Of a stretch of 64,000 nt of DNA, positions 1 to 64,000 are shown piece after piece. Under the pieces are notes generated by a model. That model did no database searches and was not told the origin of the DNA. It saw only the letters and a list, made by a program, of their open reading frames with translations. The stretch comes from an uncultured Candidatus Saccharibacteria bacterium (GTDB taxonomy: Bacteria > Patescibacteriota > Saccharimonadia > Saccharimonadales > CAYVSP01). How positions within the stretch are numbered: position 1 is the first letter of the stretch; every line of letters begins with the position of its first letter. Position numbers and translations under genes: made by a program. Where the stretch lies: NCBI GenBank assembly GCA_964584265.1, contig CAZOZI010000001.1:75691-139690 (forward strand). The letters are read 5' to 3'.

Positions 1-264
1 TTCTTAGATGAAGTACGAGTGAATGATGAGGAGGGCCGAAAAGTTCTTAAGCTGCTAATCAACCATCCTGACAGCAATGCTCGCATTACAGAGATTGTCC
101 GTCTCAGTAAACCCGGCAGACGCCAGTACTCTGGTGCAGCCGAAATCCCGGTAGTGAAACGCGGCCGTGGTATCGTGGTTGTTTCAACTTCTAAAGGCGT
201 TATGACCGGCGATGATGCCAAAAGTAAGCGCTTGGGTGGCGAATTAATCTGCAAAGTGTATTAA
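1..264 (+). CDS. rpsH: 30S ribosomal protein S8, C-terminal part (5' end lies outside window)
   Basis: Frame is open from nt 1. The tail ...VVVSTSKGVMTGDDAKSKRLGGELICKVY is the conserved S8 C-terminus. It is followed by L6-L18-S5 in canonical spc order. Confidence 0.85.
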   Translation, partial: FLDEVRVNDEEGRKVLKLLINHPDSNARITEIVRLSKPGRRQYSGAAEIPVVKRGRGIVVVSTSKGVMTGDDAKSKRLGGELICKVY

Positions 265-274
265 AGGAAGAATA

Positions 275-814
275 ATGAGTCGTATAGGCAAATTACCAAT
301 CAAAATACCGAGCGGTGTGAGCGTCACAATTGAGCGTGATCATATTGCAGTTCAAGGCTCAAAGGGTAGTTTGCAACAAGTAATGTTAGCTGGTATTTCA
401 CTCAAGCAAGAAGAAGATGCTGTTGTCGTAAGTCGCCATAATGATGAGCCAGTGAATAGGGCGAAACATGGCCTGATGCGCTCTCTTGTGCAAAACATGG
501 TAACAGGCGTCAACGAAGGCTTTTCTAAGCAGTTAGAGTTGCATGGGGTAGGTTATCGAGTAGCATTATCAGGTCAGGACCTGAAGTTTAATATAGGCAA
601 ATCGCACGAAGTTGCGTACACTATTCCAACTGGCGTTGTTGCCAGTGTTGAGCAAAATACCATTACCATCAGCGGCATAGACAAGCAATTGGTTGGCCAA
701 GTGGCGGCAGAGATTCGAGCGCTCAAGAAACCGGAACCTTACAAAGGCAAAGGCATCCGCTACAGCGGGGAGCGCATTATTCGTAAAAGCGGGAAGAGCG
801 GTAAGGAAAAATAA
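275..814 (+). CDS. rplF: 50S ribosomal protein L6
   Basis: 179 aa. N-terminus MSRIGKLPI and C-terminal PYKGKGIRY are typical of L6. Operon position is S8-L6-L18. Confidence 0.95.
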   Translation: MSRIGKLPIKIPSGVSVTIERDHIAVQGSKGSLQQVMLAGISLKQEEDAVVVSRHNDEPVNRAKHGLMRSLVQNMVTGVNEGFSKQLELHGVGYRVALSGQDLKFNIGKSHEVAYTIPTGVVASVEQNTITISGIDKQLVGQVAAEIRALKKPEPYKGKGIRYSGERIIRKSGKSGKEK

Positions 815-1170
815 TGAATCGACATAGCGACACACTGAGAAATCGTGCATTGCGTAAAAACCGAGTGCGTACAACTGTTTCAGGTACAACCAAGCGGCCG
901 CGATTGACCGTGTTTGTTAGCAACCGCCACATCAGTGCCCAATTAATTGATGACACAAAGCATGCTACAATCGCTACAGTAACGACAGTTGGAGAAAAAA
1001 CGGCCACAGGTTCATTGTCGACACGGGCTGCTTGGGTCGGGTCTGAAATTGCTAGTAAGGCAAAAACGGCAAAAGTTAAACAAGTTGTATTTGATAGAAA
1101 CGGCCGTCTATACCATGGTCGAGTAAAAGCGCTGGCCGATGCAGCGCGCGAGCAAGGACTGGAGTTCTAA
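814..1170 (+). CDS. rplR: 50S ribosomal protein L18
   Basis: 118 aa. C-terminus FDRNGRLYHGRVKALADAAREQGLEF is typical of L18. TAATG overlap with rplF. Confidence 0.95.
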   Translation: MNRHSDTLRNRALRKNRVRTTVSGTTKRPRLTVFVSNRHISAQLIDDTKHATIATVTTVGEKTATGSLSTRAAWVGSEIASKAKTAKVKQVVFDRNGRLYHGRVKALADAAREQGLEF

Positions 1171-1171
1171 G

Positions 1172-1699
1172 ATGGCTATGACACAGACTGATCGAAGAAT
1201 TGACCGCGAGGAGAAACAGTTTGACGAACGGGTCGTGCACGTTGATCGTGTAGCACGAGTTGTTAAAGGTGGCCGTCGTTTTCGATTTCGCGCACTAGTT
1301 GTAGTAGGCGATCATAAAGGTAAGGTTGGCATTGGTAGTGCCAAAGGTGCTGATGTAACCGCGGCTGTTACAAAAGCCGTGGAGGTTGCTAAGAAACATT
1401 TTATTAACGTACCCCTTTATAAAGGTACCCTGCCACATGATCATGAAGCTAAAGTCGGCGGTGCCAGAATCTTGTTAAAACCGGCGGCTCCTGGAACTGG
1501 TTTGATTGCCGGCGGAGTAGTCCGAACAGTACTTGAAGTAGCGGGCGTTAGTAATGTGTTGAGTAAGTCACTCGGCTCAACCAATAAAACCAACACTGCA
1601 TATGCCACTATAGCTGCCATACAAGGTATAGCTCCCGCCAAAGATTGGATTACGACTGATAAGACTAAAACTGCAAACAAAACAAAGGCCAAAGTATGA
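1172..1699 (+). CDS. rpsE: 30S ribosomal protein S5
   Basis: ATG at 1172 (MAMTQTDRR) lies just after the rplR stop; the track start at 1139 lies inside rplR. S5 motif VVKGGRRFRFRALVVVGD is present. Confidence 0.95.
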   Translation: MAMTQTDRRIDREEKQFDERVVHVDRVARVVKGGRRFRFRALVVVGDHKGKVGIGSAKGADVTAAVTKAVEVAKKHFINVPLYKGTLPHDHEAKVGGARILLKPAAPGTGLIAGGVVRTVLEVAGVSNVLSKSLGSTNKTNTAYATIAAIQGIAPAKDWITTDKTKTANKTKAKV

Positions 1700-2181
1700 A
1701 ATATCACGAACTTCAGGTAACCTCTCGGCAAACTAAGCGTCGAGTAGGCCGTGGTATATCAGCCGGACAAGGTAAAACAGCTGGACGCGGCACGAAAGGT
1801 CAAAAATCACGAGCCGGTTCGAGTCGACGTCCTGGCTTCGAAGGCGGTCAAAATCCTCTTTTGCAGCGTCTACCAAAACTACGTGGCTTTCATAGTAGTC
1901 GCACAGCTCCAGACGTCATTTATACAGGTCAACTTAATCAAGTTGGCAACTCTGTAACCAACGATAGTCTTGCGGCAGCTGGTCTTGTTGGTAATCCCTA
2001 CAGGCGAGTTAAACTCCTTTATAAAGGTGTATTAAACAAAAAGGTAACAGTTAAGTTGCAGACTGCCAGTAAGCAAGCGATTAAGGTTGTTGAAGAAAAG
2101 GGCGGTACTTTTATGCTTACTCCACAGCAGATGCGTCCCAAAACAAGCACTACAACTAAGGCAAAAAAAGCTACAGACTAA
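1696..2181 (+). CDS. rplO: 50S ribosomal protein L15
   Basis: 161 aa. Gly/Arg-rich N-terminus GRGISAGQGKTAGRGTKGQKSR. ATGA overlap with rpsE, so no L30 gene lies between them. Confidence 0.95.
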   Translation: MKYHELQVTSRQTKRRVGRGISAGQGKTAGRGTKGQKSRAGSSRRPGFEGGQNPLLQRLPKLRGFHSSRTAPDVIYTGQLNQVGNSVTNDSLAAAGLVGNPYRRVKLLYKGVLNKKVTVKLQTASKQAIKVVEEKGGTFMLTPQQMRPKTSTTTKAKKATD

Positions 2182-2245
2182 ATTGTTTCGCTTTTATGTG
2201 GCCTGTGCTTAAATAAACCGGTAATAATGAGGGTAAGAGTGTAAA

Positions 2246-3745
2246 TTGAGCTGGAAAACTGTTTGGCAATCACTTAAAAACGCTGATATGCGCAAGCGTA
2301 TTTTGGCAGTGTTGGGCATGTTGCTTGTATTCCGTATATTGGCTCACATCCCGATTCCTTTAAGCAACCCTGAAACCTTAAAACAAGTACTTGAAAACCT
2401 GTTTACTTCAGCTAAAACGCCGCAACTGCTCAAATTTATTGATGTGCTTTCCGGTGGCGCCTTAGCTAATTTCTCTATTATGTTAGTTGGCCTTGGACCA
2501 TACATTAACGCTTCCATCATTATGCAATTACTCACTAAGGCCATACCTAAGCTTGAAGCGCTTAATAATGAAGGCGAATTTGGTCGCAAGAAAATTAATC
2601 AATATACCCGCATCTTAACCTTCCCACTAGCTATTGTGCAGTCAGTCGGTGCCCTGTACCTAGTCCGACAAACAGCCTCAAGCATCGGCGGCTTAGGCGA
2701 CATTACGGCCAATACTTCACCAATCCAGTGGGTGCTAATGGTCGCCTCGCTAACCGGTGGAGCAATGATACTAATGTGGTTAGGAGAATTGATTACTGAA
2801 CAGAGTATTGGCAATGGTATTTCTCTACTTATTACTGTTGGTATTGTCAGTCGTCTGCCGCAAACGTTGGTAAGTGTTGTTAATGCCGTCGCCAGTAAAG
2901 GTAAACCGTGGATAGTCTTAGGCAAACAGTTGCCCATTAATAAAACTGCTTCTTTATATGGGTTGATTATTCTGGCAATCACTGTCGTTGTTACGGTGTT
3001 AGTGGTAAAACTCAACGAAGCCTCGCGTCATATAACCGTCAATTACGCCAAGCGAGTGCAAGGCAATCGTACCTACGGTGGTGTAACGACTATTTTGCCA
3101 GTTAAATTAATTACAGCAGGGGTTATCCCAATTATCTTTGCCGTAGCCTTTTTGAGTGTACCGAGCTTCGCCGGCCAGTTACTTGCGACCAACAGTAGTT
3201 TACGTTTACAACAATTGGGCACTCATTTGGTGCAGTGGTTTCAAACCCCCAGCGCTCAAACTTTCTCAGCTGGCGGCTTTACGCCATATATATATCCGTT
3301 AGTCTACTTTTCACTGGTCTTCGTTTTTACCTTTTTTTATACCAGCATTACCTTTAACGCCAAAGAGATAGCTGAAAACCTACAAAAACAAGGCGGCTTT
3401 ATTGAAGGTGTTAGATCAGGCCCTGAAACTGAGAGCTACCTAAGCAAAGTGGTTAATAGATTGAACTTATTTGGCGCTATCAGTCTTGGACTGCTTGCAC
3501 TCATGCCGATTATTGCCCAGATCTTCCTCAATACCAATATTGCTATAGGCGGAACGAGTATTTTGATCCTGGTCGCTGTTGCTCTTGAAACACTACGGGC
3601 AATTGAGTCACGTGCTCTTATGGTAACGTATGACCAATATAGTGAACCGGACTTCTTTTATGAGGCTGGTAATGCAGCTGAAGCAGCCACTGGCGGGCGA
3701 CGACTCCGCTTTTTGCCAAACCGAGTGGGGCGTAAGAAGAAATGA
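2246..3745 (+). CDS. secY: Preprotein translocase subunit SecY
   Basis: 499 aa polytopic membrane protein with motif GLGPYINASIIMQLL. It follows rplO as in all bacteria. TTG start. Confidence 0.95.
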   Translation: MSWKTVWQSLKNADMRKRILAVLGMLLVFRILAHIPIPLSNPETLKQVLENLFTSAKTPQLLKFIDVLSGGALANFSIMLVGLGPYINASIIMQLLTKAIPKLEALNNEGEFGRKKINQYTRILTFPLAIVQSVGALYLVRQTASSIGGLGDITANTSPIQWVLMVASLTGGAMILMWLGELITEQSIGNGISLLITVGIVSRLPQTLVSVVNAVASKGKPWIVLGKQLPINKTASLYGLIILAITVVVTVLVVKLNEASRHITVNYAKRVQGNRTYGGVTTILPVKLITAGVIPIIFAVAFLSVPSFAGQLLATNSSLRLQQLGTHLVQWFQTPSAQTFSAGGFTPYIYPLVYFSLVFVFTFFYTSITFNAKEIAENLQKQGGFIEGVRSGPETESYLSKVVNRLNLFGAISLGLLALMPIIAQIFLNTNIAIGGTSILILVAVALETLRAIESRALMVTYDQYSEPDFFYEAGNAAEAATGGRRLRFLPNRVGRKKK

Positions 3746-3805
3746 TGCGAAAAAACACTTTACAAAACGCTGGGTTAACTGGTATACTGCAGCCTTGTTA
3801 TATTT

Positions 3806-4027
3806 ATGGCCGCTAGTAAAGAAGTAATCCAGCTCACTGGTACGGTGGTGGAGACACTACCGGGAACACAATTTCGGGTGGAGCTTGAAAACGGACATCG
3901 AATTATAGCTCACGTCGCCGGGAAGATGCGTAAACATTACATACGAATCGTCCCAGGGGACAGCGTGACGGTTGAACTGACACCTTACGATCTCACGAAG
4001 GGTCGAATAACCTATCGCACAACGTAA
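3806..4027 (+). CDS. infA: Translation initiation factor IF-1
   Basis: 73 aa. Shows the S1-like IF-1 pattern [39 protein letters not shown]. Confidence 0.95.
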
Positions 4028-4075
4028 ATCTTAAATGACGCAGAGTGTCATCGCTAACAGGAGGCAATGATCCGT

Positions 4076-4192
4076 ATGAAAGTACGTGCGAGTGTGAAGA
4101 AGATAAGCCCAGACGACAAGATTGTCCGACGTAAAGGACGCTTGTACGTTATTAATAAATTCAAACCGAAGCATAAGCAGAGGCAGGGTTAG
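4076..4192 (+). CDS. rpmJ: 50S ribosomal protein L36
   Basis: 38-aa ORF below the track cutoff: [44 protein letters not shown] at 4059-4064, 11 nt upstream. Canonical infA-rpmJ-rpsM position. Confidence 0.9.
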
Positions 4193-4195
4193 ATT

Positions 4196-4582
4196 ATGGC
4201 CAGAATCGCAGGAGTTAACATTCCAGCCGAAAAGCAGGTGCACGTAGCACTGACTTATATTTATGGCATTGGACCGGTTGCAAGTACTGCTATTTTACAG
4301 ACCGCTAAGGTTGAGCCGACTGTTAGAGTTAAGAATCTAACTGAGGCGGAACTATCACGGCTGGCTGAAGTCATTAATGCTGATTATGTTGTAGAAGGTG
4401 AATTACAGCGTATTGTAACTGGCAACATCAAGCGATTAAAAGACATTAATAGTTACCGCGGAATGAGACACAAGTTAAATTTGCCCACACGGGGACAACG
4501 AACACGTACGAACGCACGTACTAGACGAGGTAAAAAGGTAACGGTTGGTGGCACGGCTAAGAAGGTAGCCTCAAAGACATAG
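4196..4582 (+). CDS. rpsM: 30S ribosomal protein S13
   Basis: 128 aa. MARIAGVNIP start and the YRGMRHKLNLPTRGQRTRTNARTR motif. Confidence 0.95.
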   Translation: MARIAGVNIPAEKQVHVALTYIYGIGPVASTAILQTAKVEPTVRVKNLTEAELSRLAEVINADYVVEGELQRIVTGNIKRLKDINSYRGMRHKLNLPTRGQRTRTNARTRRGKKVTVGGTAKKVASKT

Positions 4583-4589
4583 ATTGATC

Positions 4590-5015
4590 ATGGCAGAAGA
4601 AGCTCCAGAAGCAGTAATTGAGGCACCTAAGCCAAGCAAGCCAAAGAAAAAGAAGGCTAAACGCAGCGTTCCTTTTGGCCAAGTACACATTCTGGCAACA
4701 TTTAATAACACAATTATCAGTTTCACGGATGCTCAAGGCGGCGTGCTGGCTACTTCAAGCGCTGGAGCATGTGGTTTTCGCGGGTCTAAAAAAGGCACTG
4801 CCTACGCAGCTCAAGTCGCAACAGAACGCGCTGGCCAAACCGCTAAACAGACCTACGGGCTGAAAAAAATAGATGTATATGTCAAAGGTGTTGGGCTCGG
4901 CAGAGAAGCAGCTATTCGTACTCTTCAAAATCTGGATTTTCAAGTTGACATTATGAAAGATATTACTGGTATGCCGCATGGTGGCGTTCGTCCACGGAAG
5001 GCAAGAAGGGTATAA
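4590..5015 (+). CDS. rpsK: 30S ribosomal protein S11
   Basis: ATG at 4590 is preferred over the TTG at 4584. S11 core HILATFNNTIISFTDAQGGVLATSSAG ... GMPHGGVRPRKARRV. Confidence 0.93.
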   Translation: MAEEAPEAVIEAPKPSKPKKKKAKRSVPFGQVHILATFNNTIISFTDAQGGVLATSSAGACGFRGSKKGTAYAAQVATERAGQTAKQTYGLKKIDVYVKGVGLGREAAIRTLQNLDFQVDIMKDITGMPHGGVRPRKARRV

Positions 5016-5018
5016 CCA

Positions 5019-5642
5019 ATGGCACGAGACACTCAATCTATTGTTAAGATGAGCCGTCGTGAAGGCTATGCTCTGCACCCGAAGGCCCATAAAGCACTCG
5101 TAAAGCGAACTACTCCGCCCGGCGGTCAACAAGGTCGCTATTCTGGCCGTTCACGCTCAAGCCAGTATGCTCTGCAATTGAGGGAAAAACAGAAAGTAAA
5201 GCGACTATATGGTCTTTTGGAGAAGCAATTTCGCAAGCTAATGCAAGAAGCTAGTCGCGGACATGGTGAGTCGGGTACACAACTACTAGAGTTTCTTGAA
5301 AGACGTGCCGACAACGCGGTCTATCGAGCAGGTTTTGCGCCATCGCGCCGTGCGGCACGGCAGCTAGTAACCCATGGACACTTCATCCTCAACGGAAAAC
5401 GTACTGATATACCTTCACAACGCCTTAAAACCGGCGATAGTATGGTTGTGCGGCCTGCCAGTCAAAAGACGGAGTACTTCAAAAGACTTGATGAGGTAAG
5501 CCCAGCGGTTGAAGATCAAATACCCAGTTGGCTCAAAGTCAATCGTAAGAAGTTTGAGATTAATGTAAGTGGTTTGCCTTCTCGAGAGGAAGCTGAGCCA
5601 GATATTAATGAACAATTAATCGTGGAATATTACTCACGGTAA
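5019..5642 (+). CDS. rpsD: 30S ribosomal protein S4
   Basis: 207 aa. LREKQKVKRLYGLLEKQFR motif and S4 RNA-binding domain ARQLVTHGHFILNGKR. Confidence 0.95.
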   Translation: MARDTQSIVKMSRREGYALHPKAHKALVKRTTPPGGQQGRYSGRSRSSQYALQLREKQKVKRLYGLLEKQFRKLMQEASRGHGESGTQLLEFLERRADNAVYRAGFAPSRRAARQLVTHGHFILNGKRTDIPSQRLKTGDSMVVRPASQKTEYFKRLDEVSPAVEDQIPSWLKVNRKKFEINVSGLPSREEAEPDINEQLIVEYYSR

Positions 5643-5660
5643 GGAAGGTTAGGAAACCCT

Positions 5661-6605
5661 ATGTCTAAAACAATTCACACACCAGCGCTTGTCAACATTG
5701 ACGACCATGGAAAAAACAGCAGTACATTCGTAGTTGAGCCGTTGCATAGTGGGTACGGTATGACTCTCGGTAACAGTATTCGCCGTGTTCTGTTGTCCAG
5801 TATCAGCGGAGCAGCAGTTACCGCGTTTAAGATTGAAGGCATAACGCACGAGTTTACAACGTTGCCACACGTCAAAGAAGACGTGGTTGACATAATGCTC
5901 AACCTCAAAGGTGTCCGTTTTCGTGTTTTTGGTGATGACACCCAGAACTTACGCATCATTAAAAAAGGCAAGGGCGTTGTAACCGCTAAAGATATCCAGA
6001 CGAATGCCGATGTTGAAATTGTTAATCCTGAACATGTTATTGCCACACTGGAAGACGGCAAAGCCTCTCTTACCATGGATCTTGTGGTTGAAACTGGGCG
6101 TGGCTATCGAACAATTGAGGAAGGCGCAAACCGAAAAAGTAGCAGTGATACTATTGCTATTGACGCGGTTTTCAGTCCTGTAACACGTGTTCGCTACAAG
6201 GTTGAAAACACTCGTGTGGGGCAAATGACTGATCTGGATAAGCTACTCTTGAGCATAGATACAGACGGTTCTATCACACCGCGTGACGCATTTGAAGAGG
6301 CAGCTGCCATTCTGGTAAATCAATACACGGCTCTAGCCGGTCAAACTAGAGTTGAGGCGGGACCTGTACCTGGCGAACAAGCAGCCAGTGCTACTGGTGA
6401 TGACGGCGAGGAACCAACTGAGCTCATGACGTCGATTGAAGATTTGAATCTATCGGCTCGCACAACTAATGCACTGGTTAATAACGAGATACATACACTT
6501 AAAGATCTTTTTAGCTTGAGTGATGCTGAGTTACGCGACCTTAAAGGATTCGGTAGCAAAGCCTTAGATGAAGTTAAAGAGAAATTGGCTGAATTGGAGC
6601 TCTAA
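5661..6605 (+). CDS. rpoA: DNA-directed RNA polymerase subunit alpha
   Basis: 314 aa. N-terminal EPLHSGYGMTLGNSIRRVLLSSI and C-terminal domain LSARTTNALVNNEIHTLKDL. Position is S4-rpoA-L17. Confidence 0.95.
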   Translation: MSKTIHTPALVNIDDHGKNSSTFVVEPLHSGYGMTLGNSIRRVLLSSISGAAVTAFKIEGITHEFTTLPHVKEDVVDIMLNLKGVRFRVFGDDTQNLRIIKKGKGVVTAKDIQTNADVEIVNPEHVIATLEDGKASLTMDLVVETGRGYRTIEEGANRKSSSDTIAIDAVFSPVTRVRYKVENTRVGQMTDLDKLLLSIDTDGSITPRDAFEEAAAILVNQYTALAGQTRVEAGPVPGEQAASATGDDGEEPTELMTSIEDLNLSARTTNALVNNEIHTLKDLFSLSDAELRDLKGFGSKALDEVKEKLAELEL

Positions 6606-6608
6606 ATA

Positions 6609-7154
6609 ATGCATCGGCACAGTTACAAAGGCACGAAATTTCATCGAGAGCGAGATGCTCGTCGAGCCTTACTAAAAGGTTTAGCTGACTCATTGATTGT
6701 GTATGAGACTATTCAGACGACTGAGCCGAAAGCCAAAGAGCTTGTTCCTTACGTAGAAAAGCTCATCACTAAGGCAAAACGTGGTGATCTTGCTTCGCGT
6801 CGGCAACTTTTGCGCGATTTACAAACAGTAGCCAGCGCACATAAGCTCATGGATGAGATTGCGCCTAAACTAAAGAAGCGCACGAGTGGTCACCTGAAAA
6901 TCGAAAAAGAGGGATATCGACGTGGCGATAACGCAGCCTTAGCACGTGTCAGCTTTGTTGATGATATAAAAAGTAGTAAAGCTGATGAATCTGACAATCA
7001 ACCACAAAAACAAGCGCAAAAACAACAGCATGAAGATACTAAGGAGAAGAGCGAAACCTTACCAAAACCAGCAGCTGCTCGCAAAACACCATCTGCTAGA
7101 GCTACGCAAAACGTGCAAGCTCCCAAGCGCACGGGTAGAAGGGGTAATCGTTAA
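6609..7154 (+). CDS. rplQ: 50S ribosomal protein L17 with ~60-aa Lys/Gln/Glu-rich C-terminal extension
   Basis: 181 aa. The L17 core is RALLKGLADSLIVYETIQTTEPKAKEL. The tail from about nt 6960 is low-complexity (QPQKQAQKQQHEDTKEK...). Confidence 0.9.
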   Translation: MHRHSYKGTKFHRERDARRALLKGLADSLIVYETIQTTEPKAKELVPYVEKLITKAKRGDLASRRQLLRDLQTVASAHKLMDEIAPKLKKRTSGHLKIEKEGYRRGDNAALARVSFVDDIKSSKADESDNQPQKQAQKQQHEDTKEKSETLPKPAAARKTPSARATQNVQAPKRTGRRGNR

Positions 7155-7603
7155 TGAAAACGTATAGCGCAAAACCGACTGATGTTACCCGTAAATGGTA
7201 TGTATTTGATGCTAGTGAAGCGCCGCTTGGGCGCTTGGCGACTAATGTAGCTCAATTATTGATCGGCAAAGGGAAGCCACAATTTACTCACCACATCGAT
7301 TGTGGTGACTACGTAGTAATCACAAACGCCCAAAAGCTGGTAGTTACCGGAAATAAAGTGGCTGATAAGAAGTATTACAAACACAGCGGCTACCCTGGTG
7401 GTCTGAGCGAGCGCACACTAGGTGAACAAATGGAGCGTGATCCAACTAAGGTCATTGAGCATGCAATAAGGGGTATGTTGCCAGTAAACAAGCTCCGTCC
7501 AGCCAGGTTGGCCCGTCTCAAGGTCTACAGTGGTAGTGAGCATGAACATACTGCCCAAAAACCAATGGTCATCAGTCTTAAAAAGGCAAATCATGAAATA
7601 TAA
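7154..7603 (+). CDS. rplM: 50S ribosomal protein L13
   Basis: 149 aa. KWYVFDASEAPLGRLAT ... YYKHSGYPGG motifs. TAATG overlap with rplQ. Confidence 0.95.
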   Translation: MKTYSAKPTDVTRKWYVFDASEAPLGRLATNVAQLLIGKGKPQFTHHIDCGDYVVITNAQKLVVTGNKVADKKYYKHSGYPGGLSERTLGEQMERDPTKVIEHAIRGMLPVNKLRPARLARLKVYSGSEHEHTAQKPMVISLKKANHEI

Positions 7604-7606
7604 AAG

Positions 7607-7681
7607 GGAAAAGAGAGCCAGAGTCTTGGATTCATTCCAAACCCAGCGCGTTGAGAAAAACAGTAGGTTTGTCTCAAAAGC
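7607..7681 (+). promoter_or_regulatory. Structured 5' leader motif, copy A (rplM-rpsI spacer)
   Basis: 75-nt block, 64/75 identical and gap-free to 15851-15925. Hairpin 1 is 7626-7640 (UUGGA/UCCAA). Hairpin 2 is 7651-7677 (UUGAGA/UCUCAA). Each stem carries one compensatory change relative to copy B. GGAGG SD and the rpsI ATG follow within 15 nt. Confidence 0.5.
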
Positions 7682-7696
7682 CGGAGGCGCTACGTA

Positions 7697-8095
7697 ATGG
7701 CTAAACAGGATTATTTCTATGCATTGGGGCGACGTAAAAGTGCCACCGCCCGTGTAAGGCTGCAAGGTGGCAAGGGTGAGATTACAATCAATGGCAAACC
7801 GGCTAACGAGTATTTGAGCACCAGCAAGTACCTCCTTAGAGAGCTTGAACAACCCTTTAATGTCGTCGAGCAAAATGGTAAGTACAATGTAAGTGCCGTT
7901 GTTTCTGGCGGCGGCCACAATGGGCAAGTTGAAGCAATCCGTTTAGGTATTGCCAAGGCATTGGCGCTTATGAATGAGGATCTTAAAGGAACGCTCAAAC
8001 GAGCCGATCTGCTTGGCCGGGACCCACGCGAAAAAGAACGCAAGAAGTTCGGTCTCCGTGGAGCACGCAAGCAACGACAGTTTACAAAGAGGTAG
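7697..8095 (+). CDS. rpsI: 30S ribosomal protein S9
   Basis: 132 aa. GRRKSATARVRL ... GGGHNGQVEAIRLGIAKAL ... RKQRQFTKR are typical of S9. Confidence 0.95.
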   Translation: MAKQDYFYALGRRKSATARVRLQGGKGEITINGKPANEYLSTSKYLLRELEQPFNVVEQNGKYNVSAVVSGGGHNGQVEAIRLGIAKALALMNEDLKGTLKRADLLGRDPREKERKKFGLRGARKQRQFTKR

Positions 8096-8098
8096 AGT

Positions 8099-8518
8099 AT
8101 GCAAAGAACTGAAGCGGGTGTAAGTTTCGTTGGATTAACTGACCGAGTACTCCAATTCTTTGATGAATCTCCGGATAATGCAAGTAGTGTAGTTGCTAGA
8201 GGTTACTCTGAAGGTACTGCATACATGTTGGTTGCGGGAGAGCTAGTTAGTGGTTTATGCGTACTCACGGATCTAACACAGAGGGCCGAATTCTTTGCTG
8301 CGTGGCATAGGATACTGCGCAGTGATTGCTCAATAGAATACCAAACTATCCAAGCAGAAAACCCCCAAATGAGTCGCGAAGACCTAAATGCAACACCTAA
8401 GATGATACGCTTGAACGCAATACGACAAGCAGTTGGAGGGTCAGTACAAGCGAACTACAGAAAAGCGCGTGCCGAAAAACTGTTTCCGCAAGTCTTTTCG
8501 AGTATTGCAAGGCGTTGA
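8099..8518 (+). CDS. Hypothetical protein (139 aa)
   Basis: The ORF starts 3 nt after the rpsI stop. I recognise no motif. It sits upstream of a terminator. Confidence 0.5.
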   Translation: MQRTEAGVSFVGLTDRVLQFFDESPDNASSVVARGYSEGTAYMLVAGELVSGLCVLTDLTQRAEFFAAWHRILRSDCSIEYQTIQAENPQMSREDLNATPKMIRLNAIRQAVGGSVQANYRKARAEKLFPQVFSSIARR

Positions 8519-8630
8519 AAGCAGTGGTATAGTAATTTTCATGTCAAGAGGCATTAAGAGCAATTTGTATTTTTGGTTTACAGACTCAATGGAGGCGGTG
8601 AGCTAGTATTTGTTTTTGTTCTAGAATAGT

Positions 8631-8654
8631 AAACCGCCCAAGAGGCGGTTTTTT
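8631..8654 (+). terminator. Rho-independent terminator
   Basis: AAACCGCC-CAAGA-GGCGGTTT followed by TTT. Located downstream of the 8099-8518 ORF at the end of the r-protein transcription unit. Confidence 0.7.
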
Positions 8655-8674
8655 AATGTAAAGGAGTAAGAAAA

Positions 8675-9049
8675 ATGACACATGAAGCAAGAATTAACAG
8701 AGAATGCCCAGATGTTGGGACACGTGTGCAGCCGAAACCACGTATACATGATCATTTGCATTCGGTACTTGGGACAGAGCTACCTGGAACGTATGTTTCT
8801 TCGAGAACGACAATTGAACCTAACGCCGTTACTATATCAGACAGCGATTTAGGTATTGATATAGCTGTAATGAGAGCTGAAGCACAGATGATAGGTGGTG
8901 AAAGTCAATTGCCTGCTGCAATAGCGGCTATCCGTGCAAAGAGAATCGCTGAGCTTCATGAACTGCATGACGCCGAGCAAAGAGTCCTACAGGCACATAA
9001 TGTGACAACAAATGTACGTCCGGACAGACCACCCTACTTTGTGCGTTGA
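8675..9049 (+). CDS. Hypothetical protein (124 aa)
   Basis: ORF with AAGGAG SD at 8660-8665. No recognisable domain. Confidence 0.5.
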   Translation: MTHEARINRECPDVGTRVQPKPRIHDHLHSVLGTELPGTYVSSRTTIEPNAVTISDSDLGIDIAVMRAEAQMIGGESQLPAAIAAIRAKRIAELHELHDAEQRVLQAHNVTTNVRPDRPPYFVR

Positions 9050-9123
9050 AATGATTGATCTTCTACATTTTGTGCTATCAAGGAACTCTTTGAGGAACCA
9101 AGATAGGCTATAATGAAACAAAT

Positions 9124-10155
9124 ATGAGCAAACCAGTTATCTTAACCGGTCTTAGAGCTAATAATGACCTTCACCTTGGGAACTATCTTGGAGCATTGCT
9201 TCCTATTGTCGACATGGCCAATAGCAAAGCAGGAACTTATCAGATTAATTTATTTGTTCCAGACCTTCATAGCTTTACCACACCAATTGATCACAACAAG
9301 CTCTATAAACAAGTCCTCGACAACGTTAAGATATTTATTGCCGCTGGGCTAAATATTAGTCATGAAGATGTACTTGTTTACCGCCAAAGTTTTATACCAG
9401 CCCATTCTGAGCTAACTTGGATATTAGATTGTTCCACCGGTATGGGTGAACTCTCTCGCATGACGCAGTTTAAGGAAAAGTCATATAAAGAAAACGAAGC
9501 CAAGACTGACGCTGATAGAATTAGTGTGGGATTATTCAATTACCCGGTGCTCATGGCTGCTGATATTCTACTCTACAGCGCCTCCTATATACCTGTGGGT
9601 GATGATCAGACGCAACACCTAGAGTTTACCCGAGACATTGCTCAGCGCATGAACAAACAGTTCGGTGAACTATTCGTTGTACCTAAACCTGTTGCTGACC
9701 AGCACCGTTTCTTTGGCAAAGATCAAGGCTTGCGCATTCGTGATTTGCTTGATCCAACTAAAAAAATGAGCAAAAGCGATGAAACCGGTAAGGGAGTCGT
9801 CTTTTTAAACGATAGCCCAGATGAAGCCCGTAAGAAAATAATGTCTGCTACAACCGATTCGGTGGGTAAAATCAACTACGATTACCAAAAACAACCTGGC
9901 ATCAGTAATTTGCTCGATATTCTAAAGCTACTTGATGAAGATCCTGCGGAATTCATTGGTCAAACACAATATGGCCCATTGAAAGAAGCTGTAGCTAATA
10001 AGATTGCTACTTTTCTTGAAGACTTCCAAAAACGTTTGCAAAAGGTAGATATGCATATAGTTACGCAAAAACTTGAGACTAGCGAGGAAGCTATGAATAA
10101 ACAAGCCAATGAAACGCTTCATAGAGTCCAAAAAGCCATTGGTTTACGCAAATAA
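9124..10155 (+). CDS. trpS: Tryptophan--tRNA ligase
   Basis: 343 aa class I aaRS. HIGH-type motif DLHLGNYLGAL and KMSKS motif (KKMSKSD). Size and motif context match TrpRS. Confidence 0.9.
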   Translation: MSKPVILTGLRANNDLHLGNYLGALLPIVDMANSKAGTYQINLFVPDLHSFTTPIDHNKLYKQVLDNVKIFIAAGLNISHEDVLVYRQSFIPAHSELTWILDCSTGMGELSRMTQFKEKSYKENEAKTDADRISVGLFNYPVLMAADILLYSASYIPVGDDQTQHLEFTRDIAQRMNKQFGELFVVPKPVADQHRFFGKDQGLRIRDLLDPTKKMSKSDETGKGVVFLNDSPDEARKKIMSATTDSVGKINYDYQKQPGISNLLDILKLLDEDPAEFIGQTQYGPLKEAVANKIATFLEDFQKRLQKVDMHIVTQKLETSEEAMNKQANETLHRVQKAIGLRK

Positions 10156-10159
10156 GCTT

Positions 10160-11161
10160 ATGAGGTTAGACCAATACGTTCTGGACAAGAATCCAAGCTT
10201 GAGCCGTTCCTACGTTTCAAGGCTCATAATTGATGGGCAAGTCTTAGTAAATGGTCAACCAAACAAGCCTGGTTACCGTATCCGAGAACACGACAAAGTA
10301 AAATTGCAGTTCGATCTTGCCAGTTTACAAGAAATAGCCGACATTGACTTGCCAATTCTATATGAAGATAAAAACATATTAGTAGTTAATAAACCGGTTG
10401 GAGTTATAAGTCACAGTCGGAGTAAATATTGGAACGAGCCTTCGGTTTCGTCATTTCTCAGACAGCACATCTATGGTAACCCAAACGTTGTGCGTTTGGA
10501 TGAGTTGCAAGGCGAAGCCGAGCAGCGGACTGAGTCGTATCGGGAATACGATGAAGGAGCAGCTAAGGCTTCAACGCGGCAAATCGCCAAAAGTGCCAAC
10601 AGAGTGGCTAGCTCTACTAGACAGCAGGCTGGCACGGCGCACATGTTTGGAGAGCGAGCAGGCATAGTACATCGTTTAGACCGCGCTACTAGCGGTGTCA
10701 TGATTTGTGCTAAAAATATTGAGACACTCAAGTGGCTACAGAAGCAGTTTAGCAGCCGAAAGGTGATTAAAACTTATATAGCCGTCGTTGGCGGCACACT
10801 AAAAGAGCAAGAAGCAGTGATTGATATGCCAATTGAGCGCAATCCTAAGGCGCCGGCAACTTTCAGGGCCAATGTTAGTGGTAAACAAGCCCAAACTAAA
10901 TATAGAGTGTTGCAAGCAAACAGCAAGCATAGCCTGTTAGAACTGCAGCCACTGACTGGTCGAACCCATCAACTCAGAGTTCATCTGGAGAAGATTGGGC
11001 ACCCTATTGTTGGCGACAATTTATATGGTGGTGAAGAAGCCAATCGGCTGTTTCTCCACGCGTTGAGCCTTAAAGTAAGTCTTCCTGATGGTGTTTCTAA
11101 TACGTTTGAGGCACCATTGCCCAAAGAATTTGAAATGTTTATGGAAAAGTCGCATGGATGA
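10160..11161 (+). CDS. rluD: RluA/RluD-family pseudouridine synthase with S4 domain and an internal ~60-aa insertion
   Basis: ATG at 10160 (MRLDQYV); the track start at 10109 overlaps trpS. S4 domain SRSYVSRLIIDGQVLVNG. Catalytic HRLDRATSG and C-terminal GRTHQLRVH motifs. Confidence 0.85.
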   Translation: MRLDQYVLDKNPSLSRSYVSRLIIDGQVLVNGQPNKPGYRIREHDKVKLQFDLASLQEIADIDLPILYEDKNILVVNKPVGVISHSRSKYWNEPSVSSFLRQHIYGNPNVVRLDELQGEAEQRTESYREYDEGAAKASTRQIAKSANRVASSTRQQAGTAHMFGERAGIVHRLDRATSGVMICAKNIETLKWLQKQFSSRKVIKTYIAVVGGTLKEQEAVIDMPIERNPKAPATFRANVSGKQAQTKYRVLQANSKHSLLELQPLTGRTHQLRVHLEKIGHPIVGDNLYGGEEANRLFLHALSLKVSLPDGVSNTFEAPLPKEFEMFMEKSHG

Positions 11162-12029
11162 TTTATTACTTCATCCTACGACCAAGCAGCAGCTAGGACG
11201 CTTTATTGCTAAACCCTCACATGCTCTTATGTTGCTTGCGCCAGATGGCAGCGGCAAACAACATGTTGCTGAAGTTTTGACTAGAACAATACTTGGTATA
11301 GAGCTGAACAAACAGTTACGTCAGCAACCAAGCGTCATATATATTGAACCGCAGAATAACGTCATTTCGATTGACGTTATTAGAGAGCTACAAACAAAAC
11401 TACATCTAAGGACTGTCGGGAAAAGCCCAATTCGTAGAGTAGTTATTATAGAAGCTGCCCACACAATGACGATCGAAGCTCAGAATGCCTTGCTAAAAAT
11501 GCTGGAGGAACCACCCGAGGACACCATTTTTATCCTCACTGCGCGCTCAAACAGGAGCGTTTTGCCCACAGTTTATTCTCGCACACAGCACATTGAGCTT
11601 AAATTGCCTTCACAATCAGACGTAAGCACGCATTTTGCTAAGCAAGGTTCGTCAGATGCAAAACTCTCATCTGTCCTACGCCTTAGCGGTGGTCGGCTCG
11701 GACTCACGCAAACTCTTTTAAATGACGAGCAAGATAGCTCAATCCAAGATAATATAACCCATGTTCGCCAAATCCTTGGGATGTCGTTATTTCATAGATT
11801 GCAGGAGATTGATGAGTGGTTGGGATCAAGCGATACTTTAGCCGGTAGGCTGGATGCCCTGATGCGTATGTGCCAAGCGGGTATGTCCCAAGCAATAGAG
11901 AAAGAAAATACGGAATTGACCAAGCGCTGGCAGCGTTACTATCAGTCGTCCTACAACGCGATAGATCAATTACAATATAACCCTAACCGTAAACTGCTGC
12001 TTACCCATCTGTTTATGCAGTTACGCTGA
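11154..12029 (+). CDS. holB: DNA polymerase III subunit delta'
   Basis: ATG at 11154 (MDDLLLHP). AAA+-like LLAPDGSGKQHVA plus the LLKMLEEPPEDTIFIL and TVYSRTQ motifs of clamp-loader subunits. Confidence 0.8.
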   Translation: MDDLLLHPTTKQQLGRFIAKPSHALMLLAPDGSGKQHVAEVLTRTILGIELNKQLRQQPSVIYIEPQNNVISIDVIRELQTKLHLRTVGKSPIRRVVIIEAAHTMTIEAQNALLKMLEEPPEDTIFILTARSNRSVLPTVYSRTQHIELKLPSQSDVSTHFAKQGSSDAKLSSVLRLSGGRLGLTQTLLNDEQDSSIQDNITHVRQILGMSLFHRLQEIDEWLGSSDTLAGRLDALMRMCQAGMSQAIEKENTELTKRWQRYYQSSYNAIDQLQYNPNRKLLLTHLFMQLR

Positions 12030-12049
12030 ACTGATATAATGGTGCTCAT

Positions 12050-12703
12050 ATGTTAGAACTGGCATTGGTTGGCTTTTTTGGCTTATTGACACTTTGGGGT
12101 GCCAAATTCCGCAGCGAGGAATTATCTCCATTACCCAGAAAAATTAGCGATAAGTTAGGCAAACTGTGGGATATTGCTCACCAAGGCATGCGTGAAAATC
12201 GTTTCTTAAGAGCAGAGAAGGCGCTGCTGACTATCCTTAAAATTGATCAAAAGAATGCAGCTGCTTACAACCGCTTGGGTATCCTCTATGCCAAACAAAA
12301 AGAATATAAAGACGCGATTGATTGTTTTGAAATTGCTTCTTCGATTGAACCCACAGCCTCCAGCCTACACAACTTAGGGCTTATCTACTACGAAACAGAG
12401 AATTATGAAAAGGCTGCTACGGCTTTCGAGCAAGCCCTAAAGCTTGAAGATAATTTAGCAGCACGACACGTTGCCTATGCAAAAGTCCAGGAACGCCTTG
12501 GTAACGATAAGTTAATGTTTGAAGGACTAGAGAAAGCGGCTGAGCTTGAACCGAACCCTGAAACGTATAATTTGCTATTGAAAGCCTATGAAAACCATGA
12601 AATGGCGGCCGAAGCCGACCTAATACGCCAGAAACTCAATAAACTGATTGTACCTTCTGGTCGACCCAAGCGCATTCTGCGCCCTAAACGCGTGATTATC
12701 TAA
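12050..12703 (+). CDS. TPR-repeat protein with N-terminal membrane anchor
   Basis: 217 aa. Repeated TPR signatures (AAAYNRLGILYAKQKEYKDAIDCFEIA; LHNLGLIYYETENYEKAATAFEQALKLE). Confidence 0.75.
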   Translation: MLELALVGFFGLLTLWGAKFRSEELSPLPRKISDKLGKLWDIAHQGMRENRFLRAEKALLTILKIDQKNAAAYNRLGILYAKQKEYKDAIDCFEIASSIEPTASSLHNLGLIYYETENYEKAATAFEQALKLEDNLAARHVAYAKVQERLGNDKLMFEGLEKAAELEPNPETYNLLLKAYENHEMAAEADLIRQKLNKLIVPSGRPKRILRPKRVII

Positions 12704-12706
12704 AAT

Positions 12707-14926
12707 TTGATGAAACTTACGCAGAGCAGGTTGAGTAACCGCACGTATATGTTTATGTGGCAGGTCGCCTTTTTGCTACTAGGAACTAGTTGGTTGTGGG
12801 CACCACATCTCAACAAACTACTTTCTCCACGCACTGCGCTCATTAGTCAGTATGAGATGCCTTTGCAGCCCTTTTCATGGCTATTTCGGCTGTCTGATCT
12901 GCTAAGTGCTTCCTTATTGCTCTTTATCACGTATATAAGCTACAAACTTAAGAGAAATAAGACTGTAATGGTGCTGTTGCTATTGATTGGTATTGGTATG
13001 CTCCTGGATCCCGTATTAACTACCAGTTGCCATGTGAGTGCTGCCAGTTGCCAAGAATATTTCTCACTTAACTTCTTCCTGCATGCGTCAGAAACAGTCT
13101 TAACGGCAACTTCATTGATGTTGCTCAGCCTGTACGACATTTACAAGAGAAAGAGAGTGGTTTCACTTTTGTTTGTGGCGTTTCAGATCGCTTATGGGCT
13201 TTTGTTTATATCGCAATTGGCAGACCAGCAACACTTCAATACTTTTTCGCAGTTTTTATACCAAACAATAATCATCCTATGGTTAGCTTGGTTTGTTCGA
13301 GATTTTTTATTAGATCGCAATGTTCGCCCCAAGCTCAGGGAATCTAGTATCGTTAAGTCTCTTGCCGCCACCGCCGCGTACATCGGCGGTATTACTTCTA
13401 TACTTGCTAGTCTGGCACATATTCATTTGTTAGGCAGGATACGTAACTTTTATTTTGGAGGCGATACAGCTTGGCTGGCTCAACATAGCGTAATTATTGG
13501 TATCGTTATGCTCTACTTAGCTCGCCACTTGGCACGAGGTGAGCTACGCGCGCGCCAAATCTTTCTAGCAATTGCCGGTCTTGAAACACTCAAATATTCA
13601 GTAATAGCACCCCATCCTTCGCTTATGGTTTTCTACTTAATAGTTTTTATTACATTATTTCTAGCCAAGGACGATTTCAAGCGAGGAACTGTACCAATGA
13701 CTTGGGATGTGCGGCTTAAAGACCTCGTATATATGTTTATTTCATTAAGCGCTACGTTGTTAGTAGCACTTATTGTTCTCGACAGGGATAACCGTACTGC
13801 TTTAGCCACAAGCCGTGCTTTTGATCACTTTTTCGATTATGCTGCAACTAACCCCGTAGTGATGCGCACTCACCTCCCTAGTATCCTTCTAGCACATACT
13901 GCGTCAGTATTTCTAATGCTCAGCGTTGCCACCGGACTTTATATCCTCTTTCGTCCCTATAATAGAGTCGTAAAGAACACTGCTGCATCAAAAGATAGAA
14001 TTGAACAAGCTTTGCGGCGATACTCGAATTCATCAGAGGACTGCTTTAAGCTCTGGCCAAACGACAAGGAATATTTTTTTGGTGATTCAGAGGACGGCTT
14101 TATCGCATATAAAGTAGTAGGTTCCATTGCATTTGCACTTACCGACCCCATGGCCAAAGAGCGCAGTAAACTCATTGCCCAATTTATAGCCTGGTGTGGA
14201 GCGCATCGTTTGCGTGCTTGTTTTTTACCTATTAGCAAACAAAGCTTAACCATGTATAAACAACAGAGTCTGAAAACGCTGGATATTGGAGCAAGTGCCT
14301 TGATTAATATACGAAACTTCGTCAACACTACTAGTAATGATAAATGGTGGCGCTGGCAGAAGAATCGCGCCGCCAAAAACAACTACATTTATAAACACGC
14401 AATTCCTCCGCACAACCAGGACTTGTTAAAACAATTTCGTCGTGTCTCCGACAGCTGGCTTACAATAAATGATCATAAAGAAAGAGGCTTCGCACTAGGC
14501 TATTTTAAAGAGGAGTACATACAGAAGTGCATTATTAATTACCTTGAAACTAAAGATGGTCGTGTGTGCGCTTTCGTGAACGAATTGCCGCAGTTCAAAA
14601 GCAGCAATGTATTGGCAATTGACTTACTACGCTATCACGCTGATAGTCCTTCTGCGATGCCATATTTGCTTTATAAAACCATTGAGGCAAATCAGGATAA
14701 TTACACCGAATTTGATTTAGGTTTTGTCCCATTCGCACAAACTAAAAGCTCTGTCTTATCTGTCGCGCGTGCACTGGCGGGCAATCGTTTCTCGTCCAAA
14801 GGGCTTGAACAATTCAAAAATAAGTTTGACCCAGTATGGTATCCAATGTATCTGGCTTACGATGGTGATCTGGGAGACTTGACGTTGATTGCCCTCAAAC
14901 TTGAAGATGCTACGAAGGTAATGTAG
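12707..14926 (+). CDS. MprF/LysX-like aminoacyl-phosphatidylglycerol synthase (polytopic N-domain + DUF2156-type C-domain)
   Basis: 739 aa. About 12 hydrophobic segments in the N-terminal part. The C-terminal part parallels the MprF synthase domain (YFFGDSEDGFIAYKVVGSIAFALTDP ... KERGFALGYF ... IDLLRYHADSPSAMPYLL ... FDLGFVPF). Confidence 0.65.
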   Translation: MMKLTQSRLSNRTYMFMWQVAFLLLGTSWLWAPHLNKLLSPRTALISQYEMPLQPFSWLFRLSDLLSASLLLFITYISYKLKRNKTVMVLLLLIGIGMLLDPVLTTSCHVSAASCQEYFSLNFFLHASETVLTATSLMLLSLYDIYKRKRVVSLLFVAFQIAYGLLFISQLADQQHFNTFSQFLYQTIIILWLAWFVRDFLLDRNVRPKLRESSIVKSLAATAAYIGGITSILASLAHIHLLGRIRNFYFGGDTAWLAQHSVIIGIVMLYLARHLARGELRARQIFLAIAGLETLKYSVIAPHPSLMVFYLIVFITLFLAKDDFKRGTVPMTWDVRLKDLVYMFISLSATLLVALIVLDRDNRTALATSRAFDHFFDYAATNPVVMRTHLPSILLAHTASVFLMLSVATGLYILFRPYNRVVKNTAASKDRIEQALRRYSNSSEDCFKLWPNDKEYFFGDSEDGFIAYKVVGSIAFALTDPMAKERSKLIAQFIAWCGAHRLRACFLPISKQSLTMYKQQSLKTLDIGASALINIRNFVNTTSNDKWWRWQKNRAAKNNYIYKHAIPPHNQDLLKQFRRVSDSWLTINDHKERGFALGYFKEEYIQKCIINYLETKDGRVCAFVNELPQFKSSNVLAIDLLRYHADSPSAMPYLLYKTIEANQDNYTEFDLGFVPFAQTKSSVLSVARALAGNRFSSKGLEQFKNKFDPVWYPMYLAYDGDLGDLTLIALKLEDATKVM

Positions 14927-14949
14927 TTAGATACGTCTTAATGATTACT

Positions 14950-15036
14950 TGGTGCAGGGAGAGGGATTCGAACCCCCGTAGGCATAAAGCCAGCTGATTT
15001 ACAGTCAGCCCTCGTTGGCCGCTTGAGTATCCCTGC
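14950..15036 (-). tRNA. tRNA-Tyr (GUA)
   Basis: The reverse complement folds as a cloverleaf: acceptor GCAGGGA/UCCCUGC, anticodon loop CUGUAAA, long variable arm, T-loop GGUUCGAAUCC, encoded CCA. Confidence 0.9.
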
Positions 15037-15043
15037 ATGCAAA

Positions 15044-15118
<75 letters not shown>

Positions 15119-15155
15119 ATTATAACCGCTCAATGGTAGCAAATCTAACCTGTTT

Positions 15156-15674
15156 TTGCCATCTACCCATAAAATAGCTTATGCCTTGTGCATTATTACC
15201 CTATCAGCTACAATGCATTTAAGCGAAGAGGGAATAACTGCGCAAAGAAAAAAAATGGCTATTTATGCTCCCGAAGATGGAATTGAACAACTAAACTTAG
15301 GTTTTGATACTCCTCGTAAAACAAACATCCCTGAACGGGGCATACCTCTTGGTGAAATACGTATAACTCCACGTCACGAATACCCCTACAATTGGGTTCA
15401 GTTGGTATCACGTGGTGTAACAATTGCCGTTCGAAATTCATCCTTATTCGGAGTAGAGGAAACAGTTCGTGCTTTTCTGAGTTCTGCCTCAGAGCGCTTA
15501 ATGCACGACACTAACGTTACTGATCAAACGAAAACTAGAGCAGCGCTCTTTGGTCTAGAAATAGAAGATGTATTAGCCGAATCTGTGATTGAACCCTTGC
15601 CACCAGAAAGGGCAACAACATATGACAACCAGCACAGCAGTGACGTAATTATTCAGAGCATCAGGACAGGTTGA
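15156..15674 (+). CDS. Hypothetical protein (start uncertain; ATG at 15256 also possible)
   Basis: 172-aa ORF with a TTG start in the track. No convincing SD for any candidate start and no recognisable domain. Confidence 0.4.
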   Translation: MPSTHKIAYALCIITLSATMHLSEEGITAQRKKMAIYAPEDGIEQLNLGFDTPRKTNIPERGIPLGEIRITPRHEYPYNWVQLVSRGVTIAVRNSSLFGVEETVRAFLSSASERLMHDTNVTDQTKTRAALFGLEIEDVLAESVIEPLPPERATTYDNQHSSDVIIQSIRTG

Positions 15675-15727
15675 CACCTATCGCCCTGCACAAGAAGACG
15701 GTAATCTGCTAAAATCCGAGTGCCTAT

Positions 15728-15803
15728 GCCGACGTAGCTCAGTGGACAGAGCGGCTGTTTTGTAAACAGCGGGTCGTGGGTTCGACTCCCTCCGTCGGCT
15801 CCA
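15728..15803 (+). tRNA. tRNA-Thr (UGU)
   Basis: GCCGACGUAGCUCAGUGGACAGAGC, anticodon stem-loop GCUGU-UUUGUAA-ACAGC, T-loop UUCGACU, acceptor CGUCGGC-U-CCA. One U-U mismatch in the T stem. Confidence 0.85.
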
Positions 15804-15850
15804 GAATTGATTAATCAGTTTATATCTGTTAAACTCCTTTGGTTAAGAAA

Positions 15851-15925
15851 GGAAAAGAGAGCCGGAGCGTCGGATTCATTCCGAGCACCGCGCGATGAGA
15901 AAAACCGTAGGTTTGTCTCATAAGC
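15851..15925 (+). promoter_or_regulatory. Structured 5' leader motif, copy B (upstream of rpmG)
   Basis: Gap-free 75-nt match (64/75) to 7607-7681. Hairpin 1 is 15870-15884 (UCGGA/UCCGA). Hairpin 2 is 15895-15921 (AUGAGA/UCUCAU). The rpmG ATG lies 13 nt downstream. Confidence 0.5.
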
Positions 15926-15938
15926 GAAGCGTAATATT

Positions 15939-16142
15939 ATGGCTAAAAAAAGCGACAAACGCAGAATTGTGGGACTGGTGAGCGAAGAAGGTGGCCACCG
16001 GCATTATTACACTATGAAAAACACCGTTAATACTCCCGATAAGCTAAGATTGCGTAAATACGATCCACTTACCAGAAAACACATATGGTATTCCGAAACC
16101 AAGAAGAACCTTGGTCGCAACGAAGTGAAACCCAAAAAATAG
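15939..16142 (+). CDS. rpmG: 50S ribosomal protein L33
   Basis: 67 aa. MAKKSDKRRIVGLVSEEGGHRHYYTMKNTVNTPDKLRLRKYDPLTRKHIWYSE fits the L33 pattern, in the form lacking the Cys zinc-ribbon residues. Confidence 0.9.
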   Translation: MAKKSDKRRIVGLVSEEGGHRHYYTMKNTVNTPDKLRLRKYDPLTRKHIWYSETKKNLGRNEVKPKK

Positions 16143-16195
16143 TCATCCTAGACTACAATACTTGTAAAAGGTTACAATAAACCTCGTTCTGTCTT

Positions 16196-16272
16196 AGGGG
16201 TGTAGCTCAGCTGGCTAGAGCGACGGTCTCCAAAACCGTAGGTCGGGGGTTCAAGTCCCTCCACCCCTGCCA
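16196..16272 (+). tRNA. tRNA-Trp (CCA)
   Basis: Acceptor AGGGGUG/CACCCCU, anticodon stem-loop ACGGU-CUCCAAA-ACCGU, T-arm GGGGG-UUCAAGU-CCCUC, discriminator G, encoded CCA. Confidence 0.9.
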
Positions 16273-16356
16273 AAATATAATGTTCACTTCTGTGAAGTAT
16301 ATATTTTGTAAAGTGGCAGATTTGAATCGCCGAGGCGGGTTAGCCCTGCGTAAAAC

Positions 16357-16374
16357 CAGAGCGCTGTCCCTCCA
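16357..16374. repeat. 18-bp direct repeat of the tRNA-Trp 3' end (GTCCCTCCACCCCTGCCA)
   Basis: Exact copy of 16255-16272, located 84 bp downstream of the tRNA. Confidence 0.85.
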
Positions 16375-16424
16375 CCCCTGCCACTACCTTGCGAATTAAC
16401 TGAAATATTGGTATAAAAGTACTA

Positions 16425-17093
16425 TTGATGCCTAAGATATTGCTCACTAAGCCTAGTCTAATTATGCTCTACGGTTTCCCTGGAGCCGGGAAGACTCATT
16501 TTGCACGACAACTTTGCGAGCAGATGCAAGCTGCACATATTCAAAGTGACCGAATTCGCAGTGAGCTGTTTGAAAAGCCACGCTATGATAAACGTGAGGA
16601 TGATGTAGTTTCGCATCTTATGGACTATATAACCGAAGAATTACTAAATACTGGTGTTAGTGTTGTCTATGACACCAATGCAAAGCGTTTTGGCCAACGG
16701 CGTACACTGCGTGATAAAGCTCGTAAATCCAAAGCCGAACCAATTCTAATTTGGCTGCAAATTGACCCCGAGACAGCCCTTCAACGTGTTCTAAAGCGTG
16801 ATAAGCGCAAAGTTGACGACAAATATGCTATTACATTGACGCAAGAGAACTTTGAAAGTTATACCAAGAGCATGCAAAACCCTAGCACCGCAGAAGATTA
16901 TATAGTTATTAGCGGCAAGCACACCTTTAATACACAACGAAACGCTGTATTAAAACGGCTTTATGAAACAGGTATGATTTCGGCCGATAATGCCCAGTCT
17001 AATGTCGTAAAACCTGAGCTCGTTAACCTTGTGCCTAAACGGTTAGAGTCTGGCCGTGTTGACCTGGCAAGGCGTAACATTACAATTCGTTAA
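16425..17093 (+). CDS. P-loop ATPase / predicted kinase (AAA_33-like)
   Basis: 222 aa. Walker A YGFPGAGKTHFARQL. Overall layout resembles the second copy at 62380-62910. Confidence 0.7.
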   Translation: MMPKILLTKPSLIMLYGFPGAGKTHFARQLCEQMQAAHIQSDRIRSELFEKPRYDKREDDVVSHLMDYITEELLNTGVSVVYDTNAKRFGQRRTLRDKARKSKAEPILIWLQIDPETALQRVLKRDKRKVDDKYAITLTQENFESYTKSMQNPSTAEDYIVISGKHTFNTQRNAVLKRLYETGMISADNAQSNVVKPELVNLVPKRLESGRVDLARRNITIR

Positions 17094-17095
17094 AA

Positions 17096-17800
17096 ATGTC
17101 TGTAATAATCATTGATGTTCCCGGTGTTGGTCCGGTCGCGTTTTACAAGCGCCGGGGCACTCGTAATATGCGCATAACGCTGAGCCCTCAAGGCAACATT
17201 AAAGTCAGCATGCCTGCGTGGGCACCTTATCGTCTAGCCATTGACTTTGTAAAACGCAAAGAACCCTGGGTGCAAGAACACCGCGCGGTACCACAACTTT
17301 TAAAAAACGGTCAGACTATAGGCAAAGCCCATCACATTGTATTTGCAACTAATAACAATACCACCAAGGCAAAAAATCGTTTAACCGGTAACACTATTCA
17401 CGTTATGCACAGCCCAGAACTAACTGAGGCTGATGCTTCGGTTCAAGGATCAGCCCAACGAGGTGCCTTAAAGGCGCTACAACTAGAAGCTGAAGCGCTA
17501 CTGCCTCAACGTTTGCAGAACTTGGCCAGACAGCACAACTTAACGTATAGCAATGTACGCATTAAACATCTGCGGTCAAAATGGGGGAGCTGTTCGCATG
17601 AGAAGGAGATTACACTTAATTCCTACCTAATGACACTACCATGGGATTTGATTGACTATGTACTTGTACATGAGCTTGTTCATACCAAAGTACTACGGCA
17701 CGGCAAACCCTTTTGGGGTGAGATGGAAAAACAACTAGTTGATGCGCAAGCCTTAAGAAAACGTTTGCGCAACCACCAACCTACGTTTCATACGGTATAG
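17096..17800 (+). CDS. YgjP/DUF45-family metal-dependent hydrolase
   Basis: 234 aa. KWGSCSHEKEITLNSYL followed by the zinc motif HELVH, characteristic of the DUF45/SprT-like fold. Confidence 0.75.
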   Translation: MSVIIIDVPGVGPVAFYKRRGTRNMRITLSPQGNIKVSMPAWAPYRLAIDFVKRKEPWVQEHRAVPQLLKNGQTIGKAHHIVFATNNNTTKAKNRLTGNTIHVMHSPELTEADASVQGSAQRGALKALQLEAEALLPQRLQNLARQHNLTYSNVRIKHLRSKWGSCSHEKEITLNSYLMTLPWDLIDYVLVHELVHTKVLRHGKPFWGEMEKQLVDAQALRKRLRNHQPTFHTV

Positions 17801-17821
17801 TTATTGTGCTTATGGCATAAT

Positions 17822-18931
17822 ATGAACATGCCAGCACCAGATAGCACTTTAGCATTAGCCAATTCGACACTTGAACATGAACGCTTAACTAGTCTTATAA
17901 ACAGCATGGCCGACGGGGTCATAGCTACGGATGAGTATGGCAAGGTGGTTCTTTATAACGGTGCTGCGCTCAACATTCTCAACCTCAATAGCTCAATGAC
18001 AAGACAACCATTGGCAAATGTTCTTAAAGTGGTTGATAAGAATAAACAATTGGTTGATGTTAATAAACTAATCCAGGGCACTAAAACTGCTATGAGCAAC
18101 CGCGAGTGGCGGCTCATGTATAACGACGGTAGCATGATTAACCTGTATCTGAGTATTGCGCCAGTTCATTTGGGCTTTGGTAAAGGCGGCGAAAAAGGCT
18201 ACGTAGTGCTAATAAGGGACATTACAAGGGAAAAATCTCTTGAAGAAGAGCGCGATGAGTTTATTAGTGTGGTAAGTCACGAACTCCGAACACCAATCGC
18301 CATTGCCGAGGGTAATATTAGTAACGCCCAATTCATTGTTGAGAAGAGCGGAGACACCAATTCCATAAAGACTGCGCTGAAACAAGCACACGACCAGGTT
18401 ACTTTTTTAAGTGGCCTTATCAACGATCTAGCCACACTGTCACGAGCGGAGCGCGGACGACTGACAGTCGAGATTGAGCAAATTAACGTGCATGAATTAC
18501 TTAATGAGCTTGTTAAGGTCTACCAGCCTCAAGCTGAACAAAAACACCTTATTCTGCAAACCGAAATTGATCCTACTCTGCAACTATTATCGTCCAGCCG
18601 TTTGTACGTGCGCGAAATACTACAGAATTTCATAACCAATGCACTTAAATATACGGTTTCCGGCAATATCACCGTTGGTTCTCGACAAGCAACCAATGGT
18701 GCAGAACTATATGTGCGCGACACAGGTATAGGCATTAGTAAAGGTGACCAACAGAAGGTTTTTGATAAGTTTTTTAGGAGTGAAGATTACCGTACACGGC
18801 AAACAAATGGTACGGGGCTTGGTCTATATGTAACTATGAAGTTGGCGCGCTTATTGCACTCCGAAATAAAATTGGAAAGCGAGCTAGACAATGGCTCAAC
18901 TTTCACAATAGTCGTTCCTAGCCTCAAATAA
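17822..18931 (+). CDS. Soluble PAS-domain sensor histidine kinase
   Basis: H-box SHELRTPIA. N/G boxes NALKYT, DTGIGI, GTGLGL. PAS-like N-terminus. No TM segment. ATG at 17822 preferred over the TTG at 17804. Confidence 0.85.
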   Translation: MNMPAPDSTLALANSTLEHERLTSLINSMADGVIATDEYGKVVLYNGAALNILNLNSSMTRQPLANVLKVVDKNKQLVDVNKLIQGTKTAMSNREWRLMYNDGSMINLYLSIAPVHLGFGKGGEKGYVVLIRDITREKSLEEERDEFISVVSHELRTPIAIAEGNISNAQFIVEKSGDTNSIKTALKQAHDQVTFLSGLINDLATLSRAERGRLTVEIEQINVHELLNELVKVYQPQAEQKHLILQTEIDPTLQLLSSSRLYVREILQNFITNALKYTVSGNITVGSRQATNGAELYVRDTGIGISKGDQQKVFDKFFRSEDYRTRQTNGTGLGLYVTMKLARLLHSEIKLESELDNGSTFTIVVPSLK

Positions 18932-18985
18932 GCCACTAACTATTTGACTATTATCTTATTATTATAGTAGTATTGACTTGTTGAG

Positions 18986-19009
18986 ACCTATCATTATGAT
19001 AGGTTTTTT
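18986..19009 (+). terminator. Rho-independent terminator
   Basis: ACCTATCAT-T-ATGATAGGT perfect 9-bp hairpin followed by TTTTT. Located between the histidine kinase gene and secE. Confidence 0.6.
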
Positions 19010-19032
19010 AATTTATTAAGGAGTAAGTACAA

Positions 19033-19431
19033 GTGGCAGAAGCCAAGAAACGCCAGCTTAAGCGTAGTGAAACTGTGCGTGAGCGCAGCCAAAAAGTGCA
19101 AAGTAAACCTGATAAATCCCGTCGCCTGCACGCCACAACTAAGAAAATTTCGCGACCTTTTAAAACGGCAGCGCACGTTGGCCGCAAGGAATATTACTTG
19201 CCCATTCCAGAAAACCGCGTAGGCCGTTTCCTTAACAAGCGTCGGCACTTTATCCCCTTATACTTTCGACAAAGTTGGCGAGAGCTGAGACAAGTAACGT
19301 GGCCTGGTCGCAAAGAGACATGGAAGCTAACTTTGGCTGTTATTTCATTTGCAATTATATTTGGCGTATTGGTAGCAATTGTCGATTTTGGGCTAGATAA
19401 ACTGTTTAGAAAGGTAATTCTCAAGATATGA
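19033..19431 (+). CDS. secE: Preprotein translocase subunit SecE with basic N-terminal extension
   Basis: 132 aa, GTG start. C-terminal WRELRQVTWPGRKETWKLTLAVISFAIIFGVLVAIVDFGLD is the SecE TM signature. Immediately precedes nusG. Confidence 0.85.
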   Translation: MAEAKKRQLKRSETVRERSQKVQSKPDKSRRLHATTKKISRPFKTAAHVGRKEYYLPIPENRVGRFLNKRRHFIPLYFRQSWRELRQVTWPGRKETWKLTLAVISFAIIFGVLVAIVDFGLDKLFRKVILKI

Positions 19432-19970
19432 ACAAACGATATGATACCTCCAAGCAATGGTATGCCATTCATACCTATAGTGGCTATGAAGAAAAAGTAG
19501 CTGAAAGTATTCGCCAGCGCGCTGACAGTTTGGATATGAAGGATAAAATCTTTCAAGTGCTTGTTCCTAAGGAAAAAATGATTGAAGTCAAAAACGGCAA
19601 ACGCAAGGTAGTAGAAAAACGAATTTTTCAAGGATATGTACTGGTGCAGATGAAGCTTAGCGAAGATGCCTGGTACATTGTGCGTAACACGCCATCGGTA
19701 ACCGGTTTTGTGGGCAGTGGCACCGAGCCAACACCCATTGACGCTGAAGAAATTGAAAAAATTATGAAGCGAATGGGTCGCGCTGAACCGAAGCACAAGA
19801 TTGACTACAAAATTGGCGACGTCGTTAACATTACTGACGGTCCATTTAAAGGCTTTGATGGCAGCATCAACGAGGTTGACGCCACTAAAGGCAAACTAAA
19901 AGTGTTGGTTAACATGTTTGGCCGCGAAACGCCGGTTGAGCTAGACAGCTTACAAGTAAAGAGAGTTTAA
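19428..19970 (+). CDS. nusG: Transcription termination/antitermination factor NusG
   Basis: 180 aa. NGN domain WYAIHTYSGYEEKV and KOW motif GDVVNITDGPFKGFDGSINEV. ATGA overlap with secE. Confidence 0.95.
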   Translation: MNKRYDTSKQWYAIHTYSGYEEKVAESIRQRADSLDMKDKIFQVLVPKEKMIEVKNGKRKVVEKRIFQGYVLVQMKLSEDAWYIVRNTPSVTGFVGSGTEPTPIDAEEIEKIMKRMGRAEPKHKIDYKIGDVVNITDGPFKGFDGSINEVDATKGKLKVLVNMFGRETPVELDSLQVKRV

Positions 19971-19978
19971 AATTAATC

Positions 19979-20263
19979 ATGCGATTCTACAATCTACTCG
20001 AGCTTGCACCTTCTAACAGTAACGGCTGGGCTGAAGTTTACAGAGCATTGGAGTCTATTAATGCAGGCCACATTACTGTGTGGGATGTAACTGCCGGTGA
20101 GACCTTAGGTGTGTTAGCGCTTAAGACAGGAGCGATTATGGCCACAGTAGTTGTAGAAAGAGATGGTATAAGTCTAGAAAGTGGCGGCCGGTTATGGAAA
20201 CCCACTCTACCGCTCGTGGATATTGCACCGCTGAAGTTTCTAGACAACAGGGGTAAGGTGTAG
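19979..20263 (+). CDS. Hypothetical protein (94 aa) inserted between nusG and rplK
   Basis: The ORF starts 8 nt after the nusG stop, on the same strand. No recognisable motif. Confidence 0.45.
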   Translation: MRFYNLLELAPSNSNGWAEVYRALESINAGHITVWDVTAGETLGVLALKTGAIMATVVVERDGISLESGGRLWKPTLPLVDIAPLKFLDNRGKV

Positions 20264-20303
20264 TACAATTTACTAGTTACGCACTCCTAAAGGAGTTCTT
20301 TTT

Positions 20304-20735
20304 ATGGCAGAAAAAGTAGTTAAAGCAAATTTGAAGATGAAAATCCGTGGTGGTCAAGCCAATGCAGCACCGCCGGTTGGTAGTACCCTTGGCCAATACG
20401 GTGTGAATATGATGGATTTTATTAATCCATTTAATGAGCAGACGAAAGATCGTATGGGTCAGGAAGTTACAGTGCATATAAGCATTTACGATGACCGCAG
20501 CATGACCTGGCGTGTGGTTGGCACACCAACAGATGACTTGATCCGTAAAGCACTTGGCATAGACAAAGGTTCGGGACGACCCAATACTGAGAAATTAGAT
20601 AAAAAGCTCAGTAAAAGCCAGTTACGTGAAATTGCCGAAGCCAAAGCAGTTGACTCTAACACTGATAATGTTGAAGCTGTTATGAAGCAAGTAGCTGGCA
20701 CTGCTCGCAGTATGGGTATAGAGGTAGAGGGATAA
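20304..20735 (+). CDS. rplK: 50S ribosomal protein L11
   Basis: 143 aa. GGQANAAPPVGSTLGQYGVNMMDFINPFN is the L11 N-domain signature. Confidence 0.95.
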   Translation: MAEKVVKANLKMKIRGGQANAAPPVGSTLGQYGVNMMDFINPFNEQTKDRMGQEVTVHISIYDDRSMTWRVVGTPTDDLIRKALGIDKGSGRPNTEKLDKKLSKSQLREIAEAKAVDSNTDNVEAVMKQVAGTARSMGIEVEG

Positions 20736-21011
20736 GTGAGAATCGCAGATATGCCAAACGAACCTAGATTTGAGAGATCAATAGACGGCCATCACACGCA
20801 ACCGGCTAGTACTTTAAGTAGGCCAGAGCGCATTCGGCGCTACTTAACACAAGAAGAAACGAGATGGAATGCACCTTTTGGTGCAGTGATAGCGAGTGTT
20901 GTTGTGTTGATGATTATAGAGAAAACTGGAGTTGATGGTATTGCAAATACTGCTGCGCAAGTCCTTGATTCTACGTTGTCAAAAATAACCGAACTTGATA
21001 GAAGAGAATAA
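20736..21011 (+). CDS. Hypothetical small membrane protein (91 aa) between rplK and rplA
   Basis: The GTG start abuts the rplK TAA. One hydrophobic segment, FGAVIASVVVLMII. No homology recognised. Confidence 0.4.
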   Translation: MRIADMPNEPRFERSIDGHHTQPASTLSRPERIRRYLTQEETRWNAPFGAVIASVVVLMIIEKTGVDGIANTAAQVLDSTLSKITELDRRE

Positions 21012-21077
21012 GTTTAACTTGTGGGACCCGACGCTGTCAGCATGACAGCCGGGGTTTGCACCACAAAGGAGATAGTT

Positions 21078-22097
21078 ATGGCAGAAGCCAAGAAGACGAC
21101 CGCAAAAATTAAGACTAAAAAAGTCGCTAAAAATATTAAGACGAAAGGAAAAGAGATAAAAGATGGGACTATTCAAATCGATGATAAAGCTAAGGTTCAA
21201 GCAAGTAGCCAAGACGAAGAAGTAAAAACTACAGCCAAACCTAAAGTAACAACCACCAAGCAGCCAACCGCAAAAGCTGGTAAACGAAGTACTAAAGCTG
21301 TAAAAGAAGTCGAGGAAAAACGAGCTAAAGAAGAACGTAAAACGCATGCAAAAGAGGAAGAAGTTGCACACAAACCAAAACATCCTGAAAAACCACCACG
21401 CTCTAAGTTAGAGCGCAGAAGCAAAAAATACCGCGAAGCCGCAAAACAAATTGAGGCCGACAAAGACTACACGCTGGAAGACGCGTTAGCCTTAGCCGTT
21501 AAAACAAGCCCAACTAAGTTTGACGCTACTGTAGAGTTACATATAAACCTCGCAGTTGACCCGAAACAGGCAGATCAAAATGTGCGTGGCACCGTAGTTC
21601 TGCCCGCGGGTACCGGTAAAGCCAGCCGGGTAGCTGTTGTTGCAGAAGCTGATGACGCGAAGAAAGCCAAAACAGCTGGTGCCGATGTAGTTGGTAGCGA
21701 TGATATACTAGCCCAGCTTGATAAAGAGAAGCTGGACTTTGATGTGCTTATTGCCACGCCAGCAATGATGGCTCGCCTCGGCAAGTATGCTCGCGTACTT
21801 GGGCCAAAAGGCCTTATGCCCAATCCTAAAAGCGGCACAGTGACAAACGACGTCGTTAAAGCCGTTACAGAAGCCAAGGCCGGTAGAGTTGAGTATAGAG
21901 TAGATACCGCCGGCATCGTTCATGTCGGCATTGGTAAGGTTAGCTTTGGAGCTGCCAAATTGAACCAAAACGCACAAGCCATTTTCACCAACCTAAAAAC
22001 TCATAAGCCAGCCTCTGTTAAGGGCGCGCTCATCATGCGCGCTTATGTAACGACAAGCATGGGCCCAAGCATTTCGTTGACCCTGAGCAGCGTGTAG
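21078..22097 (+). CDS. rplA: 50S ribosomal protein L1 with ~110-aa Lys/Glu-rich N-terminal extension
   Basis: ATG at 21078 with AAGGAG at 21066-21071. The L1 core runs from about aa 112 (RRSKKYREAAKQIEADKDYTLEDAL ... VRGTVVLPAGTGK ... MPNPKSGTV). 339 aa total against about 230 typical. Confidence 0.9.
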   Translation: MAEAKKTTAKIKTKKVAKNIKTKGKEIKDGTIQIDDKAKVQASSQDEEVKTTAKPKVTTTKQPTAKAGKRSTKAVKEVEEKRAKEERKTHAKEEEVAHKPKHPEKPPRSKLERRSKKYREAAKQIEADKDYTLEDALALAVKTSPTKFDATVELHINLAVDPKQADQNVRGTVVLPAGTGKASRVAVVAEADDAKKAKTAGADVVGSDDILAQLDKEKLDFDVLIATPAMMARLGKYARVLGPKGLMPNPKSGTVTNDVVKAVTEAKAGRVEYRVDTAGIVHVGIGKVSFGAAKLNQNAQAIFTNLKTHKPASVKGALIMRAYVTTSMGPSISLTLSSV

Positions 22098-22107
22098 AAT
22101 AACTCTA

Positions 22108-22740
22108 ATGAACCGAACAAAAGGCCACGTTATAGCAATTGATGGGCCAGACGGTGTTGGTAAAACGACACAAGTCAGTCTACTAGCTGAATATCTTAGG
22201 CAAAAGGGACGAATTGTCCACACTACCCGGCACTCTGGTGGAACTTTGATTGGCGAAGGGCTTCGTAAAGTATCATTGTCTGACGTACCAAGGCCAACTG
22301 AAACAGATCTCTATATTTCATTGGCCATGGGCGTAGCCTTGGCTGAGGACGTGAATAAACGAAGAGAAATGGGCGAGATAATCATTATCGACCGCAGCCC
22401 ATTGGCAATCATCGCTTATCAAGGCTATGGTGGCCAGCTAGAAGACAAACAAAAGACCTTTGAGGCCGCCGAGATGCTTCTTAAAGCTTACAAATTGGAT
22501 AAGCTGATATTTTTGAACGCGCCGCAGTCTGTTTTAAATCAGCGGCGTCACTCACGGGGTACCAGTGATTATTTTGAACAAAAGAATATTGCCTATCACG
22601 AACGCGTTAGGAGAGGTTATGATGCTGGGCTGGCATTCTTAAAAAAGCACTCAGAAATTGGGCTGGAGGTAGCAACTATCGACGCTTCTCCAGACATCGC
22701 GAACATTCATGAACAGATTCTTCACTCAATAGAACTGTAA
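22108..22740 (+). CDS. tmk: Thymidylate kinase
   Basis: 210 aa. P-loop IAIDGPDGVGKTTQVSLLAEYL and the IIIDRSPLAIIAYQGYGG region are typical of dTMP kinase. Confidence 0.9.
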   Translation: MNRTKGHVIAIDGPDGVGKTTQVSLLAEYLRQKGRIVHTTRHSGGTLIGEGLRKVSLSDVPRPTETDLYISLAMGVALAEDVNKRREMGEIIIIDRSPLAIIAYQGYGGQLEDKQKTFEAAEMLLKAYKLDKLIFLNAPQSVLNQRRHSRGTSDYFEQKNIAYHERVRRGYDAGLAFLKKHSEIGLEVATIDASPDIANIHEQILHSIEL

Positions 22741-22809
22741 ATTTTCACCACTTAAACTTGTGCTACTGTCAAACACTTTCGTACAATATATAAAACGAAT
22801 GGGGGAGCA

Positions 22810-23520
22810 GTGTCCGTTTACAGTAATATACAGATAAAACAGGCTATAAAAGAAGGCCATATTGTATTTTACCCGTATGTCGCCAAGCATATTGCCGGTA
22901 GCAGCGTAGATGTTACGCTGGGCGATTGGTTTTACCGGACAGAGAGGCCAAGTGAAGGCGGGTTTTACAACCCCTTTGATGAATCGGCCGTCAAGCAATA
23001 CTTTGGGGGTGGTCCATACCAGGCCGAGATCCACAAGGAATGGGCAGCGAAACATGGCCGCAAGTTATTTAAAAACATTCCGCCATCCCAGCGCATTATC
23101 GTAATGCGCCCTGGAGAGCGTGTACTGGCCCACACACACGAGTTTATTGGCATCAAAGCACCAGGTACGAGCACTATGCAGGCTCGTAGCACCTGGGGCC
23201 GCAACGGCGTATCAGTCTGTTTGGATGCTGGTTGGGGTGACCCGGGCTACATAAATCGTTGGACTATGGAGATCTACAATTTGAACCAACATGAAAGTGT
23301 AGTTCTGCCAGTCGGTGAGCGCATTGCCCAACTGGTTTTTTATGAAACCGGGCCTGTTGCCGATGAGTACAAAAAGCTGAGCGGCAAGTACCAGGCTACC
23401 GATAGCCAAGACCTGAAGAAATTGATTGCCAGCTGGTCGCCTGAGCAAATGCTACCCAGGGCTTACAAAGACAAGCGCCGTAAGCCAATAATCATAAAAG
23501 GGCTTAAAAGAGGCTTATGA
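22810..23520 (+). CDS. dcd: dCTP deaminase / dUTPase-superfamily protein
   Basis: 236 aa, GTG start with GGGGGAG SD. N-terminus IKQAIKEGHIVFYPY...GSSVDVTLG is typical of Dcd. Whether it is bifunctional (dUMP-forming) cannot be judged here. Confidence 0.8.
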   Translation: MSVYSNIQIKQAIKEGHIVFYPYVAKHIAGSSVDVTLGDWFYRTERPSEGGFYNPFDESAVKQYFGGGPYQAEIHKEWAAKHGRKLFKNIPPSQRIIVMRPGERVLAHTHEFIGIKAPGTSTMQARSTWGRNGVSVCLDAGWGDPGYINRWTMEIYNLNQHESVVLPVGERIAQLVFYETGPVADEYKKLSGKYQATDSQDLKKLIASWSPEQMLPRAYKDKRRKPIIIKGLKRGL

Positions 23521-25889
23521 AGATAAAACACTACGAAACTAGTGAGCCAGTGCTGGAAACACCGACTAAGCAAGGTGTTTTTATCGCCCTTGAAGGCACT
23601 GACGGTTCGGGCAAGGGGACACAATTCAAGCTTTTAACCGAAAAACTGCAGTCCGAAGGTTATGAGGTCGCTGCCTTTGACTTTCCTCAGTATGATCAAG
23701 CTTCAAGCTTTTTTGTAAAAGAATACTTAAATGCCAAATATGGCACCTCTGATGAAGTTGGACCTTACACTGCTTCGCTGTTCTTTGCCCTAGACCGCTA
23801 TCAAGCTGCACCAGCCATTCGCCGTGCACTTGATGAAGGCAAGGTTGTGCTTACAAATCGCTATACAGGCTCAAACATGGCTCACCAAGGCACTAAGTTC
23901 GATCATCCAGAAGAACGGCGTGGTTTCTTTATATGGTTGGATAATCTTGAATTTCAAATGTTGCACATACCAAGGCCTGACAAGAGTTTTATCCTGCGAG
24001 TACCTGCAGATATTGCGCAAAGATTGGTGGATAAGAAAGAAGCAAGAAACTATACGGACAAGAAGCGTGATATACACGAAGCAGACCTTAAGCACCTAAA
24101 ACTGTCTGTTGAGGTATACAACGCATTGTCAGAACTATTTCCAAGGGATTTCTTTGAAATTGATTGTGTAAGCAATGACGAACTTCTGAGCATAGAAGAG
24201 GTACAAAATAAGTTATGGCAAACTATTAAGCCGTTATTGCCGTCAAAACCTAATAAACAGAGCACAAAGGCTGAAAAAACCGCCATAATCACCAATCCGT
24301 ATGTAACACGCACGGATAAAGGCTGGGAAATAACAAGCGAAGGCCGACAGTTCTTAGATGGCATCGTCACTGACTCGACCGGGGATGTCTACGCTTTTAA
24401 TGAAAAGCTAGGAACAATGACTATTGCTGCAGCGATGGCTCGATTAAGTCGCCGTGGTGATGATATGCGTATAACCATTCTGGACGAGTTTGCCACAACG
24501 GCAGGTAAGGACGAAAAGCTCCTGCAACGCGTTATTACGGCGTACGGTGATGATTCTGTGCAGCAATTGGCCGGACAGCACATTGTAGTAGAAGGCGCCT
24601 CTAACTTACTAACCAAAAAGTTGGAGTGGGGTCGGCTGGCCGCCTATCTAGAGCAATCAACCCGTTATATCTACTTTGATCAAAAAGATAATAACGGCAA
24701 CTACCGCTACTTTACGCCACCACAGTTAAATGCACAGACCAAAAAACAATACTGCCAAACCATGGATCAGATATTTGATCTCTACTCCAAGATGGTCCGG
24801 GATCTTTCGAAGTATATTCGTGATAGTTCATCAGTTCCATTGGAGGAGCGCGACGGCGCTTGGCAAGGGGCTACGCGCGCGCAGGCCTGTGACGCGATTC
24901 GACCTGTTTTGCCCGTAGCCACCAAGGCTACAGTGGGCATTTATGGTTCGGGACAAGCCATAGAAAGCCTTATTATGCACTTGTTAAGTGATGAGCTGCC
25001 AGAAGCACAAGAAACTGGTCAAAAAATGCTTACAGAAGCTCGTAAGGTCATCGGTACGTTCTTGGAGCGAGCTGACAAGCCTGATCGCGGTGGTGCCACA
25101 ATTGCCTATTTTGCGAATACACGTCACAGCGTCAAAAAATTGGCCAAAGACTACTTACCTGATGCGCACAGTAGCGAGGCAACTGCAGTAAAGCTTACTA
25201 GCGTATGGCCGCGTAACGAACTTGAGCTTGTGCCAGACATGCTCTATGAGCACAGCAATTTATCACTAGAAGAGATACAAGAACAGGTCGAAAACTGGCC
25301 ATACGACAAGAAAATGGCCGTGTTTCAGGCCTATATGGGTGAACGGCTCAACCGTCGCCACAAGCCGGGCCGAGCACTGGAAAAAGCTCATTATAGCTGG
25401 GACTTACTTTGTGATTACGGCATTTTTCGCGATCTGCACCGGCACCGCATGGTCGATGACCTTGAGTGGCAACTACTCACACCACGCTATGGCTATGAAA
25501 TACCACAGCTGGCCGATGAAGCCGGTCTAAGCGAACTCTTTGAAGAGTGTTTTGACCTGAGCCTGAAGCTCTATAGCCAGCTGCAAGCTGGCGGTTATGA
25601 ACTTGAAGCCCAATATGCGACTCTGCTTGGCCACAGAATGCGCTGGAAGGTTACCTATAATGCTCGTGAAGCCTTCCATCTACACGAACTTAGAACAAGT
25701 CCGCAGGGCCACCCGGGATACCGCAAACTTGTCCAGCAAATGCACGAAAAGGTTGCTGAGGTGCATCCTATGCTGGCAGATGCCATGATTTTCGTGAATA
25801 AAGGGGAGGACCCGGAGTTAACGCGTTTAGCTGCTGAGCGTTACACTCAATTTAAACTGCAGCAAATCGACGACAAAGGCAACAACTAA
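23517..25889 (+). CDS. Fusion protein: N-terminal thymidylate kinase + long C-terminal ThyX-like (flavin-dependent thymidylate synthase) region
   Basis: 790 aa. Residues ~20-230 form a Tmk module (IALEGTDGSGKGTQFKLL ... TNRYTGSNMAHQG). The C-terminal ~550 aa carries ThyX-like signatures (AAAMARLSRRGDDMR; YGIFRDLHRHRMVD). ATGA overlap with dcd. Confidence 0.75.
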   Translation: MKIKHYETSEPVLETPTKQGVFIALEGTDGSGKGTQFKLLTEKLQSEGYEVAAFDFPQYDQASSFFVKEYLNAKYGTSDEVGPYTASLFFALDRYQAAPAIRRALDEGKVVLTNRYTGSNMAHQGTKFDHPEERRGFFIWLDNLEFQMLHIPRPDKSFILRVPADIAQRLVDKKEARNYTDKKRDIHEADLKHLKLSVEVYNALSELFPRDFFEIDCVSNDELLSIEEVQNKLWQTIKPLLPSKPNKQSTKAEKTAIITNPYVTRTDKGWEITSEGRQFLDGIVTDSTGDVYAFNEKLGTMTIAAAMARLSRRGDDMRITILDEFATTAGKDEKLLQRVITAYGDDSVQQLAGQHIVVEGASNLLTKKLEWGRLAAYLEQSTRYIYFDQKDNNGNYRYFTPPQLNAQTKKQYCQTMDQIFDLYSKMVRDLSKYIRDSSSVPLEERDGAWQGATRAQACDAIRPVLPVATKATVGIYGSGQAIESLIMHLLSDELPEAQETGQKMLTEARKVIGTFLERADKPDRGGATIAYFANTRHSVKKLAKDYLPDAHSSEATAVKLTSVWPRNELELVPDMLYEHSNLSLEEIQEQVENWPYDKKMAVFQAYMGERLNRRHKPGRALEKAHYSWDLLCDYGIFRDLHRHRMVDDLEWQLLTPRYGYEIPQLADEAGLSELFEECFDLSLKLYSQLQAGGYELEAQYATLLGHRMRWKVTYNAREAFHLHELRTSPQGHPGYRKLVQQMHEKVAEVHPMLADAMIFVNKGEDPELTRLAAERYTQFKLQQIDDKGNN

Positions 25890-26143
25890 ATATCTTCTCG
25901 TGGCCTTACTCTTGCAATAACTGTATCTTCGCTGCGCCCAAAGGGGCTTACTTCAACTGTAACAAAATGGAGCAATGGGCCAAGCTGTGTTTGAAGCGAG
26001 ACAATTTCTGGAACAACGTCAGTAATATAGCCATGCGCAATAATCATATCGCCGTCAGCTTTTCGTATTTGTCCGAGTAGCGCTGCAGAATTCATATGCT
26101 GTTGTTCGTCGCCACCATGTAGCGTGTCTGGTGATATAGCCAT
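25886..26143 (-). CDS. Hypothetical protein (85 aa)
   Basis: ATG at 26143 preceded by GAGGAAG (26152-26146). The 3' end overlaps the thyX-fusion stop by 4 nt (convergent). No homology recognised. Confidence 0.5.
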   Translation of the reverse strand: MAISPDTLHGGDEQQHMNSAALLGQIRKADGDMIIAHGYITDVVPEIVSLQTQLGPLLHFVTVEVSPFGRSEDTVIARVRPREDI

Positions 26144-26157
26144 TACTTCCTCTTGAC

Positions 26158-26190
26158 TTAAAAAACCGGCTCTTTTGGTTGGAGCCGGTT
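26158..26190 (-). terminator. Rho-independent terminator/attenuator inside the 5' leader of the 85-aa ORF
   Basis: Minus strand AACCGGCUC-CAACCAAAA-GAGCCGGUU followed by U7. It lies only about 5 nt upstream of the SD of the ORF starting at 26143. Confidence 0.65.
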
Positions 26191-26320
26191 TTGTTTATGT
26201 TGCTTTTGACTTGTGCTAACACGGGCTCCAATCTATTTTGCGGCAATAAATACCATGCCGTAAGTGCGGCAGATAGTATGCTTGGCAATAAGATTGGATA
26301 GTTGTGTTATCACGAAAACT
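26191..26320 (-). promoter_or_regulatory. Structured leader (long imperfect hairpin plus antiterminator segment), riboswitch/attenuator-like
   Basis: P1 is CCAAUCU (26297-26291) / AGAUUGG (26234-26228), closing helices UUGC/GCAA, AUACUA/UGGUAU and UGCCG/CGGCA. UUGGAGCC (26231-26224) is complementary to GGCUCCAA (26186-26179) in the terminator. Confidence 0.45.
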
Positions 26321-26321
26321 A

Positions 26322-26350
26322 AATGTACACTCGCAAAAAGGACTTGTCAA
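26322..26350 (-). promoter_or_regulatory. Putative sigma-70-type promoter (minus strand)
   Basis: TTGACA (26350-26345), 17-nt spacer, TACATT (26327-26322). Confidence 0.45.
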
Positions 26351-26383
26351 CGCTTTTATTTGGTTGTAACGTAGTAGTGATAT

Positions 26384-26521
26384 GGCTTTAAACGCATTGA
26401 AGCAATTAGGACTCCTCCTCGGCCTTACAGGGCTGTGCTTCAGTATGGTTGAAGCCTGAGCGTTTAAACGCCTTAGCACAGCCCAAGCAACAGGCTTCAC
26501 CCAAGAAGTCTGTTTTAATTT
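26384..26521 (+). promoter_or_regulatory. Structured leader with mutually exclusive helices upstream of the 79-aa ORF
   Basis: 10-bp helix GGGCUGUGCU (26430-26439) / AGCACAGCCC (26475-26484). Hairpin GCUUCA/UGAAGC (26437-26455). Palindrome GCGUUUAAACGC (26460-26471). UGAAGCCUG (26450-26458) pairs alternatively with CAGGCUUCA (26491-26499). Weak terminator-like GGCUUC/GAAGUC plus a U-rich tract (26493-26521). Confidence 0.35.
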
Positions 26522-26534
26522 AAAGGAGAAAGTG

Positions 26535-26771
26535 ATGTCTGAAAGTAACGAAGTTTATGCAAGAACTGTAGGTGAAGGTGATGATAGTGGTATTTATATA
26601 GTCCAAACTCCTGAAGGAATTTCAGTTGAGTACCAACCCCATAAAACATGCCCTGCTAAATCGATGCAAATATTCAGGGAGGTAGAAGTTCATCCCGTAC
26701 CTGATGCAGGTCAAGTAGAAGCCACTATTATAGTGAAGGTTCCGGTCGTAGATCGTAATCTGCCAGCTTGA
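26535..26771 (+). CDS. Hypothetical protein (78 aa)
   Basis: AAGGAG at 26523-26528, 6 nt before the ATG at 26535 (a GTG at 26532 is also in frame). No homology recognised. Confidence 0.5.
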   Translation: MSESNEVYARTVGEGDDSGIYIVQTPEGISVEYQPHKTCPAKSMQIFREVEVHPVPDAGQVEATIIVKVPVVDRNLPA

Positions 26772-26794
26772 CTTAACAGAGATAGTCATATAAT
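26768..26794 (+). promoter_or_regulatory. Putative promoter for rplJ-rplL
   Basis: TTGACT (26768-26773) and TATAAT (26789-26794), both near-consensus, but the spacer is only 15 nt. Confidence 0.35.
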
Positions 26795-26800
26795 ATCTAT

Positions 26801-26972
26801 CTGTTACCAAAGACAGTGACGGCCGAGAGGTTTGATAATGTCACCGAGGTGCATACAATTCATTTTGTTTTGTGAGCACAACTGAAGCTTCTGGTAACAG
26901 GAGCTTTTTGGTTACAAGACAGTAATTTTGGTCGAGAATTCCTGTCTCAACTCATAAAAGGAGAAGTCAAAC
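26801..26972 (+). promoter_or_regulatory. rplJ (L10) 5' leader with internal terminator-like hairpin
   Basis: About 170 nt untranslated leader. Hairpin GUGAC...GUCAC (26816-26844 region). AGCUUCU-GGUAAC-AGGAGCU followed by UUUU (26886-26909) looks like an attenuator. AAAGGAG SD lies before the ATG at 26973. Confidence 0.5.
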
Positions 26973-27503
26973 ATGGCTTTGACCAAAGAAAAGAAGCATG
27001 AAGTCGTTGATGAAGTCAGCAAGTTGCTGAGCGACTCTAAAATGACAGTGCTGGCCCAATATCAGGGAACCCCTGTGAAGGCTATGCAAACCTTACGGCA
27101 TGACGCCAAAGCAGGTGGTACGGTTGTAAAAGTAGTTAAGAACCGCTTGGTTTTGCAAGCTATTAAGCAATCTGAGGTTTTTAAAGACGTGGATGCGAAT
27201 GTATTTAATGGCATGTTACTCTACGCTTTTAACGCAAACGATGAAGTTGCACCAGCCCAGGTGCTGGCTGCTTTTGCCAAAACTCAACCATCACTACAGT
27301 TCGTTGGAGCACTGACAGCTGAAGGCGAGCTACTAAGCGCTGACGATGTTAAAGCATTAGCTAGCTTGCCGCCCAAAGAACAGTTGCGCGGTCAAGTAGT
27401 CGGAATTTTGGCAGCACCACTGAGCGGTTTTGTTAGCGTGTTATCCGGCAATATACGCGGAGTTCTGAGCGTCTTGCAAGCCCGTAGTGAAGCAATAAGT
27501 TAA
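26973..27503 (+). CDS. rplJ: 50S ribosomal protein L10
   Basis: 176 aa. Typical L10 N-terminus [19 protein letters not shown]...[13 protein letters not shown]. Precedes rplL. Confidence 0.95.
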
Positions 27504-27517
27504 GAAAGGAACAAATT

Positions 27518-28033
27518 ATGGCAGACGAAGAAGCAAAGTCCAGCACCGAGACGGCTACAGCCGAATCTGGTGCTGCGGTAAAGACAGAAGCTCCAGCTGA
27601 GGAAAAAGCTGAAGCTAAAGAAGATAAGAAAAGCAAAAAAGTTTCAGTTCCTAAGGAATTTGAAAAGCTCGTAGGCGAGTTAGATAAGATGAGTGCACTA
27701 GAAATCAGCAAATTTGTTAAGTTTCTTGAGGAGTACTGGGGTGTAAGCGCAGCTGCTCCTACAGTTGCTGTTGCGGCTGTTCCTGGCGGTGGTGGTGATG
27801 CTGCCCCAGCCGAAGAAGTCAAGAGCGAATACGATGTTGTACTTAAGGATGCTGGCGCTCAAAAAGTTGCTGTCATCAAGGCAGTCAAGGATATAACTAA
27901 CCTCGGACTTGGCGAAGCCAAAGCTCTCGTAGACGGTGCTCCAAAGACCGTGCTTGAAAAGGCCAAGAAAGAAGACGCCGAGAGCGCTAAAAAGACGCTT
28001 GAAGAAGCCGGCGCCACAGTAGAGCTGGGCTAA
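27518..28033 (+). CDS. rplL: 50S ribosomal protein L7/L12 with ~43-aa acidic/Lys-rich N-terminal extension
   Basis: 171 aa. C-terminal domain [39 protein letters not shown]...[10 protein letters not shown]. The canonical N-domain starts near aa 44. Confidence 0.95.
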
Positions 28034-28057
28034 AGCCACAAAGATCTACGGTCTTAT

Positions 28058-28090
28058 AAATACTCGTCAAATGTCGGCGAGTATTTATTT
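28058..28090 (+). terminator. Rho-independent terminator after rplL
   Basis: AAATACTCGTC-AAATGTC-GGCGAGTATTT hairpin followed by a T-rich tract (ATTTAT). Confidence 0.6.
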
Positions 28091-28188
28091 ATCCACAACT
28101 AGGTGCTTGATTTTTTGACTTGGGCTCTAACCCGTGGTACCGTATGGCCAGAAAGTGTATCAAATAAACACTTAGAGAGATTACAGAG

Positions 28189-28698
28189 ATGGCAGATGTA
28201 CCAGATAAGCAGATAAAACGCCTTCGGGCGCTGATTGAAGAAGCCGAGACTAGTTTAGCGGCAGCTAAGGAGTTGCTGGTAAGTTTGGTTGGCGAAGATT
28301 CACAAGATGTCGCCAGCACTAAAGACGAGAATATCGGCAAGGTTATTGAAGGCGTCTTCGATGGCCAGAACATGGTCGGATCAGACAGTAAGACCTACCC
28401 AGTACCAGCCAATTATGCAAGTAAGTCCAAGCTAGTCCAAGGCGACATACTCAAACTCACTATTGCTGAGGATGGGGCATTTCTGTACAAGCAAATCGGC
28501 CCGATCCCACGCAAACAAGTTGTCGGTGTACTGGAACAAAAAGATGGCCATTACTTTGTGCACGTTAATGATAAACAATACCGTGTTTTGCTTGCCAGCG
28601 TAACCTATTTCAAGGCCAAACCAGGCGATCAGGTCAGTGTCAACGTTCCGGAAGACGATGACAAAGCCGAGTGGGCCGCCCTTGAAGCCGCCCTCTAA
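28189..28698 (+). CDS. Hypothetical protein (169 aa; coiled N-terminus, beta-rich C-terminus)
   Basis: ORF with a GAGAGA-type SD. No motif I can name. Confidence 0.55.
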   Translation: MADVPDKQIKRLRALIEEAETSLAAAKELLVSLVGEDSQDVASTKDENIGKVIEGVFDGQNMVGSDSKTYPVPANYASKSKLVQGDILKLTIAEDGAFLYKQIGPIPRKQVVGVLEQKDGHYFVHVNDKQYRVLLASVTYFKAKPGDQVSVNVPEDDDKAEWAALEAAL

Positions 28699-28700
28699 AT

Positions 28701-28997
28701 ATGCGCCGAACAATTCTTAAATTACCCAGATTACTTCTAACGATTGTCGGATTAGCACTAGTTACAGCACTTGTACTTAGCCAGGTGCTCCCTTTTAGCT
28801 CTAAGACTGGAGCTTCTTTCGACTATCTATCTGGGCTCTGCGAGCCCGGACACCAGAACGACGGGCCAAATGTGCACAAATTTCATTTGTCTAAGGGAGA
28901 GTACAATTTGTATCGGCGGTACTCTAGTGATCTCGATAGTTCTCAAAATCAGAATATAGCAAAATGCCAGCTCGACCGCGCTGAATTGCTCTTGTAA
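28701..28997 (+). CDS. Hypothetical exported/membrane-anchored protein (98 aa)
   Basis: N-terminal hydrophobic segment LLLTIVGLALVTALVLSQVL. Starts 2 nt after the upstream stop. Confidence 0.45.
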   Translation: MRRTILKLPRLLLTIVGLALVTALVLSQVLPFSSKTGASFDYLSGLCEPGHQNDGPNVHKFHLSKGEYNLYRRYSSDLDSSQNQNIAKCQLDRAELLL

Positions 28998-29046
28998 ATT
29001 AGACATTCGAATATATACCGTGCAAGGATTATAATCTATATCTACG

Positions 29047-30474
29047 ATGGGGAAGGCGCTTTATAGAAAATACCGTTCAAAATCACTTGATGAGATTGTT
29101 GGCCAAAAACACATTACACAAACGCTGACGAACGCTCTAAAAAATGGCCAGATTAGCCACGCCTACCTGTTCACTGGGCCTCGGGGGGTCGGAAAAACTA
29201 GCGTGGCACGTATTCTAGCTCATGCGGTCAACAATTTGCCATATACCCACGAGAACAACCACATAGACATTATCGAGATCGATGCGGCCAGTAATCGCCG
29301 GATTGACGAAATTCGCGATCTACGCGACAAGGTGAATATCACACCTACAAGCGCAAAGTATAAGGTGTATATAATTGATGAAGTTCATATGCTCACGCGC
29401 GAGGCCTTCAATGCTCTTCTAAAGACACTTGAAGAGCCACCGGACCATGTCATCTTTATTTTAGCCACGACCGAAGCTCACAAACTGCCAGAGACCATTG
29501 TGAGTCGTACGCAGCGTTTCAGCTTTAAACCAATTAACGAAGATGAAGCGGTGGCGCACCTACGAACCATCGCCAAAACAGAAAACATTACGATTGATGA
29601 CCAAGCTTTGCAACTGATTGCTCAGCATGGTAGTGGCAGTTTCCGCGATAGCATCAGCTTGCTTGATCAAGCCAGCAACCTCGCTAAAAAAATTGAACTA
29701 GCCGATATTGAGCATTTGCTCGGCATTGCACCTGAGACGGCCGTTGATCAACTAAAACTAGCTTTGACGAGCAGAACGCCCAAAGAAGTTGTGCAAGCTC
29801 TCGCACAATTAAAAGAGCAAGGCTACCAGTCAGCTTCTATTGCTAAACAGCTAGCCGCTAGCTTGCGCAGCGATCTTTTGGCGGAAACAACAACTTTGCC
29901 CACAGAAACAACTACCGTTCTGCTTGGACAACTTTTATCTGTGCCATCAGCCCATGACCCAGACAGCTTTTTAGAGCTAACCCTGCTTGCTGTAGCCTTA
30001 GAAGGAAATAATCACAAGCGCACTGAAAAAGACACCGTAAATGAAACGGCACCAACCACGCCTAAGATCGATAAGCCATCAGAGGCAAAACCAGCTCCAC
30101 CGGTTAACCATGCCAAACGTTCGACAAAAACAAACTATGAATCAGTTGAGGCAGCGTGGCCAAGCATACTGGCCACGCTCAAAGATCGCCATAATACGCT
30201 GTATAGTGTGGTGCGGATGGCAGAACCTGAGTGGAGTGAAGACCAAATAGTGTTAAAGTTTGCTTTCCCTTTTCATCAAAAACGCTTGCAGGAAGCAAAA
30301 AACCAACAGGTATTGCTTGATATCATTAGTGAACTAACTGGCCAACAACTTAGCATAAAAGCGGTTATTGACAATAAGGAAATGGCGCCTTCTAAAAATG
30401 ACATTGAATCCAAGACTGAAGTACCCGTAGATAACATTAGCAATATTTTTGGCTCAGTTGAGATGCTAGACTAG
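29047..30474 (+). CDS. dnaX: DNA polymerase III subunit gamma/tau
   Basis: 475 aa. YRKYRSKSLDEIVGQKHI, Walker A GPRGVGKTS, Walker B-type IIDEVHML, and SRTQRF sensor motif. Confidence 0.9.
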   Translation: MGKALYRKYRSKSLDEIVGQKHITQTLTNALKNGQISHAYLFTGPRGVGKTSVARILAHAVNNLPYTHENNHIDIIEIDAASNRRIDEIRDLRDKVNITPTSAKYKVYIIDEVHMLTREAFNALLKTLEEPPDHVIFILATTEAHKLPETIVSRTQRFSFKPINEDEAVAHLRTIAKTENITIDDQALQLIAQHGSGSFRDSISLLDQASNLAKKIELADIEHLLGIAPETAVDQLKLALTSRTPKEVVQALAQLKEQGYQSASIAKQLAASLRSDLLAETTTLPTETTTVLLGQLLSVPSAHDPDSFLELTLLAVALEGNNHKRTEKDTVNETAPTTPKIDKPSEAKPAPPVNHAKRSTKTNYESVEAAWPSILATLKDRHNTLYSVVRMAEPEWSEDQIVLKFAFPFHQKRLQEAKNQQVLLDIISELTGQQLSIKAVIDNKEMAPSKNDIESKTEVPVDNISNIFGSVEMLD

Positions 30475-30496
30475 AAGGTACTCATGCGGAGGGCTA

Positions 30497-31870
30497 ATGA
30501 TGGAACCAGATGACTTAAAAGGCGGTAAACTACCCCCTCAGAATGTTGAGGCGGAAGCTAGCCTTTTAGGTGCTCTATTGATTGACTCAGACGCTGTCGT
30601 CAAAGTGGCCGATAGCATTGGATCCAAAGACTTCTACGATGAGCGTCATCAACATATTTATGAAGCCATTCGACAATTGTATGAAAAACATAGCCCTATT
30701 GATGTATTGACTCTGTCTGATCAACTCAAAGCCAATGGTTTACTGGAAACGGTAGGTGGCGCCAGTTATTTGACGGAACTGACCAATTTTGTACCCACAG
30801 CAGCACACGTCGAGCAATACGCAGAGATAGTTTCCCAAAAAGCTCTAAGACGCCGATTGATTAAAATCTCGGGCAATATAGCTGAACTGGGCTATGATGA
30901 GGGTCGTAATCTCCATGAGCTGATTGAAGAGGCCGAAAGCCGCCTCTTTGATGTCAGCCAGCGCCATATTAAACAAGACATCATAAGCCTGGAAACTATT
31001 CTAACTGAGAGTTTTGATCGCTTAGACGAGCTGCATAAGGATAAAGGCAAGATCCGGGGGGTACCTACTGGTTATAAGGACATGGATCAAGTACTGGCTG
31101 GCCTGCAACGTTCTGACTTGTTCGTTCTAGCCGCACGACCATCAATGGGAAAAACGGCTTTGGCACTCAATATTGCGCATAACGTAGCATTGCAAGCTGA
31201 GCTGCCAGTGTTGATTTTTAGCCTAGAAATGAGCAAAGAACAGCTGGTAGATCGTATGCTGGCCATGGAATCAGGTGTAGATGCGTGGGCTTTGCGTACT
31301 GGCAACCTTACAGACAGCGATTTTGAAAAAATTGGCCAAGCCATGGGTAGCTTGAGCGAAGCAAAGATATATATTGACGACACACCGAGCATCACTGTTA
31401 GTGATTTGCGCACCAAAGCCAGACGCGAGGCTCATAAGCAGCCTTTAGGACTGATTATCGTTGATTACTTGCAACTAATGAGCGGAGGTTCACGCTTTAG
31501 CGGAGAAGGTAACCGTGTGCAGGAGATATCGGAAATCTCAAGAGGCTTAAAGGGCATCGCCCGCGAACTGAATGTGCCATTGATGGCATTGAGCCAATTG
31601 AGCCGTTCAGTTGAGAGCCGCAGCCCACAAATTCCCCAGTTGGCCGACTTACGCGAATCGGGTTCAATTGAACAAGATGCTGACGTAGTCGCCTTTATTT
31701 ACCGCGAAGAGTACTATAATCCCGATACCGATCGCAAGAACATAACAGATATCTTCATTAAAAAACACCGCAATGGACCTATTGGCAATATTGAACTGTA
31801 TTTTGATAGAGACAAACAGCGTTTTCGCACCCTTGATGTTAAGCACGCCGAGCCGTTTGCGAATGTCTAG
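30497..31870 (+). CDS. dnaB: Replicative DNA helicase DnaB
   Basis: 457 aa. PPQNVEAEASLLGALL N-terminus, Walker A ARPSMGKTALALNIA, and LMALSQLSR / SGSIEQDADVV motifs. Confidence 0.95.
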   Translation: MMEPDDLKGGKLPPQNVEAEASLLGALLIDSDAVVKVADSIGSKDFYDERHQHIYEAIRQLYEKHSPIDVLTLSDQLKANGLLETVGGASYLTELTNFVPTAAHVEQYAEIVSQKALRRRLIKISGNIAELGYDEGRNLHELIEEAESRLFDVSQRHIKQDIISLETILTESFDRLDELHKDKGKIRGVPTGYKDMDQVLAGLQRSDLFVLAARPSMGKTALALNIAHNVALQAELPVLIFSLEMSKEQLVDRMLAMESGVDAWALRTGNLTDSDFEKIGQAMGSLSEAKIYIDDTPSITVSDLRTKARREAHKQPLGLIIVDYLQLMSGGSRFSGEGNRVQEISEISRGLKGIARELNVPLMALSQLSRSVESRSPQIPQLADLRESGSIEQDADVVAFIYREEYYNPDTDRKNITDIFIKKHRNGPIGNIELYFDRDKQRFRTLDVKHAEPFANV

Positions 31871-31902
31871 GCATCTTAGCAAAAAATGCTAATGGTATAC
31901 TT

Positions 31903-33096
31903 ATGTCTAAGCTTATGAAACGTCTTCGTCGTTTTATGATGGAAGGTTGGCAGCCGATATTGTTATACGGAATAGCAATAGCTGGGCTGGTATTACTATT
32001 TATGTATAAAATTGGCAGCCTGCCAGCCGGTTTGAGCCAGAATGAGATTCAAGCGCTTGGCTCTGCTCAGACATGGCAAGCGGTGCTTAATAACCCGTTG
32101 TATGCACCACATAAAGTGCTAATATTGACACTTCAAACAATTGGCTTTCATGACAAGGCTGTCTTGCGCGGCGTTAGTGCATGCTGGGCACTTATTACCA
32201 CTGGGTTGTTTTTTAGCATTTTGAAACGCTGGTACCCTAAACGCATTGCCATCTTAGGCACACTGCTATTTACTACCTCTACCTGGTATTTGATCACGTC
32301 CCGTCTTTTGACACCAGAAATTTTACAATCCGGTGTGGTTATTTTGCTAGCTGTCGGTGGTTGGTTGCGTTATAGCCATGCACGCATTAGCCCGGTTTTG
32401 TTAGCAGTCGGTTCGGCGGCCATATTATTCTATATCCCCGGAATGCTCTGGTTACTTATTGGTGCAGCTATTTGGCAATGGCCGAATATCAAAATAGCCC
32501 TAAAGGAATCTTCGGTACTCATTGCTTTCTCACTAACACTTCTTTTTTTAATACTTATAGGACCTCTGCTTTTTGCTATCGTCAGGAACCCTTCACTAGG
32601 ACGTGAACTAGTTGGTCTGCCATCAAGCATGCCTTCTTTACAGCAAGTCATAAAGGGTTTTGTGGACATTCCTCTTGCCTTATTTTTGCGAGCGCCGCTC
32701 GATCCAGTCCATTGGCTAGGGCACTTACCGCTGCTTGATATCTTTAGCACGGTCATGTTTGGGCTTGGTTTGTATAGTTTTTACTTTCAACTTCGCCTTG
32801 ACCGCGCCAAATTATTATTTGGGGCTGGGTTTATCATAAGTGTTCTAATTGCGTTGAGCGGAACACTAACCCTGACTATGCTATTGCCGTTAGTCTACAT
32901 TGTCGTCGCTGCCGGCTTAAGCTTATTCCTGAGACAATGGCTGACTGTATTCCCACGCAACCCGTTAGCGAGAACGCTAGGATATAGCCTGCTCATTATT
33001 GTTGTTTTGGCAGCTTGTTTTTATCAAGTTAGTCGCTATTATGTTGCGTGGCAACATACCCCGGCGACAAAACAAGCCTACAGCCATACACTTTAG
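31903..33096 (+). CDS. Polytopic membrane protein (possible GT-C-type glycosyltransferase)
   Basis: 397 aa with about 10 hydrophobic segments. The family assignment is a guess from topology only. Confidence 0.4.
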   Translation: MSKLMKRLRRFMMEGWQPILLYGIAIAGLVLLFMYKIGSLPAGLSQNEIQALGSAQTWQAVLNNPLYAPHKVLILTLQTIGFHDKAVLRGVSACWALITTGLFFSILKRWYPKRIAILGTLLFTTSTWYLITSRLLTPEILQSGVVILLAVGGWLRYSHARISPVLLAVGSAAILFYIPGMLWLLIGAAIWQWPNIKIALKESSVLIAFSLTLLFLILIGPLLFAIVRNPSLGRELVGLPSSMPSLQQVIKGFVDIPLALFLRAPLDPVHWLGHLPLLDIFSTVMFGLGLYSFYFQLRLDRAKLLFGAGFIISVLIALSGTLTLTMLLPLVYIVVAAGLSLFLRQWLTVFPRNPLARTLGYSLLIIVVLAACFYQVSRYYVAWQHTPATKQAYSHTL

Positions 33097-33136
33097 ACCA
33101 GTAGTTTTGTTACAATACGTGCATAAGGAGAACATT

Positions 33137-33430
33137 ATGAGTCGGTTTGACCAAGCAAAAATGCTACTAAAGGTTAAAAAATTGCAAAAAGAACTACAGA
33201 AGATGGTGCTTGTAAGTGAACAAGGCGATGGTGCAGTAAAAGTAGAGATAACTGGCGAGCAAAAGATCAAAAAAATACATATTGATCCAGAGTACGTTGA
33301 TTTAGATGATATTGGCCAGTTGGAGCGCTGGATTGAAGATGCTGTCAAGGATGCTATTGCACAGAGTCAAAAAGTAGCTGCCGAGAAAATGCAGCCCATG
33401 ATGGGGGCACTGAGCGAACTTGGCCTATAA
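33137..33430 (+). CDS. ybaB: Nucleoid-associated protein YbaB/EbfC
   Basis: ATG at 33137 with AAGGAG at 33125-33130; the track start at 32999 is an upstream extension. Pattern KKLQKELQKM...GDGAVKVEITGEQKIKKIHIDPE. Precedes recR. Confidence 0.9.
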   Translation: MSRFDQAKMLLKVKKLQKELQKMVLVSEQGDGAVKVEITGEQKIKKIHIDPEYVDLDDIGQLERWIEDAVKDAIAQSQKVAAEKMQPMMGALSELGL

Positions 33431-33442
33431 CTCGAACAACGC

Positions 33443-34048
33443 ATGAATGTTTTACCACCAGCTTTGCAGGATTTGATTGAGGCGTTTGCAGCCTTGCCTG
33501 GCGTTGGTCCGCGTAGTGCCGAACGCTACGCCTATTACATGCTTAAAACGGAGCCAAGTAAGTCTAATCAGCTTGCAATGGCACTTCAAAAACTACATAA
33601 AGATATAGCTTACTGCGAGAGAACCTTTGCTTTGATTGAAAAAGGCCAGAAGTTGTCTCCGCTCTACACCGATCCTAAGCGCGATAAACAAATCATTGCC
33701 ATAGTGGCGGAACCCTTTGACATTGTTGCCTTAGAGAAAACCGGACAATTTAGTGGAACTTATCACGTGCTAGGTGGCTTGATATCGCCAATTGATGGAA
33801 TAGGTCCAGATAATCTACATGTCCGGGAATTGCTTAAGCGATTAGATGAAGATAAAGTCCACGAAGTCATTATGGCTACCAACGCTAGTGTTGAAGGAGA
33901 ATCTACGGCCCTTTATATCCAACAAGAGATTGGCAGGCGCAAAGTCAAGATAACACGCCTTGCTCGCGGGCTGCCAATTGGTGTGGACCTTGAGTATGCC
34001 GATCAAATTACGCTGACCAGAGCACTAGAAGGTAGACAACTATTATGA
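33443..34048 (+). CDS. recR: Recombination protein RecR
   Basis: 201 aa. LPGVGPRSAERYAYYML helix-hairpin-helix and Toprim region (YHVLGGLISPIDGIGP). Confidence 0.95.
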   Translation: MNVLPPALQDLIEAFAALPGVGPRSAERYAYYMLKTEPSKSNQLAMALQKLHKDIAYCERTFALIEKGQKLSPLYTDPKRDKQIIAIVAEPFDIVALEKTGQFSGTYHVLGGLISPIDGIGPDNLHVRELLKRLDEDKVHEVIMATNASVEGESTALYIQQEIGRRKVKITRLARGLPIGVDLEYADQITLTRALEGRQLL

Positions 34049-35049
34049 AAGTAGCTCCTGAAGCACACAAACTCAATGAGCTCATAGCGCAGGCTACTCG
34101 CATCGTCATCCTACAGGCCGATAATCCAGATGCTGACAGTTTGGCAAGCGCGCTGGCACTTGAGCAAATTTTGCATGAGATGAGTAAAGAGCCGTCTTTG
34201 TATTGTGGCGTTGAAATTCCATCGTACCTTCATTACTTAGCTGGCTGGGACCGAGTCAGCAAAGACCTACCACCTAAGTTTGACATGAGCATCATCGTCG
34301 ATACCAGTGCCGACAGCTTATTTGGATCGCTTGAGAAATCTCATCAAAAACAATGGGTTGCTTCTAGGCCGTGCATTGTGATTGACCACCATGAAGTTGA
34401 AGCCAGTATTGCGTTTGCAACTATTGTTTGGAACAAACCAGCAGTAGCCACTGGTGAAGTCATTTATGAACTATCACGGGCTTTAAAGTGGCCATTGAAT
34501 AAAGTAGCCAGCGAAATGCTGGCAGCATCAATTATGGCTGATAGTTTAGGACTAAGCAGTGAAGGCGTCACTGCCCGTAGCGTCGAAATTTTAGCTGAGC
34601 TGGTAAAAGCCGGAGTCAGTTTGGCTAAGCTGGATAATAATCGGCGTGAGCTAATGAGAAAATCACCAGAACTGCTTAACTACAAAGGAACGTTGCTGCA
34701 GCGCATTGAATACGCCGATAATAACCGTATTGCTATGATTACGATTCCGTGGGAAGAGATTGAGAAGTACAGCCCACTGTACAATCCGCCAATGCTCATA
34801 ATGGATGATATGCGCATGGGTGAGGGAACTGATGTCGCTATCGCCTTTAAATTATACAAAGACAAGGTAACTGCCAAAATTAGAGCTAACTATGGCAAAG
34901 CTGTAGCGGGCAAGTTGGCAGAGCACTTTGGTGGTGGTGGCCATCCTTACGCTAGCGGCTTTAAAATAACCGATGGTCGCACTTTTGACGAAATAAAATC
35001 AGAAACTATTGCGGTAGCAACTGAATTGCTTGATAATTTGGCTGATTAA
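34045..35049 (+). CDS. DHH/DHHA1-family phosphoesterase (NrnA-like)
   Basis: 334 aa. DHH motifs DADSLASA and VIDHHE, plus DHHA1 motif GGGGHPYASGF. Confidence 0.8.
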   Translation: MKVAPEAHKLNELIAQATRIVILQADNPDADSLASALALEQILHEMSKEPSLYCGVEIPSYLHYLAGWDRVSKDLPPKFDMSIIVDTSADSLFGSLEKSHQKQWVASRPCIVIDHHEVEASIAFATIVWNKPAVATGEVIYELSRALKWPLNKVASEMLAASIMADSLGLSSEGVTARSVEILAELVKAGVSLAKLDNNRRELMRKSPELLNYKGTLLQRIEYADNNRIAMITIPWEEIEKYSPLYNPPMLIMDDMRMGEGTDVAIAFKLYKDKVTAKIRANYGKAVAGKLAEHFGGGGHPYASGFKITDGRTFDEIKSETIAVATELLDNLAD

Positions 35050-35138
35050 GGAAAATTATACGATGAGCCTAAGAAGTCAAGCTTACGAAATACATAGACT
35101 TCCTAGCGTGAAGCAATATACACTTGAAAAAGAAAAAA

Positions 35139-36545
35139 ATGAAACTCTATAACACCCCGACTAAAAAGATTGAAGAAGTTAAACCGCTTATACCTGAACA
35201 GGTTACAGTTTACACTTGTGGACCGACTGTTTACGACTATCCGCACATTGGCAATTGGTTTACTTTTATACGCTACGACACCTTGGTGCGCGTCTTAAGG
35301 GCAAATAATCTACATCCCAAATGGGTCATGAATATCACGGATGTCGGCCATCTTGTCAGTGATGCAGACGAAGGCGAAGATAAGTTAGAAAAGGGCGCTA
35401 AGCGTGAAGGTAAAAGCGCCTGGGACATTGCTGAGTTCTATAGCGACTACTTTATTAAAGCCCTGGATCGACTTAATATTAGCCAGCCATTTAAATTACC
35501 TCGAGCTACCGACCATATTCAAGAACAAATTGACTTTATAAAACAACTGGAAGCTAAAGGTTACACCTACGTTATAACTGATGGTATATACTACGATACT
35601 TCAAAATTCCCAAAGTACGCTGATTTTGCACACCTGAAGCTTGCAGACCAAGAAGCCGGTAAGCGCATTGGACTTAATTCTGAAAAGAAGCAACCTTCCG
35701 ACTTTGCGCTTTGGAAGTTTTCTCCGAAAGATCACAAACGAGACATGGAATGGGATAGCCCGTGGGGGAAAGGATTTCCTGGATGGCATATTGAATGCTC
35801 TGCTATGAGCATTCAATACCTTGGTGAAACAATAGACATTCACGGCGGTGGCATTGACCACATTCCGGTTCATCACACGAACGAAATTGCCCAAAGCGAA
35901 GCAGTTACCGGTAAACCTTTTGTCAATCATTGGTTCCACAGTAATTTCATACTGGTCAATGGTAAAAAAATGGCTAAGTCTGAAGGTAATTACTTTACTC
36001 TGGAGGATATTGAAAAGAGGGGGATTCCATTAGAAGCTTTCCGTTTGCTTATTTTAGAGTCGCATTATAGAAGTGAAGCTGAGTTTAGTTGGGAAAACCT
36101 AGAGGCTGCCTTTAGTCGCCTTAAAGACTTGTACGCATGGGCAGATTTGAGACACCAGCCAAGCATAGACTCTATGCCTCAGGAATTTGATAATATGTGG
36201 CTAGATACTTTAGGAGCAATAAAGGCAGCTTTGGAAAATGATCTTAATACTCCTCTTGCCCTAAGCCATTTGAGTAAACTTATGACTTACATGAAAGAAC
36301 ACCCGATCCCAAAGGTTGATGTTGAACATTCAGACGGGGCACTTAAATTTTTAGATAGTGTGTTTGGGTTGAAGTTGGATAATCGAGCAGACATTACAGA
36401 CGAACAGAAAGAACTTATTAAACAACGCGAACAGGCTCGTAACACTAAGGATTTTGCAAAATCCGATGAACTTCGCGACCACTTAGAAAAGAATAAAATC
36501 GGGGTGCGGGACACCGACTATGGTCCTATTTGGTATCGCTTGTAG
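35139..36545 (+). CDS. cysS: Cysteine--tRNA ligase
   Basis: ATG at 35139 (MKLYNT). CGPTVYDYPHIGN (HIGH) and KMAKSEGN (KMSKS) motifs, plus WHIECS zinc site. Confidence 0.95.
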   Translation: MKLYNTPTKKIEEVKPLIPEQVTVYTCGPTVYDYPHIGNWFTFIRYDTLVRVLRANNLHPKWVMNITDVGHLVSDADEGEDKLEKGAKREGKSAWDIAEFYSDYFIKALDRLNISQPFKLPRATDHIQEQIDFIKQLEAKGYTYVITDGIYYDTSKFPKYADFAHLKLADQEAGKRIGLNSEKKQPSDFALWKFSPKDHKRDMEWDSPWGKGFPGWHIECSAMSIQYLGETIDIHGGGIDHIPVHHTNEIAQSEAVTGKPFVNHWFHSNFILVNGKKMAKSEGNYFTLEDIEKRGIPLEAFRLLILESHYRSEAEFSWENLEAAFSRLKDLYAWADLRHQPSIDSMPQEFDNMWLDTLGAIKAALENDLNTPLALSHLSKLMTYMKEHPIPKVDVEHSDGALKFLDSVFGLKLDNRADITDEQKELIKQREQARNTKDFAKSDELRDHLEKNKIGVRDTDYGPIWYRL

Positions 36546-37629
36546 AAACCGGGTCTAACAGCTTTCTGCGTTCCAAGATATCTAAGAACAAAATGCGCAA
36601 GCAGCCAGCGATTGGTATAGCCACCAAGCCGCCAATTAAACCATTAAAGCTCACACCAATAATTACGGACATGAAGACTAGTAGCGGTGACATGTCGGTA
36701 TTGCTGGCTTGCAAGCGTGGCTGAATAACGTAATTTTCAATCTGTTGATACAAAATGTAATAGGCCAGAATGACTAGAGCCGCCCCGGGTGAGTGGAAAA
36801 ACGTAATGGTGGTTACGATTACAGCACCGATGCTATGTCCAACCAGTGGTATCAAACCACAAATAAATACCACGAACATAAGGGCAATCGGATAACTAAC
36901 GTTGAGAATTACTAATGGAATAAAAATTAAGATTGATGCCAGCACTGCCAAGATTAGTTGACCATTGGCATAACCTCGAACCACCCGGTACATGTCCCTA
37001 GCAAGTTTTTCAATGTGCTCTTCCTTCTGATCAGGAATAAGTCGCTTAGTAAATTCTAGCCACTGCGGACCTTCTATCAGCATCATAAACGTTAATACTA
37101 AAACAGTTAGGACCGAGAATATGCTGCTGGTGATCCTGCTAAAAGTACTGACAGCTGAGCCGGTGATATTGTCGAGACGCGATGAAAGTTGACCTGAAAG
37201 CTTATTAACTTGGTCTTCGAGTTTATAGCGACGAACAAAACGCCCCAACGACGAATCCTGACTTCGCACATCCTCTACAATCTGAGGTGCTTGGTGAATA
37301 AATACATCTGTTTGGCGCACAATTGGGGGCACAATACTAACTAAGAAGCCTGCTAAAAGGCCAATTATGATCAGGAACGAAAAAGTTGTAGCCAGTACAC
37401 GACTGCCGCGTTTTCTACCGGGTATGCGCTGCGCCAACCAATGAACTGGTGCGTTAAGGGCTAAAGTCAAAAAGAAAGCCAAAAAAATCAGAGTGAGAGC
37501 ATGCGATGTTCGCTGTATGCCTTGCAATAGCAAAAATGAGAGTATAACTACAACCACAATGCGCACTATGGTTCTGTTAGAAATAGTCACTTCCATTTCA
37601 TTCTTTTTCGTTTTGAACAATGAAAACAT
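36526..37629 (-). CDS. AI-2E/PerM-family (UPF0118) membrane transporter
   Basis: 367 aa with about 8 TM segments. The overall pattern is typical of UPF0118 permeases. The 3' end overlaps the cysS 3' end by 20 nt. Confidence 0.75.
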   Translation of the reverse strand: MFSLFKTKKNEMEVTISNRTIVRIVVVVILSFLLLQGIQRTSHALTLIFLAFFLTLALNAPVHWLAQRIPGRKRGSRVLATTFSFLIIIGLLAGFLVSIVPPIVRQTDVFIHQAPQIVEDVRSQDSSLGRFVRRYKLEDQVNKLSGQLSSRLDNITGSAVSTFSRITSSIFSVLTVLVLTFMMLIEGPQWLEFTKRLIPDQKEEHIEKLARDMYRVVRGYANGQLILAVLASILIFIPLVILNVSYPIALMFVVFICGLIPLVGHSIGAVIVTTITFFHSPGAALVILAYYILYQQIENYVIQPRLQASNTDMSPLLVFMSVIIGVSFNGLIGGLVAIPIAGCLRILFLDILERRKLLDPVSTSDTK

Positions 37630-37673
37630 ATGCTTATTATCGCATGTTGTGTTTCTCTTGCAATGACTTAGCC

Positions 37674-38615
37674 TTACGTTTTCTGAGCCAGCAAGCGATG
37701 AATTTCAGTTGGCAACAGTGAAGTCGTGGTCGAATTGTAGGTAACGCTACCGATTGCTTGCGACCGAATATGCGATTTTATCACGTGAACATCTGAAAAT
37801 ATTACTCGCAAGTGTTGGTCTACATGTCGGCTGTGTAAATACTGATTAGATTTAAGAGACACGTGCCACAGCGGTAGATTTACATGCGCGCTACAATTGT
37901 CTAGCTTCATCAAATCGGCCAGTGTCTTAAAGTGGGTTCTAATATCGTTCTGTCGCCAGAGTCTAGTCTGAGTTTCGATTGCTTCAGGGCTGAGCTTAGG
38001 GTGGCTGCGCCGGCCATACACATTGCGTAGTAATGAAGGATGCAGGCAAACGTGACGCACGAACAGCGCGGGACCATGCCAAGCAGCCATTTGGCGCAGG
38101 TAACGGTACGTAAAACGGCGTGCTTGTTTTGGCTTTAGGTCATCGTAATGGGCAAACCCACCGACAGAAACAAACACGTCAACCTTTTTAACGAGCTCAG
38201 GATTGCGCTCAAGCATGCGAGTGACCACTATGGAACCAAACGCCACCCCTACGATCGTGAATCGCTTGCGACGATAACGCAACTTCACGAATGAGGCTAG
38301 GTAATCCGCGAAATTATCAAGATTGGGCTTTTCGTGAATTCTATAAAAACTCTGCATGCCACCAAAACCCGGTAGATCTGGCATCGTAACCGAACCATGG
38401 CGTTGCAACTCAAGTGCTAAGGGCCACCACCGTTCCAAACTGCCGTGATGCCCATAGATAACTAGCAGTTCGCGTTTTCTGCTCTTGCTGGGTATATATA
38501 GCATCCGGCCCTGCAAACCATTCATGAGAAGTGGAATAGTGAAATCGGCGGACATTTTGGTTTTTTTTAAGGCCATAGTAGCTGTAACTCTAAGATAAAA
38601 GCTTTTTAAGGGCAA
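37674..38615 (-). CDS. Alpha/beta-hydrolase-fold-like protein (start uncertain)
   Basis: 313 aa. The HG oxyanion-like motif VIYGHHGS is present. The expected nucleophile elbow reads GVAFG (Ala instead of Ser), so catalytic status is unclear. Confidence 0.5.
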   Translation of the reverse strand: MPLKSFYLRVTATMALKKTKMSADFTIPLLMNGLQGRMLYIPSKSRKRELLVIYGHHGSLERWWPLALELQRHGSVTMPDLPGFGGMQSFYRIHEKPNLDNFADYLASFVKLRYRRKRFTIVGVAFGSIVVTRMLERNPELVKKVDVFVSVGGFAHYDDLKPKQARRFTYRYLRQMAAWHGPALFVRHVCLHPSLLRNVYGRRSHPKLSPEAIETQTRLWRQNDIRTHFKTLADLMKLDNCSAHVNLPLWHVSLKSNQYLHSRHVDQHLRVIFSDVHVIKSHIRSQAIGSVTYNSTTTSLLPTEIHRLLAQKT

Positions 38616-38675
38616 GCATAAGCAACACGGGATTGGCTAAAAAGGACACAAGCCGTTATTATTAATTTCGTATCA

Positions 38676-39407
38676 ATGAAAAATAAGCTCTTATTTATCA
38701 TACTTATTTTATTTATGTTGGCTGGCACGATACTTTGGTGGGGACACGCTCATCATAAATCAAACCCACCTGCTGAACAGAAATCAACAGCACCATTGGC
38801 TCAACACGACACTACCGCCCAACCATCTTTTAACAAACAGCTCTACTCAACCGATCAAGCTGGTAGTTTATGGTGGGTCGTCAATAAGAAGAGGCCCCTA
38901 AGCCCACTGCAGTATGTCCCACCGGATCTAACGAACGTAAGTAATAATCAAATGATGCGAGCCGAGGCCGCAATTGCTTTTACGACGCTACTCAACGACG
39001 CAAAAAAGACAGGATATAATCTTGTCGCAGAAAGCGGCTACCGTTCATATGCTACCCAAGTAAATGTATACAACAATGAAGTGAAAACGTACGGACAGAC
39101 TAAAGCCGACACCGAGAGTGCTAAGCCAGGTTATAGCGAACATCAAACTGGTTGGGCGGTAGATATTGGCACTCCGGGTTGTTTTGAAGATTGCTTTGGT
39201 AAAACCCCAGCCGCTCAGTGGCTGCTTGCCAATGCTTACAAGTATGGCTTTATTCTTCGCTACCCAGCGGACAAAGCTACGATCACGGGCTACCGTAATG
39301 AGCCCTGGCACTTTCGTTTTGTTGGTAAAGAATTGTCAGCTGAACTGCATAAAACCGGACAAGTGATGGAAGAATTCTTTGGTCTTCCTAACACAGGCGC
39401 ACCATAA
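38676..39407 (+). CDS. M15B/VanY-type D-alanyl-D-alanine carboxypeptidase
   Basis: 243 aa with N-terminal anchor. Zinc-peptidase motifs SGYRSYATQ, SEHQTGWAVDI and EPWHFRF. Confidence 0.85.
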   Translation: MKNKLLFIILILFMLAGTILWWGHAHHKSNPPAEQKSTAPLAQHDTTAQPSFNKQLYSTDQAGSLWWVVNKKRPLSPLQYVPPDLTNVSNNQMMRAEAAIAFTTLLNDAKKTGYNLVAESGYRSYATQVNVYNNEVKTYGQTKADTESAKPGYSEHQTGWAVDIGTPGCFEDCFGKTPAAQWLLANAYKYGFILRYPADKATITGYRNEPWHFRFVGKELSAELHKTGQVMEEFFGLPNTGAP

Positions 39408-39408
39408 T

Positions 39409-40677
39409 TTACATAACAAACAAATGCTTCAATCGCCACAGAACATCAGATGATTGAATTGGGCCATTTAGATATAACGGTTGTTTTTTGTTAATTCCTG
39501 ATTCAATGGTAATCTGACCGACCTCACTGCCGCTAAGAACAGGAGCGCGCAGCGTGCGTAAATCAGTCTTGACTGCCGGAGTATTGCCAGCCCAAAGGAG
39601 CATGGTCACGTCTTGATGAACAACCACCGACGCTTGATTTTGCCAAGGCACTTTATAGTATCCAATCAATTGGCCCTGACTGAGCACTTTTGCAGCGTGG
39701 AAGCCGCTCACCATTGAACGTAACAGCACTTCCGAGGCGTGTAGGCTGGTTTTCAGATCGGGACTGCCCATTATGGCCCCTACAAATGTTACTTGTTGCC
39801 CATTTGGATAGGCTTGTTTTGAGGAGAATAAAAAGCAGCCACCGGCTTCAGTAGTATTACCCGTTTTAATGCCGTTTATGCCATTTTGGCCGATGAGTGT
39901 ATTGAGGTTATGGATCTGTCCGGCTACTGGGATAGTGGCTTCCTTTTGTTGCACAATTACAGCAATCATCGGTTGTGCTAAAGCAGCTTGTCCTAGCAGC
40001 ACTAGATCGTGCGGGGTACTTACTGTCTGGGGCATAAAGCCGCTTGGATCAGTAATGTGTGTTTGTTTTAGATTGAGCGACTCTGCAAGATGATTCGCAT
40101 AGGTGTTGTAAGCGTCAGTTGATCCAAAAGCCCAACGGGCAAGTGTAACGGCCATGTTATTAGCTGAGCTAAGCAGTAAAGCTTGCAAAGCCTGATACTC
40201 ACTAATGGTTTCGCCAAGATTAACTGGGACGACTGAGCCATTCTGTTGGACATAGTCATTGTAAGCCTGGACATCACTCGTCCCAATAGTAATCATGGGC
40301 CCTTGTTCGCCTGGTTTTAATGGCTTTTGGTTGACAACAGCTAGTGCCGTCATGACCTTGGCAATGCTAGCCATAGGAGCCGCGGTTTGGGCTCCGGATT
40401 CACCAAGTATGCCGTAGTCAACAGCTCCAAAGGCTGCCTGTCCGCCATTAGGCCATGCCAAAGCCGGTTGTTCAAAAGTAGGCAGAGTAATATTTGCTTT
40501 TATGGGACTAATAACGGGTGATGGCTTAGCATAGGCTGCAACTCCATACCCAATGCAAATGACCAGGACAAAGAATAGTGCAACACCACGAGTTAGAAAT
40601 CTTTTCTTGGGCGGCTTACTAAGTTGATGTGGCTCAATAACACGCATGCTTACACAACAGTATAACGCTTGTGGCAT
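39409..40677 (-). CDS. Serine-type D-Ala-D-Ala carboxypeptidase (PBP5/S11 family); start may be ATG 40647
   Basis: SxxK (ASIAKV), SxN (SSANN) and KTG (KTGNT) motifs in the correct order. N-terminal membrane anchor. Confidence 0.85.
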   Translation of the reverse strand: MPQALYCCVSMRVIEPHQLSKPPKKRFLTRGVALFFVLVICIGYGVAAYAKPSPVISPIKANITLPTFEQPALAWPNGGQAAFGAVDYGILGESGAQTAAPMASIAKVMTALAVVNQKPLKPGEQGPMITIGTSDVQAYNDYVQQNGSVVPVNLGETISEYQALQALLLSSANNMAVTLARWAFGSTDAYNTYANHLAESLNLKQTHITDPSGFMPQTVSTPHDLVLLGQAALAQPMIAVIVQQKEATIPVAGQIHNLNTLIGQNGINGIKTGNTTEAGGCFLFSSKQAYPNGQQVTFVGAIMGSPDLKTSLHASEVLLRSMVSGFHAAKVLSQGQLIGYYKVPWQNQASVVVHQDVTMLLWAGNTPAVKTDLRTLRAPVLSGSEVGQITIESGINKKQPLYLNGPIQSSDVLWRLKHLFVM

Positions 40678-40772
40678 ATGCTGTGCATAAACCCCTTGAC
40701 AACCCCTTATGCAAGGTACACACTAAAACCAGAGACTTTTAATCTACACAAAAATGTGGGAAAGAAGACATA

Positions 40773-41252
40773 ATGATGACTACATCAGAAGCGGTACTTG
40801 AGCATACGTCACCAAAGTATATCGGTGCATTGCCCGGCGGTAAAGAAGCTCTTTTTGCATTAAATCCTAGCGTAAACCCATATTTGTATGAATTTCCTTT
40901 AGTATTTGATTCTTTTCAGTCAAAACGACATATTGTGAGAGGTTTTTACTTTGGAAGTCGCCCGGCGATGATCAGGTCTGAGGTGGAAGATTTTGGCACA
41001 ACCCGCACCTTACTCATTGTTGAACGTCACGCTAGTAACCCGCGGTACCACGCGGCTCGCACAATTATTAGCCTCGCTGAAGGCGTTCTCCCCGAAATAG
41101 AATCTAGGCTAGTTGGACATAGTAATGAGTTTGATCATGGCAAGGTCTTAAGCAGAGACCCTGATAATGTCGTGATAGGCGCTCATCCTCTAAACGCCGA
41201 TGACCACCTAAAACTCACTAACTTTACTCGACTAGCTAAATCAGCTGCTTAA
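40773..41252 (+). CDS. Hypothetical protein (159 aa)
   Basis: ORF with GGGAAAGAAG upstream. No recognisable motif. Confidence 0.5.
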   Translation: MMTTSEAVLEHTSPKYIGALPGGKEALFALNPSVNPYLYEFPLVFDSFQSKRHIVRGFYFGSRPAMIRSEVEDFGTTRTLLIVERHASNPRYHAARTIISLAEGVLPEIESRLVGHSNEFDHGKVLSRDPDNVVIGAHPLNADDHLKLTNFTRLAKSAA

Positions 41253-41307
41253 TCTTAACTTGTGATTAGCTAACTAATTAGATAGAATCTAATCTGTTAT
41301 TAAGTAG

Positions 41308-41381
41308 TTCGGGATCGTCTAATGGTAGGACACTGGGTTTTGGTCCCAGCAATCTAGGTTCGAATCCTAGTCCCGAAGCCA
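41308..41381 (+). tRNA. tRNA-Gln (UUG)
   Basis: Acceptor UUCGGGA/UCCCGAA, anticodon stem-loop CUGGG-UUUUGGU-CCCAG, T-arm CUAGG-UUCGAAU-CCUAG, G-CCA end. Confidence 0.9.
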
Positions 41382-41408
41382 ATAATCCCTCCTCCCCAAC
41401 CACGATGG

Positions 41409-42131
41409 CTACATTACTAAACTGTCGTTATGCTGTTCACTTTTATTGGGTTGAGACATCGGCACTATTCCAAACGCCAAAATAATTGCATATATTACTG
41501 CAAAGCCGCACATCACACTTGGTATTCCAGATATAGTGTTAGGGTTTACGGCATTCAATATGCCAGTCGGCAATAAGAAACTTAAATAGCCAAAAACTTG
41601 TAATACCAGCATTTCTCGTACCTTCTGCGTGGCATTAATGCTAAAGTAAAGACTTAAGCCTATACCCACGAGTAACCACATGTAGTAGTACGCAAAATAC
41701 AACCCGCCAAGCGGATGCTCTAGCTGGAAGATGGCATAATTTCCTGCGCAAACATGGCCGGCAAAAGCCTTTGAGCTTAACCCAATAAATAAAGCAAAGG
41801 CAAGGCTGGTTCCGTAGGCTAACAATAGTAATGGGCGTGGCCGTTTGTTTTTAATAGTGAGAACCAGGCTAAGAGCTAGTGGCGGCAGTAAAGTTATAGC
41901 CATGTATCCAATACGCGACCACATTAGAGCCGAAGCACTGCTCCTTCCACAAACATTAAACTCAGCCAGCTGAAAGATAGCAAGCAAAGTAAGAATAGCT
42001 GCCGCCAACCTAACTAAAGTAGACATTTTGTAGCGTATCAATATATAAGCTGCCAATGTTATTTCAATAACAAAAGTTACCAACATGGCAGGAGGTGAAA
42101 AACAATATAAAACACCAGGCTTTTTGTACAT
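41409..42131 (-). CDS. Polytopic (about 7-TM) membrane protein, function unknown
   Basis: 240 aa, almost entirely hydrophobic helices. Confidence 0.55.
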   Translation of the reverse strand: MYKKPGVLYCFSPPAMLVTFVIEITLAAYILIRYKMSTLVRLAAAILTLLAIFQLAEFNVCGRSSASALMWSRIGYMAITLLPPLALSLVLTIKNKRPRPLLLLAYGTSLAFALFIGLSSKAFAGHVCAGNYAIFQLEHPLGGLYFAYYYMWLLVGIGLSLYFSINATQKVREMLVLQVFGYLSFLLPTGILNAVNPNTISGIPSVMCGFAVIYAIILAFGIVPMSQPNKSEQHNDSLVM

Positions 42132-42243
42132 CTACTTATAGCCTACGCCCTTACGGTGGTGAATGCTACGTCGACAGTTAGTATTCCCACACCTATATGC
42201 ACATTGGTATCCAGCAGCCTTAGACTTATAAATGTCTGTGCTT

Positions 42244-42609
42244 TTAGTGGCGAGTTCGGTTTTGTAGAGATGCGTGATAATCATCCATTATCTGTTTTAG
42301 CCGGTAAGCGCTCAAAGTTTTGAATTGCTCTTGCCGCACAAAAGCTTGAACAATCCGCTCGATCTCCCAATGGTCAGTTATCTCAGTAATATCGGACGCT
42401 ACTACCTTTCTGAGTGGCATGCAAATAACTTCAGCCCCACCTTCTTGATGAGCAATGCCAGCTATCATCATCCCATCAGCAACAAAATCAAGTACTATTG
42501 TCTGCGCCTCAATGCCACTAGCAACCACTACATCACCTATTACAGCTTTTAGCAGCTCTGGGGTACTATCGTTTTCAACTAGAGCAGGGGATTCTCCTGG
42601 TTTCACCAT
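42244..42609 (-). CDS. Hypothetical protein (121 aa)
   Basis: ORF only. No motif recognised. Confidence 0.45.
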   Translation of the reverse strand: MVKPGESPALVENDSTPELLKAVIGDVVVASGIEAQTIVLDFVADGMMIAGIAHQEGGAEVICMPLRKVVASDITEITDHWEIERIVQAFVRQEQFKTLSAYRLKQIMDDYHASLQNRTRH

Positions 42610-42688
42610 GACTACATTGTACTCTTAAATAATAATACGTCTATATTGTAAAGCTTTTAGCGTAATATGCTCCCTGGTGCTTGTTTTG

Positions 42689-43192
42689 TTATTGATTGTA
42701 GGCAGTTTCGAGTTTGGCGATATCAAGTTTTTTCATCGGCATAAAGGCAGCTGTTACACGCTCAACTTTGGCTGGGTCTGGGTCACTCAACATCTTATCT
42801 AGCGCTGTAGGCACAATCTGCCAGGTGATGCCGTACTTATCCTTACACCAACCGCACTGTTCGGCCTCAGGAACTGTCGATAGCTCGCCCCACAAGCGAT
42901 CAATCTCAGCTTGGTCGTCACACGACACAACAAATGAGATAGCCGGACTAAATTCGAAACCAGGTACTTTGCCACCATTAAGGGCTGTAAAGTGCTCGCC
43001 GTTCAATTCAAACTCAACCGTCATCACCGAGCCTTTGGGCTTGCCTGACACTTCTTCAGCTGCTGCCGGGTAATAAGTAGTCTTGTTGATTTTAGCGTTT
43101 TTAAAAACAGACGTATAGTACTTGGCCGCTTCTTCTGCCTTATCTTCGAACCATAAAAAAGGAGTAATCTTTTGCACCGTCCAGCCCTCCAT
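42689..43192 (-). CDS. VOC-superfamily / PhnB-like protein (3-demethylubiquinone methyltransferase-type fold)
   Basis: ITPFLWFEDKAEEAAKYYTSVF ... FTALNGG ... DQAEIDRLW ... CGWCKDKYGITWQIVP. Internal ATG at 43192 chosen; the track ORF extends to 43288. Confidence 0.75.
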   Translation of the reverse strand: MEGWTVQKITPFLWFEDKAEEAAKYYTSVFKNAKINKTTYYPAAAEEVSGKPKGSVMTVEFELNGEHFTALNGGKVPGFEFSPAISFVVSCDDQAEIDRLWGELSTVPEAEQCGWCKDKYGITWQIVPTALDKMLSDPDPAKVERVTAAFMPMKKLDIAKLETAYNQ

Positions 43193-43308
43193 TAAGCTAT
43201 GTGTAGTGTAACAGAAGTCAATCTGTAGCATGTGAGAATTCTCACAGCATAAGCCCCTTGCAACGACGTACCCTTTAAGAGCAAGCACCAGGTAATGGGA
43301 GGATCAAA

Positions 43309-43455
43309 ATGAAAAGATTCAAAATACTAACCAAACCAACACGCTTAAGCGAAGTTGATTTTGACAACCTAGACGAGGATCAAGATGACTGGCGACTTAA
43401 AGCAGAGCGCTTGCAAGCTCGCCGTTGGCGGAAATTAAAACAACAACTAATATAA
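43309..43455 (+). CDS. Small hypothetical protein (48 aa)
   Basis: Below the track cutoff: MKRFKILTKPTRLSEVDFDNLDEDQDDWRLKAERLQARRWRKLKQQLI. GGGAGGA SD at 43297-43303. Confidence 0.4.
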   Translation: MKRFKILTKPTRLSEVDFDNLDEDQDDWRLKAERLQARRWRKLKQQLI

Positions 43456-43552
43456 AATCATTTTTGCGGTCGCGATTATAGCAGGGTAAAAACTGCACTC
43501 GGAAATCGCAGAGCAACGAATCGAATATAAGAAGATACCACTTCTTTGTTGC

Positions 43553-43561
43553 TGATATAAT
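43553..43561 (+). promoter_or_regulatory. Extended -10 promoter element
   Basis: TGATATAAT matches the TGnTATAAT consensus, 24 nt upstream of the GTG at 43585. Confidence 0.4.
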
Positions 43562-43584
43562 AAACAAATAACCTGGGAGAGGTT

Positions 43585-44490
43585 GTGAGAGCAAAATACC
43601 TTAGACTGTTTATTGTCTTTATCGCCATATATGTTTTATTCACTCTGCTGCCTGCTCCAACCCAACAAGTCCTAGCGCAGTATCACTTAAGCCCAATGCG
43701 TGCTCGGCTAATAAGTACAACGGTCGTTTTGCCGGTGATTGGCATTTGGTTAGTTGCTTTATATGGTTTTATTACGTTAAAGGAGTATGCGGTTCTCATT
43801 AAGAACACTAAGGATGGGGCAGCTATGAATACTATAAGCAAAGGCATATTGTGGCTGGCACTTGGCCCACCGCTAGCGGCTGCTGCATCTGCGGTAACTA
43901 GTTATCTAGTAAAGCAACATAGCACATGGCTAGCCAGCACAACCATTATAAACAACTATATAAGTTTGCTGACTATGGCAATAGGGCTTTATTTTGTTTC
44001 GGAAGGAGCTGAACAGCTTGTGGCCCTAGTTCGAAAAAAGCCCAGCAAACGCGAACAAAATATCTTGGTGTTGATATTCATAACTTTAAGTGCGCTGTAT
44101 GCTCACCTTATAGTCAGCCAGCCAATTCATAGCAACATGGGAACAAAAGTCTATTATATGGCTAATATTCTGGTCATTCTGACAATCGCTATTCCTTATT
44201 TATATATATGGTATCGAGGTTTGCTCGGGGCCTACTATATATATCATTATCAAAAACAAGTCCAAGGTCACATCTATAAGAGAGGCTTGTTATTTTTGGC
44301 TTCGGGTATTTCGGTAGTTGTTTTGACATCTATATTTATTCGTCTGCTCGTTACTATCTCAGCACGTATAACTACCCTGAATCTTACGCCAGTGCTCCTT
44401 ATAATTTATGGATTTCTAATCTTATCGGCTTGTGGTTATGTTTTAATCGCCCTTGGCGCCAAGAAGCTGCGCAAAATTGAGGAAGTGTAA
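43585..44490 (+). CDS. Polytopic membrane protein (301 aa)
   Basis: GTG start with GGGAGAGG SD. About 8 hydrophobic helices. First gene of a run ending with a histidine kinase and a receiver. Confidence 0.6.
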   Translation: MRAKYLRLFIVFIAIYVLFTLLPAPTQQVLAQYHLSPMRARLISTTVVLPVIGIWLVALYGFITLKEYAVLIKNTKDGAAMNTISKGILWLALGPPLAAAASAVTSYLVKQHSTWLASTTIINNYISLLTMAIGLYFVSEGAEQLVALVRKKPSKREQNILVLIFITLSALYAHLIVSQPIHSNMGTKVYYMANILVILTIAIPYLYIWYRGLLGAYYIYHYQKQVQGHIYKRGLLFLASGISVVVLTSIFIRLLVTISARITTLNLTPVLLIIYGFLILSACGYVLIALGAKKLRKIEEV

Positions 44491-44496
44491 GGCTTT

Positions 44497-44790
44497 ATGG
44501 AAAGCTCTGCAGCTTTTTATAGTGAAGTAGTCGATATTAGCCGGGACTACCTTGGCCCGGCCGCCGCGCGTTTCATTGATCGCCAGATAAAAACTCATTT
44601 GGAGCAGGAACCCCGGCATTTAAGCCCAAAGGATCTATCCGAACTTATGGATTGGATAAAGCTAGCGTTTTCGGTACTAACTAACGATGAGAAAGTTACA
44701 CAGGAATATATTAAACGATTGCAGAATCTTTCTAAGCGGGGCAACAAAGGAATCCTAAGAGCAGACGATGCGCATACCAGCAAAGCTTAA
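44497..44790 (+). CDS. Hypothetical soluble protein (97 aa)
   Basis: ORF 6 nt after the upstream stop. Its 3' end overlaps the histidine kinase start by 23 nt. Confidence 0.5.
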   Translation: MESSAAFYSEVVDISRDYLGPAAARFIDRQIKTHLEQEPRHLSPKDLSELMDWIKLAFSVLTNDEKVTQEYIKRLQNLSKRGNKGILRADDAHTSKA

Positions 44791-45898
44791 TAAAACAACT
44801 CTTCTAAATGCGCTTGTACGCCATGAAAGAGCCAGGGCAAATGCTCTGTTTGTCAGTATTGGCGAGGGTGTCATTGTTACCGATGCTCGGGGGCGGATTA
44901 GTAAAATCAATGCAGTAGGTGCTCATATTTTGGGCTACAGCGAAGCTGAATTATTGGGGCAATGGTATCCAAGCGCTATTGTAGCGGAAAACAGCGCTGG
45001 CCGATTAATTAAGAACATAAATCGGCCGATAACACGTGTCTTTTTATCTGGGAAATCAGTCAACGCACATCTTTATTATCGACATAAAGATGGCTCACGT
45101 TTAGCCGTGTCGCTGACCGTTTCACCTGTAATGTTACGCGGCAGACCAGTCGGTGCAATTGAAGTGTTTCGTGACATTAGTCAGGAACTTGCATTAACTC
45201 AAGCTAAAGATGAATTTATTTCAATCGCCTCACATCAACTAAGAACTCCTGCAACGGGCGTTAAGCAGTATTTAGGCATGGTGCTAGAAGGTTATTCAGG
45301 CGAATTAACAGCTGACCAAAGGCTTTTACTAAATAAAGCCTACCAAAGTAATGAGCGCCAGCTTAAAGTCATTGATGATCTGCTTAAAGTAGCCCGCGTT
45401 GATTCAGGCGAGATTAAGCTTCGCCCAGTGAGCACGGATATATTAGAACTTCTCAAGGATGTGATACATGAGCAGCTACAACAAATTAAAAAGCGTGGCC
45501 AGGCAGTAAAATTTCTACACGATGAAGAGAGCATTCAAGTAGATTTAGATCCTGCTCGGATTCGCATGGTATTTGAGAACCTACTGGACAACGCCAGCAA
45601 ATACAGCGATGACGACAAGACTCTTCGCGTAGGCGTAACGAGAGATTCGTCGCAAGTAACGGTTGCCGTCGAGGATGAAGGTATTGGCATAGTAAAGGAA
45701 GGTGTAACTAAGCTTTTTCAGAAATTCACGCGACTCGACCAGCAGCCACGCATAATAGAAGGTAGTGGTCTAGGGTTATATTGGGCAAAAAAGATAGTTG
45801 ATTTGCATGGCGGTAGCATTAATGTAACGTCAACTCCTAATAAAGGTTCAGTTTTTACTGTAGTTCTTCCGCTTAAATTTAAACAGCGAACGAGCTGA
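44768..45898 (+). CDS. Soluble PAS-domain sensor histidine kinase
   Basis: 376 aa. PAS-like N-terminus, H-box SHQLRTPAT, N box NASKYS, G boxes DEGIGI and GSGLGL. Confidence 0.85.
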   Translation: MRIPAKLNKTTLLNALVRHERARANALFVSIGEGVIVTDARGRISKINAVGAHILGYSEAELLGQWYPSAIVAENSAGRLIKNINRPITRVFLSGKSVNAHLYYRHKDGSRLAVSLTVSPVMLRGRPVGAIEVFRDISQELALTQAKDEFISIASHQLRTPATGVKQYLGMVLEGYSGELTADQRLLLNKAYQSNERQLKVIDDLLKVARVDSGEIKLRPVSTDILELLKDVIHEQLQQIKKRGQAVKFLHDEESIQVDLDPARIRMVFENLLDNASKYSDDDKTLRVGVTRDSSQVTVAVEDEGIGIVKEGVTKLFQKFTRLDQQPRIIEGSGLGLYWAKKIVDLHGGSINVTSTPNKGSVFTVVLPLKFKQRTS

Positions 45899-45953
45899 TT
45901 TTGCGTGTTTTTATTATCAAGGTAATATAGTAATTAGCAAGAGGTAGAATGTT

Positions 45954-46346
45954 ATGGCAAATATTTTAATAGTCGAAGATGATGCTGCACTTAATGATGC
46001 TTATAAGCTAATCCTCAAGAAAGAAGGTCACAAAGTTAGTGTTGCCCATGATGGTGAAGAAGGGCTAGAAAAGCTAGCCTCCATAAAACCAGACCTTATT
46101 TTACTCGATCTACTGATGCCTAAACTCGATGGCATCGGCTTTTTGAAACAATATCGCACACGCTTTGAAGGAAAAGATACTAAGGTGGTAATACTTACTA
46201 ATTTAGATCAGGATAAGGAAATTAGTGAGGCACTGAGTCTAGGAGCATATAAATATATTGTTAAAGCCCGCACCTCGCCAAAGCAGTTAGCAACTAATGT
46301 CAATCGCCTGGTAAGCCATAATATTGATAAGCAAGCCGACGCATAG
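45954..46346 (+). CDS. Single-domain response regulator (receiver only)
   Basis: 130 aa. ILIVEDD, phospho-acceptor context DLILLDLLMPKLDG, conserved K in YKYIVK. No output domain. Confidence 0.9.
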   Translation: MANILIVEDDAALNDAYKLILKKEGHKVSVAHDGEEGLEKLASIKPDLILLDLLMPKLDGIGFLKQYRTRFEGKDTKVVILTNLDQDKEISEALSLGAYKYIVKARTSPKQLATNVNRLVSHNIDKQADA

Positions 46347-46358
46347 ATAGCTAGCACC

Positions 46359-47048
46359 CTAGGTTATATCAAGCAACGGTGGGTTCATGTCCGTCAGACG
46401 CATTGTGTTATATTCGTCGTCTAAAAGCTCGTTCAGTTTGTTAGTTTTCACAATGTAATTTTGTCGATTATAATCCAATACCCCAGCTTTCTCTAATCGC
46501 TTCAACTCAATACCGGTCGTCTCGCGCGTTAGTCCCATAAAGTTAGCCAGATCTTGTTGTGTAAGCGGTAGTTGTATCTTGACAGTGTCTTTGCGCACAT
46601 CGCGGCCAAATCTGATACACAGATAATGGATAGTATGCACAACTTTATCAGCGGCTTTCGATTGTTCCAAAGCATTAACACGCATCTGGTAGTTTAAATA
46701 CCTAGAAACAAAATAATCAAAGTAACTAAAAAGAAGCTTAGAATCGCTCTTGATCAGCGTAAGCAACTGCTCACGTGGCACGCAGTAGACACTGCAGTTT
46801 GTAAAAGCTTCATAGAAGTACTGCGTTCGTCGCAGCTTACCAAAAACCCAACCAACCGGAAACATTTCCATCTCAATATCAAAGGATATTGGTTTTTCCT
46901 GGCCGTCACTGGTGAGGTTATAGGTCTTTACAACACCTTTCTTAATCACATAAGCGCATGCTGGCACTTCACCCTCAAATAGTATGATCTCGCCCTTGGT
47001 AAACGTTTGGACTCGGTACTGATTAAGATGTAGTTTGAATGCATCCAT
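46359..47048 (-). CDS. Crp/Fnr-family transcriptional regulator
   Basis: 229 aa. cNMP-binding beta-roll (GEIILFEGEVPACAYVIKKGVVK) and C-terminal HTH (TQQDLANFMGLTRETTGIELKRLEKAG). Confidence 0.85.
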   Translation of the reverse strand: MDAFKLHLNQYRVQTFTKGEIILFEGEVPACAYVIKKGVVKTYNLTSDGQEKPISFDIEMEMFPVGWVFGKLRRTQYFYEAFTNCSVYCVPREQLLTLIKSDSKLLFSYFDYFVSRYLNYQMRVNALEQSKAADKVVHTIHYLCIRFGRDVRKDTVKIQLPLTQQDLANFMGLTRETTGIELKRLEKAGVLDYNRQNYIVKTNKLNELLDDEYNTMRLTDMNPPLLDIT

Positions 47049-47147
47049 TCGTAGCCCCGATTACAGTTGTCTACCTATTGTAAAGCGTCAGGGCGTGAAT
47101 AGAAACACTGTCCAAGACTGTCTTTCTCGATAATTATATATTGCAAT

Positions 47148-47690
47148 TTAAACAGTGTCTTTTGAGATAGATACTGCCGCTCTTCGACCAGTATAGAAGC
47201 TGCGAATTTGAAACAAAAAATATAGACCTATTCCAGTTGTGATAAGCGTCATTATCAAGCGTTCTACACTGCCATAGTCGCTGAAGAGAATAACTATACC
47301 GTATAAGATATTAACAAGTGCTGCGTAAAACAGTAAGTTCCAGCCGCTTTTTTTGCGATCGCGCGTACGCGGAAAGGCGGCCACAAACAACAAGCCTTCC
47401 ACTGCCAACGTAAAAATCCCAAGCCATATAACGATTGTCAGATGATGAATTGGAACTTGTTTGCCGCCCAATGATTGGCTTAGGCTATTAGTATAGTTAA
47501 TTATATCGTTAGCAACGCGTGTCCAATGCCACAATACCCAAGCTGCCCAAAGCGTCAGCAAGCCTAGCACCAGATTTATCCAAGGCAAATACTCAACAAT
47601 CATCTTTTTAGCGTTTTCGGGCAATTGGTATGGAGCTTTCTTGACGAGCATCTCATCCAATTTAGTTTCAAGTGACTGTAGTACGCTCAT
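47148..47690 (-). CDS. Membrane protein (180 aa, 4 TM)
   Basis: Hydrophobic helices after a soluble N-terminal ~30 aa. No family recognised. Confidence 0.5.
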   Translation of the reverse strand: MSVLQSLETKLDEMLVKKAPYQLPENAKKMIVEYLPWINLVLGLLTLWAAWVLWHWTRVANDIINYTNSLSQSLGGKQVPIHHLTIVIWLGIFTLAVEGLLFVAAFPRTRDRKKSGWNLLFYAALVNILYGIVILFSDYGSVERLIMTLITTGIGLYFLFQIRSFYTGRRAAVSISKDTV

Positions 47691-47788
47691 TGCATTCCTT
47701 TTTTACAATTATCACAATTCTAGCATACTGCCGCCGGTAACCAGGTTGCAAGCCGTTAGTAGTAAATTAGTAACGTACAATGTAGTTA

Positions 47789-50700
47789 ATGAAAAAGTTT
47801 GAAGAGGCCTTTAAGCGCCTAAACCCCGCTCAACATAAAGCTGTTGAGACTATTGACGGCCCTGTCCTGGTAATTGCAGGGCCAGGTACGGGCAAAACCG
47901 AAGTATTAAGTTTGCGTGCAGCCAATATATTGAATAGGACTGGCTTAGACCCATCCAATATTTTGTGCCTGACATTTACTGATAATGCTGCCCGCAATAT
48001 GCGCGAACGATTAGAGAGTATTATCGGTCAGTCGGCTTACCACGTTGGCATCTATACCTTTCACAGTTTCGGAACTCACATTATTAACCGATTCCAGGAC
48101 TATTTTACGAAACGTCAACTATTGCAACAGATAGATGAGTTGGGTAGTTACGAACTTTTGAAGAATATTTTTGAACAACTAGCCCACACCAATCCTTTTA
48201 GCGTGAAAGTTGGTGAGGAATTTGTAATGCTTAAAGACACGCTTCAAGTCATAAGTTGGCTCAAAAAAAATGCGCTTACGCCCGTAGAGCTTGCCACAAT
48301 CATTAAATCCAATGCAGATTTTATTGATAAAATTGCTGAGTCCCTTGCAAACACTTTCGCCCAAACACCGTCGGGCAAACAGATTGAACATTACCAAGCA
48401 CTTTTAAGACTATCCAATAAATTAATCCGTGGTAAACGACTGCTTGGTTTTCCAGAGCTAGCTAGTGAATTTGCGCATTCACTAGGCAAGGCGATTGATA
48501 TGGTACAGATTTCGGACCGCTACGCACCATCAATGACGTCTTGGCGCAATGCGTGGTGCAGCAAAGACGCTAACGGACGTCATGTTTTAAAAGATGCCGC
48601 TCGTAATATTCGCAAGATGAATGCTCTGGTCAATATATACCAAAGGATGCTGGACGAAATGAGCCGACTGGGACTGTATGATTTCGACGATATGATTATC
48701 GAAGCCGTACACGCTCTGGAGAACAACAGTGAGCTGCGATTGAGCTTACAAGAACAGTATCAATATATTCTGGTCGACGAATTTCAAGATACTAATAAAG
48801 CTCAGTTAAGAATGCTGAAGAGTCTAGGTGACAATCCGGTGAATGAAAACAGACCAAATATTATGGTCGTCGGTGATGATGATCAAGCTATTTATGCCTT
48901 CCAGGGTGCTGAAGTTTCCAATATTGTCGCCTTTAGCGAGCTATACGATACTTCGACTTTCATTACGCTGGATACAAATTACCGCTCCACACCTACCGTT
49001 TTGCAAGCTAGCTTTGCGATAGCACAACAAATTTCAGATAGACTTACGCTTGCACTACCAGTCAAGTCCAAGACACTACAAGCGACTAAGTCCTATAAGC
49101 AGCAGGCTCTCAAACATAATGTGTTTATTAGTGAACTGGCACAATATGATTGGATAGCTCAGCAGATAGATAGACTCATCCGTAAAGGTTCACAACCCGA
49201 AGATATAGCCGTAATTGCACCAAGACATGTATATCTAGAACGTCTGATGCCTTACTTGGGCAATCAACACATTCCAGTGGCGTATGAACGTAGAGAGAAT
49301 ATACTTGATGCACCTATAATAGTTCAGCTGTTAAATATGGCTAGCTTGGTGGTGGCCATCACTGAAAATAACCAAGCTGAGATAGACAGGCTGTTTGGGG
49401 AAGTGCTGACCTACGCTTTTTGGGAAATTCCAGATGAAGACATCATCCAAGTCAGCCTGACGTGCTATGACAAGCACAAGCGCTGGCTTGAGGTACTCCA
49501 GACCACTAAAAGTAGTCAGCTAAACACTGTAACTAAATGGTTTATTGGTTTGGCCAGGCGTAGCAAGATTGAACCAATGGAATACATATTGGACGAGTTA
49601 ATGGGAGCATCGCCTGATGGTGTTGACAACGAATACGACGATATAACTTTCAAGTCAAACCGTGAGTCCGCCTTTACCTCGCCCATGCGGCAATATTATT
49701 TCAATTCAGGGCGTTTTGAACAAGCCACCGATTCCTATCTGGCAGTTCTAGGGCAGCTTTCTGCATTACGACAAAGATTGCGTCAGTGGAAACCAAACCT
49801 TGCTCTATATATCAGTGATCTGATTGCATTTGCCCAGTTGCATAGACAAGCACACCTCAAAATCATTGACGACAACCCACATACCCAAACAACCAATGCC
49901 GTACAAGTAATGACCGCCTTTAAAGCTAAAGGCCTGGAGTTTGGCACTGTTTTTGTTATCAATGCTCAGGATGAAATTTGGGGCCCGACTGCGCGCAGCC
50001 CAGTTAGACGCATAACCCTACCCAAAAATCTGCCCATTGCACCATCCAGTGACGGTGATAATGACAAATTACGCCTACTTTACGTCTCACTGACAAGGGC
50101 CAAACACCATTTGTTCATTTCTAGTTATACCAATGATCTTGCTAACAAATTGTCACCTGGTCTTAGCTTTCTCGGTGGTAATTCCAAAGACTCAGAGCCA
50201 GTTCATCCTGCTTTCAAACCAAGTTATATCACCAAACCCGACACCATAAAATCAATGGAAATTCTGGCTACCGATTGGGCGTATCGCTTCCGACAGATAC
50301 TAGCCGACAAACCGCGTTTATTTGAGCCGATTCTGTCCAGTTATCGATTGAGCGTTACGCATCTTAACAATTTTATCGATCTCAAGGGCGCCGGCCCGCA
50401 GTACTTCTTGGTTCATAATTTACTGCGCTTCCCAGAAGCCCTCACACCGTCTGCGGCCTATGGTGATACTATTCACAAAACTCTCCAATGGATACATCTG
50501 GCACTAAGAACTGGTGGTAAACTGCCGTCAACTAAAGCCACACAATCTTACTTTGCGGATACACTACTACGAAAGCATCTGAGAAGTACGGATTCTAAGC
50601 GCCTCGATGAGCGTGGCCGCCTAGCTATTGCTAAATATATGAAAGAGCGCTCCGTTAAATTGAGTCCAAAAGATCTCGTAGAACGTGGCTTTAATAACGA

Positions 50701-51148
50701 CGGAGTTATAGTCGGAGGAGCTAAGCTGAGCGGCAAAATTGATAAACTGCATTTTTTGAGAGACGGCGGACTTGAGGTCATAGATTTTAAAACTGGTAAG
50801 CCATCCGCTTCTTGGCAGGGTAGAGATGAGTACGAAAAGATTAAACTCCATAAATATAGACAACAGCTGTTGTTCTATAAATTTCTTGTCGAAAATTCAG
50901 CTAGCTTTCATAACAAACTTTTTGTTAGAAGCGGGGCGCTTGAGTTTGTAGAGCCAAATGAGCAAGGTGACTTAGTTACAAATTTGGACTTAGTATACGA
51001 TACCAAAGAACTCAACCGCTTTAGTGGCCTTATCACTGCTGTATGGCAGCACATTATGGAATTAAATTTTCCAGACATCAGCACCTATAGCGCTGACCTA
51101 AAGGGCACACTGGCATTCGAGGAAGACCTGTTAAGCGGTAAGATTTAG
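47789..51148 (+). CDS. UvrD/PcrA-type superfamily-1 helicase fused to a C-terminal PD-(D/E)XK nuclease domain
   Basis: 1119 aa. Helicase motifs AGPGTGKT, VDEFQDTN, GDDDQAIYAFQGA, YRS, TAFKAKGLEF and LLYVSLTRAK. C-terminus GKIDKL...EVIDFKTGK...KYRQQLLFY resembles a RecB-type nuclease. Confidence 0.85.
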   Translation: MKKFEEAFKRLNPAQHKAVETIDGPVLVIAGPGTGKTEVLSLRAANILNRTGLDPSNILCLTFTDNAARNMRERLESIIGQSAYHVGIYTFHSFGTHIINRFQDYFTKRQLLQQIDELGSYELLKNIFEQLAHTNPFSVKVGEEFVMLKDTLQVISWLKKNALTPVELATIIKSNADFIDKIAESLANTFAQTPSGKQIEHYQALLRLSNKLIRGKRLLGFPELASEFAHSLGKAIDMVQISDRYAPSMTSWRNAWCSKDANGRHVLKDAARNIRKMNALVNIYQRMLDEMSRLGLYDFDDMIIEAVHALENNSELRLSLQEQYQYILVDEFQDTNKAQLRMLKSLGDNPVNENRPNIMVVGDDDQAIYAFQGAEVSNIVAFSELYDTSTFITLDTNYRSTPTVLQASFAIAQQISDRLTLALPVKSKTLQATKSYKQQALKHNVFISELAQYDWIAQQIDRLIRKGSQPEDIAVIAPRHVYLERLMPYLGNQHIPVAYERRENILDAPIIVQLLNMASLVVAITENNQAEIDRLFGEVLTYAFWEIPDEDIIQVSLTCYDKHKRWLEVLQTTKSSQLNTVTKWFIGLARRSKIEPMEYILDELMGASPDGVDNEYDDITFKSNRESAFTSPMRQYYFNSGRFEQATDSYLAVLGQLSALRQRLRQWKPNLALYISDLIAFAQLHRQAHLKIIDDNPHTQTTNAVQVMTAFKAKGLEFGTVFVINAQDEIWGPTARSPVRRITLPKNLPIAPSSDGDNDKLRLLYVSLTRAKHHLFISSYTNDLANKLSPGLSFLGGNSKDSEPVHPAFKPSYITKPDTIKSMEILATDWAYRFRQILADKPRLFEPILSSYRLSVTHLNNFIDLKGAGPQYFLVHNLLRFPEALTPSAAYGDTIHKTLQWIHLALRTGGKLPSTKATQSYFADTLLRKHLRSTDSKRLDERGRLAIAKYMKERSVKLSPKDLVERGFNNDGVIVGGAKLSGKIDKLHFLRDGGLEVIDFKTGKPSASWQGRDEYEKIKLHKYRQQLLFYKFLVENSASFHNKLFVRSGALEFVEPNEQGDLVTNLDLVYDTKELNRFSGLITAVWQHIMELNFPDISTYSADLKGTLAFEEDLLSGKI

Positions 51149-51819
51149 CGTCGACGCTTAGCTTTTTTGTTAGCTGAAAGACCTACCATATTTCTTAGGC
51201 TCCAGCTTGGAGCAAATAAGATTACATACAGATTCATACCAACAATCGCCCCTACTATTGGAGCTAGTACATATGACACATCCCATGACTGAACCCCTAG
51301 AGCCACGGCTGGATTTATTAAACCGTTAGACGCAATTGACGCCACTAAAATACCAACTGTAAGTGAAGCACCAACAGTGTAGGCAAGCTTGAGGCCCTTA
51401 TAGCCTTCGTAGGCAGCGGCTGCCACACCGAACGAAAATATTAATGCGCCCAATCCTTCGGCTATGAAAACCCGCCAATCAAAACTTTTTGATGCCATAC
51501 TGGTTAGCGGTTTATTTAGCAGATAGGTAAGCAGCCCCCATACGCTCAGGCCGGCCAGCATCTGGGCAGCAACGTACAAAACTGCTTGCAAGGTTGAAAC
51601 TTTACGCTGTGTCCACATGCCAAGCGTAATGGCCGGATTTAGATGCACTCCGCCAACAGAGCGCATAGCCAACATAAATGTTCCAACAACTACGCCGGCG
51701 GCTATACCAGCAAAAAACGGAAACGTTGTACGCCCAATCATAGAAAACACTACTAAGGCAAGCGTAGCTGTACCTAAATATTCAGCCGCTACACCGGCTA
51801 CTCTTTCTCTTGCAAACAT
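51145..51819 (-). CDS. MIP-family channel (aquaporin/glycerol facilitator)
   Basis: 224 aa, 6 TM, two NPA boxes (HLNPAIT and LINPAVAL). Confidence 0.9.
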   Translation of the reverse strand: MFARERVAGVAAEYLGTATLALVVFSMIGRTTFPFFAGIAAGVVVGTFMLAMRSVGGVHLNPAITLGMWTQRKVSTLQAVLYVAAQMLAGLSVWGLLTYLLNKPLTSMASKSFDWRVFIAEGLGALIFSFGVAAAAYEGYKGLKLAYTVGASLTVGILVASIASNGLINPAVALGVQSWDVSYVLAPIVGAIVGMNLYVILFAPSWSLRNMVGLSANKKAKRRR

Positions 51820-51914
51820 ATGGATCCCTCCAAGTTAGTCTTTTATGGTTTAAGCATAGTATATTTACTCAATGCTGCAAATAGCCACTTGCAATAAAGC
51901 ACTCGAAAGTAGTG

Positions 51915-52343
51915 TTAGCGGCGCTGGTGACGTCGACGCAGTCCTGCGACGTGCAGGCGTACGCTTGAGCGGTCCATAAGACTTTGAGCCTGGTCAATCT
52001 CTACTTGTGTTTTGGCCTCAGCACGTAGATTTTCTGCTCGTTCAAATGCTTTTTGAGCTTCGGCTTCGCTAATTTCGTCTTCACGGTCAGCTTCATCCGC
52101 CAAGACCCGGACAGTGTCATCAACTATCTCGATGACTCCACCGTTGGTGGCAAAGTATTCAAGCTTATAATCTGGATCGTTGGGTTGCCTGCGAATCGTG
52201 ATGACTCCCGGGGTAGCAATGCTGACAAGGGGCATATGGTGGGGGAAAATACCGACGTATCCTTGGGGAGTCGGTAGGATGACTTCGTAGACATCTTCAC
52301 CGAACTTAGTACCATCTAACGTTACAAGCTCAAAGTGAATCAA
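51915..52343 (-). CDS. atpC: F1 ATP synthase subunit epsilon
   Basis: 142 aa. FELVTLDGTKFGEDVYEVILPTPQGYVGIFPHHMPL is the typical epsilon N-domain. The TTG start overlaps the upstream stop (TTGA). Confidence 0.9.
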   Translation of the reverse strand: MIHFELVTLDGTKFGEDVYEVILPTPQGYVGIFPHHMPLVSIATPGVITIRRQPNDPDYKLEYFATNGGVIEIVDDTVRVLADEADREDEISEAEAQKAFERAENLRAEAKTQVEIDQAQSLMDRSSVRLHVAGLRRRHQRR

Positions 52344-52594
52344 AAATCAACCCCTTCTTCGTCCGGTTTTAGTGAGTTAAATCCAACCTCTCTGTCATCA
52401 GATGCTATAGTAATCTTGGCCCGTTCCGTGCCATCGATGACACGAGTCCTCTGTAGAGTACCTTTTGTCGATACAATTATGTCCGGAGGCGCATCTGACG
52501 CATACACCGCGCTAGCTACAGCGATAATGGCTCGGGTTACATCTATTCTCTCAACGTAATCCGGGGAACTCAATTTGGCTGGATCTGATTCCAT
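52340..52594 (-). CDS. Hypothetical acidic protein (84 aa) between atpD and atpC
   Basis: The ATG lies 2 nt after the atpD TAA. Its TGA overlaps the atpC TTG start (TTGA). 16 Asp/Glu against 10 Lys/Arg. No TM segment. Confidence 0.55.
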   Translation of the reverse strand: MESDPAKLSSPDYVERIDVTRAIIAVASAVYASDAPPDIIVSTKGTLQRTRVIDGTERAKITIASDDREVGFNSLKPDEEGVDF

Positions 52595-52596
52595 GC

Positions 52597-54172
<1,576 letters not shown>

Positions 54173-54176
<4 letters not shown>

Positions 54177-55039
54177 TTTATTGCCTCCGCTCCGCCCGTT
54201 ATTTCAGCCAGTTCTTGCGTAATAGCTGCCTGGCGTGCTGTATTGAACGCCAAAGTTAAATCATCAATCAAATCTGATGCGTTGTCTGTGGCATTTTTCA
54301 TAGCCAGCATGCGCATTGAGTGTTCTGAAGCTTGAGCCTCGCTAAAAGCCTGATTAAGTCGGGCTTCAATCAAACGCTCTGTGACATTTTCCAGCACAGC
54401 CTCAGTTGAGGGTTCAAAAACCGCTTGTTCAAGATCGATAGGCGTCTCAACTTCTGTAAAAGCAGCAGGCAACAAGCGTTGGCTCACTACGACCTGGCTT
54501 ATGCTGGAACGATAATCTGTATAGATCAGATCAACCGCATCAACTGTTTTCGTCGTGAACAGCTCTACTAAAGTATTGAGGATGGGACGCAGATCGTTGG
54601 CATCCGGTTGTTCTGGGAAGTCGTGATAAGCAGCAACGACGCTTACATTCTTAAGGCGCGTGGCTAGTTTTGAGCCCTGTTTGCCAACCACGATAACTTG
54701 GCTCGCAACATTTTGATTACGATCATTTTTAAGTTCGGTCGTGAATTGGCGGAGTAAGTTGCTGTTATAGGCCCCGGCTAAACCACGATCGCTGGTTACC
54801 AATATATGCAGTCGTGTACGAATTGGCCGTGTTTTAAATAGCGGATGCTGGTTTACGTCCGTCAATTCACGCAGACGCGTCAGAATGCCGCCAGCTAGAT
54901 TACTGAAATCACGTGAACGTAGTGCATGTTCTTGGGCACGGCGCATTTTACTAGCAGCAACTAATTCCATGGCCTTGGTAATTTGTTTGGTATTCTTCAC
55001 GGAATTTATCCGGCGCTTGATTGCAATCGTATTAGCCAT
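54173..55039 (-). CDS. atpG: F1 ATP synthase subunit gamma
   Basis: Start at 55039 ([35 protein letters not shown]) with GGGAG SD. C-terminus [16 protein letters not shown]. Confidence 0.95.
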
Positions 55040-56606
55040 CATGCACTCCCAAGTCCGCACCCTTAGATTCATTATTATTCACCTGATATGTCTTTGCGAT
55101 GTGGGTGGCTGTATCAACTATAGCTTTCTTAATATCATCGCTTGGAGCGTCTCCTTGGTTCAGCTTTTCCATGGAATGCTTCTGCTCTTTACCAAGTTGG
55201 TTCAATAATGCTTCCTGCGCTTTTTTAATGTCAGCCAACGGCACAGCGTCAAAACAGCCCTCATTAGCCGCCAGAAGTATGGCAGTTTGTTGCCACACAC
55301 TTAGTGGTGAGTACTGCGGCTGTTTTAGCAGCTCAGTCAAGCGCTGACCGCGCTCAATGCGGTGCTTAGTTTCTTCATCAAGATCGGTACTGAACTGAGA
55401 GAAAGCTGCCAGTTCGCGGAACTGCGCCAAATTAAGACGCAAAGCACCCGCCACGCTTTTGACGGCTTTGGTTTGGGCCGAGCCACCGACGCGAGAAACT
55501 GAAAGACCAACCGAAATGGCTGGGCGGATACCCTGGTAGAACAGATTGGTTTCCATAAAAATCTGGCCATCTGTAATAGAAATTACATTAGTGGGGATAT
55601 AAGCGCTGATGTCACCTGCCTGCGTTTCAATTATTGGTAGGGCAGTCAGAGAGCCAGCGCCAAGTTTATCACTCAGCTTGGCGGCTCGCTCAAGCAGGCG
55701 TGAGTGAAGATAAAACACATCGCCAGGGTAGGCTTCACGACCCGGCGGGCGGCGAAGCAATAGTGCCATTTGGCGATAGGCAACAGCGTGTTTGCTTAAA
55801 TCGTCATAGATAATGAGAGCGTGTTGTTTGTTATCGCGGAAGTACTCGCCGATGGTTGCGCCAGCATACGGAGCAAGGTATTGGAGGCTAGCTGGGTCAG
55901 CTGCGCTCGTAGCGACTACGATAGTCTGGTCCATAACGCCTTCGCGCTTCAAGCGATCTACAATGCGAGCCACTTTACTGATTTTCTGTCCAACCGCCAC
56001 ATAAATGTTGATAACACCTGTATTTTGCCGTTTTTGGTTAATCATAGTATCGACTGCAATAGCTGTCTTTCCGGTTTGGCGGTCACCGATAATTAGCTCA
56101 CGCTGGCCTCGACCAATCGGTACCATAGCGTCAATTGCCGTAATGCCCGTCATAAGTGGCTCATGTACGCTTTTGCGGTCCAACACGCCTGGTGCACGCT
56201 GTTCCACAGCCTTAGTAGTGGTCGCCTTAAGTGGTCCTTTATTGTCCAAAGGTCGTCCTAATGGGTCGACCACACGGCCAACAAGTTCTTTGCCAACCGG
56301 AACTTCCAGGACCTTACCGGTCAATCGTACTTTGGCGCCAGCCTTAACAAGAGTGTCTTCGCCGAGCAGTACAGCCCCAATTTCGTCTTCTGTCAGGTTC
56401 AATGCAAAAGCCATCACCCGACTGCCGTCAGATGCGTCTATCTCAAGCATTTCATTAAAGCCGCACTCAGCTAAGCCATAAATAGAAGCCACGCCATCGC
56501 CGACACGCGTAACAATTCCAACTTTTTCGGCATTGGGCAGCGCTTTAAGCTCCTCAATAGCTTTGCGGATATCGGCTGAAAGTTGTTTGACGGATAGTTC
56601 GCTCAT
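55032..56606 (-). CDS. atpA: F1 ATP synthase subunit alpha
   Basis: Walker A GDRQTGKT plus [26 protein letters not shown] at 56606 ([15 protein letters not shown]) preferred over the TTG at 56618. Confidence 0.97.
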
Positions 56607-56614
56607 GTTGTTTT

Positions 56615-57001
56615 TCAAGTTTCCTTAACTAATTGCTTTAATGTTCTTAAACGATCGTGCACAGTAGCATCAAGTTGTAAATCTAAGGCTTCTAGCTGCA
56701 CTCCACCAACAACTTTTGGATCTTGTTGCTCATTGAGAATAAGATTATCAGCGTTCAAAAAATTGGCGATTTCGCGTTTCAGTTCAGCATTGAGCGCATA
56801 CGCAGTCGTAGCAGTCGCTTCCATGACACCGTAACGCTCTGCTCGGATTTTGGCGACGTCACGCATCAAGCTATTAAGTTCATTCGTTCTATGCTCTTGC
56901 ACTAGGTACTCAGCCACCTCAGCAGCCAAGTGCTCAGTGTTCTCTTCTTGTATCAAACGTGTAATAGTCTCAGCCAATTGTTTGCGAGTCAACTTATTCA
57001 T
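56615..57001 (-). CDS. atpH: F1 ATP synthase subunit delta (OSCP), unusually short
   Basis: 128 aa. The C-terminal part ([21 protein letters not shown]...[28 protein letters not shown]) matches the delta pattern. The N-terminal domain is about 50 aa shorter than usual. ATGA overlap with atpF. Confidence 0.8.
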
Positions 57002-57555
57002 GGGTGGCGATCTCCACTGAGCGCGTGCTCAATCAATCTAGTATCTTTTTGATTATCAAGCTTTTCACCAATCACAACTTCCGCTGCTTCAGCCACCAGT
57101 TCAAGCATGTCTTTCTCCAGCTGCTTACGAGCTCTTATCATATCTTCTTCAATTTTGGCTTGAGCGTCAGCTAATAGAACAGCAGTTTTGCGCGCTGCGC
57201 TGGCTTCTGCTTCTTTTAACATGTCACGCACTTCCTGATGACCAGTCGATATGATTTTGTCCGCTTCTGTTCTTGCGGCACGTAGGGTTTGTTCAGTTTT
57301 GACGTCAAGCTCTTCTTTGGCCTTTTGCATCTCCATGCCAAGTGTCACGCCGCTGTCAATTGTTTCCTGACGTTTCTCAAGCATGGCAACAATCTTGCTA
57401 AGCGCAAACTTCTTAAGCAACCAGAATACAATTACAAAAGTGGCAATCTGTAAGAGTAAAGCCTTAACATCTAGACCAAGCGCAGCAATACCGCCGGTTG
57501 ATTCACCGGATCCTTCTGCGAATATATGACTTGTATTAAGTATTACTTGTAACAT
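56998..57555 (-). CDS. atpF: Fo ATP synthase subunit b
   Basis: 185 aa. Single N-terminal TM (LLLQIATFVIVFWLL) followed by a long charged helix. Position between c and delta. Confidence 0.85.
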   Translation of the reverse strand: MLQVILNTSHIFAEGSGESTGGIAALGLDVKALLLQIATFVIVFWLLKKFALSKIVAMLEKRQETIDSGVTLGMEMQKAKEELDVKTEQTLRAARTEADKIISTGHQEVRDMLKEAEASAARKTAVLLADAQAKIEEDMIRARKQLEKDMLELVAEAAEVVIGEKLDNQKDTRLIEHALSGDRHP

Positions 57556-57578
57556 TATTTCCTTGTTTACTTAGCAAC

Positions 57579-57684
57579 TTTCTGCGAGCGGAGTTTTAGG
57601 AAGGAGCGAAGCCCCGAGCGATTCGTATTGCTTGATACGATGAGCGCGGACTGGAGCTCCTGACACCAAAGTCCGCCGCAGAAA
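57579..57684 (-). promoter_or_regulatory. Structured intercistronic element between atpE and atpF
   Basis: Outer inverted repeat TTTCTGCGAGCGGA (57579-57592) / TCCGCCGCAGAAA (57672-57684). It encloses nested helices AGGAGC/GCTCCT and TCGTAT/ATACGA. Confidence 0.4.
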
Positions 57685-57687
57685 TTG

Positions 57688-57936
57688 TTAAGAAATAGTA
57701 AAGACAACAACTAGAACATAGATGGCAATCGCTTCAACCAAGGCCGCACTAATCAGCAGAATTGGCAATACAACCTTAGAAACCTCTGGATTACGGCCCA
57801 AAGATTTCATAACGCTTGAGCCAATCCAGCCTAAGCTGAAGGCAGGCATTATTGTACCAACTGCAATTGCCATAGCTTTGGCAAAGGTTGGTGAAGCAAA
57901 CGGGGAAGTGCTCGCTTCGGCTAGTATTTGTAACAT
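57688..57936 (-). CDS. atpE: Fo ATP synthase subunit c
   Basis: 82 aa two-helix hairpin. The loop is GRNPE and the second helix has a conserved carboxylate (LVEAIAIYVLVV). Confidence 0.9.
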   Translation of the reverse strand: MLQILAEASTSPFASPTFAKAMAIAVGTIMPAFSLGWIGSSVMKSLGRNPEVSKVVLPILLISAALVEAIAIYVLVVVFTIS

Positions 57937-58000
57937 TGTTAGTCTCCCTTTTTAAATTACTTGATTACTTTTACCACATCATCGTTAATATGACGACCCA

Positions 58001-58822
58001 TTATGCCACAGAACCCTGCCGCATCTCGGTTTGTTCATCTGTATGATCTGGTTCTGAAGAATGTGCTTCATCATGATGGCTAGTAGCCAAGCTCAGGTAA
58101 ACAATGACCAACATGGTGAAGACAAAGGCTTGGATGAAGCCGACAAACAGCTCCATAAGTATAAACGGCAAAGTAGCTGCCGGCGAAAAGTAGCTAGTAA
58201 TAGAGGACAGTACCAAAAGCAATACTTCACCAGCAAAAATATTGCCAAATAAACGCAGCGCCAGGCTAGCCACACGAGTTAATTCACCTAATACTTCAAG
58301 AAAACCAACGAACAGATTGATAGGATTCCAAGGTTGTTTACTAAAGTAATGGCTGGCAAATCCCTTAAAGCCCAGCTCCCTGGCCGAATATATTAAAACT
58401 AGAATGATTGAGGTTATGGAAAGAGCTAACGTGCCGGTTAAATCAGACGTCCATGCTCTAAAGAGCGGCTCGCCGTGGTACATAATGCTACCCACTCCAG
58501 GTAAAAGCCCAAACCAGTTGTTGAACATGATGAAACAAAACAGTGTGATCAAAAATGGGGCATAACGGGCTGCTTTTTTACGATCATGCATGACACCTAC
58601 AGTTAAGCTTATGACGCCTTCGCAAAGAATCTCAATTAAACTTATAGCTTTGCCGCCCGCCATTAGCTTAATTCTAGGTGCGGCAACCATAAAAACTAAA
58701 ACCAGCAGCGCACTAACCAGCCAGCCGAGCAGCATGGAGTTGGTTATATTTAGTCCGCCGAGCTGGAATAACCGCTCAGAATGCAGAACTACATTAAAAT
58801 CGTTAGCTACTAATATATTCAT
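58001..58822 (-). CDS. atpB: Fo ATP synthase subunit a
   Basis: 273 aa polytopic protein. Conserved LALRLFGNIFAGE motif with the essential Arg. Confidence 0.9.
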   Translation of the reverse strand: MNILVANDFNVVLHSERLFQLGGLNITNSMLLGWLVSALLVLVFMVAAPRIKLMAGGKAISLIEILCEGVISLTVGVMHDRKKAARYAPFLITLFCFIMFNNWFGLLPGVGSIMYHGEPLFRAWTSDLTGTLALSITSIILVLIYSARELGFKGFASHYFSKQPWNPINLFVGFLEVLGELTRVASLALRLFGNIFAGEVLLLVLSSITSYFSPAATLPFILMELFVGFIQAFVFTMLVIVYLSLATSHHDEAHSSEPDHTDEQTEMRQGSVA

Positions 58823-59106
58823 TACTTGGTGTCTTTCTTGAAAAAGTCCGGATAAGCCACCTGAATTTGGCGGTAAACCAGCAGTCCTGCCACAGCTAAA
58901 GCCAGAAACAAGCCAGAAGTTATAAATAGGGGCTTAGTACCTATGGCTTTATCGAGCTTGTTTCCAACTAGCGTAAAAAGAATTATGGGCACAGCTACAC
59001 GCCACGCAGTATCTGCTAGCTGCAAACCAACAGCAAGCCCACTGACCGTGGATTTTGATCCACCCCCAGTTTTAGTCGTCGTTCCTTGAGCGGCGGCTTT
59101 TCCCAT
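58822..59106 (-). CDS. AtpI/AtpZ-like small membrane protein at head of atp operon
   Basis: 94 aa, two TM segments. TAATG overlap with atpB. Confidence 0.6.
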   Translation of the reverse strand: MGKAAAQGTTTKTGGGSKSTVSGLAVGLQLADTAWRVAVPIILFTLVGNKLDKAIGTKPLFITSGLFLALAVAGLLVYRQIQVAYPDFFKKDTK

Positions 59107-59148
59107 GTAGAGTTCAGTGTAACAAAAATAACAGAGGAGCTCAAGAGG

Positions 59149-59775
59149 TTATTTTGTAAACTCAAGGGCTTTCTTGAGACGCGCCGAAGGAGTCAGTGTC
59201 GTACTGGCACCACCACAACTAGCCGGATCTTTTTCCTGGTTCTCTTTATGGGCTGTTCGTGGAATGCTGTCATATTCTTTTTTAAGTTCAGTGCTGGCTT
59301 GATTACCAAAATTAATTAGAAGCACATCTTCATTGCCAATAACTTTGTCTGCTACATTCTGAAATTCATGCCCATTAAGCGTGAAAGTAAGCTTGCCATC
59401 ATTGCCACTTACATATGTACCCTGGTTAGTAACTAGTACGCTGTCACCAAGCGTATAGCCTAAATTTGCAAAAAAATCGCTCCAAGTTACCGCATTGTCA
59501 TGTACATGCACCAAAGCGCTCTCTTGATTATGCATATGAACTCGTGCCTTTGGATCATTCTTGTTATCGGCGCTGCAAGCTTGAACTTCTTCATAATAAC
59601 CTGGTCCTTTGAACTCGTCCCGAACACCATTAACATACAGTGCAAAATTGGCATGGTAGTGTACTGCATCACTCTTGACGTTTGCAAATCGGATAGCAAA
59701 CAAGATTACGGCACCCAGCACCATACCAACAGCTAATAACAACCAACTAAATCGTTTGTGCCACGCTTTCTTCAT
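59149..59775 (-). CDS. Membrane-anchored His-rich hypothetical protein
   Basis: ATG at 59775 (MKKAWHKRFSWLLLAVG...) chosen over the TTG at 59793. N-terminal anchor. Contains HYHANF and HMHNQESALVHVHDN His clusters. Confidence 0.5.
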   Translation of the reverse strand: MKKAWHKRFSWLLLAVGMVLGAVILFAIRFANVKSDAVHYHANFALYVNGVRDEFKGPGYYEEVQACSADNKNDPKARVHMHNQESALVHVHDNAVTWSDFFANLGYTLGDSVLVTNQGTYVSGNDGKLTFTLNGHEFQNVADKVIGNEDVLLINFGNQASTELKKEYDSIPRTAHKENQEKDPASCGGASTTLTPSARLKKALEFTK

Positions 59776-59795
59776 GCGTTTAGTATAATACAAGT

Positions 59796-60035
59796 ATGGT
59801 CACTGTATATTCCAGCCCAACCTGTGCTTACTGCCACATGGCTATGCACTATTTTGACTCCAAGCATGTCAAATATACCGAGAAGGACATTTCCATGGAC
59901 CGCGAAGCCATGGATTGGGTCTATAACCACGTTGGTCAATTAGCTACGCCCGTCATAGATATTGATGGCATTACCATTTTGGGATTTGATCGATCTAAAA
60001 TTGACGAAGCCCTGCGTGCAAAAAAGCTGGTGTGA
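59796..60035 (+). CDS. Glutaredoxin/NrdH-like thiol-disulfide protein
   Basis: 79 aa. VTVYSSPTCAYCHMAMHYF contains a CxxC active site. Thioredoxin-fold length and pattern (VIDIDGITILGFD). Confidence 0.8.
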   Translation: MVTVYSSPTCAYCHMAMHYFDSKHVKYTEKDISMDREAMDWVYNHVGQLATPVIDIDGITILGFDRSKIDEALRAKKLV

Positions 60036-60111
60036 GTTTTATCACATATCTGGTGTATCTCTTGAAATAACCTAAGCTATATCTGTATAATTATAGTAGG
60101 AGGATGATCAG

Positions 60112-60603
60112 ATGGTCGAAACAGCACCACCTCTGGGAGAAAACCATGGCCATTCCCCGGACGACGAGGAAAGGCAACTAAAGCTCGTCGACGACGAAGG
60201 CCTAGAGCGGCCTTTTTTTAACTCTAAAGGGCGTCATATTTCTGACCTGCCATTAGATGAACTTAACTTTGACCCATTTAAACGTGCTCCTATTGAACAA
60301 GAAAGTTTTGATCCACTACCTGCCACACGATTCATTATCGAAGCTACATTTGGCGGTGTTCATGAGGAACAATTTACTGCCCAGTACGAACGGAGCTTAG
60401 GTTTGGTCTTAGCTGCTGGCGATGATAGAGAAGAACAAGCTAAACTCGATAATCAAATGGACACTTTATATGACTATTTTGCTAAGCAGGCACCTAGACT
60501 TATAGATGTTACTAAAGCCTTCCGCGAGCGTCAGGTAGTAAACGCCCCAGAATCAATAACTATTATGCGACTGAGCTTCTTGGTGGCCACGCAATACGCC
60601 TAA
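60112..60603 (+). CDS. Hypothetical acidic protein (163 aa)
   Basis: AGGAGGA SD at 60099-60105. No motif recognised. Confidence 0.5.
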   Translation: MVETAPPLGENHGHSPDDEERQLKLVDDEGLERPFFNSKGRHISDLPLDELNFDPFKRAPIEQESFDPLPATRFIIEATFGGVHEEQFTAQYERSLGLVLAAGDDREEQAKLDNQMDTLYDYFAKQAPRLIDVTKAFRERQVVNAPESITIMRLSFLVATQYA

Positions 60604-60650
60604 GACCAGAGCCCTTGCTTTGAAGCAATAGTTTATTAATACTAAAGTCT

Positions 60651-61220
60651 ATGGCGTTTGAGAATTTCAAAACTAAGAAATCGGTAGTTATAGTCTATAC
60701 AGGTGAAGGCAAGGGTAAAACTAGTGCGTCACTTGGGTTGGTTACACGAGCTTTGGGCAATCGCTACAAGGTAGCATTTATTCAGTTTATTAAGCACTGG
60801 GGCGTGGGTGAGCACGTTTTTCTGCGAGACATTACACCGTTATTTAAAGACCAGCTGTTTTTCTATCGAGGGGGTAAGGGCTTTTACAAAGCCGGTGAGC
60901 TCAGTGAGCAGCACATTACTGAGAAGCAGCATCAGCAAGCCGCCGCTGATACGTATAAAAAGGCGTTCGAGTGTGTTTCGAGTGGTGAGTACGATGTGGT
61001 CATCTGCGACGAGATTAATAACGCTGTGCATGATGGCTTATTAACACAAAAACAACTGGAGACTTTGATAAAAAAGCGCTCGCCCAAAACTAGCCTATGT
61101 TTAACGGGGCGTAATTTCCCAAAAGAACTTTTACCGCTTGCCGATATTGTCACTGATATGAAAAAAGTAAAGCATCATTTTGATGAAAAGTACCTAGCCA
61201 ATAAAGGTATTGATTTTTAA
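60651..61220 (+). CDS. CobO/BtuR-like ATP:corrinoid adenosyltransferase-family P-loop protein
   Basis: 189 aa. YTGEGKGKTSASLGLVTRALGNRYKVAFIQFIK, VVICDEIN and a C-terminal KHHFDEKYLANKGIDF match the CobA/CobO pattern. Confidence 0.75.
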   Translation: MAFENFKTKKSVVIVYTGEGKGKTSASLGLVTRALGNRYKVAFIQFIKHWGVGEHVFLRDITPLFKDQLFFYRGGKGFYKAGELSEQHITEKQHQQAAADTYKKAFECVSSGEYDVVICDEINNAVHDGLLTQKQLETLIKKRSPKTSLCLTGRNFPKELLPLADIVTDMKKVKHHFDEKYLANKGIDF

Positions 61221-61246
61221 ACCCTTTTGTGCTCTAATTAGTAATT

Positions 61247-61786
61247 ATGCGTCCTAGTAGGTCTGTTGCGTTAGCTGAGTTACCGGCAGTTGTGTATATG
61301 CCTAATGGAGGGAGCCACGACTTTTCTTTTACGCCCAGTATGGATGATTACGATAATATGGGAATTGCTCTAGAGGAAGCCAAGAAGGCAAAAGAAAAAG
61401 GCGATTCACCAATCGGCGCTGTCCTTATAACTCCAGATGGTGAAAAATTCCCTGCTCATACCACAGAGTTCCAGGACGACGACCTTATCGGTCATGCTGA
61501 AATGCACTGCGTGGAGAATGCCCGCAATAAGATAGGCCGTAATTTGGGGGCTTGCATGCTACTTACAACAGCTGAACCGTGCTTAGGCTGCGCTTATTTT
61601 CTAGATAAAGGTAGTCTTGGAATGTTAATCGTTGGTGCAACCCGCGAAGATGCTCCTGAATTTTTCAGACGTCGTGATACTTTACATACAGTCTGGAAAG
61701 ATTCAAGGCGTAATCTTACTGTTGTAAAGGGTTTGCGTAAAATTGAAGCAGCAGAACTATTGACTGCACAGAGCAAGCGACATTAG
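61247..61786 (+). CDS. CDA-fold zinc deaminase (TadA/guanine/dCMP deaminase-like); start uncertain
   Basis: The HAEMHC ... PCLGCAYF zinc-binding motifs define the cytidine/deoxycytidylate deaminase fold. The conserved core starts near ATG 61340. Confidence 0.75.
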   Translation: MRPSRSVALAELPAVVYMPNGGSHDFSFTPSMDDYDNMGIALEEAKKAKEKGDSPIGAVLITPDGEKFPAHTTEFQDDDLIGHAEMHCVENARNKIGRNLGACMLLTTAEPCLGCAYFLDKGSLGMLIVGATREDAPEFFRRRDTLHTVWKDSRRNLTVVKGLRKIEAAELLTAQSKRH

Positions 61787-61788
61787 CC

Positions 61789-62340
61789 ATGCTTATAACA
61801 GATAATCTAATCTACGAACCAGGCAAAATTCCCCCAGAACTTGCCACTCAAGCGGCCTTGGAAGCCGTAGAATTGCAGCAGAATGTGGACTTCTGGACAG
61901 CCATCGAAGGAGTAGCTCAGATCGAGTACTCCGCTGCACGTCAGCAAGGAGGAGATGCGCCATTCATAACCATACGGCCTCACTCAGAACGAGTATTTAA
62001 GCTACTGCCTCATATTAATGAGGTTGCGCGAACGCTAAATTTACTACCACCAAGATTGTTCCACTTAAACTATTCGCAAAAGGGGCAGTGGGTACCGCCT
62101 CATCGCGACATGAGTTCGGGCAAAGCCAAAATAGTAACTCTTTGTGGTACAGGTAGATTTGCCACACATAGTACGTTAGACGCAACCAAAGAGGAGGTAC
62201 CACTCCATCAAGTAGAAGTTGGCCCCGGAGACTATGTGAGGCTAGACAATAACATGGCACTTGGATACCGTGCTATCCACTCAGCTCTAAATATTGGCAC
62301 CGTTGATCGTATCTCGTTAGGCATACCTGTTCGTGACTAG
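61789..62340 (+). CDS. Putative 2OG-Fe(II) oxygenase-like protein
   Basis: 183 aa. Possible facial triad HRD (PPHRD) and distal His (AIHSA), followed by RIS (DRISLG). The assignment rests on motif spacing only. Confidence 0.45.
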   Translation: MLITDNLIYEPGKIPPELATQAALEAVELQQNVDFWTAIEGVAQIEYSAARQQGGDAPFITIRPHSERVFKLLPHINEVARTLNLLPPRLFHLNYSQKGQWVPPHRDMSSGKAKIVTLCGTGRFATHSTLDATKEEVPLHQVEVGPGDYVRLDNNMALGYRAIHSALNIGTVDRISLGIPVRD

Positions 62341-62379
62341 TGCATACATTTAGCTGATGAACAATGGTAGGATTGAGTT

Positions 62380-62910
62380 ATGGCAAAACCAACCCTTTAT
62401 CTTATGCTAGGTTATCCAGGAGCAGGCAAGACAACGACCGCCAAAGTCATTCATGAGCTTACTGGAGCAGTCCATTTATGGGCTGATCAAATCAGACGCG
62501 AGCGCTTTGAAAAACCAACTTACAGCCACCAGGAAAACTTGCAATTGTATAAATACCTAAATGAGCTCACGGCTGAGCTGCTAAGAACCGGGCAAAGCGT
62601 CATTTTCGATACTAATTTCAATTTCTATAAAGATCGCCAACGCTTAAGACAGATTGCTAAAAAACATAGTGCCAAGATTAGGCTACTTTGGATTAAAACA
62701 TCCAAAGAAATAGCCAAAGAACGTGCTACCGACAATGCCCACGCCCAACACACTCGTGTCCTAGGCAATATGCAACTAAAAGATTTTGAACGCATGACCG
62801 CTAATCTAGAACCGCCGCATGACAACGAGCGATATATAGATGTTGACGGTACACGCGTTACGCGTGAGTATATTAGCTCTCTTTTGCAGGCTGATGGGTT
62901 GCCCTCATAA
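62380..62910 (+). CDS. P-loop ATPase / predicted kinase (AAA_33-like)
   Basis: 176 aa. Walker A LGYPGAGKTTTAKVI. Same architecture as the 16425-17093 product. Confidence 0.7.
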   Translation: MAKPTLYLMLGYPGAGKTTTAKVIHELTGAVHLWADQIRRERFEKPTYSHQENLQLYKYLNELTAELLRTGQSVIFDTNFNFYKDRQRLRQIAKKHSAKIRLLWIKTSKEIAKERATDNAHAQHTRVLGNMQLKDFERMTANLEPPHDNERYIDVDGTRVTREYISSLLQADGLPS

Positions 62911-64000
62911 GGCGTTTAGCCCTGCGTAAGGCCCGCCGATAGCTTCTACTGCCTGTAATACCTGGAAAAGATTGGCGCAAGCCTGATCGCTCGTAGTCAG
63001 CCAGGCTATCTAGAATTTGTTCTCGAGGCTGGGCTTTGCGGCTAGCCCTGAATTCTGTCGCGTCGTCTGCCCAGAGTGCGTGATTTAAGCTATCGTGGGA
63101 AAGTTCCAGGCGCTGTCCTCGAACACTAGCTACATACAATTGATCGCTCGCTCGACGAAGTACGAGTGCGCCCTTTGCAATTTTTTTACGGGAGGCGTAC
63201 ACCCCAGCAATGCCAAGCACAGCTGACACACCGAGCATATACTTTAAAGCTAGTTCACCTTTCTCTCGCTTTTTCTCTTGGGCAGTTTGGGGGCTTTCAT
63301 ACTTTTCCTTAAAAAAACTGCTCTCAGGTGAACCTGGTGCTAAAGCCGGGGTTGCATCGTGAAGTTCTCCCTGTTTATCAACCGTCTCAAAATGGGCTTC
63401 GTGACTGGTCAATATACTCTCACCTGGCGGCAAATCATCTCCATCGCTGTTGTCAAATCCGATCACAGCGTTTAGTTGATCAGGATTACTCAACCCCAGC
63501 ACCGTGTTTACGACATTACAGTTACCAGCCCGCAGCCTAAGGACTTTTTGGATGTATTCGATGAAATCGGCCGGTGGTCGGTCACCAAATGGCGCAAGTT
63601 CGTAACGAAAAGCGGCCATAGCTGCCGCTTCAGCGTCGATACGCGCCACCGGATCATCTGGTAAAGTGCCACCTAAGAGTTGTTGGAATTCGGCTGCTGC
63701 CGCTCGCGTAATAACAGCCCGGGCTTTGGCTTCCTGCTCTTCAAAAGATTCGGCGCTACTGATGTCCAAAGCCACTATCTCGGTGGGTCGCACGGCATGA
63801 ACCTGAGCTTGCTCAGCCGGTGCCAGCCAATACTCCACCCGTCTTTCGCCGCGTAGTATTGTCGGCTCTATATAAATAAGCTGCTGTCCGCTTGCCAAGG
63901 TGACGCGGCGGAAGACGTTTTGAGCACCTTCGATCCGCATGCCAACAATCTTGGTACCTTCCAAAACCGGCAAATTCAAAACAGCGCAGTATTCTTTCGG
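62873..64000 (-). CDS. Hypothetical protein with one TM segment (5' end probably outside window)
   Basis: The reading frame stays open to the window edge. TM segment YMLGVSAVLGIAGVYA. A possible Cys/His/Asp transglutaminase-like core (AGNCNVV ... HEAHFETVD) is speculative. Confidence 0.45.
   Translation of the reverse strand, partial: PKEYCAVLNLPVLEGTKIVGMRIEGAQNVFRRVTLASGQQLIYIEPTILRGERRVEYWLAPAEQAQVHAVRPTEIVALDISSAESFEEQEAKARAVITRAAAAEFQQLLGGTLPDDPVARIDAEAAAMAAFRYELAPFGDRPPADFIEYIQKVLRLRAGNCNVVNTVLGLSNPDQLNAVIGFDNSDGDDLPPGESILTSHEAHFETVDKQGELHDATPALAPGSPESSFFKEKYESPQTAQEKKREKGELALKYMLGVSAVLGIAGVYASRKKIAKGALVLRRASDQLYVASVRGQRLELSHDSLNHALWADDATEFRASRKAQPREQILDSLADYERSGLRQSFPGITGSRSYRRALRRAKRLMRATHQPAKES

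Follow-up and report, generated by a model that had tools for sequence, protein, structure and literature searches.

The stop codon of rplM and the start codon of rpsI overlap (TAATG) in relatives of the Saccharibacteria genome studied here, yet a 93-nt spacer separates the two genes in the 64,000-nt stretch of DNA that we analyzed (hereafter the window), and a 75-nt segment of that spacer recurs upstream of rpmG. What is this segment, and why does it precede two unlinked ribosomal protein (r-protein) genes? An earlier note on this DNA, made from the sequence alone, had proposed a structured cis-regulatory leader or RNA-processing element that serves both genes. The structured motif proves to be real, conserved and covarying in relatives, and it usually lies just upstream of gene starts. 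That it is a leader for rpsI and rpmG does not hold up, since it occurs at the rplM–rpsI junction in none of 79 Saccharimonadales relatives, and the same element precedes many other protein genes and, most often, tRNA genes. The account that we prefer, with moderate confidence, is that of a mobile, co-transcribed and phenotypically silent structured insertion rather than the regulator of a specific r-protein.

Two copies of a structured motif in the window

Copy A (7607–7681) and copy B (15851–15925) align without gaps and are identical at 64 of 75 positions, as the earlier note had it, and both compensatory changes that it singled out are borne out: from copy A to copy B, the pair 7627/7639 changes from U-A to C-G and the pair 7651/7677 from U-A to A-U. 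We find a third such change at 7624/7641 (U-A to C-G), and at a fourth pair, 7620/7645, an A.A in copy A stands against a G-C in copy B. The observation is thus confirmed and is slightly stronger than first reported, since eight of the 11 differences sit in four base-pair positions and three of these four are compensatory. The 5′ block and the loop of the second hairpin (P2), which had been called invariant, indeed show no difference between the copies. A blastn search of the 64-kb window with one copy returns the other as its sole match (E = 1.5e-17), the P2 pattern occurs twice against 0.00 expected, and a covariance model run on the window with filters off recovers both copies at the scores given in Table 1, with everything else below 15 bits.

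The gene calls that frame the copies are correct (L13, 7154–7603; S9, 7697–8095; L33, 15939–16142), with L17 (6609–7154) directly before L13; an ORF at 8099–8518 directly follows rpsI. Copy A ends 15 nt and copy B 13 nt before the downstream start codon, the distances originally given. Copy B lies 46 nt downstream of tRNA-Thr, and a promoter-like site at 15687–15715 that precedes this tRNA is, on sequence grounds, probably the start of a single transcript that would also carry copy B and rpmG. A promoter inside the element is unlikely, since the sole match (15913–15940) would initiate transcription downstream of the rpmG ATG.

Table 1 Features of the two copies and their surroundings in window coordinates
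Feature	Position	Strand	Basis
Relic of the original rplM/rpsI junction; AAAAGGCAAATCATG in the window corresponds to AAGGAAGGCAAATAATG in relatives	7581–7603	+	Comparison with 16 empty sites
Copy A bridging mini-ORF, 34 codons, from the relic ATG to the TAA of the rpsI TAATG; encodes MKYKREKRARVLDSFQTQRVEKNSRFVSKAGGAT	7593–7697	+	Same layout in all 12 intercistronic copies
Copy A core, AAGGGAAAAGAGAGCC - P1 - GCG - P2 - AAAGC	7604–7681	+	Covariance-model match 7602–7683, 92.7 bits; alignment to copy B
Copy A purine-rich 5′ single strand	7604–7616	+	Nearly invariant in 112 members among the matches listed
Copy A hairpin P1, sequence variable, pairing kept	7617–7649	+	All 12 family P1 pairs change on both sides
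Copy A hairpin P2, UUGAGAAAAAC-AGUAG-GUUUGUCUCAA, internal A.G	7651–7677	+	P2 pattern; A/B pairs; family pairs 110–148 onward
Functional second junction: GCC-GGA-GGC mini-hairpin with Shine–Dalgarno GGAGG, then TAATG and the rpsI start	7680–7699	+	Sequence
tRNA-Thr(UGU) upstream of copy B	15728–15803	+	Rfam scan
Copy B core, in the tRNA-Thr/rpmG spacer	15848–15925	+	Covariance-model match 15846–15927, 98 bits
Copy B hairpin P1	15861–15893	+	A/B pair list
Copy B hairpin P2	15895–15921	+	P2 pattern; A/B pair list
Copy B GCGAAGC mini-hairpin, optional P3	15924–15930	+	Recurs after P2 in 16 of 112 copies among the matches listed

The earlier note could assign the motif to no named leader class, and a scan of Rfam 15 at the gathering score likewise gives nothing at either copy. 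At E ≤ 10, the region of copy A has no match and that of copy B has four chance-level matches, none of them an r-protein leader; the E ≤ 10 scans also return no known self-cleaving ribozyme family (hammerhead, twister, pistol, hatchet, HDV-like and others). A full-text literature search for the sequence and related topics found no description of the element. Elsewhere in the window there is a genuine r-protein leader, an Rfam L10_leader at 26789–26919 (+) that scores 47.2 bits (gathering score 44).

A family of structured elements in Saccharimonadia

By its S9 protein, the window belongs to Candidatus Saccharimonadales. The relatives are represented by 80 rpsI loci, each taken with up to 10 kb of flanking sequence from the genome of a species representative, giving 81 sources with the window; loci are labeled by three-digit L numbers (e.g. 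L067). A covariance-model search of these sources gives 15 matches in the 81 rpsI loci, and 13 of the 81 sources carry a copy. A single strict P2 pattern (GCGNNGAGAAAAACNGNAGGTTTGT) retrieves at least 120 stretches with at least 125 copies from a metagenome set and has no match in viral contigs, and the covariance model adds others from these stretches, with as many as four in one rRNA operon among the matches listed. At least 150 copies were thereby recovered in Saccharimonadia, and we lean toward regarding copies A and B as two members of a large, undescribed family of structured insertion elements of about 75 nt in this class.

The core measures 74 to 77 nt and consists of a purine-rich 5′ strand (AAGGGAAAAGAG(C)AGCC), hairpin P1, a GCG linker and P2. 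Among the matches listed, the 5′ strand, the linker and P2 are nearly invariant across the family; the conservation of P2 is overstated, since copies were selected on an exact P2 pattern, a selection that did not extend to the 5′ strand. P1 keeps its pairing while its sequence and even its architecture are essentially free, and it takes the form of a single hairpin, two hairpins or, in a short form of 56 nt, a GCGAAGC mini-hairpin. The P1 of copy B has its nearest relative among the matches listed in a tRNA-Trp leader copy of L086 (93%). A GCGAAGC mini-hairpin is added after P2 in 16 of 112 copies among the matches listed, and the GCC-GGA-GGC mini-hairpin of copy A can be compared with this type of P3.

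The covariation seen between copies A and B extends through the family. In 126 aligned copies among the matches listed, 97.2% of pair cells are Watson–Crick or G.U and 21 of the 23 pairs vary on both sides, and none of 500 shuffles reaches the observed values; sliding the partners by 1 to 3 columns as a control leaves pairing at only 33 to 54%. G.U pairs number 40 versus eight A.C mismatches, one ambiguous pair being left out, and the fold therefore belongs to the sense strand as written. The edges of conservation are sharp, with an abrupt rise at position −3 and an end right after GUCUCAU. Some tRNA leaders show an additional helix, P0, in which an upstream UUUUCCC pairs with the 5′ block; this helix is not claimed here since nothing is conserved upstream of position −3.

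Read in reverse, the 5′ strand (GGGAAAAGAG, 7607–7616 in the window) is almost identical to the 5′ arm of P2 (GAGAAAAAC, 7653–7661). The two covary in divergent copies, with GGGGUGAG and GAGAGGGG in L067 and GGGAAGAG and GAGAAAC in L030/L005, and a triplex, an alternative pairing or the ancestral duplication of a half-element are possible sources of this mirror likeness.

The copies are insertions

In all of the relatives, L13 ends in ...AAGGAAGnnAAATAATGGC and its stop codon overlaps the S9 start. The window holds this junction twice, as a decayed copy (7581–7595) and a functional one (7682–7699) with the element between them (Table 1). In the relic, within 7590–7603, TAA is mutated to TCA (TCATG instead of TAATG), so that L13 now stops at 7601–7603, 8 nt later, with about three extra residues relative to relatives. 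The L067 copy was inserted cleanly and adds about 100 nt that relatives 89 to 90% identical in L13 and S9 lack. Among the matches listed, 12 of 109 copies have an exact direct repeat of 13 nt or more on either side, compared with one of 322 mismatched control pairs; these repeats are 13 to 38 nt long, and between them and the core lies unconserved filler, 11 to 22 nt on the 5′ side and 4 to 17 nt on the 3′ side. The empty sites in relatives and the 13- to 38-nt flanking duplications together identify the copies as insertions. The earlier note had set its reading against that of a dispersed repeat; by its target duplications and its absence from close relatives the element is such a repeat, although its copies prefer the 5′ flanks of genes.

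Most of the filler cannot be traced to decay of the target duplications: compared in register, its 5′ side is about 34% identical, and L129 is the one case with a clear extension. The repeat-to-repeat distance is 116 nt in four independent cases (L110, L007, L125 and L165) and 113 (L171), 95 (L174), 152 (L105), 119 (L087), 134 (L129) and 110 nt (L144) in the others. All ten distances equal 2 modulo 3, including those in tRNA contexts, where a reading frame should not matter. Tandem duplication of the element together with its flank is seen in L087 (1120–1320, period 119 nt) and L099 (557–786, about 174 nt). Terminal inverted repeats are absent, in that AAGGGAAAAGAG at the 5′ end has no inverted counterpart in GUUUGUCUCAU at the 3′ end, and neither a mobilizing enzyme nor defined ends were found in the loci examined.

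One of 162 tRNA genes carries the element in the unbiased rpsI loci and the window, from which we conclude that it is dispensable; 5S and 23S flanks are occupied only sometimes, even in genomes that carry it. Among the matches listed, P1 sequences from the same locus are no closer to each other than those on different contigs, and P1 types recur across contigs, which gives no evidence for recent bursts within genomes. One site can hold different P1 types, and in orthologous pairs the core is sometimes more and sometimes less conserved than its flanks; in the pair L194/L200, three core changes are all structurally neutral.

Copies favor the 5′ flanks of stable RNA and translation genes

The 125 pattern-selected copies considered here, all among the matches listed, were selected blind to context. 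Forty-one of them lie 2 to 10 nt before a tRNA gene of the same orientation, with many different tRNAs represented, six lie just before 5S rRNA, and one lies 4 nt before tmRNA. About 28 more are sense copies just before the ribosome-binding site of protein genes, mostly those of the translation apparatus. The protein genes, whose products were mostly named by eye from N-terminal sequences, encode S10, L4, L2, S17, L5, S14, L11, L7/L12, S18 and EF-Ts and also SSB, GroEL, DnaB, SecA and others. Several copies among the matches listed lie 0 to 8 nt upstream of the 23S 5′ end, and others are found inside 23S (seven sense and one antisense among the matches listed); the remainder of the 125 is unclassified. 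One such 23S site is the terminal loop of a helix-25-type hairpin, at position 583/584 of the Rfam LSU model (L095, L153, L084 and L178), and at least two further 23S sites are occupied. Within the rpsI loci of the relatives, copies precede rplE (L003 and L012), rpsN (L007), rpsQ (L074 and L067) and tRNA-Tyr (L031).

Beside tRNA 5′ ends, 44 copies are in sense and three in antisense orientation among the matches listed. Strong σ70-like promoters lie 26 to 42 nt upstream of the core in tRNA-leader copies, with a promoter score of at least 9.5 in 12 of 27 such copies versus 5 of 104 control windows among the matches listed. This placement suggests that the element is part of the precursor transcript.

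A divergent form of the element is found directly after the rpsI stop codon, on the opposite strand, in L004/L005, L030, L052, L062 and L067, and its carriers are not mutually closest relatives. The same site in the rpsI 3′ flank is occupied in antisense in L090 as well (in L067, at about 10397–10507), and the rpsI terminator hairpin usually follows. Eight loci (L003, L007, L008, L011, L020, L042, L067 and L072) have a TTGACA/TATAAT promoter in the 250 nt downstream of rpsI (e.g. 10480–10600 in L067), followed by a conserved leader (ATGTCA..., TTGGTTTACCGxC, GGCGGT ... AACCGCC-loop-GGCGGTTTTTT) that resembles a terminator/antiterminator. L005 gives a weak Trp_leader match of 26.5 bits (cut-off, 41 bits), and this leader is absent from the window. 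In L100 (about 140–330) and L094, the tRNA that follows the element seems to be interrupted, with a 5′ half and extra sequence before the ARAGORN call; these may be group I introns of the kind reported for Patescibacteria tRNA genes (PMC13011429).

Mini-ORFs bridge the copies between coupled genes

Copies located between translationally coupled genes share a further property. In 12 of 12 such copies among the matches listed (copy A of the window, L003, L012, L007, L074, L067, L088, L110, two copies in L125, L190 and L144), an ORF of 33 to 43 codons opens at the ATG of the duplicated TAATG before the element and closes at the TAA of the TAATG that follows it; those of L012, L074 and L067 were translated by hand. 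No such ORF is present in the copies in 5′ UTRs and tRNA leaders. The frame in which P1 and P2 are read differs among copies (L012, L074 and L190), peptide identity ranges from 12 to 65%, and the bridging peptides have no match in Pfam, so that openness and phase are conserved rather than a protein; together with the leader copies that lack the ORF, these observations rule out a small-protein gene.

A mirror-image arrangement is seen for the two antisense insertions in the 5′ ends of genes, namely in msrA (L105) and in a cysteine-desulfurase-like gene (L129; named by eye), where a decoy ORF leads from a duplicated ATG through the reverse complement of the element and stops at the TGA within the ATGA of the true start. 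Read most simply, the survivors are only those insertions that keep the hand-over of ribosomes to an essential downstream gene, and the mini-ORF, judged from its layout, should keep translational coupling intact.

A probable silent mobile element and its alternatives

In the explanation that we prefer, the element would have inserted independently and repeatedly into transcribed DNA, usually in sense. Its preferred sites would be found a few bases before the mature 5′ end of a tRNA, tmRNA, 5S or 23S, in surface loops of 23S, and just before the ribosome-binding sites of r-protein and other highly expressed genes. It would be co-transcribed and would fold in the precursor RNA. In the precursors of stable RNAs it could be tolerated as part of the leader that maturation removes, and in tight operons the insertion would have duplicated the Shine–Dalgarno–stop/start junction. 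The short ORF from the duplicated ATG to the second TAATG (7593–7697 in copy A) would then hand ribosomes to the downstream gene; copy B, in the tRNA-Thr/rpmG spacer, would need no bridging ORF. The conserved fold is presumably what the spreading mechanism recognizes.

A possible but doubtful alternative, which would take in the RNA-processing element suggested in the earlier note, is that the element is a cis-acting RNA module of use to the host, with a role in processing, insulation, stabilization or antitermination, which was recruited repeatedly before highly expressed genes. It could, for instance, give purchase to an endonuclease that defines 5′ ends or shield a 5′ or 3′ end by its structure, and it would spread by rare illegitimate recombination followed by positive selection. 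Such a module would account for the placement 0 to 10 nt from the mature 5′ ends of tRNA, tmRNA, 5S and 23S, for the strong sense bias and for the enrichment before translation-apparatus genes. The invariant single strands, sharp edges and imprecise filler are moreover what is expected in the absence of a dedicated transposition machinery, the three core changes between L194 and L200 are all neutral to structure, and the antisense copies after rpsI, which terminators follow, could serve as 3′ structures. However, the element is sporadic and dispensable (1 of 162 tRNAs, 13 of 81 loci and patchy 5S and 23S flanks in carriers), ribosomes reading through the operon copies would melt the fold, some insertions within gene 5′ ends are antisense, and a single site can hold differing P1 types around a core that is sometimes less conserved than its flanks. 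Sporadic occupancy, read-through ORFs and antisense insertions favor a silent mobile element over a host-useful module, whereas such a module retains support from the invariant single strands and from the close placement next to mature 5′ ends; the two are compatible with each other.

An agent that acts at the level of RNA would explain the sense bias, the 0- to 10-nt abutment and why abundant RNAs are preferred, as well as the raggedness of the 5′ filler and the length and variability of the target duplications. This could be a small catalytic or nuclease-guiding RNA that would set or mark the 5′ ends of stable RNAs and r-protein mRNAs in Saccharibacteria, or a transcript that joins the 5′ ends of abundant RNAs and is then copied back into DNA; we rate such an agent as unlikely.

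Many copies are translated inside operons or lie inside 23S, where a free RNA is not expected, most genomes have few or zero copies near rpsI, and no target or partner is known. These points make it very unlikely that the element is a trans-acting small RNA that RNase P or rRNA maturation would free as a discrete species of about 100 nt, with a level that would track stable-RNA synthesis, although the conserved single-stranded nucleotides and the promoters 26 to 42 nt upstream would suit one, as would the end of the element 2 to 10 nt before a tRNA or tmRNA, where RNase P would define the 3′ end of the small RNA.

Less probable still is a sub-variant of the mobile element that operates on DNA, in which an HUH enzyme, REP/RAYT-like or IS200/IS605-like, would recognize hairpins of single-stranded DNA and the fold of the RNA would be incidental. 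GCGAAGC is said, after work by Hirao et al., to be an exceptionally stable DNA mini-hairpin, which would fit recognition as DNA, and REPINs too keep covarying hairpins. The excess of G.U (G.T) over A.C, five to one on the transcribed sense strand, speaks against this reading, as do the 13- to 38-nt flanking repeats, since HUH elements come without target duplications; copies on both strands within 10 kb in L067 argue against a replication-strand rule of the IS200/IS605 kind.

That S9, L13 or L33 would bind the fold and repress rpsI and rpmG as an autoregulatory leader is highly improbable: the structure is conserved and both window copies end 13 to 15 nt before an r-protein start codon, but the element is not at the rplM–rpsI junction in 79 relatives, the genes that it precedes include more than 15 for different proteins and more than 15 for different tRNAs besides those for rRNAs and tmRNA, it matches no Rfam leader, and target duplications mark it as an insertion.

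This analysis names and models an abundant and unannotated part of Saccharibacteria genomes, and it carries a warning for annotation, in that long leaders or spacers before tRNA, rRNA and r-protein genes in Saccharibacteria may be insertions of this kind and not regulators. The bridging and decoy mini-ORFs would be a clear natural case of a tightly coupled operon that survives insertion through a preserved ribosome hand-over. If activity at the RNA level or RNA-mediated spread were true, the element would represent a class of bacterial RNA element that is new, and it would do so in a lineage whose genomes are very small.

Relation to known elements

Small dispersed repeats whose transcripts form hairpins resemble the element in several respects. 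Correia elements of Neisseria, enterobacterial ERIC/IRU, pneumococcal BOX and the REP/BIME repeats are, like the element described here, about 50 to 150 nt long, multi-copy, intergenic, co-transcribed and sporadic among relatives, and they have a stable fold built of modular hairpins. Unlike them, the element has neither terminal inverted repeats nor a fixed short duplication, being flanked instead by 13- to 38-nt repeats with filler; it also prefers the sense orientation at the 5′ flanks of stable-RNA and translation genes and conserves single strands. With MITEs it shares a multi-copy, dispersed distribution and presence/absence polymorphism, but not terminal inverted repeats or a fixed short target duplication. 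No conserved 5′ GTAG cleavage motif of the REP type was seen by eye.

Rickettsia palindromic elements (RPEs) are likewise small palindromic insertions in a reduced genome that persist only where translation stays intact; in the family described here, an ORF is kept open across the element whichever way it points. An RPE becomes an in-frame part of the host protein, whereas here a separate bridging or decoy mini-ORF ends in a stop codon that overlaps the real start (TAATG or ATGA). The r-protein leaders (L10_leader, L13_leader and S10/L4) resemble the element as structured RNAs just before r-protein start codons; the element differs in belonging to no single operon or protein, in not being orthologous among relatives and in having no Rfam match. 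By analogy only, a short, structured, RNA-like unit in sense orientation, linked to tRNA and 5S genes and with variable duplications and 5′ ends, recalls the SINE retroposons of eukaryotes, from which it differs in that a reverse transcriptase partner, an A-tail and an internal promoter are not evident. We know of no bacterial precedent for SINE-type retroposons.

The intervening sequences (IVSs) of 23S rRNA are insertions in helix 25 or 45 that RNase III excises. Some family members are similarly short, ORF-less and sporadic and occupy the terminal loop of a helix-25-type hairpin (LSU 583/584), the classical IVS site. The element is nonetheless far commoner outside rRNA, in tRNA, 5S and tmRNA leaders and at operon junctions (both window copies are non-rRNA), and unlike an IVS it is not one long stem that extends a host helix. 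In a survey of rRNA insertions in CPR bacteria, 64 of 66 insertions in Saccharibacteria were at most 250 bp long, were not introns, lacked endonuclease genes and were uncharacterized, and some were proposed to be IVS-like (PMC11270868). At least some of these short insertions probably belong to the present family, whose distribution shows that the rRNA copies are a minority within a genome-wide element.

Follow-up and report, generated by a model that had tools for sequence, protein, structure and literature searches.

In the present study, we asked what is encoded by three tightly packed genes lying between the ribosomal protein genes rplA and rplJ in an uncultured Candidatus Saccharibacteria bacterium, and in particular whether the third, which joins a thymidylate kinase (Tmk) to a ThyX-like region of ~550 aa, places consecutive steps of thymidylate metabolism on one polypeptide. 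The window, i.e. the whole stretch of DNA that was analysed, comprises 64,000 nucleotides, and its relevant features are as follows.

20304..20735, plus strand: rplK (ribosomal protein L11), an ORF opening the upstream ribosomal operon, which the cluster follows
21021..22097, plus strand: rplA (ribosomal protein L1), PF00687 with E 2e-58 at aa 161-349
22108..22740, plus strand: tmkA, 210 aa, free-standing kinase of the Tmk family whose base-binding pocket is remodelled
22810..23520, plus strand: dcd-like gene, 236 aa, dCTP deaminase family, PF22769
23517..25889, plus strand: tmk::thyX-thyX fusion gene encoding 790 aa, with a start that overlaps the dcd stop
23565..24236, plus strand: Tmk module of the M. 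tuberculosis type, aa 17-240 of the fusion
24228..24302, plus strand: flexible Lys/Pro-rich linker from Tmk to ThyX, aa 238-262
24414..25061, plus strand: ThyX half 1, aa ~300-515, dUMP-binding loop kept, FAD-binding RHR degenerate
25212..25841, plus strand: ThyX half 2, aa ~566-775, RHR and C-terminal arginines kept
26162..26192, plus strand: terminator-like hairpin 270 nt past the fusion stop, 12-pair stem with 6 G-C pairs
26789..26919, plus strand: ribosomal protein L10 leader (RF00557), directly upstream of rplJ
26973..27503, plus strand: rplJ (ribosomal protein L10), PF00466 with 8e-19, opening the downstream ribosomal operon

Herein, we propose that the cluster is a thymidine-nucleotide operon in which a tandem ThyX (ThyXX), acting as dTMP synthase, shares a chain with a Tmk and forms a two-site pseudo-tetramer; the probability of this explanation as a whole is put at roughly 0.75. 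The proposal starts from demonstrated features of the locus: what each gene is, that Tmk and ThyX are fused, that ThyX is duplicated, that its halves show a complementary set of residues, and that both sequence and synteny are conserved. First, transcription of the operon probably continues from rplK-rplA and ends before the separately regulated rplJ-rplL. Second, the Dcd-family enzyme would convert dCTP to dUTP, or straight to dUMP if it is bifunctional. Third, the ThyX part would convert dUMP to dTMP with FAD, NADPH and methylene-tetrahydrofolate, and the Tmk module, tethered via a flexible linker of ~20 residues, would phosphorylate dTMP to dTDP. The fusion may bring a kinetic benefit, e.g. 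the local hand-over of dTMP. A point against the proposal is that no folate-cycle gene was found in the scanned parts of the window.

Position of the cluster among the ribosomal genes

The three genes were observed as co-oriented ORFs between rplA and rplJ, in agreement with an earlier note on this DNA, and the overlap of the dcd stop with the fusion start (ATGA) that it described is read straight from the sequence at 23517-23520. The rplA stop and the tmkA start are 10 nt apart, and the next gap in the cluster is 69 nt. The HMM E-values of the cluster genes are far beyond chance. Upstream, rplK shows 69-80% identity in 12 related loci, each time preceding L1, and its orthologue in the related locus L024 has L11 Pfam domains on record. 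The rplA ORF has a long N-terminal extension rich in Lys, Glu and Ala; translation probably begins instead at the ATG at 21078, the position at which relatives start with 'MAEAKK'. Downstream, the hairpin at 26162..26192, a consensus match only and with a weak T-tail, is the probable end of the rplKA-tmkA-dcd-fusion transcript. The L10 leader was matched over the full length of the model (47.2 bits vs a gathering score of 44), 54 nt before rplJ, and promoter-like sites were observed around it at 26768-26859.

The same note regarded the cluster as an insertion breaking the rplKA-rplJL block. This view was not upheld, at least not for a recent event: the order secE-nusG-L11-L1-(variable)-dcd-fusion-(variable)-L10-L7/L12 was found in all loci examined (16 Saccharibacteria genomes) and is standard across Saccharibacteria, and rplJL has its own leader. 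The dcd gene adjoins the fusion in 14/14 loci covering that region, and rplJ lies downstream of the fusion in every locus reaching that far.

The Dcd-like protein and the two Tmk modules

The second gene encodes a Dcd-family enzyme, as had been suggested, with a match to PF22769 (E 6e-33) and Ser/Arg/Glu motifs kept; ARSTWGRNG (aa 125-133) and WTMEIYN (aa 151-157) align to GRSSVGRLG and TLELFN of 4xjc, the best PDB match (2e-13). The protein reaches 84.7 bits vs the TIGR02274 cut-off of 92.8, and it matches monofunctional (4xjc, 1xs1) and bifunctional (1ogh, 2qxx) enzymes alike, M. jannaschii 1ogh with 6e-6. It shares its Pfam family and catalytic Ser/Arg/Glu-type motifs with E. coli Dcd and with the Dcd-Dut of M. 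jannaschii and M. tuberculosis, but is distinguished from the known Dcd/Dcd-Dut enzymes by an insertion of ~50 residues at aa ~40-90.

In the fusion, PF02223 was detected at aa 25-216 (E 2e-19 to 2e-20), and the M. tuberculosis-type Tmk is the best match in both sequence and structure (PDB 1g3u, 7e-17; NF005923, 124 bits). The model of this module has a pLDDT of ~90, and its top 50 Foldseek matches are all thymidylate kinases (TM 0.78-0.88). The P-loop EGTDGSGKGT (aa 26-35), FPQY (aa 56-59) and a K/R-rich LID (aa 173-190) are present; the module has FP(R/Q)Y, F-x3-R and S-N in common with the M. tuberculosis type, together with the thymine contacts F90 and R94 and a LID that is long and basic. 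Unlike M. tuberculosis Tmk, the module is fused rather than free-standing, has His123 for Tyr103, and carries N114-R115-Y116 in place of DRY, the Asn being invariant among close homologues. Its scores are below the equivalog cut-offs (TIGR00041, 67.9 vs 83.25; NF005923, 124 vs 193). The linker that follows has pLDDT <50 at aa 246-258, and its columns are poorly conserved in the 49-sequence alignment. Depending on the lineage, the same ThyXX body carries one or the other of two unrelated Tmk types, which argues that selection favours the kinase-ThyXX linkage.

The first gene, tmkA, had been read as a stand-alone thymidylate kinase. Its membership of the Tmk family stands (PF02223, E 4e-23; TIGR00041, 87.2 bits, passing the 83.25 cut-off; best PDB match Aquifex Tmk 2pbr, 1e-19), and the P-loop Lys is kept (107/107 family members), as are D-R of the DRx motif (107/107) and the Arg of the LID (102/107). 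However, the thymine-contacting Arg is missing clade-wide, so that tmkA probably does not encode simply a second dTMP kinase: this position is Gly75 in tmkA and is Gly, His or Gln in 35, 33 and 13 family members, Arg being confined to 9 distant canonical Tmks. In addition, DRS takes the place of DR[FYH], as in 94 of the 107 family members. Judged from these residues, tmkA most likely encodes not a duplicate dTMP kinase but an accessory kinase preferring a different nucleotide.

The alternative of two ordinary dTMP kinases, redundant with each other, survives best among the rivals, although we consider it unlikely. It agrees with the equivalog score of tmkA, with the label 'dTMP kinase' in the sources and with the best PDB matches being bona fide Tmks. 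Against this, ~98 clade members have not only Gly, His or Gln for the Arg but also Ser for the DR[F/Y/H] aromatic and an altered REPGGT, and in the same members the phosphotransfer residues are invariant, a combination that fits a conserved change of specificity. Moreover, tmkA belongs to a minority of the fusion-bearing genomes: just 3 of the syntenic loci that were inspected carry it, and in other genomes its slot holds an unrelated P-loop protein of ~250 aa.

The tandem ThyX and its divided active-site residues

The Thy1 domain (PF02511) was detected on the whole fusion protein with E 6e-33 and twice in the C-terminal region, each half being significant when scanned alone (half 1, aa ~302-511, E 4e-16; half 2, aa ~609-751, E 2e-16) and exceeding the Pfam cut-off of 24.8 bits. 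With the N-terminal Tmk match, these two separate matches confirm that Tmk and ThyX occur in one 790-aa protein. The fusion falls below the NCBIfam equivalog cut-off of TIGR02170 (49.4 bits vs 87.9). The half-1 profile matches M. tuberculosis ThyX (3gwc, 2e-10) and the half-2 profile PBCV-1 ThyX (4fzb, 8e-4); single-sequence searches with either half found no solved ThyX. The two halves align co-linearly, with WGR opposite RHR and GSGQ opposite YNAR; the homology signal between them is weak with deep profiles (E 6e-4, probability 28%) and not significant with shallow ones. In the AlphaFold model of ThyXX (pLDDT 81, pTM 0.80), the top 50 PDB matches are all ThyX, each spanning one half (TM 0.6-0.7 on the target), and the model aligns with a phage tandem ThyX over ~500 columns; the full-length model has low pLDDT in active-site loops. 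The suspicion that an internal duplication gave the ~550-aa region two ThyX-like halves was therefore substantiated by domain searches and by structure prediction; we take the duplication to be an ancient tandem one. Of the two ThyX signatures named before, FRDLHRHRM was found at aa 637-645, but ARLSRR (aa 308-313) is not the catalytic RHR motif: in the Thy1 profile it falls within the N-terminal portion, and the RHR equivalent of half 1 is W371-G372-R373.

In canonical ThyX, subunit A contributes RHR and R199, subunit B contributes S71 and R190, and subunit C contributes R87, S105, R107 and Y108 (PMC6514825), with supporting detail in PMC9571937 and PMC3498832. Residue equivalences were mapped by alignment to M. 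tuberculosis and PBCV-1 ThyX. In half 1, S347, W371-G372-R373, S381-T-R383-Y384 and R462 are invariant, and Q480 and L489 stand for M. tuberculosis R190 and R199. In half 2, R642-H643-R644, R717, H721 and R726 are invariant, and Y700 stands for R172. The motif RHR-x7-S-x-R-Y is whole in neither half, reading WGR-x7-STRY in half 1 and RHR-x7-L-L-T-P-R in half 2, where no Ser or Arg occurs at the canonical spacing, and the full residue set is obtained only across both halves. This complementary pattern is invariant in 49 close homologues, extends over Saccharibacteria and Acidimicrobiia, and was observed in 81/83 stand-alone tandem representatives. By this alignment, the halves have lost complementary catalytic residues.

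The split predicts a dimer of chains mimicking the canonical tetramer, with two rather than four complete active sites. Half 2 would provide the FAD/dUMP residues of the canonical subunit A (Arg642-His643-Arg644 and Arg726, plus Arg717), and half 1 would provide the dUMP loop and lid of subunit C (Ser381, Arg383 and Tyr384, plus Arg462). The role of subunit B is ambiguous, with the Ser71 equivalent in half 1 (S347) and the Arg190 equivalent in half 2 (R717). In the pseudo-tetramer thus assembled from two chains, two sites would be complete and two dead. Compared with the homotetrameric ThyX/FDTS enzymes (T. maritima TM0449, M. tuberculosis Rv2754c, PBCV-1 A674R), each half has the same fold and Pfam family, the total set of RHR, Ser-x-Arg-Tyr and Arg172/Arg190/Arg199 equivalents is alike, and the FAD/NADPH/CH2-THF chemistry is presumably the same. 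The differences are the two strongly diverged fused copies per chain, the division of residues between them, the N-terminal kinase and the predicted dimer with two sites in place of a tetramer with four.

Relatives of the fusion and alternative readings

Tandem ThyX is a broad family, with stand-alone members in Acidimicrobiia, other CPR bacteria, a DPANN archaeon and cyanophages; neither a solved structure nor a literature description of tandem ThyX was found. The stand-alone proteins (~460-570 aa; Acidimicrobiia/Actinomycetota, Microgenomates, the DPANN archaeon and cyanophage Ma-LMM01, 491 aa) have the same two-domain architecture and motif pattern, with ~40% identity between Saccharibacteria and Acidimicrobiia. 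They differ in having no Tmk module, and the Acidimicrobiia gene is not beside tmk, dcd or ribosomal genes. Chlamydia trachomatis ThyX (CT632, ~529 aa) is, we presume, a further candidate tandem ThyX. A precedent for such coupling through fusion is the bifunctional DHFR-TS of protozoa and plants, a single chain that likewise bears two successive enzymes of thymidylate metabolism. However, its proteins (ThyA, DHFR) are unrelated, it couples dTMP synthesis to folate recycling rather than to dTMP phosphorylation, and channelling is documented for DHFR-TS and only hypothesised for Tmk-ThyXX.

Not every fused relative appears competent for dTMP synthesis. In 38/42 fused cluster representatives, both ThyX halves are degenerate and the Tmk is conserved, and ThyX activity is thus not universal to the architecture. 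One might suppose that here, too, the ThyX part has lost catalysis and serves as a scaffold, with only the Tmk at work and dTMP coming from salvage, as neither half has a complete canonical motif and the decayed-ThyX protein P0136 is likewise encoded upstream of rplJL, beside dCMP deaminase and DHFR rather than dcd. We consider this improbable. All residues invariant in the intact tandem family are kept in the window protein, in its 49 closest homologues and in the 16 loci; an intact dcd lies upstream, translationally coupled; and ThyXX evolves slowly, with 69-75% identity between loci even where the Tmk modules are unrelated.

Even less probable is the methylation of a substrate other than dUMP, such as UMP or dCMP as in the ThyX-like enzymes of nucleoside-antibiotic pathways, with the cluster making a modified nucleotide. 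The divergence from crystallised ThyX, reflected in the single-sequence searches, and the altered base pocket of the neighbouring tmkA would agree with such a role. In contrast, the uracil/phosphate-contacting R383, Y384, R462 and R726 are kept by alignment, the fused kinase retains its thymine-specific residues, and the upstream gene would produce deoxyuridine nucleotides. The cluster is also a core feature across the clade, with ribosomal and replication genes as its neighbours, and not a secondary-metabolite locus.

Dimer-forming dTMP synthesis linked to a kinase is therefore the reading that we retain, and it concerns an architecture that is real and common in Saccharibacteria, for which no published study was found in the literature. 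In Saccharibacteria/Saccharimonadales, at least 120 homologues span the full length (765-798 aa, 70-76% identity) and go under the names 'FAD-dependent thymidylate synthase' or 'thymidylate kinase/thymidylate synthase ThyX'. A frameshift or misassembly joining separate tmk and thyX genes, for which one could cite the tandem thyX genes without Tmk that are known from further lineages, among them close CPR relatives with 52-57% identity, was rejected as next to impossible because these homologues are independent and come from different assemblies and sources, positions within the junction region are conserved, and the fusion is a single uninterrupted ORF in 16 Saccharibacteria genome loci.

The cluster and the fused gene

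ORF calling on the window revealed three co-oriented ORFs that together occupy 22108-25889 of the plus strand, exactly where the earlier note had placed three genes. These genes, and the elements following them, are listed below.

22108-22740, plus strand: tmkA, a stand-alone Tmk-family kinase of 210 aa (PF02223, E 4e-23; TIGR00041, 87.2 bits, just above the cut-off of 83.25)
22810-23520, plus strand: dcd-like gene, 236 aa (PF22769, E 6e-33)
23517-25889, plus strand: fusion, 790 aa (thymidylate kinase match, aa 25-216; PF02511 matched twice, in separate stretches)
26162-26192: terminator-like hairpin
26789-26919: L10 leader (Rfam match), directly before rplJ

The cluster is flanked by the genes for ribosomal proteins L1 and L10. 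The stop codon of L1 is followed by tmkA after 10 nt, tmkA is separated from dcd by 69 nt, and the proposed overlap of the dcd stop with the fusion start was found as ATGA at 23517-23520. The L10 leader and the terminator-like hairpin suggest that the cluster is an extension of the rplK-rplA transcript, with rplJ-rplL having its own control region, and we infer that the cluster and rplK-rplA are co-transcribed. Aside from the small ORFs discussed next, the roughly 0.9 kb that separate the fusion from the L10 leader contain only the hairpin listed and another at 26489-26514. Small ORFs called in the spacers, including those between nusG, L11 and L1 (25886-26143, minus strand; 26532-26771, 19979-20263 and 20736-21011, plus strand), were without a tblastn match in all 24 related loci searched, and the two that were scanned against Pfam gave no match either; these ORFs are probably not genes.

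Several results demonstrate that the fusion is a genuine gene. First, a search of 5.8 billion proteins recovered more than 120 full-length homologues (765-798 aa, 70-76% identity), all with both Pfam domains, recorded as "FAD-dependent thymidylate synthase" (NCBI; Candidatus Saccharibacteria/Saccharimonadales) or "thymidylate kinase/thymidylate synthase ThyX" (JGI). Second, the whole tandem ThyX region (ThyXX) is one uninterrupted ORF in 16 of the 18 reference-genome loci compared, all from Saccharibacteria. Third, the order secE-nusG-rplK-rplA-(variable slot)-dcd-fusion-(variable 0.7-4.7 kb)-rplJ-rplL-orf169-dnaX is conserved throughout. Taken together, these results exclude a frameshift or an assembly error. 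The cluster had been described as an insertion; its unremarkable GC content and the clade-wide synteny rule out a recent insertion or mobile-element origin and point instead to an old, fixed, ancestral arrangement of the lineage. The interpretation in the earlier note is supported overall, with corrections on this point, on the ARLSRR motif and on the free-standing Tmk.

Two ThyX halves with divided residues

The 550 C-terminal residues of the fusion comprise two ThyX domains in tandem, as residues 241-528 and 529-790, scanned separately, each matched Thy1 significantly (E 4e-16 and 2e-16, respectively). The guess of an internally duplicated fold was thus borne out. Because Foldseek with the full-length model returned kinases only, a separate ThyXX-only model was built (mean pLDDT 81.3, pTM 0.80), and its PDB matches were solely single-domain ThyX chains of 190-220 residues, each covering one half, with no solved tandem structure among them. 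As single sequences, neither half had a ThyX match in the PDB, and profiles were therefore needed. With 89-sequence profiles, a co-linear alignment of the halves spanned 164 columns (E 6e-4, probability 28%), with WGR opposite RHR and GSGQ opposite YNAR, while shallow 14-sequence profiles gave a misaligned result that was not significant. This weak direct signal suggests that the duplication is ancient.

The tandem form is widespread. A HMMER search with ThyXX against 1.84 billion cluster representatives gave 731 matches at E<=1e-30, and the best 150 of these were mostly stand-alone proteins of 510-580 aa, with a minority of longer proteins carrying an N-terminal extension. Named carriers include Candidatus Microgenomates, a DPANN archaeon and Acidimicrobiia/Actinomycetota, in which the form is very abundant (8000 matches at E<=1e-10). 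The ThyX of Chlamydia trachomatis (~529 aa) may be of this type as well. A viral structural search matched the ThyXX model to a "thymidylate synthase" from Microcystis phage LMM01 (491 aa; BFVD entry A0A7D4, as printed) and a 461-aa relative (A0A6B7EUB9), both aligned over about 500 columns covering both halves. Viruses, too, thus have the duplicated architecture. An unfused tmk adjoining thyXX, as a fusion precursor, was looked for in Acidimicrobiia and not found. The enzymes belong to known kinds. Both the Tmk-ThyX fusion and the tandem ThyX, which is subfunctionalised, appear to be unstudied variants under generic database names, and no description of either was found in the literature searched, although absence there is not proof of absence.

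The residues of the active site are divided between the halves. This pattern was checked in 129 family members and in two tighter alignments, one of 49 close homologues and one of Saccharibacteria plus Acidimicrobiia, and was invariant in both halves across all three. Half 1 was mapped onto M. tuberculosis (Mtb) ThyX through its profile (3gwc, E 2e-10). It carries W371-G372-R373 at the site of the canonical R-H-R; ARLSRR, previously read as a ThyX-type signature, is not the catalytic motif. Exactly seven residues past WGR follows S381-T-R383-Y384 (Mtb Ser105, Arg107 and Tyr108); S347 (Mtb Ser71) and R462 in "R-x-x-L-P" (Mtb Arg172) are also retained, and the counterparts of Mtb Arg190 and Arg199 are Q480 and L489. 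Half 2, mapped onto ThyX of the virus PBCV-1 (4fzb, E 8e-4), retains R642-H643-R644 as well as R717 and R726, spaced nine residues apart as are Mtb Arg190 and Arg199. Ser or Arg is absent at the canonical spacing after RHR in this half, and an invariant Tyr700 stands at the Arg172 position.

In the canonical tetramer, according to PMC6514825, with which PMC9571937 and PMC3498832 are consistent, each active site is built by three subunits. Subunit A binds FAD through RHR and dUMP through Arg95 and Arg199, subunit B binds the FAD phosphates through Ser71 and Arg190, and subunit C provides Arg87, Ser105, Arg107 and a lid formed by Tyr108. Judged from the residues present, the A role would be possible for half 2 only and the C role for half 1 only, and the B role points both ways, with S347 in half 1 and R717 in half 2. 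If two chains pair, the resulting pseudo-tetramer would have two active sites per dimer, with every pairing of half 2 with half 1 completing one site and leaving its reciprocal dead. In other words, whereas canonical ThyX is a symmetric homotetramer, the tandem enzyme, with its conserved division of residues, is predicted to have half as many active sites.

Kinase modules and the fate of ThyX in relatives

The fused Tmk module is closest to Mtb thymidylate kinase (PDB 1g3u, 7e-17; NF005923, 124 bits) and was modelled at a pLDDT of about 90, with the best 50 structural matches all being thymidylate kinases. The module retains its P-loop, FPQY, both thymine contacts (F90 and R94) and a basic LID; D-R-Y is replaced by N114-R115-Y116, which is invariant among close homologues. 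Five of the related genome loci (L009-L011, L013 and L017) carry an N-terminal module of a different, canonical bacterial type, with the pattern "LEGPEGVGKTTQ...REPDSQSD...DRNY". The ThyXX behind this module is 69-73% identical to that of the window, as similar as in loci with the window-type module; across both unrelated Tmk types the range is 69-75%. With unrelated kinases on a conserved ThyXX body, the module must have been replaced or acquired twice, an argument for selection on the physical link. As in DHFR-TS, which carries consecutive steps of the thymidylate pathway on one chain, the Tmk-ThyX fusion joins consecutive steps of this pathway and is a second natural example after DHFR-TS.

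Genes in related genome loci (L001-L024), with locus and position
Fusion with canonical-bacterial-type Tmk: L009 5992-8322; L010 4795-7128; L011 5956-8322; L013 5251-7629; L017 5182-7599
Decayed fused gene, upstream of rplJL: L019/L020 6001-8253
tmkA: L012 4375-4884; L018 4614-5195 (window, 22108-22740)
P-loop protein of ~250 aa: L001 4444-5199; L003 2692-3426; L004 4413-5171; L005 3590-4333; L013 1953-2702; L024 4470-5222
M20-family peptidase: L022/L023 4043-4987; L024 9427-10497; L019/L020 8428-11358; also L008, L016 and L017

The ThyX residues are fully intact in the window fusion and in the 49 homologues closest to it, as they are in each of the 16 genome loci. Among cluster representatives, which over-represent fast-evolving forms and thus do not give genome frequencies, the residues are intact in 81 of 83 stand-alone tandem proteins, and in 38 of 42 fused proteins the key residues are gone from both halves with the Tmk well conserved. 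One decayed fused representative (P0136), for which the Thy1 match is recorded only as "weak", lies upstream of rplJ-rplL, in the same place as the window fusion. There, in L019/L020, the decayed gene is preceded by genes for dCMP deaminase and DHFR in place of dcd, suggesting that a switch to a ThyA-type route came first and that the ThyX body then decayed while the kinase was kept.

Herein, we tentatively propose, at a rough probability of 0.35, a joint reading of these results. The tandem ThyX would be an obligate asymmetric two-site dimer, with half 1 donating the substrate loop and half 2 the flavin site. Tmk would have been captured at least twice in Saccharibacteria, so that dTMP would be phosphorylated at its site of synthesis, and this linkage might be so important that lineages losing ThyX chemistry after the switch to dCMP deaminase and DHFR (ThyA-type) keep the dead body as a kinase scaffold.

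ThyX is an antibacterial target, and what is known of its mechanism has, to our knowledge, all been learned from symmetric homotetramers. A tandem ThyX with split residues offers a natural, ready-made "heterodimer" experiment that reveals the subunit from which each residue has to come. Saccharibacteria are ultrasmall epibionts generally regarded as host-dependent for nucleotides. The conserved operon, which lies among genes for ribosomal proteins and replication, suggests from its gene content that many of them have kept a dCTP-to-dTDP route of their own, and related lineages appear to have swapped out the synthase yet retained the fused kinase.

The stand-alone kinase was correctly assigned to the Tmk family, with matches to PF02223 and TIGR00041, but it is atypical as a thymidylate kinase. 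Its clade is small (109 proteins; organism-named members all Saccharibacteria) and keeps the phosphotransfer residues (P-loop Lys and D-R in 107/107, LID Arg in 102/107). The thymine-contacting Arg is replaced by Gly, His or Gln (Gly75 in the window tmkA), the aromatic residue of DR[F/Y/H] by Ser, and REPGGT by R[A/H/S]SGGT. This combination suggests a changed nucleotide specificity, and we read tmkA as a putative accessory kinase with a shifted nucleotide preference, not as a duplicate dTMP kinase. The dcd-like protein retains the Ser/Arg/Glu-type motifs of dCTP deaminases and matches solved monofunctional and bifunctional (dUMP-forming) enzymes alike; it has an insertion of about 50 residues and falls slightly under the NCBIfam equivalog cut-off.

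Variable slot and neighbouring genes

Only three of the syntenic loci contain tmkA. Where it is missing, the slot between rplA and dcd usually holds an unrelated P-loop protein of about 250 aa, "MI(V/L)LG(F/I)TGPIGHGK(S/T)T", with no Pfam match on record; in L003, a large minus-strand ORF lies between this protein and dcd. A gene for an M20-family peptidase adjoins tandem thyX in Acidimicrobiia and separates the fusion from rplJ in several Saccharibacteria, and neither gene nor remnant was found in the window. A folate-related role (carboxypeptidase G/AbgAB-like) is conceivable.

The L1 ORF (21021-22097) has a Lys/Glu/Ala-rich N-terminal extension of about 140 residues before the L1 domain (Pfam, aa 161-349). 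This extension is common to the relatives, whose L1 proteins are 301-345 aa, and translation of L1 probably begins at the ATG of position 21078. The L7/L12 ORF (27518-28033, 171 aa) begins with about 45 acidic, Ala-rich residues that are unmatched in the relatives, which align from aa 32-49 on (the L12 of L024 is 125 aa); either these residues form a genuine extension or the ORF was called too long. Between dnaB and recR, a 397-aa ORF (31903-33096, plus strand) had no Pfam match at E<=1e-5. The 169-aa ORF in the rplL-dnaX interval (28189-28698), with no Pfam match, is a clade-specific conserved protein, found at 79-84% identity in every related locus reaching that far.

Follow-up and report, generated by a model that had tools for sequence, protein, structure and literature searches.

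The window analysed here, a 64,000-nucleotide stretch of a Saccharibacteria genome, carries on its minus strand a gene for an 85-amino-acid orphan protein (25886–26143), which is convergent with tmk-thyX and overlaps its end by 4 nt. The codon-usage score of this ORF was 0.259, compared with a mean of 0.242 (sd 0.082) for the in-frame genes of the window and −0.47 out of frame, and its coding signature is genuine. We found no homologues of the protein in 5.8 billion proteins or 1.84 billion representatives, and nothing matching it in Pfam or NCBIfam; a single-sequence AlphaFold model reached a pLDDT of 62, below use for fold search. The sole other match to the protein, P0122, is a low-complexity repeat protein. 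Comparisons of the 85-aa ORF with a 79-aa ORF as a possible paralogue, and with its positional counterparts in L001 or L044 as possible homologues, were negative.

The segment upstream of this gene (26144–26350, minus strand) begins with a promoter. Its −35 box, TTGACA (26345–26350), and its −10 box, TACATT (26322–26327), are separated by a 17-nt spacer, exactly as described in the initial annotation, and a consensus scan agreed with the direct reading, scoring 10 of 12 consensus matches. By itself this match is unremarkable, as a 1.6-kb stretch contained 4 promoter-like sites compared with 2.8 expected. In the family of 12 elements described below, TTGACA is invariant and a TAnnnT hexamer follows at identical spacing in every member. 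The boxes would constitute a strong sigma-70-type promoter and, going by promoter spacing alone, the transcript would begin at GUG 26313 or a few nt away. At the other end of the segment, folding and a terminator scan revealed an intrinsic terminator at 26160–26192 (AAAACCGGCUC / CAACCAAAA / GAGCCGGUUUU, then further U), made of two strands that we call regions 3 and 4. The stem spans 26192–26162 and the U run 26165–26160, so that the terminator lies where it had been annotated with a run of six U, not seven; its strength is −15 kcal/mol plus the U run. The 85-aa gene, whose ATG comes 17 nt after the end of the terminator, would therefore be expressed only through read-through. The Shine–Dalgarno (SD) sequence GAGGAAG (26146–26152) and the ATG at 26143 were likewise correctly placed, the SD lying between the U run, 7 nt upstream of it, and the ATG, 2 nt downstream. 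Read on the plus strand, 26162–26192 followed by GTTTATGTT also scores as a terminator, so the structure is probably bidirectional.

Between promoter and terminator the RNA is predicted to form one long hairpin. The 181-nt leader folded at −52.4 kcal/mol, compared with −34.1 ± 4.2 kcal/mol for shuffled sequences (z = −4.35), and none of 200 shuffles was as good. Helix P1, in which CCAAUCU (26297–26291) pairs with AGAUUGG (26234–26228), has the coordinates first reported for it; the extent of the hairpin had been understated, since an outer helix, P0, surrounds P1. The 5′ strand of P0 (26304–26313), seen in both the MFE and the centroid fold, pairs with a 3′ strand at 26213–26222 that was found by folding, in alignment A8 and by RNAalifold. 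The 5′ strand of P1 (region 1, CCAAUCUU, 26291–26298) was likewise identified by folding and in A8. Inside P1 lies an apical domain of helices P2–P4 (26238–26288; fold and A8 helices 3–6), with the stem UGCCG/CGGCA and the loop CACUUA. Identification of the hairpin as 6S RNA, SRP RNA, RNase P RNA or tmRNA was considered, and neither Rfam nor ARAGORN gave support for it.

The hairpin contains a short ORF of 26 codons plus stop (26233–26313, minus strand; GUG 26313–26311, UAG 26235–26233), which encodes the peptide MITQLSNLIAKHTICRTYGMVFIAAK. The whole ORF sits within this single hairpin of about 100 nt: the 5′ strand of P0 holds the GUG start codon, region 1 corresponds to codons 6–8 and the apical domain to codons 9–25. 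The start lies 8 nt past the −10 box and has no SD, and the leader mRNA is therefore probably leaderless.

A blastn search of 25886–26980 against 18 syntenic loci gave nothing matching the segment, and covariance models were needed to find its relatives. These models revealed 11 further copies in other Saccharibacteria, giving 12 distinct members in all. A model based solely on the window retrieved L001, L039, L040, L041 and L038, while the window, when left out of the model, still scored 156 bits (E = 1e-31). Promoter, hairpin, antiterminator and terminator were all present again in the 11 other genomes, so the conservation check proposed in the initial annotation found the P1/antiterminator/terminator layout kept across 12 genomes. 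Each of the 12 members follows tmk-thyX on the opposite strand and stands ahead of variable orphan genes, which have no Pfam match and no homology to each other, and the leader is conserved far better than any gene downstream of it. The hairpin and the terminator were recovered when each member was folded individually, and the start codon was wholly or partly base-paired inside P0 in the MFE structures of all 10 members folded. A metagenome search with the motif TGATAACA-N(18-44)-CTGCCGC-N5-CGGCAT returned 16 loci, all of which were chance matches in unrelated sequence.

The family alignment provided evidence of covariation. In A8, 87.8% of cells in the hairpin and terminator were paired, compared with 70.8% in shuffles and 31–43% in slid controls, and 29 of 44 pairs changed on both sides, counts that depend on A8 being a model-fitted alignment. 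Both-sided change was found in 7 of 9 pairs of P0 (A8 helix 1, 94% of cells paired), 6 of 8 pairs of P1 (helix 2) and 6 of 11 pairs of the terminator (helix 7, 89.6% of cells paired). RNAalifold recovered 33 pairs from A8, 22 of them compensatory, and 0 pairs from a plain MAFFT alignment of the 12 members; in plain MAFFT alignments the helices are out of register. A8 is itself out of register at the antiterminator helix, where pairing was assessed from duplex energies computed sequence by sequence, with shuffles and cross-pairing as controls.

The short ORF is present at the matching place in 12 of 12 members, with a length of 23–31 codons. Its start, GUG in nine members and otherwise AUG, lies 7–11 nt past the −10 box and has no SD in any member. 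In 11 members the stop codon lies 0–7 nt ahead of a UUGGAG antiterminator core, the exception being L009, in which the ORF passes through region 2 and ends 18 nt beyond. The leader peptides align, with the consensus M-x-x-L-L-Q-T-I-x-A-K-H-x-C-R-P-x-Y-G-x-V-L-I-A-A-K, and it is the amino-acid sequence, not codon identity, that is conserved. Synonymous change was found at Leu4, Thr6, His11, Arg15, Pro16, Tyr18, Gly19, Val21 and Ala25, the last being encoded by GCA, GCU, GCG or GCC in different members. Among the closer sequences, codon-position differences were 0.51–0.56 at third positions versus 0.30–0.40 at first and second positions; for all 12 members they were 0.53, 0.50 and 0.60, with only six sequences close enough to inform on the coding pattern. 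The pN/pS ratio in frame 0 was about 0.36–0.8 in seven closer pairs (0.36–0.6 in six), versus about 0.7–1.9 in the other two frames. Frame +2 is likewise stop-free in 7 of 12 members. In P0, the G of GUG is retained while its partner is C or U (GC in five sequences, GU in four). These patterns lend moderate support to the short ORF evolving as a coding sequence; coding and structural signals are partly confounded, because the same nucleotides are bound both by pairing and by codons.

No run of regulatory codons for one amino acid was found in the leader peptides. Each leader has at most one Cys codon, and 8 of the 12 minus-strand members have one. The single conserved Cys codon was considered as an amino-acid sensor and rejected, being absent from 4 of 12 members and swapped with Arg in the plus-strand leaders described below. 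When leader peptides, five from the minus strand and two from the plus strand, were compared with the known arrest and leader peptides in NCBIfam, there was no match at E ≤ 10. Since the peptide is conserved and has no codon run, a stall would more likely arise from the nascent peptide or from general translation status than from one charged tRNA. The lack of a codon run, together with downstream genes that are Pfam-less and mutually non-homologous, also places the element outside the classical attenuators of amino-acid biosynthesis.

The 3′ strand of P1 has a second potential partner. Duplex energies and cross-pairing defined a strand, region 2 (AGAUUGGAGCCCGUG, 26220–26234), that serves both as the 3′ strand of P1 and as the antiterminator strand; it starts at the second nucleotide of the stop codon UAG and runs on into the core UUGGAGCC (26231–26224). 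As had been noted, this core is the exact complement of GGCUCCAA (26186–26179), which lies in the 5′ arm and loop of the terminator. The best antiterminator duplex with this arm and loop was calculated at −16.0 kcal/mol, a value equalled by 1 of 500 shuffles. In all 12 members the best partner of the terminator 5′ arm was the strand at or just past the stop codon, and in 11 of them the duplex reached −14 to −20 kcal/mol, on par with the terminator hairpin, which was itself found in 12 of 12 members. Cognate pairs of region 2 and region 3 averaged −16.4 kcal/mol versus −13.7 kcal/mol for non-cognate pairs, with 16 of 20,000 permutations as good. Helices 1:2 (anti-antiterminator), 2:3 (antiterminator) and 3:4 (terminator) are mutually exclusive, and the overlap between 1:2 and 2:3 amounts to 6–7 nt in the relatives and in the window to only UUGG plus the P0 clamp. 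The attenuation logic proposed at the outset thus holds: the 3′ strand of the hairpin has an alternative partner in the terminator 5′ arm, and this arrangement recurs with compensatory changes. When the first 48 nt were masked to mimic a stalled ribosome, no more than 3 of 10 members had the antiterminator as their MFE structure, so the switch would have to be kinetic.

The segment has a conserved promoter, an ORF, three alternative helices and a terminator, and the comparisons confirm it, as judged from sequence, as a conserved Saccharibacteria on/off transcription switch. We consider it moderately likely that in this segment the window carries its own copy of a conserved, ribosome-dependent leader-peptide transcription attenuator with a leaderless leader ORF. 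The family is new, and its kind is already known. Because the hairpin encodes a conserved 26-codon mini-gene, what the switch responds to would most likely be the translating ribosome and not a small molecule. We infer the transcription start, the translation of the ORF and the direction of the response from the sequence, and the attenuator may operate as follows. The transcript would open with the 26-codon ORF at GUG 26313, its start codon buried by P0; P1 would join region 1 to region 2, which may instead take region 3. With no ribosome, the hairpin would form as anti-antiterminator, the terminator would form in turn and transcription would stop near 26160. A ribosome loaded co-transcriptionally and held inside the ORF would occupy or unwind the 5′ half of the hairpin, and region 2, thereby freed, could capture region 3 before region 4 is synthesized and allow read-through into the gene. 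A ribosome that has arrived at the stop codon would mask region 2 and let the terminator form. If stalling took place at the conserved CRPxYG codons, region 1 would lie outside the stretch that the ribosome directly occupies.

The leader might instead be an independent micro-gene or small RNA, a micropeptide and/or an RNA of about 155 nt acting in trans, with read-through incidental or a constitutive leak. This is unlikely as a full account, and it is partly compatible with a regulatory attenuator, as an addition rather than an alternative. Conservation of the leader far above that of the downstream genes, selection on the peptide sequence itself and the strength of the terminator would all fit it, as would the attenuator RNAs and leader peptides known to act in trans in Sinorhizobium meliloti (PMC6614838, PMC7298713). 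However, the 85-aa gene is truly coding, with its SD 7 nt past the U run and no space for a separate promoter; the terminator is followed by a gene in the same orientation in 12 of 12 genomes; and a simple terminated gene would have no use for the conserved, co-varying complementarity of regions 2 and 3.

We regard as very unlikely a protein-dependent attenuator, in which an RNA-binding protein would set the choice between terminator and antiterminator. Besides the conserved structure and the presence of a protein-controlled L10 leader in the same locus, this idea draws on the heptamer UAUUGCC, which the initial annotation had read as a possible site for a dimeric protein. Both copies exist in the window (26290–26284 and 26248–26242), but the repeat is not conserved: relatives carry UAUCAGCC, UAUUCGCA or GUUAUGGCG in its place, and the two sites correspond in the family to the codons Ile-Ala and Ile-Ala-Ala, so the proposed dimer site is left without support. 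The family leaders contain no conserved repeated or palindromic binding motif of the TRAP, PyrR or RAT type, no conserved candidate regulator was found beside the element in the neighbourhoods of the relatives examined, and the coding-type substitutions and the start and stop positions would be left unexplained.

That the hairpin is the aptamer of a metabolite or ion riboswitch, with a ligand stabilizing P1 and P0 and so favouring the terminator, is highly improbable. A covarying structure coupled to a terminator/antiterminator platform, with a fold z of −4.35, is what such an element would offer, and the initial annotation had left the riboswitch class to an Rfam scan. At the gathering threshold, Rfam 15 matched neither the window nor any of the 11 relatives; at E ≤ 10 over 25850–26980 there were terminator-only matches and nothing else. 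Thr_leader touched the terminator only and scored 17.4 bits, where its gathering score is 55. The apical and internal loops differ among members in length and sequence, the apical loop being CACUUA, CCCAUU, CCCAAUGUA, AUUGG and so on. The family loops and junctions hold no invariant unpaired nucleotides fit for a binding pocket, and comparison of the members revealed no multi-helix junction in the hairpin. Conserved bases are confined to helices, codons and the UUGGAG/CUCCAA strands, that is, to positions explained by the codons and by the complementarity of regions 1, 2 and 3. In addition, P0 and P1 (about 17 bp) would be stable without a ligand, the ORF and its start and stop positions are conserved, and the genes downstream are orphans without relation to one another, not members of one pathway. 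Because nothing in Rfam matches and the loops are variable, nothing supports a riboswitch. Finally, a chance hairpin beside a bidirectional terminator that merely ends convergent tmk-thyX transcription is scarcely credible, for although 26162–26192 scores as a plus-strand terminator and the upstream linker is A-rich, there are twelve homologous copies with covariation, an invariant promoter and the same fold z-score.

The favoured ribosome-dependent attenuator has its closest parallels among leader-peptide systems. In Corynebacterium glutamicum ilvBNC, the leader peptide is leaderless and its start codon is buried in the first of three attenuator hairpins (PMC11857589). As in our segment, that first hairpin, which hides the start codon, is the anti-antiterminator, an alternative second helix is the antiterminator, and a third is an intrinsic terminator before the structural genes (PMC11857589). 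In ilvB, however, the leader peptide contains Ile, Val and Leu codon runs and governs the operon that makes these amino acids (PMC11857589), whereas the segment has no codon run, a conserved peptide, an ORF wholly inside a hairpin of about 100 nt and orphan genes under its control; no sequence homology between the two was detected. In mycobacteria, leaderless sensory short ORFs with polycysteine have been described (10.1101/834739). There too a leaderless sensory first cistron stands at the front, and the position of the ribosome governs an RNA structure gating the downstream genes; these ORFs differ in acting on translation, by sequestration of the ribosome-binding site, and in carrying Cys runs (10.1101/834739), whereas the segment would gate an intrinsic terminator and has at most one Cys codon.

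With the enterobacterial trp, his, leu, thr and pheA attenuators the segment shares alternative 1:2, 2:3 and 3:4 pairings, a stop codon a few nt ahead of region 2, which is hence masked by a terminating ribosome, and a distance of about 75 nt from stop codon to terminator end. Those leaders have an SD and runs of regulatory codons, whereas the segment is without both. Another group senses antibiotics or metabolites through the nascent peptide, and TnaC belongs to it. The erm leaders are of this group (PMC8274638), and in Bacillus subtilis bmrB-bmrCD (PMC4191407) and in mef/mel (PMC4335068) a stalled ribosome switches a transcription terminator. By analogy, the peptide sequence of a short ORF, not a codon run, would set stalling in the segment. 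In contrast to these leaders, the segment has no downstream resistance or catabolic gene, no known arrest motif and no NCBIfam leader-peptide match, and stalling is here a proposal. In Sinorhizobium meliloti trpL, the rnTrpL RNA and the peTrpL peptide act in trans (PMC6614838, PMC7298713); the RNA and leader peptide released here may likewise be functional in their own right, a possibility with which the strong peptide conservation would agree. The trpL leader differs in having Trp codons and in controlling trpE(G), and a trans function of the segment is speculation.

Gene regulation in Saccharibacteria and the rest of the Candidate Phyla Radiation is almost unexplored, very few of these bacteria being culturable. 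The family is a conserved cis-regulatory one and is accompanied, within this intergenic region, by a second. Between tmk-thyX and rplJ it flags a hypervariable island whose orphan genes are probably under tight, stress- or translation-linked control. If our reading of the family is true, it would speak for transcription–translation coupling and leaderless initiation in this phylum. The 26-codon ORF deserves annotation, and the hairpin should not be listed as a candidate riboswitch.

A more far-reaching version of the leader-peptide reading, which we put forward as tentative and rather doubtful, is that the peptide of 24–26 residues (..CRPxYGxVLIAAK) is a nascent-chain sensor made from a leaderless, wholly hairpin-folded GUG mRNA. 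Its arrest in the ribosome, triggered by a metabolite from the host or by a compound that targets the ribosome, would turn on the hypervariable orphan genes of these episymbiotic bacteria with their reduced genomes, a second sensor peptide (..GLCFSMVEA) would serve the divergent neighbour, and the released peptide or RNA might act in trans, amounting to a layer of peptide-based regulation not seen before in the Candidate Phyla Radiation. If the peptide is indeed such a sensor, it would represent a new arrest-peptide family. The second, unrelated leader-peptide attenuator is divergent and lies in the same intergenic region (26380–26520, plus strand); it has the same design, and in both elements the leader peptide appears to be leaderless and the terminator intrinsic. 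In its plus-strand leaders, Cys swaps with Arg by an RNA-compensated change. The protein-controlled L10 leader of this locus was located at 26789–26919.

In this part of the window, gene orientation is almost uniformly plus-strand. The flagged leader and the 85-aa ORF behind it (25886-26143) are an exception: they run on the minus strand, flanked by tmk-thyX and the L10 leader of rplJ. The first neighbour (23517-25889, plus strand) encodes a 790-aa protein in which thymidylate kinase is fused to ThyX, the flavin-dependent thymidylate synthase (Pfam PF02223 plus PF02511). The ribosomal protein L10 leader (Rfam RF00557, 26789-26919, plus strand, 47.2 bits), also found in seven relatives, lies upstream of rplJ (26973-27503) and rplL. 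Loci recovered via the Tmk-ThyX protein all came from Saccharibacteria or Saccharimonadales MAGs (18/18). Of ~3,900 Tmk-ThyX homologues at E <= 1e-100, even the closest shared just 76% identity with the copy in the window, so no near relative of this genome has been sequenced. The 85-aa ORF had no homologue among 5.8 billion proteins, none among 1.84 billion representatives searched with full HMMER (the only other match being a low-complexity repeat protein), and no match in Pfam or NCBIfam. In codon usage it is nevertheless typical of this genome's genuine genes (score 0.259; in-frame sequence averages 0.242 +/- 0.082, out-of-frame sequence -0.47). The stretch from tmk-thyX to the L10 leader and rplJ (25890-26970 in the window, with counterparts in L001-L049, loci from other genomes) is a hypervariable island, whose minus-strand ORFs of 85 to 362 aa lack Pfam matches and are mostly non-homologous across genomes; the motif F(N/S)AY(F/Y)VMxEEPxH is common to a subset (161 aa in L039, 159 aa in L040, 139 aa in L047 and perhaps 123 aa in L035).

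The architecture described in the initial annotation was confirmed. On the minus strand, the promoter (TTGACA at 26350-26345 and TACATT at 26327-26322, 17 nt apart) was also reported by a consensus scan, P1 pairs CCAAUCU (26297-26291) with AGAUUGG (26234-26228), and UUGGAGCC (26231-26224) is fully complementary to GGCUCCAA (26186-26179). The terminator (26192-26162), the SD GAGGAAG (26152-26146) and the ATG (26143) were likewise found, with six U after the terminator instead of the seven described. To this we add P0, an outer helix enclosing P1 (26313-26304 with 26222-26213). The 181-nt leader folds at -52.4 kcal/mol (shuffles, -34.1 +/- 4.2; z = -4.35). We number the alternating strands as region 1 (the 5′ strand of P1, within the leader ORF described below), region 2 (the 3′ strand of P1 plus UUGGAGCC, beginning at the stop codon), and regions 3 and 4 (the 5′ and 3′ arms of the terminator). 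The terminator also scores as terminator-like on the plus strand because an A-rich stretch lies on one side and the U run on the other; in that sense it sits ~270 nt past the tmk-thyX stop and may shield the plus-strand attenuator described below from read-through.

When the intergenic region was compared with syntenic loci by blastn, the flagged segment had no match. Read by eye, L001 had the same layout with a different sequence. A covariance model built from the window alone (R1) detected L001, L039, L038, L040 and L041, and L035 weakly. For the second model, R2, six relatives were used and the window was left out; it scored the window at 156 bits (E = 1e-31) and added L044, L045, L047, L009 and L013, giving 12 distinct members. 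All 12 follow closely after tmk-thyX, in the opposite orientation, and precede one or two co-oriented genes; the element is absent from relatives without a minus-strand gene at that place (L049, L042). Pfam matched none of the genes behind it (85 to 362 aa), and most of them show no detectable homology to each other; the leader is therefore far better conserved than what follows it. A 26.8-bit R2 match in an unrelated low-GC metagenome contig (L029, 11023-11198, minus strand) was rejected as a member: it consists of a Phe/Tyr-rich short ORF (MKSFFGAFYYFFYFYFSNEVKREGIALK) and a strong terminator, resembles the family in architecture only, and looks like a classical aromatic-amino-acid attenuator. 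L039 (~6060-6185, minus strand) and L040 (~6725-6857, minus strand) share a conserved segment, CAUGG(G/A)AGCA(U/C)CGCUUCCA(C/A)(C/G)UUC, ~60 nt downstream of the leader terminator, which may form an additional hairpin or open another small ORF (M-G/E-A-S/P-L-P) and is missing from the window.

The P1/antiterminator/terminator arrangement, on which the attenuation logic of the initial annotation was built, is conserved in the 12 members, whereas its absence from relatives would have refuted the annotation by its own criterion; this comparative evidence supports that logic. In a model-based alignment of ten members, standard pairs filled 87.8% of cells, compared with 70.8% when partners were shuffled and 31-43% when they were slid. 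Changes on both sides were seen in 29 of 44 pairs (P0 7/9, P1 6/8, terminator 6/11). Given this alignment, RNAalifold recovered 33 pairs unaided, and 22 of these carry compensatory changes; the alignment, however, had been fitted to the model, and from a plain MAFFT alignment RNAalifold predicted zero pairs. Folded singly, independently of any alignment, each member forms the long hairpin plus terminator. In 12/12, the best partner of the terminator 5′ arm and loop was the 3′-side strand of P1 running on as UUGGAG, with region 2 and terminator arm changing together: UUGGAGCC with GGCUCCAA in the window, UUGGAGUCC with GGACUCCAA in L039, UUGGAUC with GAUCCAA in L035, and GUGCUGGA with UCCAGCAC in L009. 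The duplex reached -14 to -20 kcal/mol in 11/12 members, comparable to the terminator hairpins, and of 500 shuffles, 0-3 matched its energy for eight members, 8-16 for three others and 50 for L038. Cognate duplexes averaged -16.4 kcal/mol and non-cognate ones -13.7 (16 of 20000 permutations were as good). With the first 48 nt masked, the antiterminator was the MFE structure in 3/10 members, and thermodynamics alone is not decisive.

What the hairpin senses was read in the initial annotation as a ligand or a protein, and this part is most likely wrong: the hairpin is most likely a leader ORF, predicted to be translated. TTGACA is invariant across the 12 members, and in each a TAnnnT -10 box stands at a spacing of 17 nt, followed after 7-11 nt by a start codon (GUG in nine, AUG in three) with no SD. 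The ORF runs for 23-31 codons and stops 0-7 nt ahead of the UUGGAG core in 11/12. In the window (26313-26233, minus strand) it encodes MITQLSNLIAKHTICRTYGMVFIAAK, and the family's peptides align (for example MRNLLQTISLKHLCRPMYGFVLIAAK in L039, MRNLLQTIIAKHTCRPFGYVLVMA in L040, MITKLQTLFAQHMPCRKYGLVLIMAK in L044 and MATLHQTIVKIWQYRPYGIVLVFA in L035). Third-position differences among the six closer sequences were 0.56 (0.51 in the closest four) against 0.30-0.40 at positions 1 and 2; over all 12 sequences the positions are nearly saturated (0.53, 0.50 and 0.60). Conserved residues vary synonymously: Ala25 (GCA/GCU/GCG/GCC), Leu4 (CUA/CUC/CUU), His11 (CAU/CAC), Pro16 (CCA/CCU) and Gly19 (GGC/GGU). 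Frame-0 pN/pS was ~0.36-0.6 in six of seven closer pairs and 0.8 for L035-L040, and the other two frames (~0.7-1.9) were higher in every case; the same bases are also constrained by RNA pairing, and frame +2 is likewise open in 7/12 members. Within P0 the start-codon G is kept while its partner switches between C and U, and in every member folded P0 takes in the start codon, paired in whole or in part, a pattern and position that favour a real start codon. Taken together, the sequence evidence for coding is moderate, not overwhelming.

A self-contained micropeptide or sRNA gene is conceivable as an additional role but seems unlikely on its own; it leaves unexplained both the co-varying 2:3 complementarity and the downstream gene's dependence on read-through. 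A metabolite riboswitch is disfavoured: the suggested Rfam check gave no match in the window or 11 relatives, the loops are variable and a junction is absent, P0 plus P1 (~17 bp) would be stable without ligand, and the ORF features would go unexplained. The lack of conservation of the UAUUGCC repeat in the family likewise counts against a dimeric protein bound to it.

The anatomy of the leader is that of a ribosome-dependent attenuator. With no ribosome, the hairpin and then the terminator would form, and transcription would end near 26160. As the hairpin would hide the start codon, ribosome loading would be confined to the time of leader synthesis. A ribosome held within the ORF would sit on region 1 and the hairpin's 5′ half, region 2 would capture region 3, and polymerase would read through into the 85-aa gene, which has no room for its own promoter. 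A ribosome at the stop codon would cover region 2 and let the terminator form. The design closely matches the Corynebacterium glutamicum ilvBNC attenuator, which has three hairpins, the first of which prevents initiation at a leaderless leader ORF and serves as anti-antiterminator (PMC11857589), and it resembles mycobacterial leaderless sensory short ORFs (10.1101/834739). Unlike those systems, the leader has no regulatory codon run and the peptide itself is conserved, which points, by analogy with bmrB-bmrCD or mef/mel (PMC4191407, PMC4335068), to a nascent-peptide or general translation-status signal. Known leader-peptide models in NCBIfam did not match the peptides. The family, absent from Rfam, NCBIfam and the literature searched, is a new one of a well-known kind of regulator; ribosome-dependent attenuation was not described in this phylum in that literature.

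A second conserved leader, a putative leader-peptide attenuator divergent from the first and unrelated to it, lies on the plus strand (26380-26520) and had no Rfam match. Its RNA and peptide (..GLCFSMVEA) are conserved in 11 Saccharibacteria loci, with two copies in L003, before non-homologous small ORFs. The leaderless-looking ORF (26382-26459, plus strand, 25 codons) encodes MALNALKQLGLLLGLTGLCFSMVEA, a Leu-rich peptide with CUC CUC CUC (family consensus ..LLLxLxGLCF(S/T)M(V/T)EA). Its UGA stop lies inside GAAGCCUGA, a complement of CAGGCUUC, the 5′ arm of a terminator at 26489-26514 (plus strand); a 79-aa ORF with an SD follows (26532-26771, plus strand). Two occurrences of one design, each with its own unrelated peptide, lend weight to the ribosome-mediated reading and suggest that these genomes share a general style of regulation.

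Follow-up and report, generated by a model that had tools for sequence, protein, structure and literature searches.

The atp operon in this stretch of Saccharibacteria DNA raises the question of what the short ORF between atpD and atpC is: a further component of the ATP synthase, a regulator of it, a piece of captured DNA, a chance reading frame, or an element that serves the expression of its neighbours. The window, meaning the whole stretch of DNA analysed (64 kb), carries this ORF of 84 codons, here called ORF84, and a second small ORF, ORF60, in the sister position between atpG and atpD. The features discussed are listed in Table 1.

Table 1. Features at and around the atpD–atpC slot, with positions in the window
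Feature	Position	Strand	Description
ORF84 CDS	52340..52594	(-)	84 aa, pI 4.4, orphan, occupies the atpD–atpC slot
Upstream junction	52592..52608	(-)	GAGG 52608-52605, atpD TAA 52599-52597, GC, ORF84 ATG 52594-52592
Downstream junction	52340..52356	(-)	AAGGGG 52356-52351, atpC TTG 52343-52341, ORF84 TGA 52342-52340
atpD (F1 beta), upstream partner	52597..53994	(-)	PF00006, PF02874, PF22919
atpC (F1 epsilon), downstream partner	51915..52343	(-)	TTG start; Pfam and NCBIfam epsilon models
ORF60, sister slot atpG–atpD	53994..54176	(-)	Coupled at both ends; ~48-51% identity in L010/L006

ORF84 covers 251 of the 253 nt of the atpD–atpC gap, in a frame that differs from the frames of both atpD and atpC. 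Its ATG lies 2 nt (GC) past the atpD TAA, and its TGA supplies, with its T and G, the second and third bases of the atpC TTG, forming a TTGA overlap. A GAGG within the final atpD codons is found 10 nt ahead of the ORF84 ATG, and a Shine–Dalgarno (SD)-like AAGGGG within the last ORF84 codons is found 7 nt ahead of the atpC TTG. The initial annotation had described an 84-aa ORF with this start and this overlap, and the coordinates were re-read and agree, as does the translation that it had quoted. It had also counted 16 D/E against 10 K/R and no transmembrane segment. Recomputation returned the same counts, with a pI of 4.44 and a GRAVY of -0.28, and no transmembrane segment is predicted because the top Kyte–Doolittle 19-residue window reaches only 1.39. 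A consensus scan of 52340-52599 revealed no terminator-like or minus-strand promoter-like site.

The possibility that ORF84 is an N-terminal extension of atpC was considered and rejected, as a TGA intervenes, the frame is another one and the epsilon profile begins at the TTG. In the protein initiated at the TTG, the alignment to the Pfam and NCBIfam epsilon models opens at residues 1-2 with profile position 1, and the TTG lines up with the ATG of relatives; ORF84 is therefore not the 5' part of atpC. The view of the initial annotation that atpC does not start further upstream and absorb this frame is borne out by the stop codon, the change of frame and an epsilon that is complete from the TTG.

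Several properties of the sequence are those of a coding region. When the 253-nt gap was shuffled, a frame was open over >=95% in just 2.6% of the shuffles. Codon usage, scored against 25 long ORFs from the 64-kb window, gave a per-codon log-likelihood of +0.097 for the frame of ORF84, whereas the remaining five scored -0.15 to -0.68. The ORF84 score exceeds those of 96% of similar-sized spurious nested ORFs and corresponds to the 11th percentile among windows of 84 codons taken from real genes, and both the GC content and the codon usage of ORF84 are host-like. A structured RNA was also considered and discarded, as no Rfam covariance model matched the ORF84 region at E<=1 and its predicted folding is not unusual relative to shuffles (z = 0.14). 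ORF84 is a genuine small gene that is tightly coupled at both ends.

Matches to atpD assign the window to Saccharibacteria. The atpD–atpC junction was then compared, by scripted analysis, across 80 species-representative Saccharibacteria loci (~70 species). The distance between the two genes is bimodal, namely -4 to +21 nt in 35 species and 150-680 nt in 41. In the 35 gapless species, the atpD stop typically overlaps the atpC start as TAATG or TAGTG, and in gapless relatives the GAGGT...TAA(TG) junction that is found upstream of ORF84 serves atpC directly. Among the 41 gaps of >=150 nt, the sense frame is open over >=95% in 35, while shuffles predict 1.9, and the antisense frame in 5. One ORF, 53-172 aa long (median 83), spans >=90% of the gap in 35 of these 41. 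An atpD–atpC slot that holds an ORF is thus present in about half of the sampled species.

The junctions of these ORFs are stereotyped. The start lies -4 to +2 nt from the atpD stop in 30 of 35 and shares the final base of that stop, mostly as TAATG, in 21. The stop overlaps the atpC start as NTGA in 16 of 35, and an SD-like 4-mer stands 4-18 nt ahead of atpC in 27 of 35 (5.6 expected). We define a slot-ORF class as ORFs located between atpD and atpC that cover >=90% of the gap with the sense frame open over >=95%, start -4 to +2 nt from the atpD stop, stop in an overlap with or abutting the atpC start and carry an SD for atpC in their 3' end, and whose proteins are acidic and hydrophilic, lack known domains and have very few homologues or none. 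ORF84 has the position, the junctions and the composition that define this class. Its anatomy is typical and its length is about the median.

All of the close relatives fetched (atpD 85-92% identical) carry an ORF that fills the atpD–atpC gap. The lengths are 100, 111, 53 (48 from the gene-caller ATG), 72, 66, ~79, 61 and 64 aa, and wherever the contig extends to the atpC junction, the ORF stop overlaps the atpC start or comes close to doing so. The initial annotation had made its case depend on the reading frame being kept in relatives, and in this sense it is kept, as none of the close relatives examined lacks an ORF at this position. The sequence is another matter. Eight species with atpD >=90% identical contain eight unrelated ORFs (84, 100, 66, 53, 111, ~79, 61 and 64 aa). 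In the clade of the window, beta is about 91% identical and epsilon, where compared, 85-89% identical, and the DNA can be aligned as far as the atpD stop, as can that beginning with the atpC start, but the intervening stretch cannot.

Slot ORFs were compared all-against-all by BLASTP and phmmer and proved almost all unrelated to one another, with only very small families. Among those between atpD and atpC, one family was formed by L010 and L059 (33% identity) and one by L014 and L015 (39% identity), and a motif of ~33 aa is common to the slot ORFs of L012, L032 and L044. The atpG–atpD slot contains one four-member family. A search with the alignment of the L010/L059 family returned just those two proteins. 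ORF84 was unrelated to every other slot ORF in either comparison. An 11-residue likeness to ORF60 (SPxxVxRxD, E 0.048) was taken as chance, and kinship of the two ORFs was rejected.

How this lack of similarity is to be read depends on the distances involved. At four-fold sites of atpD, the window and its relatives are 37-38% identical, a Jukes–Cantor (JC) distance of >=1.3, which is saturated. Because neutral sequence is saturated between these species, missing similarity alone is no proof that one cassette has replaced another, and an unconstrained peptide is expected to be randomised at such a distance; the frame is nonetheless open. By these sequence comparisons, the ORF84 lineage shows no detectable amino-acid constraint over a period in which its frame remained open.

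Turnover of the slot is rapid. On a tree of 72 taxa, at least 18 changes are needed to explain the presence or absence of an ORF between atpD and atpC; shuffled states need 23.7 on average. Filled and near-empty slots are found in the close pairs L014 and L017 (gaps of 262 and 2 nt, four-fold-site JC 0.74), L049 and L047 (202 and 19 nt, JC 1.05) and L034 and L067 (217 and 52 nt, JC 0.65). Mini-ORFs of 8-18 aa in the atpD–atpC gap are still coupled. That of L067, at 18 aa (…LLGVTLEDVIA), looks like a C-terminal remnant of the L014/L015 ORF which has remained coupled.

Wider searches were made for relatives of ORF84. When 5.8 billion protein clusters were searched by indexed words, the sole match was ORF84 itself, as an identical protein encoded on four short contigs (runs SRR9179559-62). 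Exhaustive scanning of 1.8 billion representatives with phmmer yielded, besides ORF84, one marginal match (P0122, E = 9.9e-4), an 800-aa FG-GAP repeat protein with 35-39% pairwise identity to ORF84 over 34-46 aa. The score spans five matched repeat stretches, and we suspect that it is inflated by the repeats. Membership of the FG-GAP family (PF01839) was rejected, as there is no Pfam match at E<=1 and the Ca-binding D-x-D-x-DG loop is not kept, ORF84 having YASDAPPD at the site where an FG-GAP repeat shows D-x-N-x-D-G. We regard the similarity as due to chance, or as no more than a faint resemblance.

No family in Pfam or NCBIfam matched ORF84 at E<=1, and nothing significant was found in the PDB, where the best match was a fimbrial subunit (E 0.087), or in PHROGs or PADLOC. 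The protein also had no match in JGI metagenome contigs or IMG/VR viral contigs. An assignment to a known ATPase inhibitor or regulator (IF1, zeta or others in Pfam or the PDB) was dropped, as neither a profile nor a structure matched. The single-sequence AlphaFold2 model has a pLDDT of 55 and places, at this low confidence, a helix at 19-32 and three strands within 38-64.

The other junctions of the operon provide context. Between atpG and atpD, 16 of 70 loci are tight (<=60 nt) and 51 of 70 are expanded (>=150 nt, maximum 1604 nt). These gaps hold 0 to ~3 ORFs, the first of which usually begins 4 nt inside the atpG stop. Between atpA and atpG, 35 of 63 loci are tight and 28 of 63 expanded (69-691 nt). 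For atpA–atpG gaps of >=150 nt, the sense frame is open (>=90%) in 22 of 24 and the antisense frame in 1 of 24, and the ORFs are mostly acidic and unrelated to one another. The atpH–atpA and atpF–atpH junctions are tight in 19 of 19 and 8 of 8 loci, respectively, in a sample that is biased towards short downstream gaps. That slots were seen only at atpA–atpG, atpG–atpD and atpD–atpC hints at a role specific to F1. In the window, only the atpG–atpD and atpD–atpC slots are filled. ORF60 is ~48-51% identical to the atpG–atpD ORF of L010, whereas ORF84 has no such counterpart at equal divergence.

The slot ORFs share a composition. Those between atpD and atpC average 17.5% D+E and 9.6% K+R, and 85% of them carry a net negative charge. 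When the gap DNA was shuffled and translated, D+E came to 7.8% and K+R to 15.0%; in long ORFs of the same loci the values are 11.0% and 10.7%. As the slot ORFs are acidic relative to both the shuffled DNA and the long ORFs, composition appears to be selected even where sequence is not. About half of them fall on the disordered side of a charge–hydropathy plot, compared with 1% of long ORFs, and a Pfam domain was found in 0 of 42. Homologous pairs of slot ORFs have dN of 0.4-0.9 with saturated dS, and dN/dS is ~0.33-0.43 where dS was computable; some slot ORFs other than ORF84 are 32-54% identical at saturated dS. This moderate purifying selection indicates that some occupants are constrained proteins and that the class is not purely filler.

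Inserted DNA is recognizable in a few slots. In L040, two copies of a 163-bp element, 90% identical and with inverted repeats of ~45 nt, form part of the atpG–atpD ORF and of the atpD–atpC ORF. Both are read in frame (dN/dS 0.72), and metagenome contigs contained nothing that matched the element exactly. The atpG–atpD slot of L065 holds a gene for a 23S rRNA intervening-sequence protein (PF05635, E 2.4e-34), and 44 nt of the atpC 5' region are duplicated within the gap in L081. ORF84 has none of these insertion or duplication signatures and no PF05635 match.

The reading that we favour, and hold with moderate confidence, is that ORF84 is a translated, lineage-specific slot occupant that relays ribosomes from atpD to atpC and yields a harmless acidic peptide, and that it is not a conserved subunit. 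It would be transcribed as part of the atp operon. Ribosomes that end atpD at its TAA, or that are recruited by the GAGG in the atpD 3' end, or both, would start 2 nt further on, translate the 252-nt insert and halt at the TGA that overlaps the weak atpC TTG, where the AAGGGG 7 nt upstream would aid re-initiation. The hand-over from atpD to the ORF and on to atpC could proceed by termination–reinitiation or by unmasking of the start site. Selection would act on the translatability of the insert, keeping epsilon coupled to beta, and on the harmlessness of an abundant by-product (acidic, soluble and non-membrane), but not on its particular amino acid sequence. An acidic, hydrophilic make-up would be expected of a peptide that is made near the level of beta without harm. 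We infer that ORF84 is translated, that atpC depends on the coupling and that the peptide is dispensable, whereas the anatomy, the junction geometry across the class, the excess of open frames, the acidic bias, the lack of homologues and the rapid turnover are results of the analysis. This reading is favoured because it explains the stereotyped junctions, the SDs in the 3' ends, the survival of mini-ORFs, the read-through of repeats and the openness of the frame without constraint on its sequence. Nevertheless, atpC has its own SD and might be initiated independently of ORF84, and the acidic bias could reflect a function instead of harmlessness.

A new component of the ATP synthase, as the initial annotation had implied, did not hold up. 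A variable slot occupant is preferred over a conserved subunit because the sequence shows no conservation, an ORF is lacking in about half of the sampled species and presence and absence have switched at least 18 times. The related explanation that survives best is that the slot ORFs encode F1 accessory proteins, such as regulators, inhibitors or assembly and solubility helpers, which act through an acidic, hydrophilic and partly disordered composition and could therefore diverge or be replaced with their function intact. We regard this as possible, if somewhat unlikely. It would account for acidity that is convergent among unrelated ORFs and opposite to what DNA composition predicts, for slots having been seen only between genes that encode alpha, gamma, beta and epsilon, for the dN/dS of ~0.3-0.45 in several slot families, for the conservation of ORF60 and for the co-translation of the ORFs beside beta and epsilon. 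In addition, the C-terminal tail of epsilon is strongly basic (RRRHQRR) and could be bound by an acidic partner. However, the tail charge is equal in species with and without an ORF between atpD and atpC (+5.9 and +5.8), with no correlation, and the ORF is missing from 35 of ~70 species, very close relatives of carriers included. For ORF84 itself, the total lack of conservation, without any homologue, the low-confidence structural model and the lack of a Pfam or PDB match to a known ATPase regulator family also argue against an accessory role.

In a broader form, one could propose that the F1 genes of Saccharibacteria (alpha-x-gamma-x-beta-x-epsilon) are interleaved with undescribed, hypervariable, acidic, coupled mini-proteins, ORF84 being one member, that depend on composition and serve, for example, as co-translational solubility or assembly helpers or as modulators of F1 that act by charge on the basic epsilon tail, or else that the relay ORF represents an unrecognised means of maintaining stoichiometric coupling across insertions. 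We put this general proposal forward only tentatively and think it unlikely.

A recent capture is less easily reconciled with ORF84. Under this explanation, ORF84 is a foreign or mobile selfish cassette in a highly expressed, tolerant site, persisting only as its imprecise loss would harm the expression of atpC. The element in two slots of L040, which resembles a miniature inverted-repeat transposable element (MITE), the PF05635 gene in L065, the partial duplication of the atpC 5' region in L081 and the patchy distribution of atpD–atpC ORFs on the tree show that such events are plausible for the slot. At ORF84 itself, however, no inverted repeats >11 nt were found, and the 64-kb window and 91 loci, searched for repeats and by blastn, tblastn and tblastx, contained no second copy, paralogue or source in any frame. 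A MITE or palindromic mobile element was thus rejected, as terminal inverted repeats and further copies in the window or loci are absent. With no phage or defence family match in PHROGs, PADLOC or viral contigs, and with host-like GC content and codon usage, we consider capture of ORF84 improbable. A selfish or recently captured origin overlaps with the relay view, and its direct signatures are absent at ORF84.

That the region is a non-coding spacer or structured RNA with an ORF arising by chance or from the gene caller, or that a start of atpC or atpD is mis-set or frameshifted, is very improbable: ORF84 is a short orphan with no homologues and the antisense frame is open over 84% of its gap, but the shuffle probability is 0.026 here and the excess of open frames is class-wide, the codon signal is confined to the ORF84 frame, the RNA searches were negative, epsilon aligns from residue 1 at the TTG with a stop codon barring upstream extension, and ORF84 is out of frame with both neighbours.

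For annotation, we recommend that slot ORFs be kept as genes, that the position be given a label, and that the ORFs not be annotated as a conserved ATP synthase subunit. The clade-wide pattern of slots is a more interesting result than ORF84 alone. If the relay reading, which we prefer, is true, essential and stoichiometry-sensitive operons can absorb inserts provided that these are translatable and the peptide is harmless, and the slots would offer a clean natural system in which to study how translation is coupled, how robust operons are and how small proteins arise and turn over; the three defined junctions would supply dozens of independent replicates. If instead the peptides act on F1, they would constitute a new layer in the regulation or assembly of ATP synthase, one without sequence constraint, in a lineage of ultra-small episymbionts. 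The initial annotation had considered the G-x-D-y-C order to be undescribed; full-text literature searches did not retrieve it, nor any prior description of hypervariable acidic ORFs interposed at three F1 junctions.

Small proteins that are associated with F1 or encoded in atp operons are known. The epsilon C-terminal domain, alphaproteobacterial zeta, mitochondrial IF1 and cyanobacterial AtpTheta are small, soluble, partly disordered effectors of F1. To our knowledge, regulators of the zeta, IF1 and AtpTheta type form conserved families whose genes lie elsewhere than between atpD and atpC. ORF84 differs from them in having no Pfam, NCBIfam or PDB match, in being unconserved in near relatives and in being absent from about half of the species. 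Small genes that do not encode subunits, namely atpI, atpZ, atpQ and atpR, are also found within atp operons, but these encode membrane proteins of conserved families and lie on the 5' side or in N-ATPase operons. ORF84 is likewise a small gene in an atp operon, but its product is soluble, acidic and an orphan.

Rickettsia palindromic elements, exonised MITEs and 23S rRNA intervening-sequence proteins are inserts that are tolerated or read through in conserved, highly expressed loci. They have counterparts in the slots of L040 and L065, whereas ORF84 has neither repeats, a second copy nor PF05635. Species-specific orphan or young genes of prokaryotes (PMC11293555) are short, lack homologues and are under weak or no detectable constraint. 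Relative to such genes, ORF84 is distinguished by a recurrent, position-specific slot, stereotyped coupling junctions and class-wide acidity.

The interposed ORFs match no known atp accessory or regulator family, but their coupling junctions are of the known beta–epsilon type. Translational coupling of beta and epsilon and termination–reinitiation at very short distances are established, and overlaps or very short distances are needed (PMC12548453). Coupling of chloroplast atpB/atpE (Gatenby 1989) is treated in work referenced in PMC12548453, which also lists Huber 2019 and 2023. In the chloroplast type, stop and start overlap or abut (ATGA in the chloroplast, TAATG and NTGA here), the SD lies in the upstream gene and the coupled partners are subunits of one complex, as are the products of atpD and atpC. 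The gapless Saccharibacteria have junctions of precisely this type at atpD/atpC. The arrangement in the window differs in that the two genes are separated by an additional, unrelated ORF with coupling at either end, and the coupling of epsilon to beta would pass via this relay ORF.

A third variable gap, between atpA and atpG, was found in 28 of the 63 atp loci compared (for example L013, L021, L032 and L045, the L numbers denoting loci of related Saccharibacteria). The ORFs that occupy it are 59-216 aa long, coupled, acidic for the most part and unrelated to one another. The same junction is tight in the window. There, the longest atpG ORF overlaps the 3' end of atpA. Residue 17 of this ORF is, however, where the gamma Pfam profile match first sets in, and the alignment offsets used for the relatives presuppose a conserved atpG start near residue 12. 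The true start is therefore probably downstream of that of the longest ORF, and this would leave the atpA-atpG junction tight. The features considered here are listed in the table below.

Locations of features in the window and in related atp loci
Feature	Location	Strand	Remarks
rplK (L11)	window 20304-20735	+	precedes 91-aa orphan ORF
Orphan ORF, 91 aa	window 20736-21011	+	directly 3' of rplK stop
rplA (L1) ORF	window 21021-22097	+	next after 91-aa orphan ORF
L7/L12, 171 aa	window 27518-28033	+	
Epsilon C-terminal region, basic tail	window 51915-51960	-	also across all loci
Longest atpG ORF/atpA 3' end overlap, 41 nt	window 55032-55072	-	
Delta (OSCP) subunit, 128 aa	window 56615-57001	-	
94-aa ORF, putative atpI (initial annotation)	window 58822-59106	-	upstream of atpB
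163-bp element, two copies	L040 2683-2845 and 4320-4482 (JACOTW010000002.1)		
44-nt copy	L081 gap positions 317-360		matched against L081 4528-4571
Mini-ORF, 18 aa	L067 4448-4504		spans atpD stop to atpC start
Mini-ORF, 8 aa	L047 4482-4508		spans atpD stop to atpC start
Mini-ORF, ~6 aa	L020 ~4485-4504		spans atpD stop to atpC start; read by eye from the junction listing

The contents of the gaps are diverse. The 134-aa ORF between atpG and atpD in L065 encodes, by its match to PF05635 (E 2.4e-34), a 23S rRNA intervening-sequence protein. Its N-terminus, MSQESRVKSQE, is similar to the start of the atpA-atpG ORF of L070, MSHESRVTSHE, despite which the two ORFs are unrelated. In L081, the atpD-atpC gap is 682 nt (L081 3819-4500), and 44 nt of it duplicate part of the 5' region of atpC at 82 % identity. 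In L040, a 163-bp element whose ends form inverted repeats of ~45 nt occurs in two copies that are 90 % identical, one within the atpG-atpD ORF and the other within the atpD-atpC ORF. Both are read in frame with their host ORFs (dN/dS = 0.72), and no exact match to the element was found in JGI metagenome contigs.

In L067, L047 and L020, the stop of atpD and the start of atpC are still linked by a mini-ORF. The 18-aa peptide of L067 (ending LLGVTLEDVIA) is similar to the C-terminus of the L014 and L015 atpD-atpC ORFs, and looks, from this likeness, as if it were the remnant of an ORF of that type after deletion.

In the ribosomal protein genes of the window, the orphan ORF between rplK and rplA has no Pfam match, and the rplA ORF encodes ~140-160 additional, lysine-rich N-terminal residues ahead of the L1 domain. 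As both represent additional coding sequence, the atp operon may not be the sole place where this occurs at conserved-gene junctions. Separately, L7/L12 has an N-terminal extension of ~48 aa ahead of the dimerisation domain.

Within the window's atp operon, the ORF labelled as putative atpI gave no significant NCBIfam match. The epsilon tail is strongly basic (GLRRRHQRR in the window; mean net charge of the last 15 residues ~+6), and in the species compared this tail is found both with and without an atpD-atpC ORF. Delta is slightly shorter than the 129-131 aa of the relatives and matches the OSCP profile only from position 47 on; the N-terminal part usual for delta seems to be absent from the window's clade.
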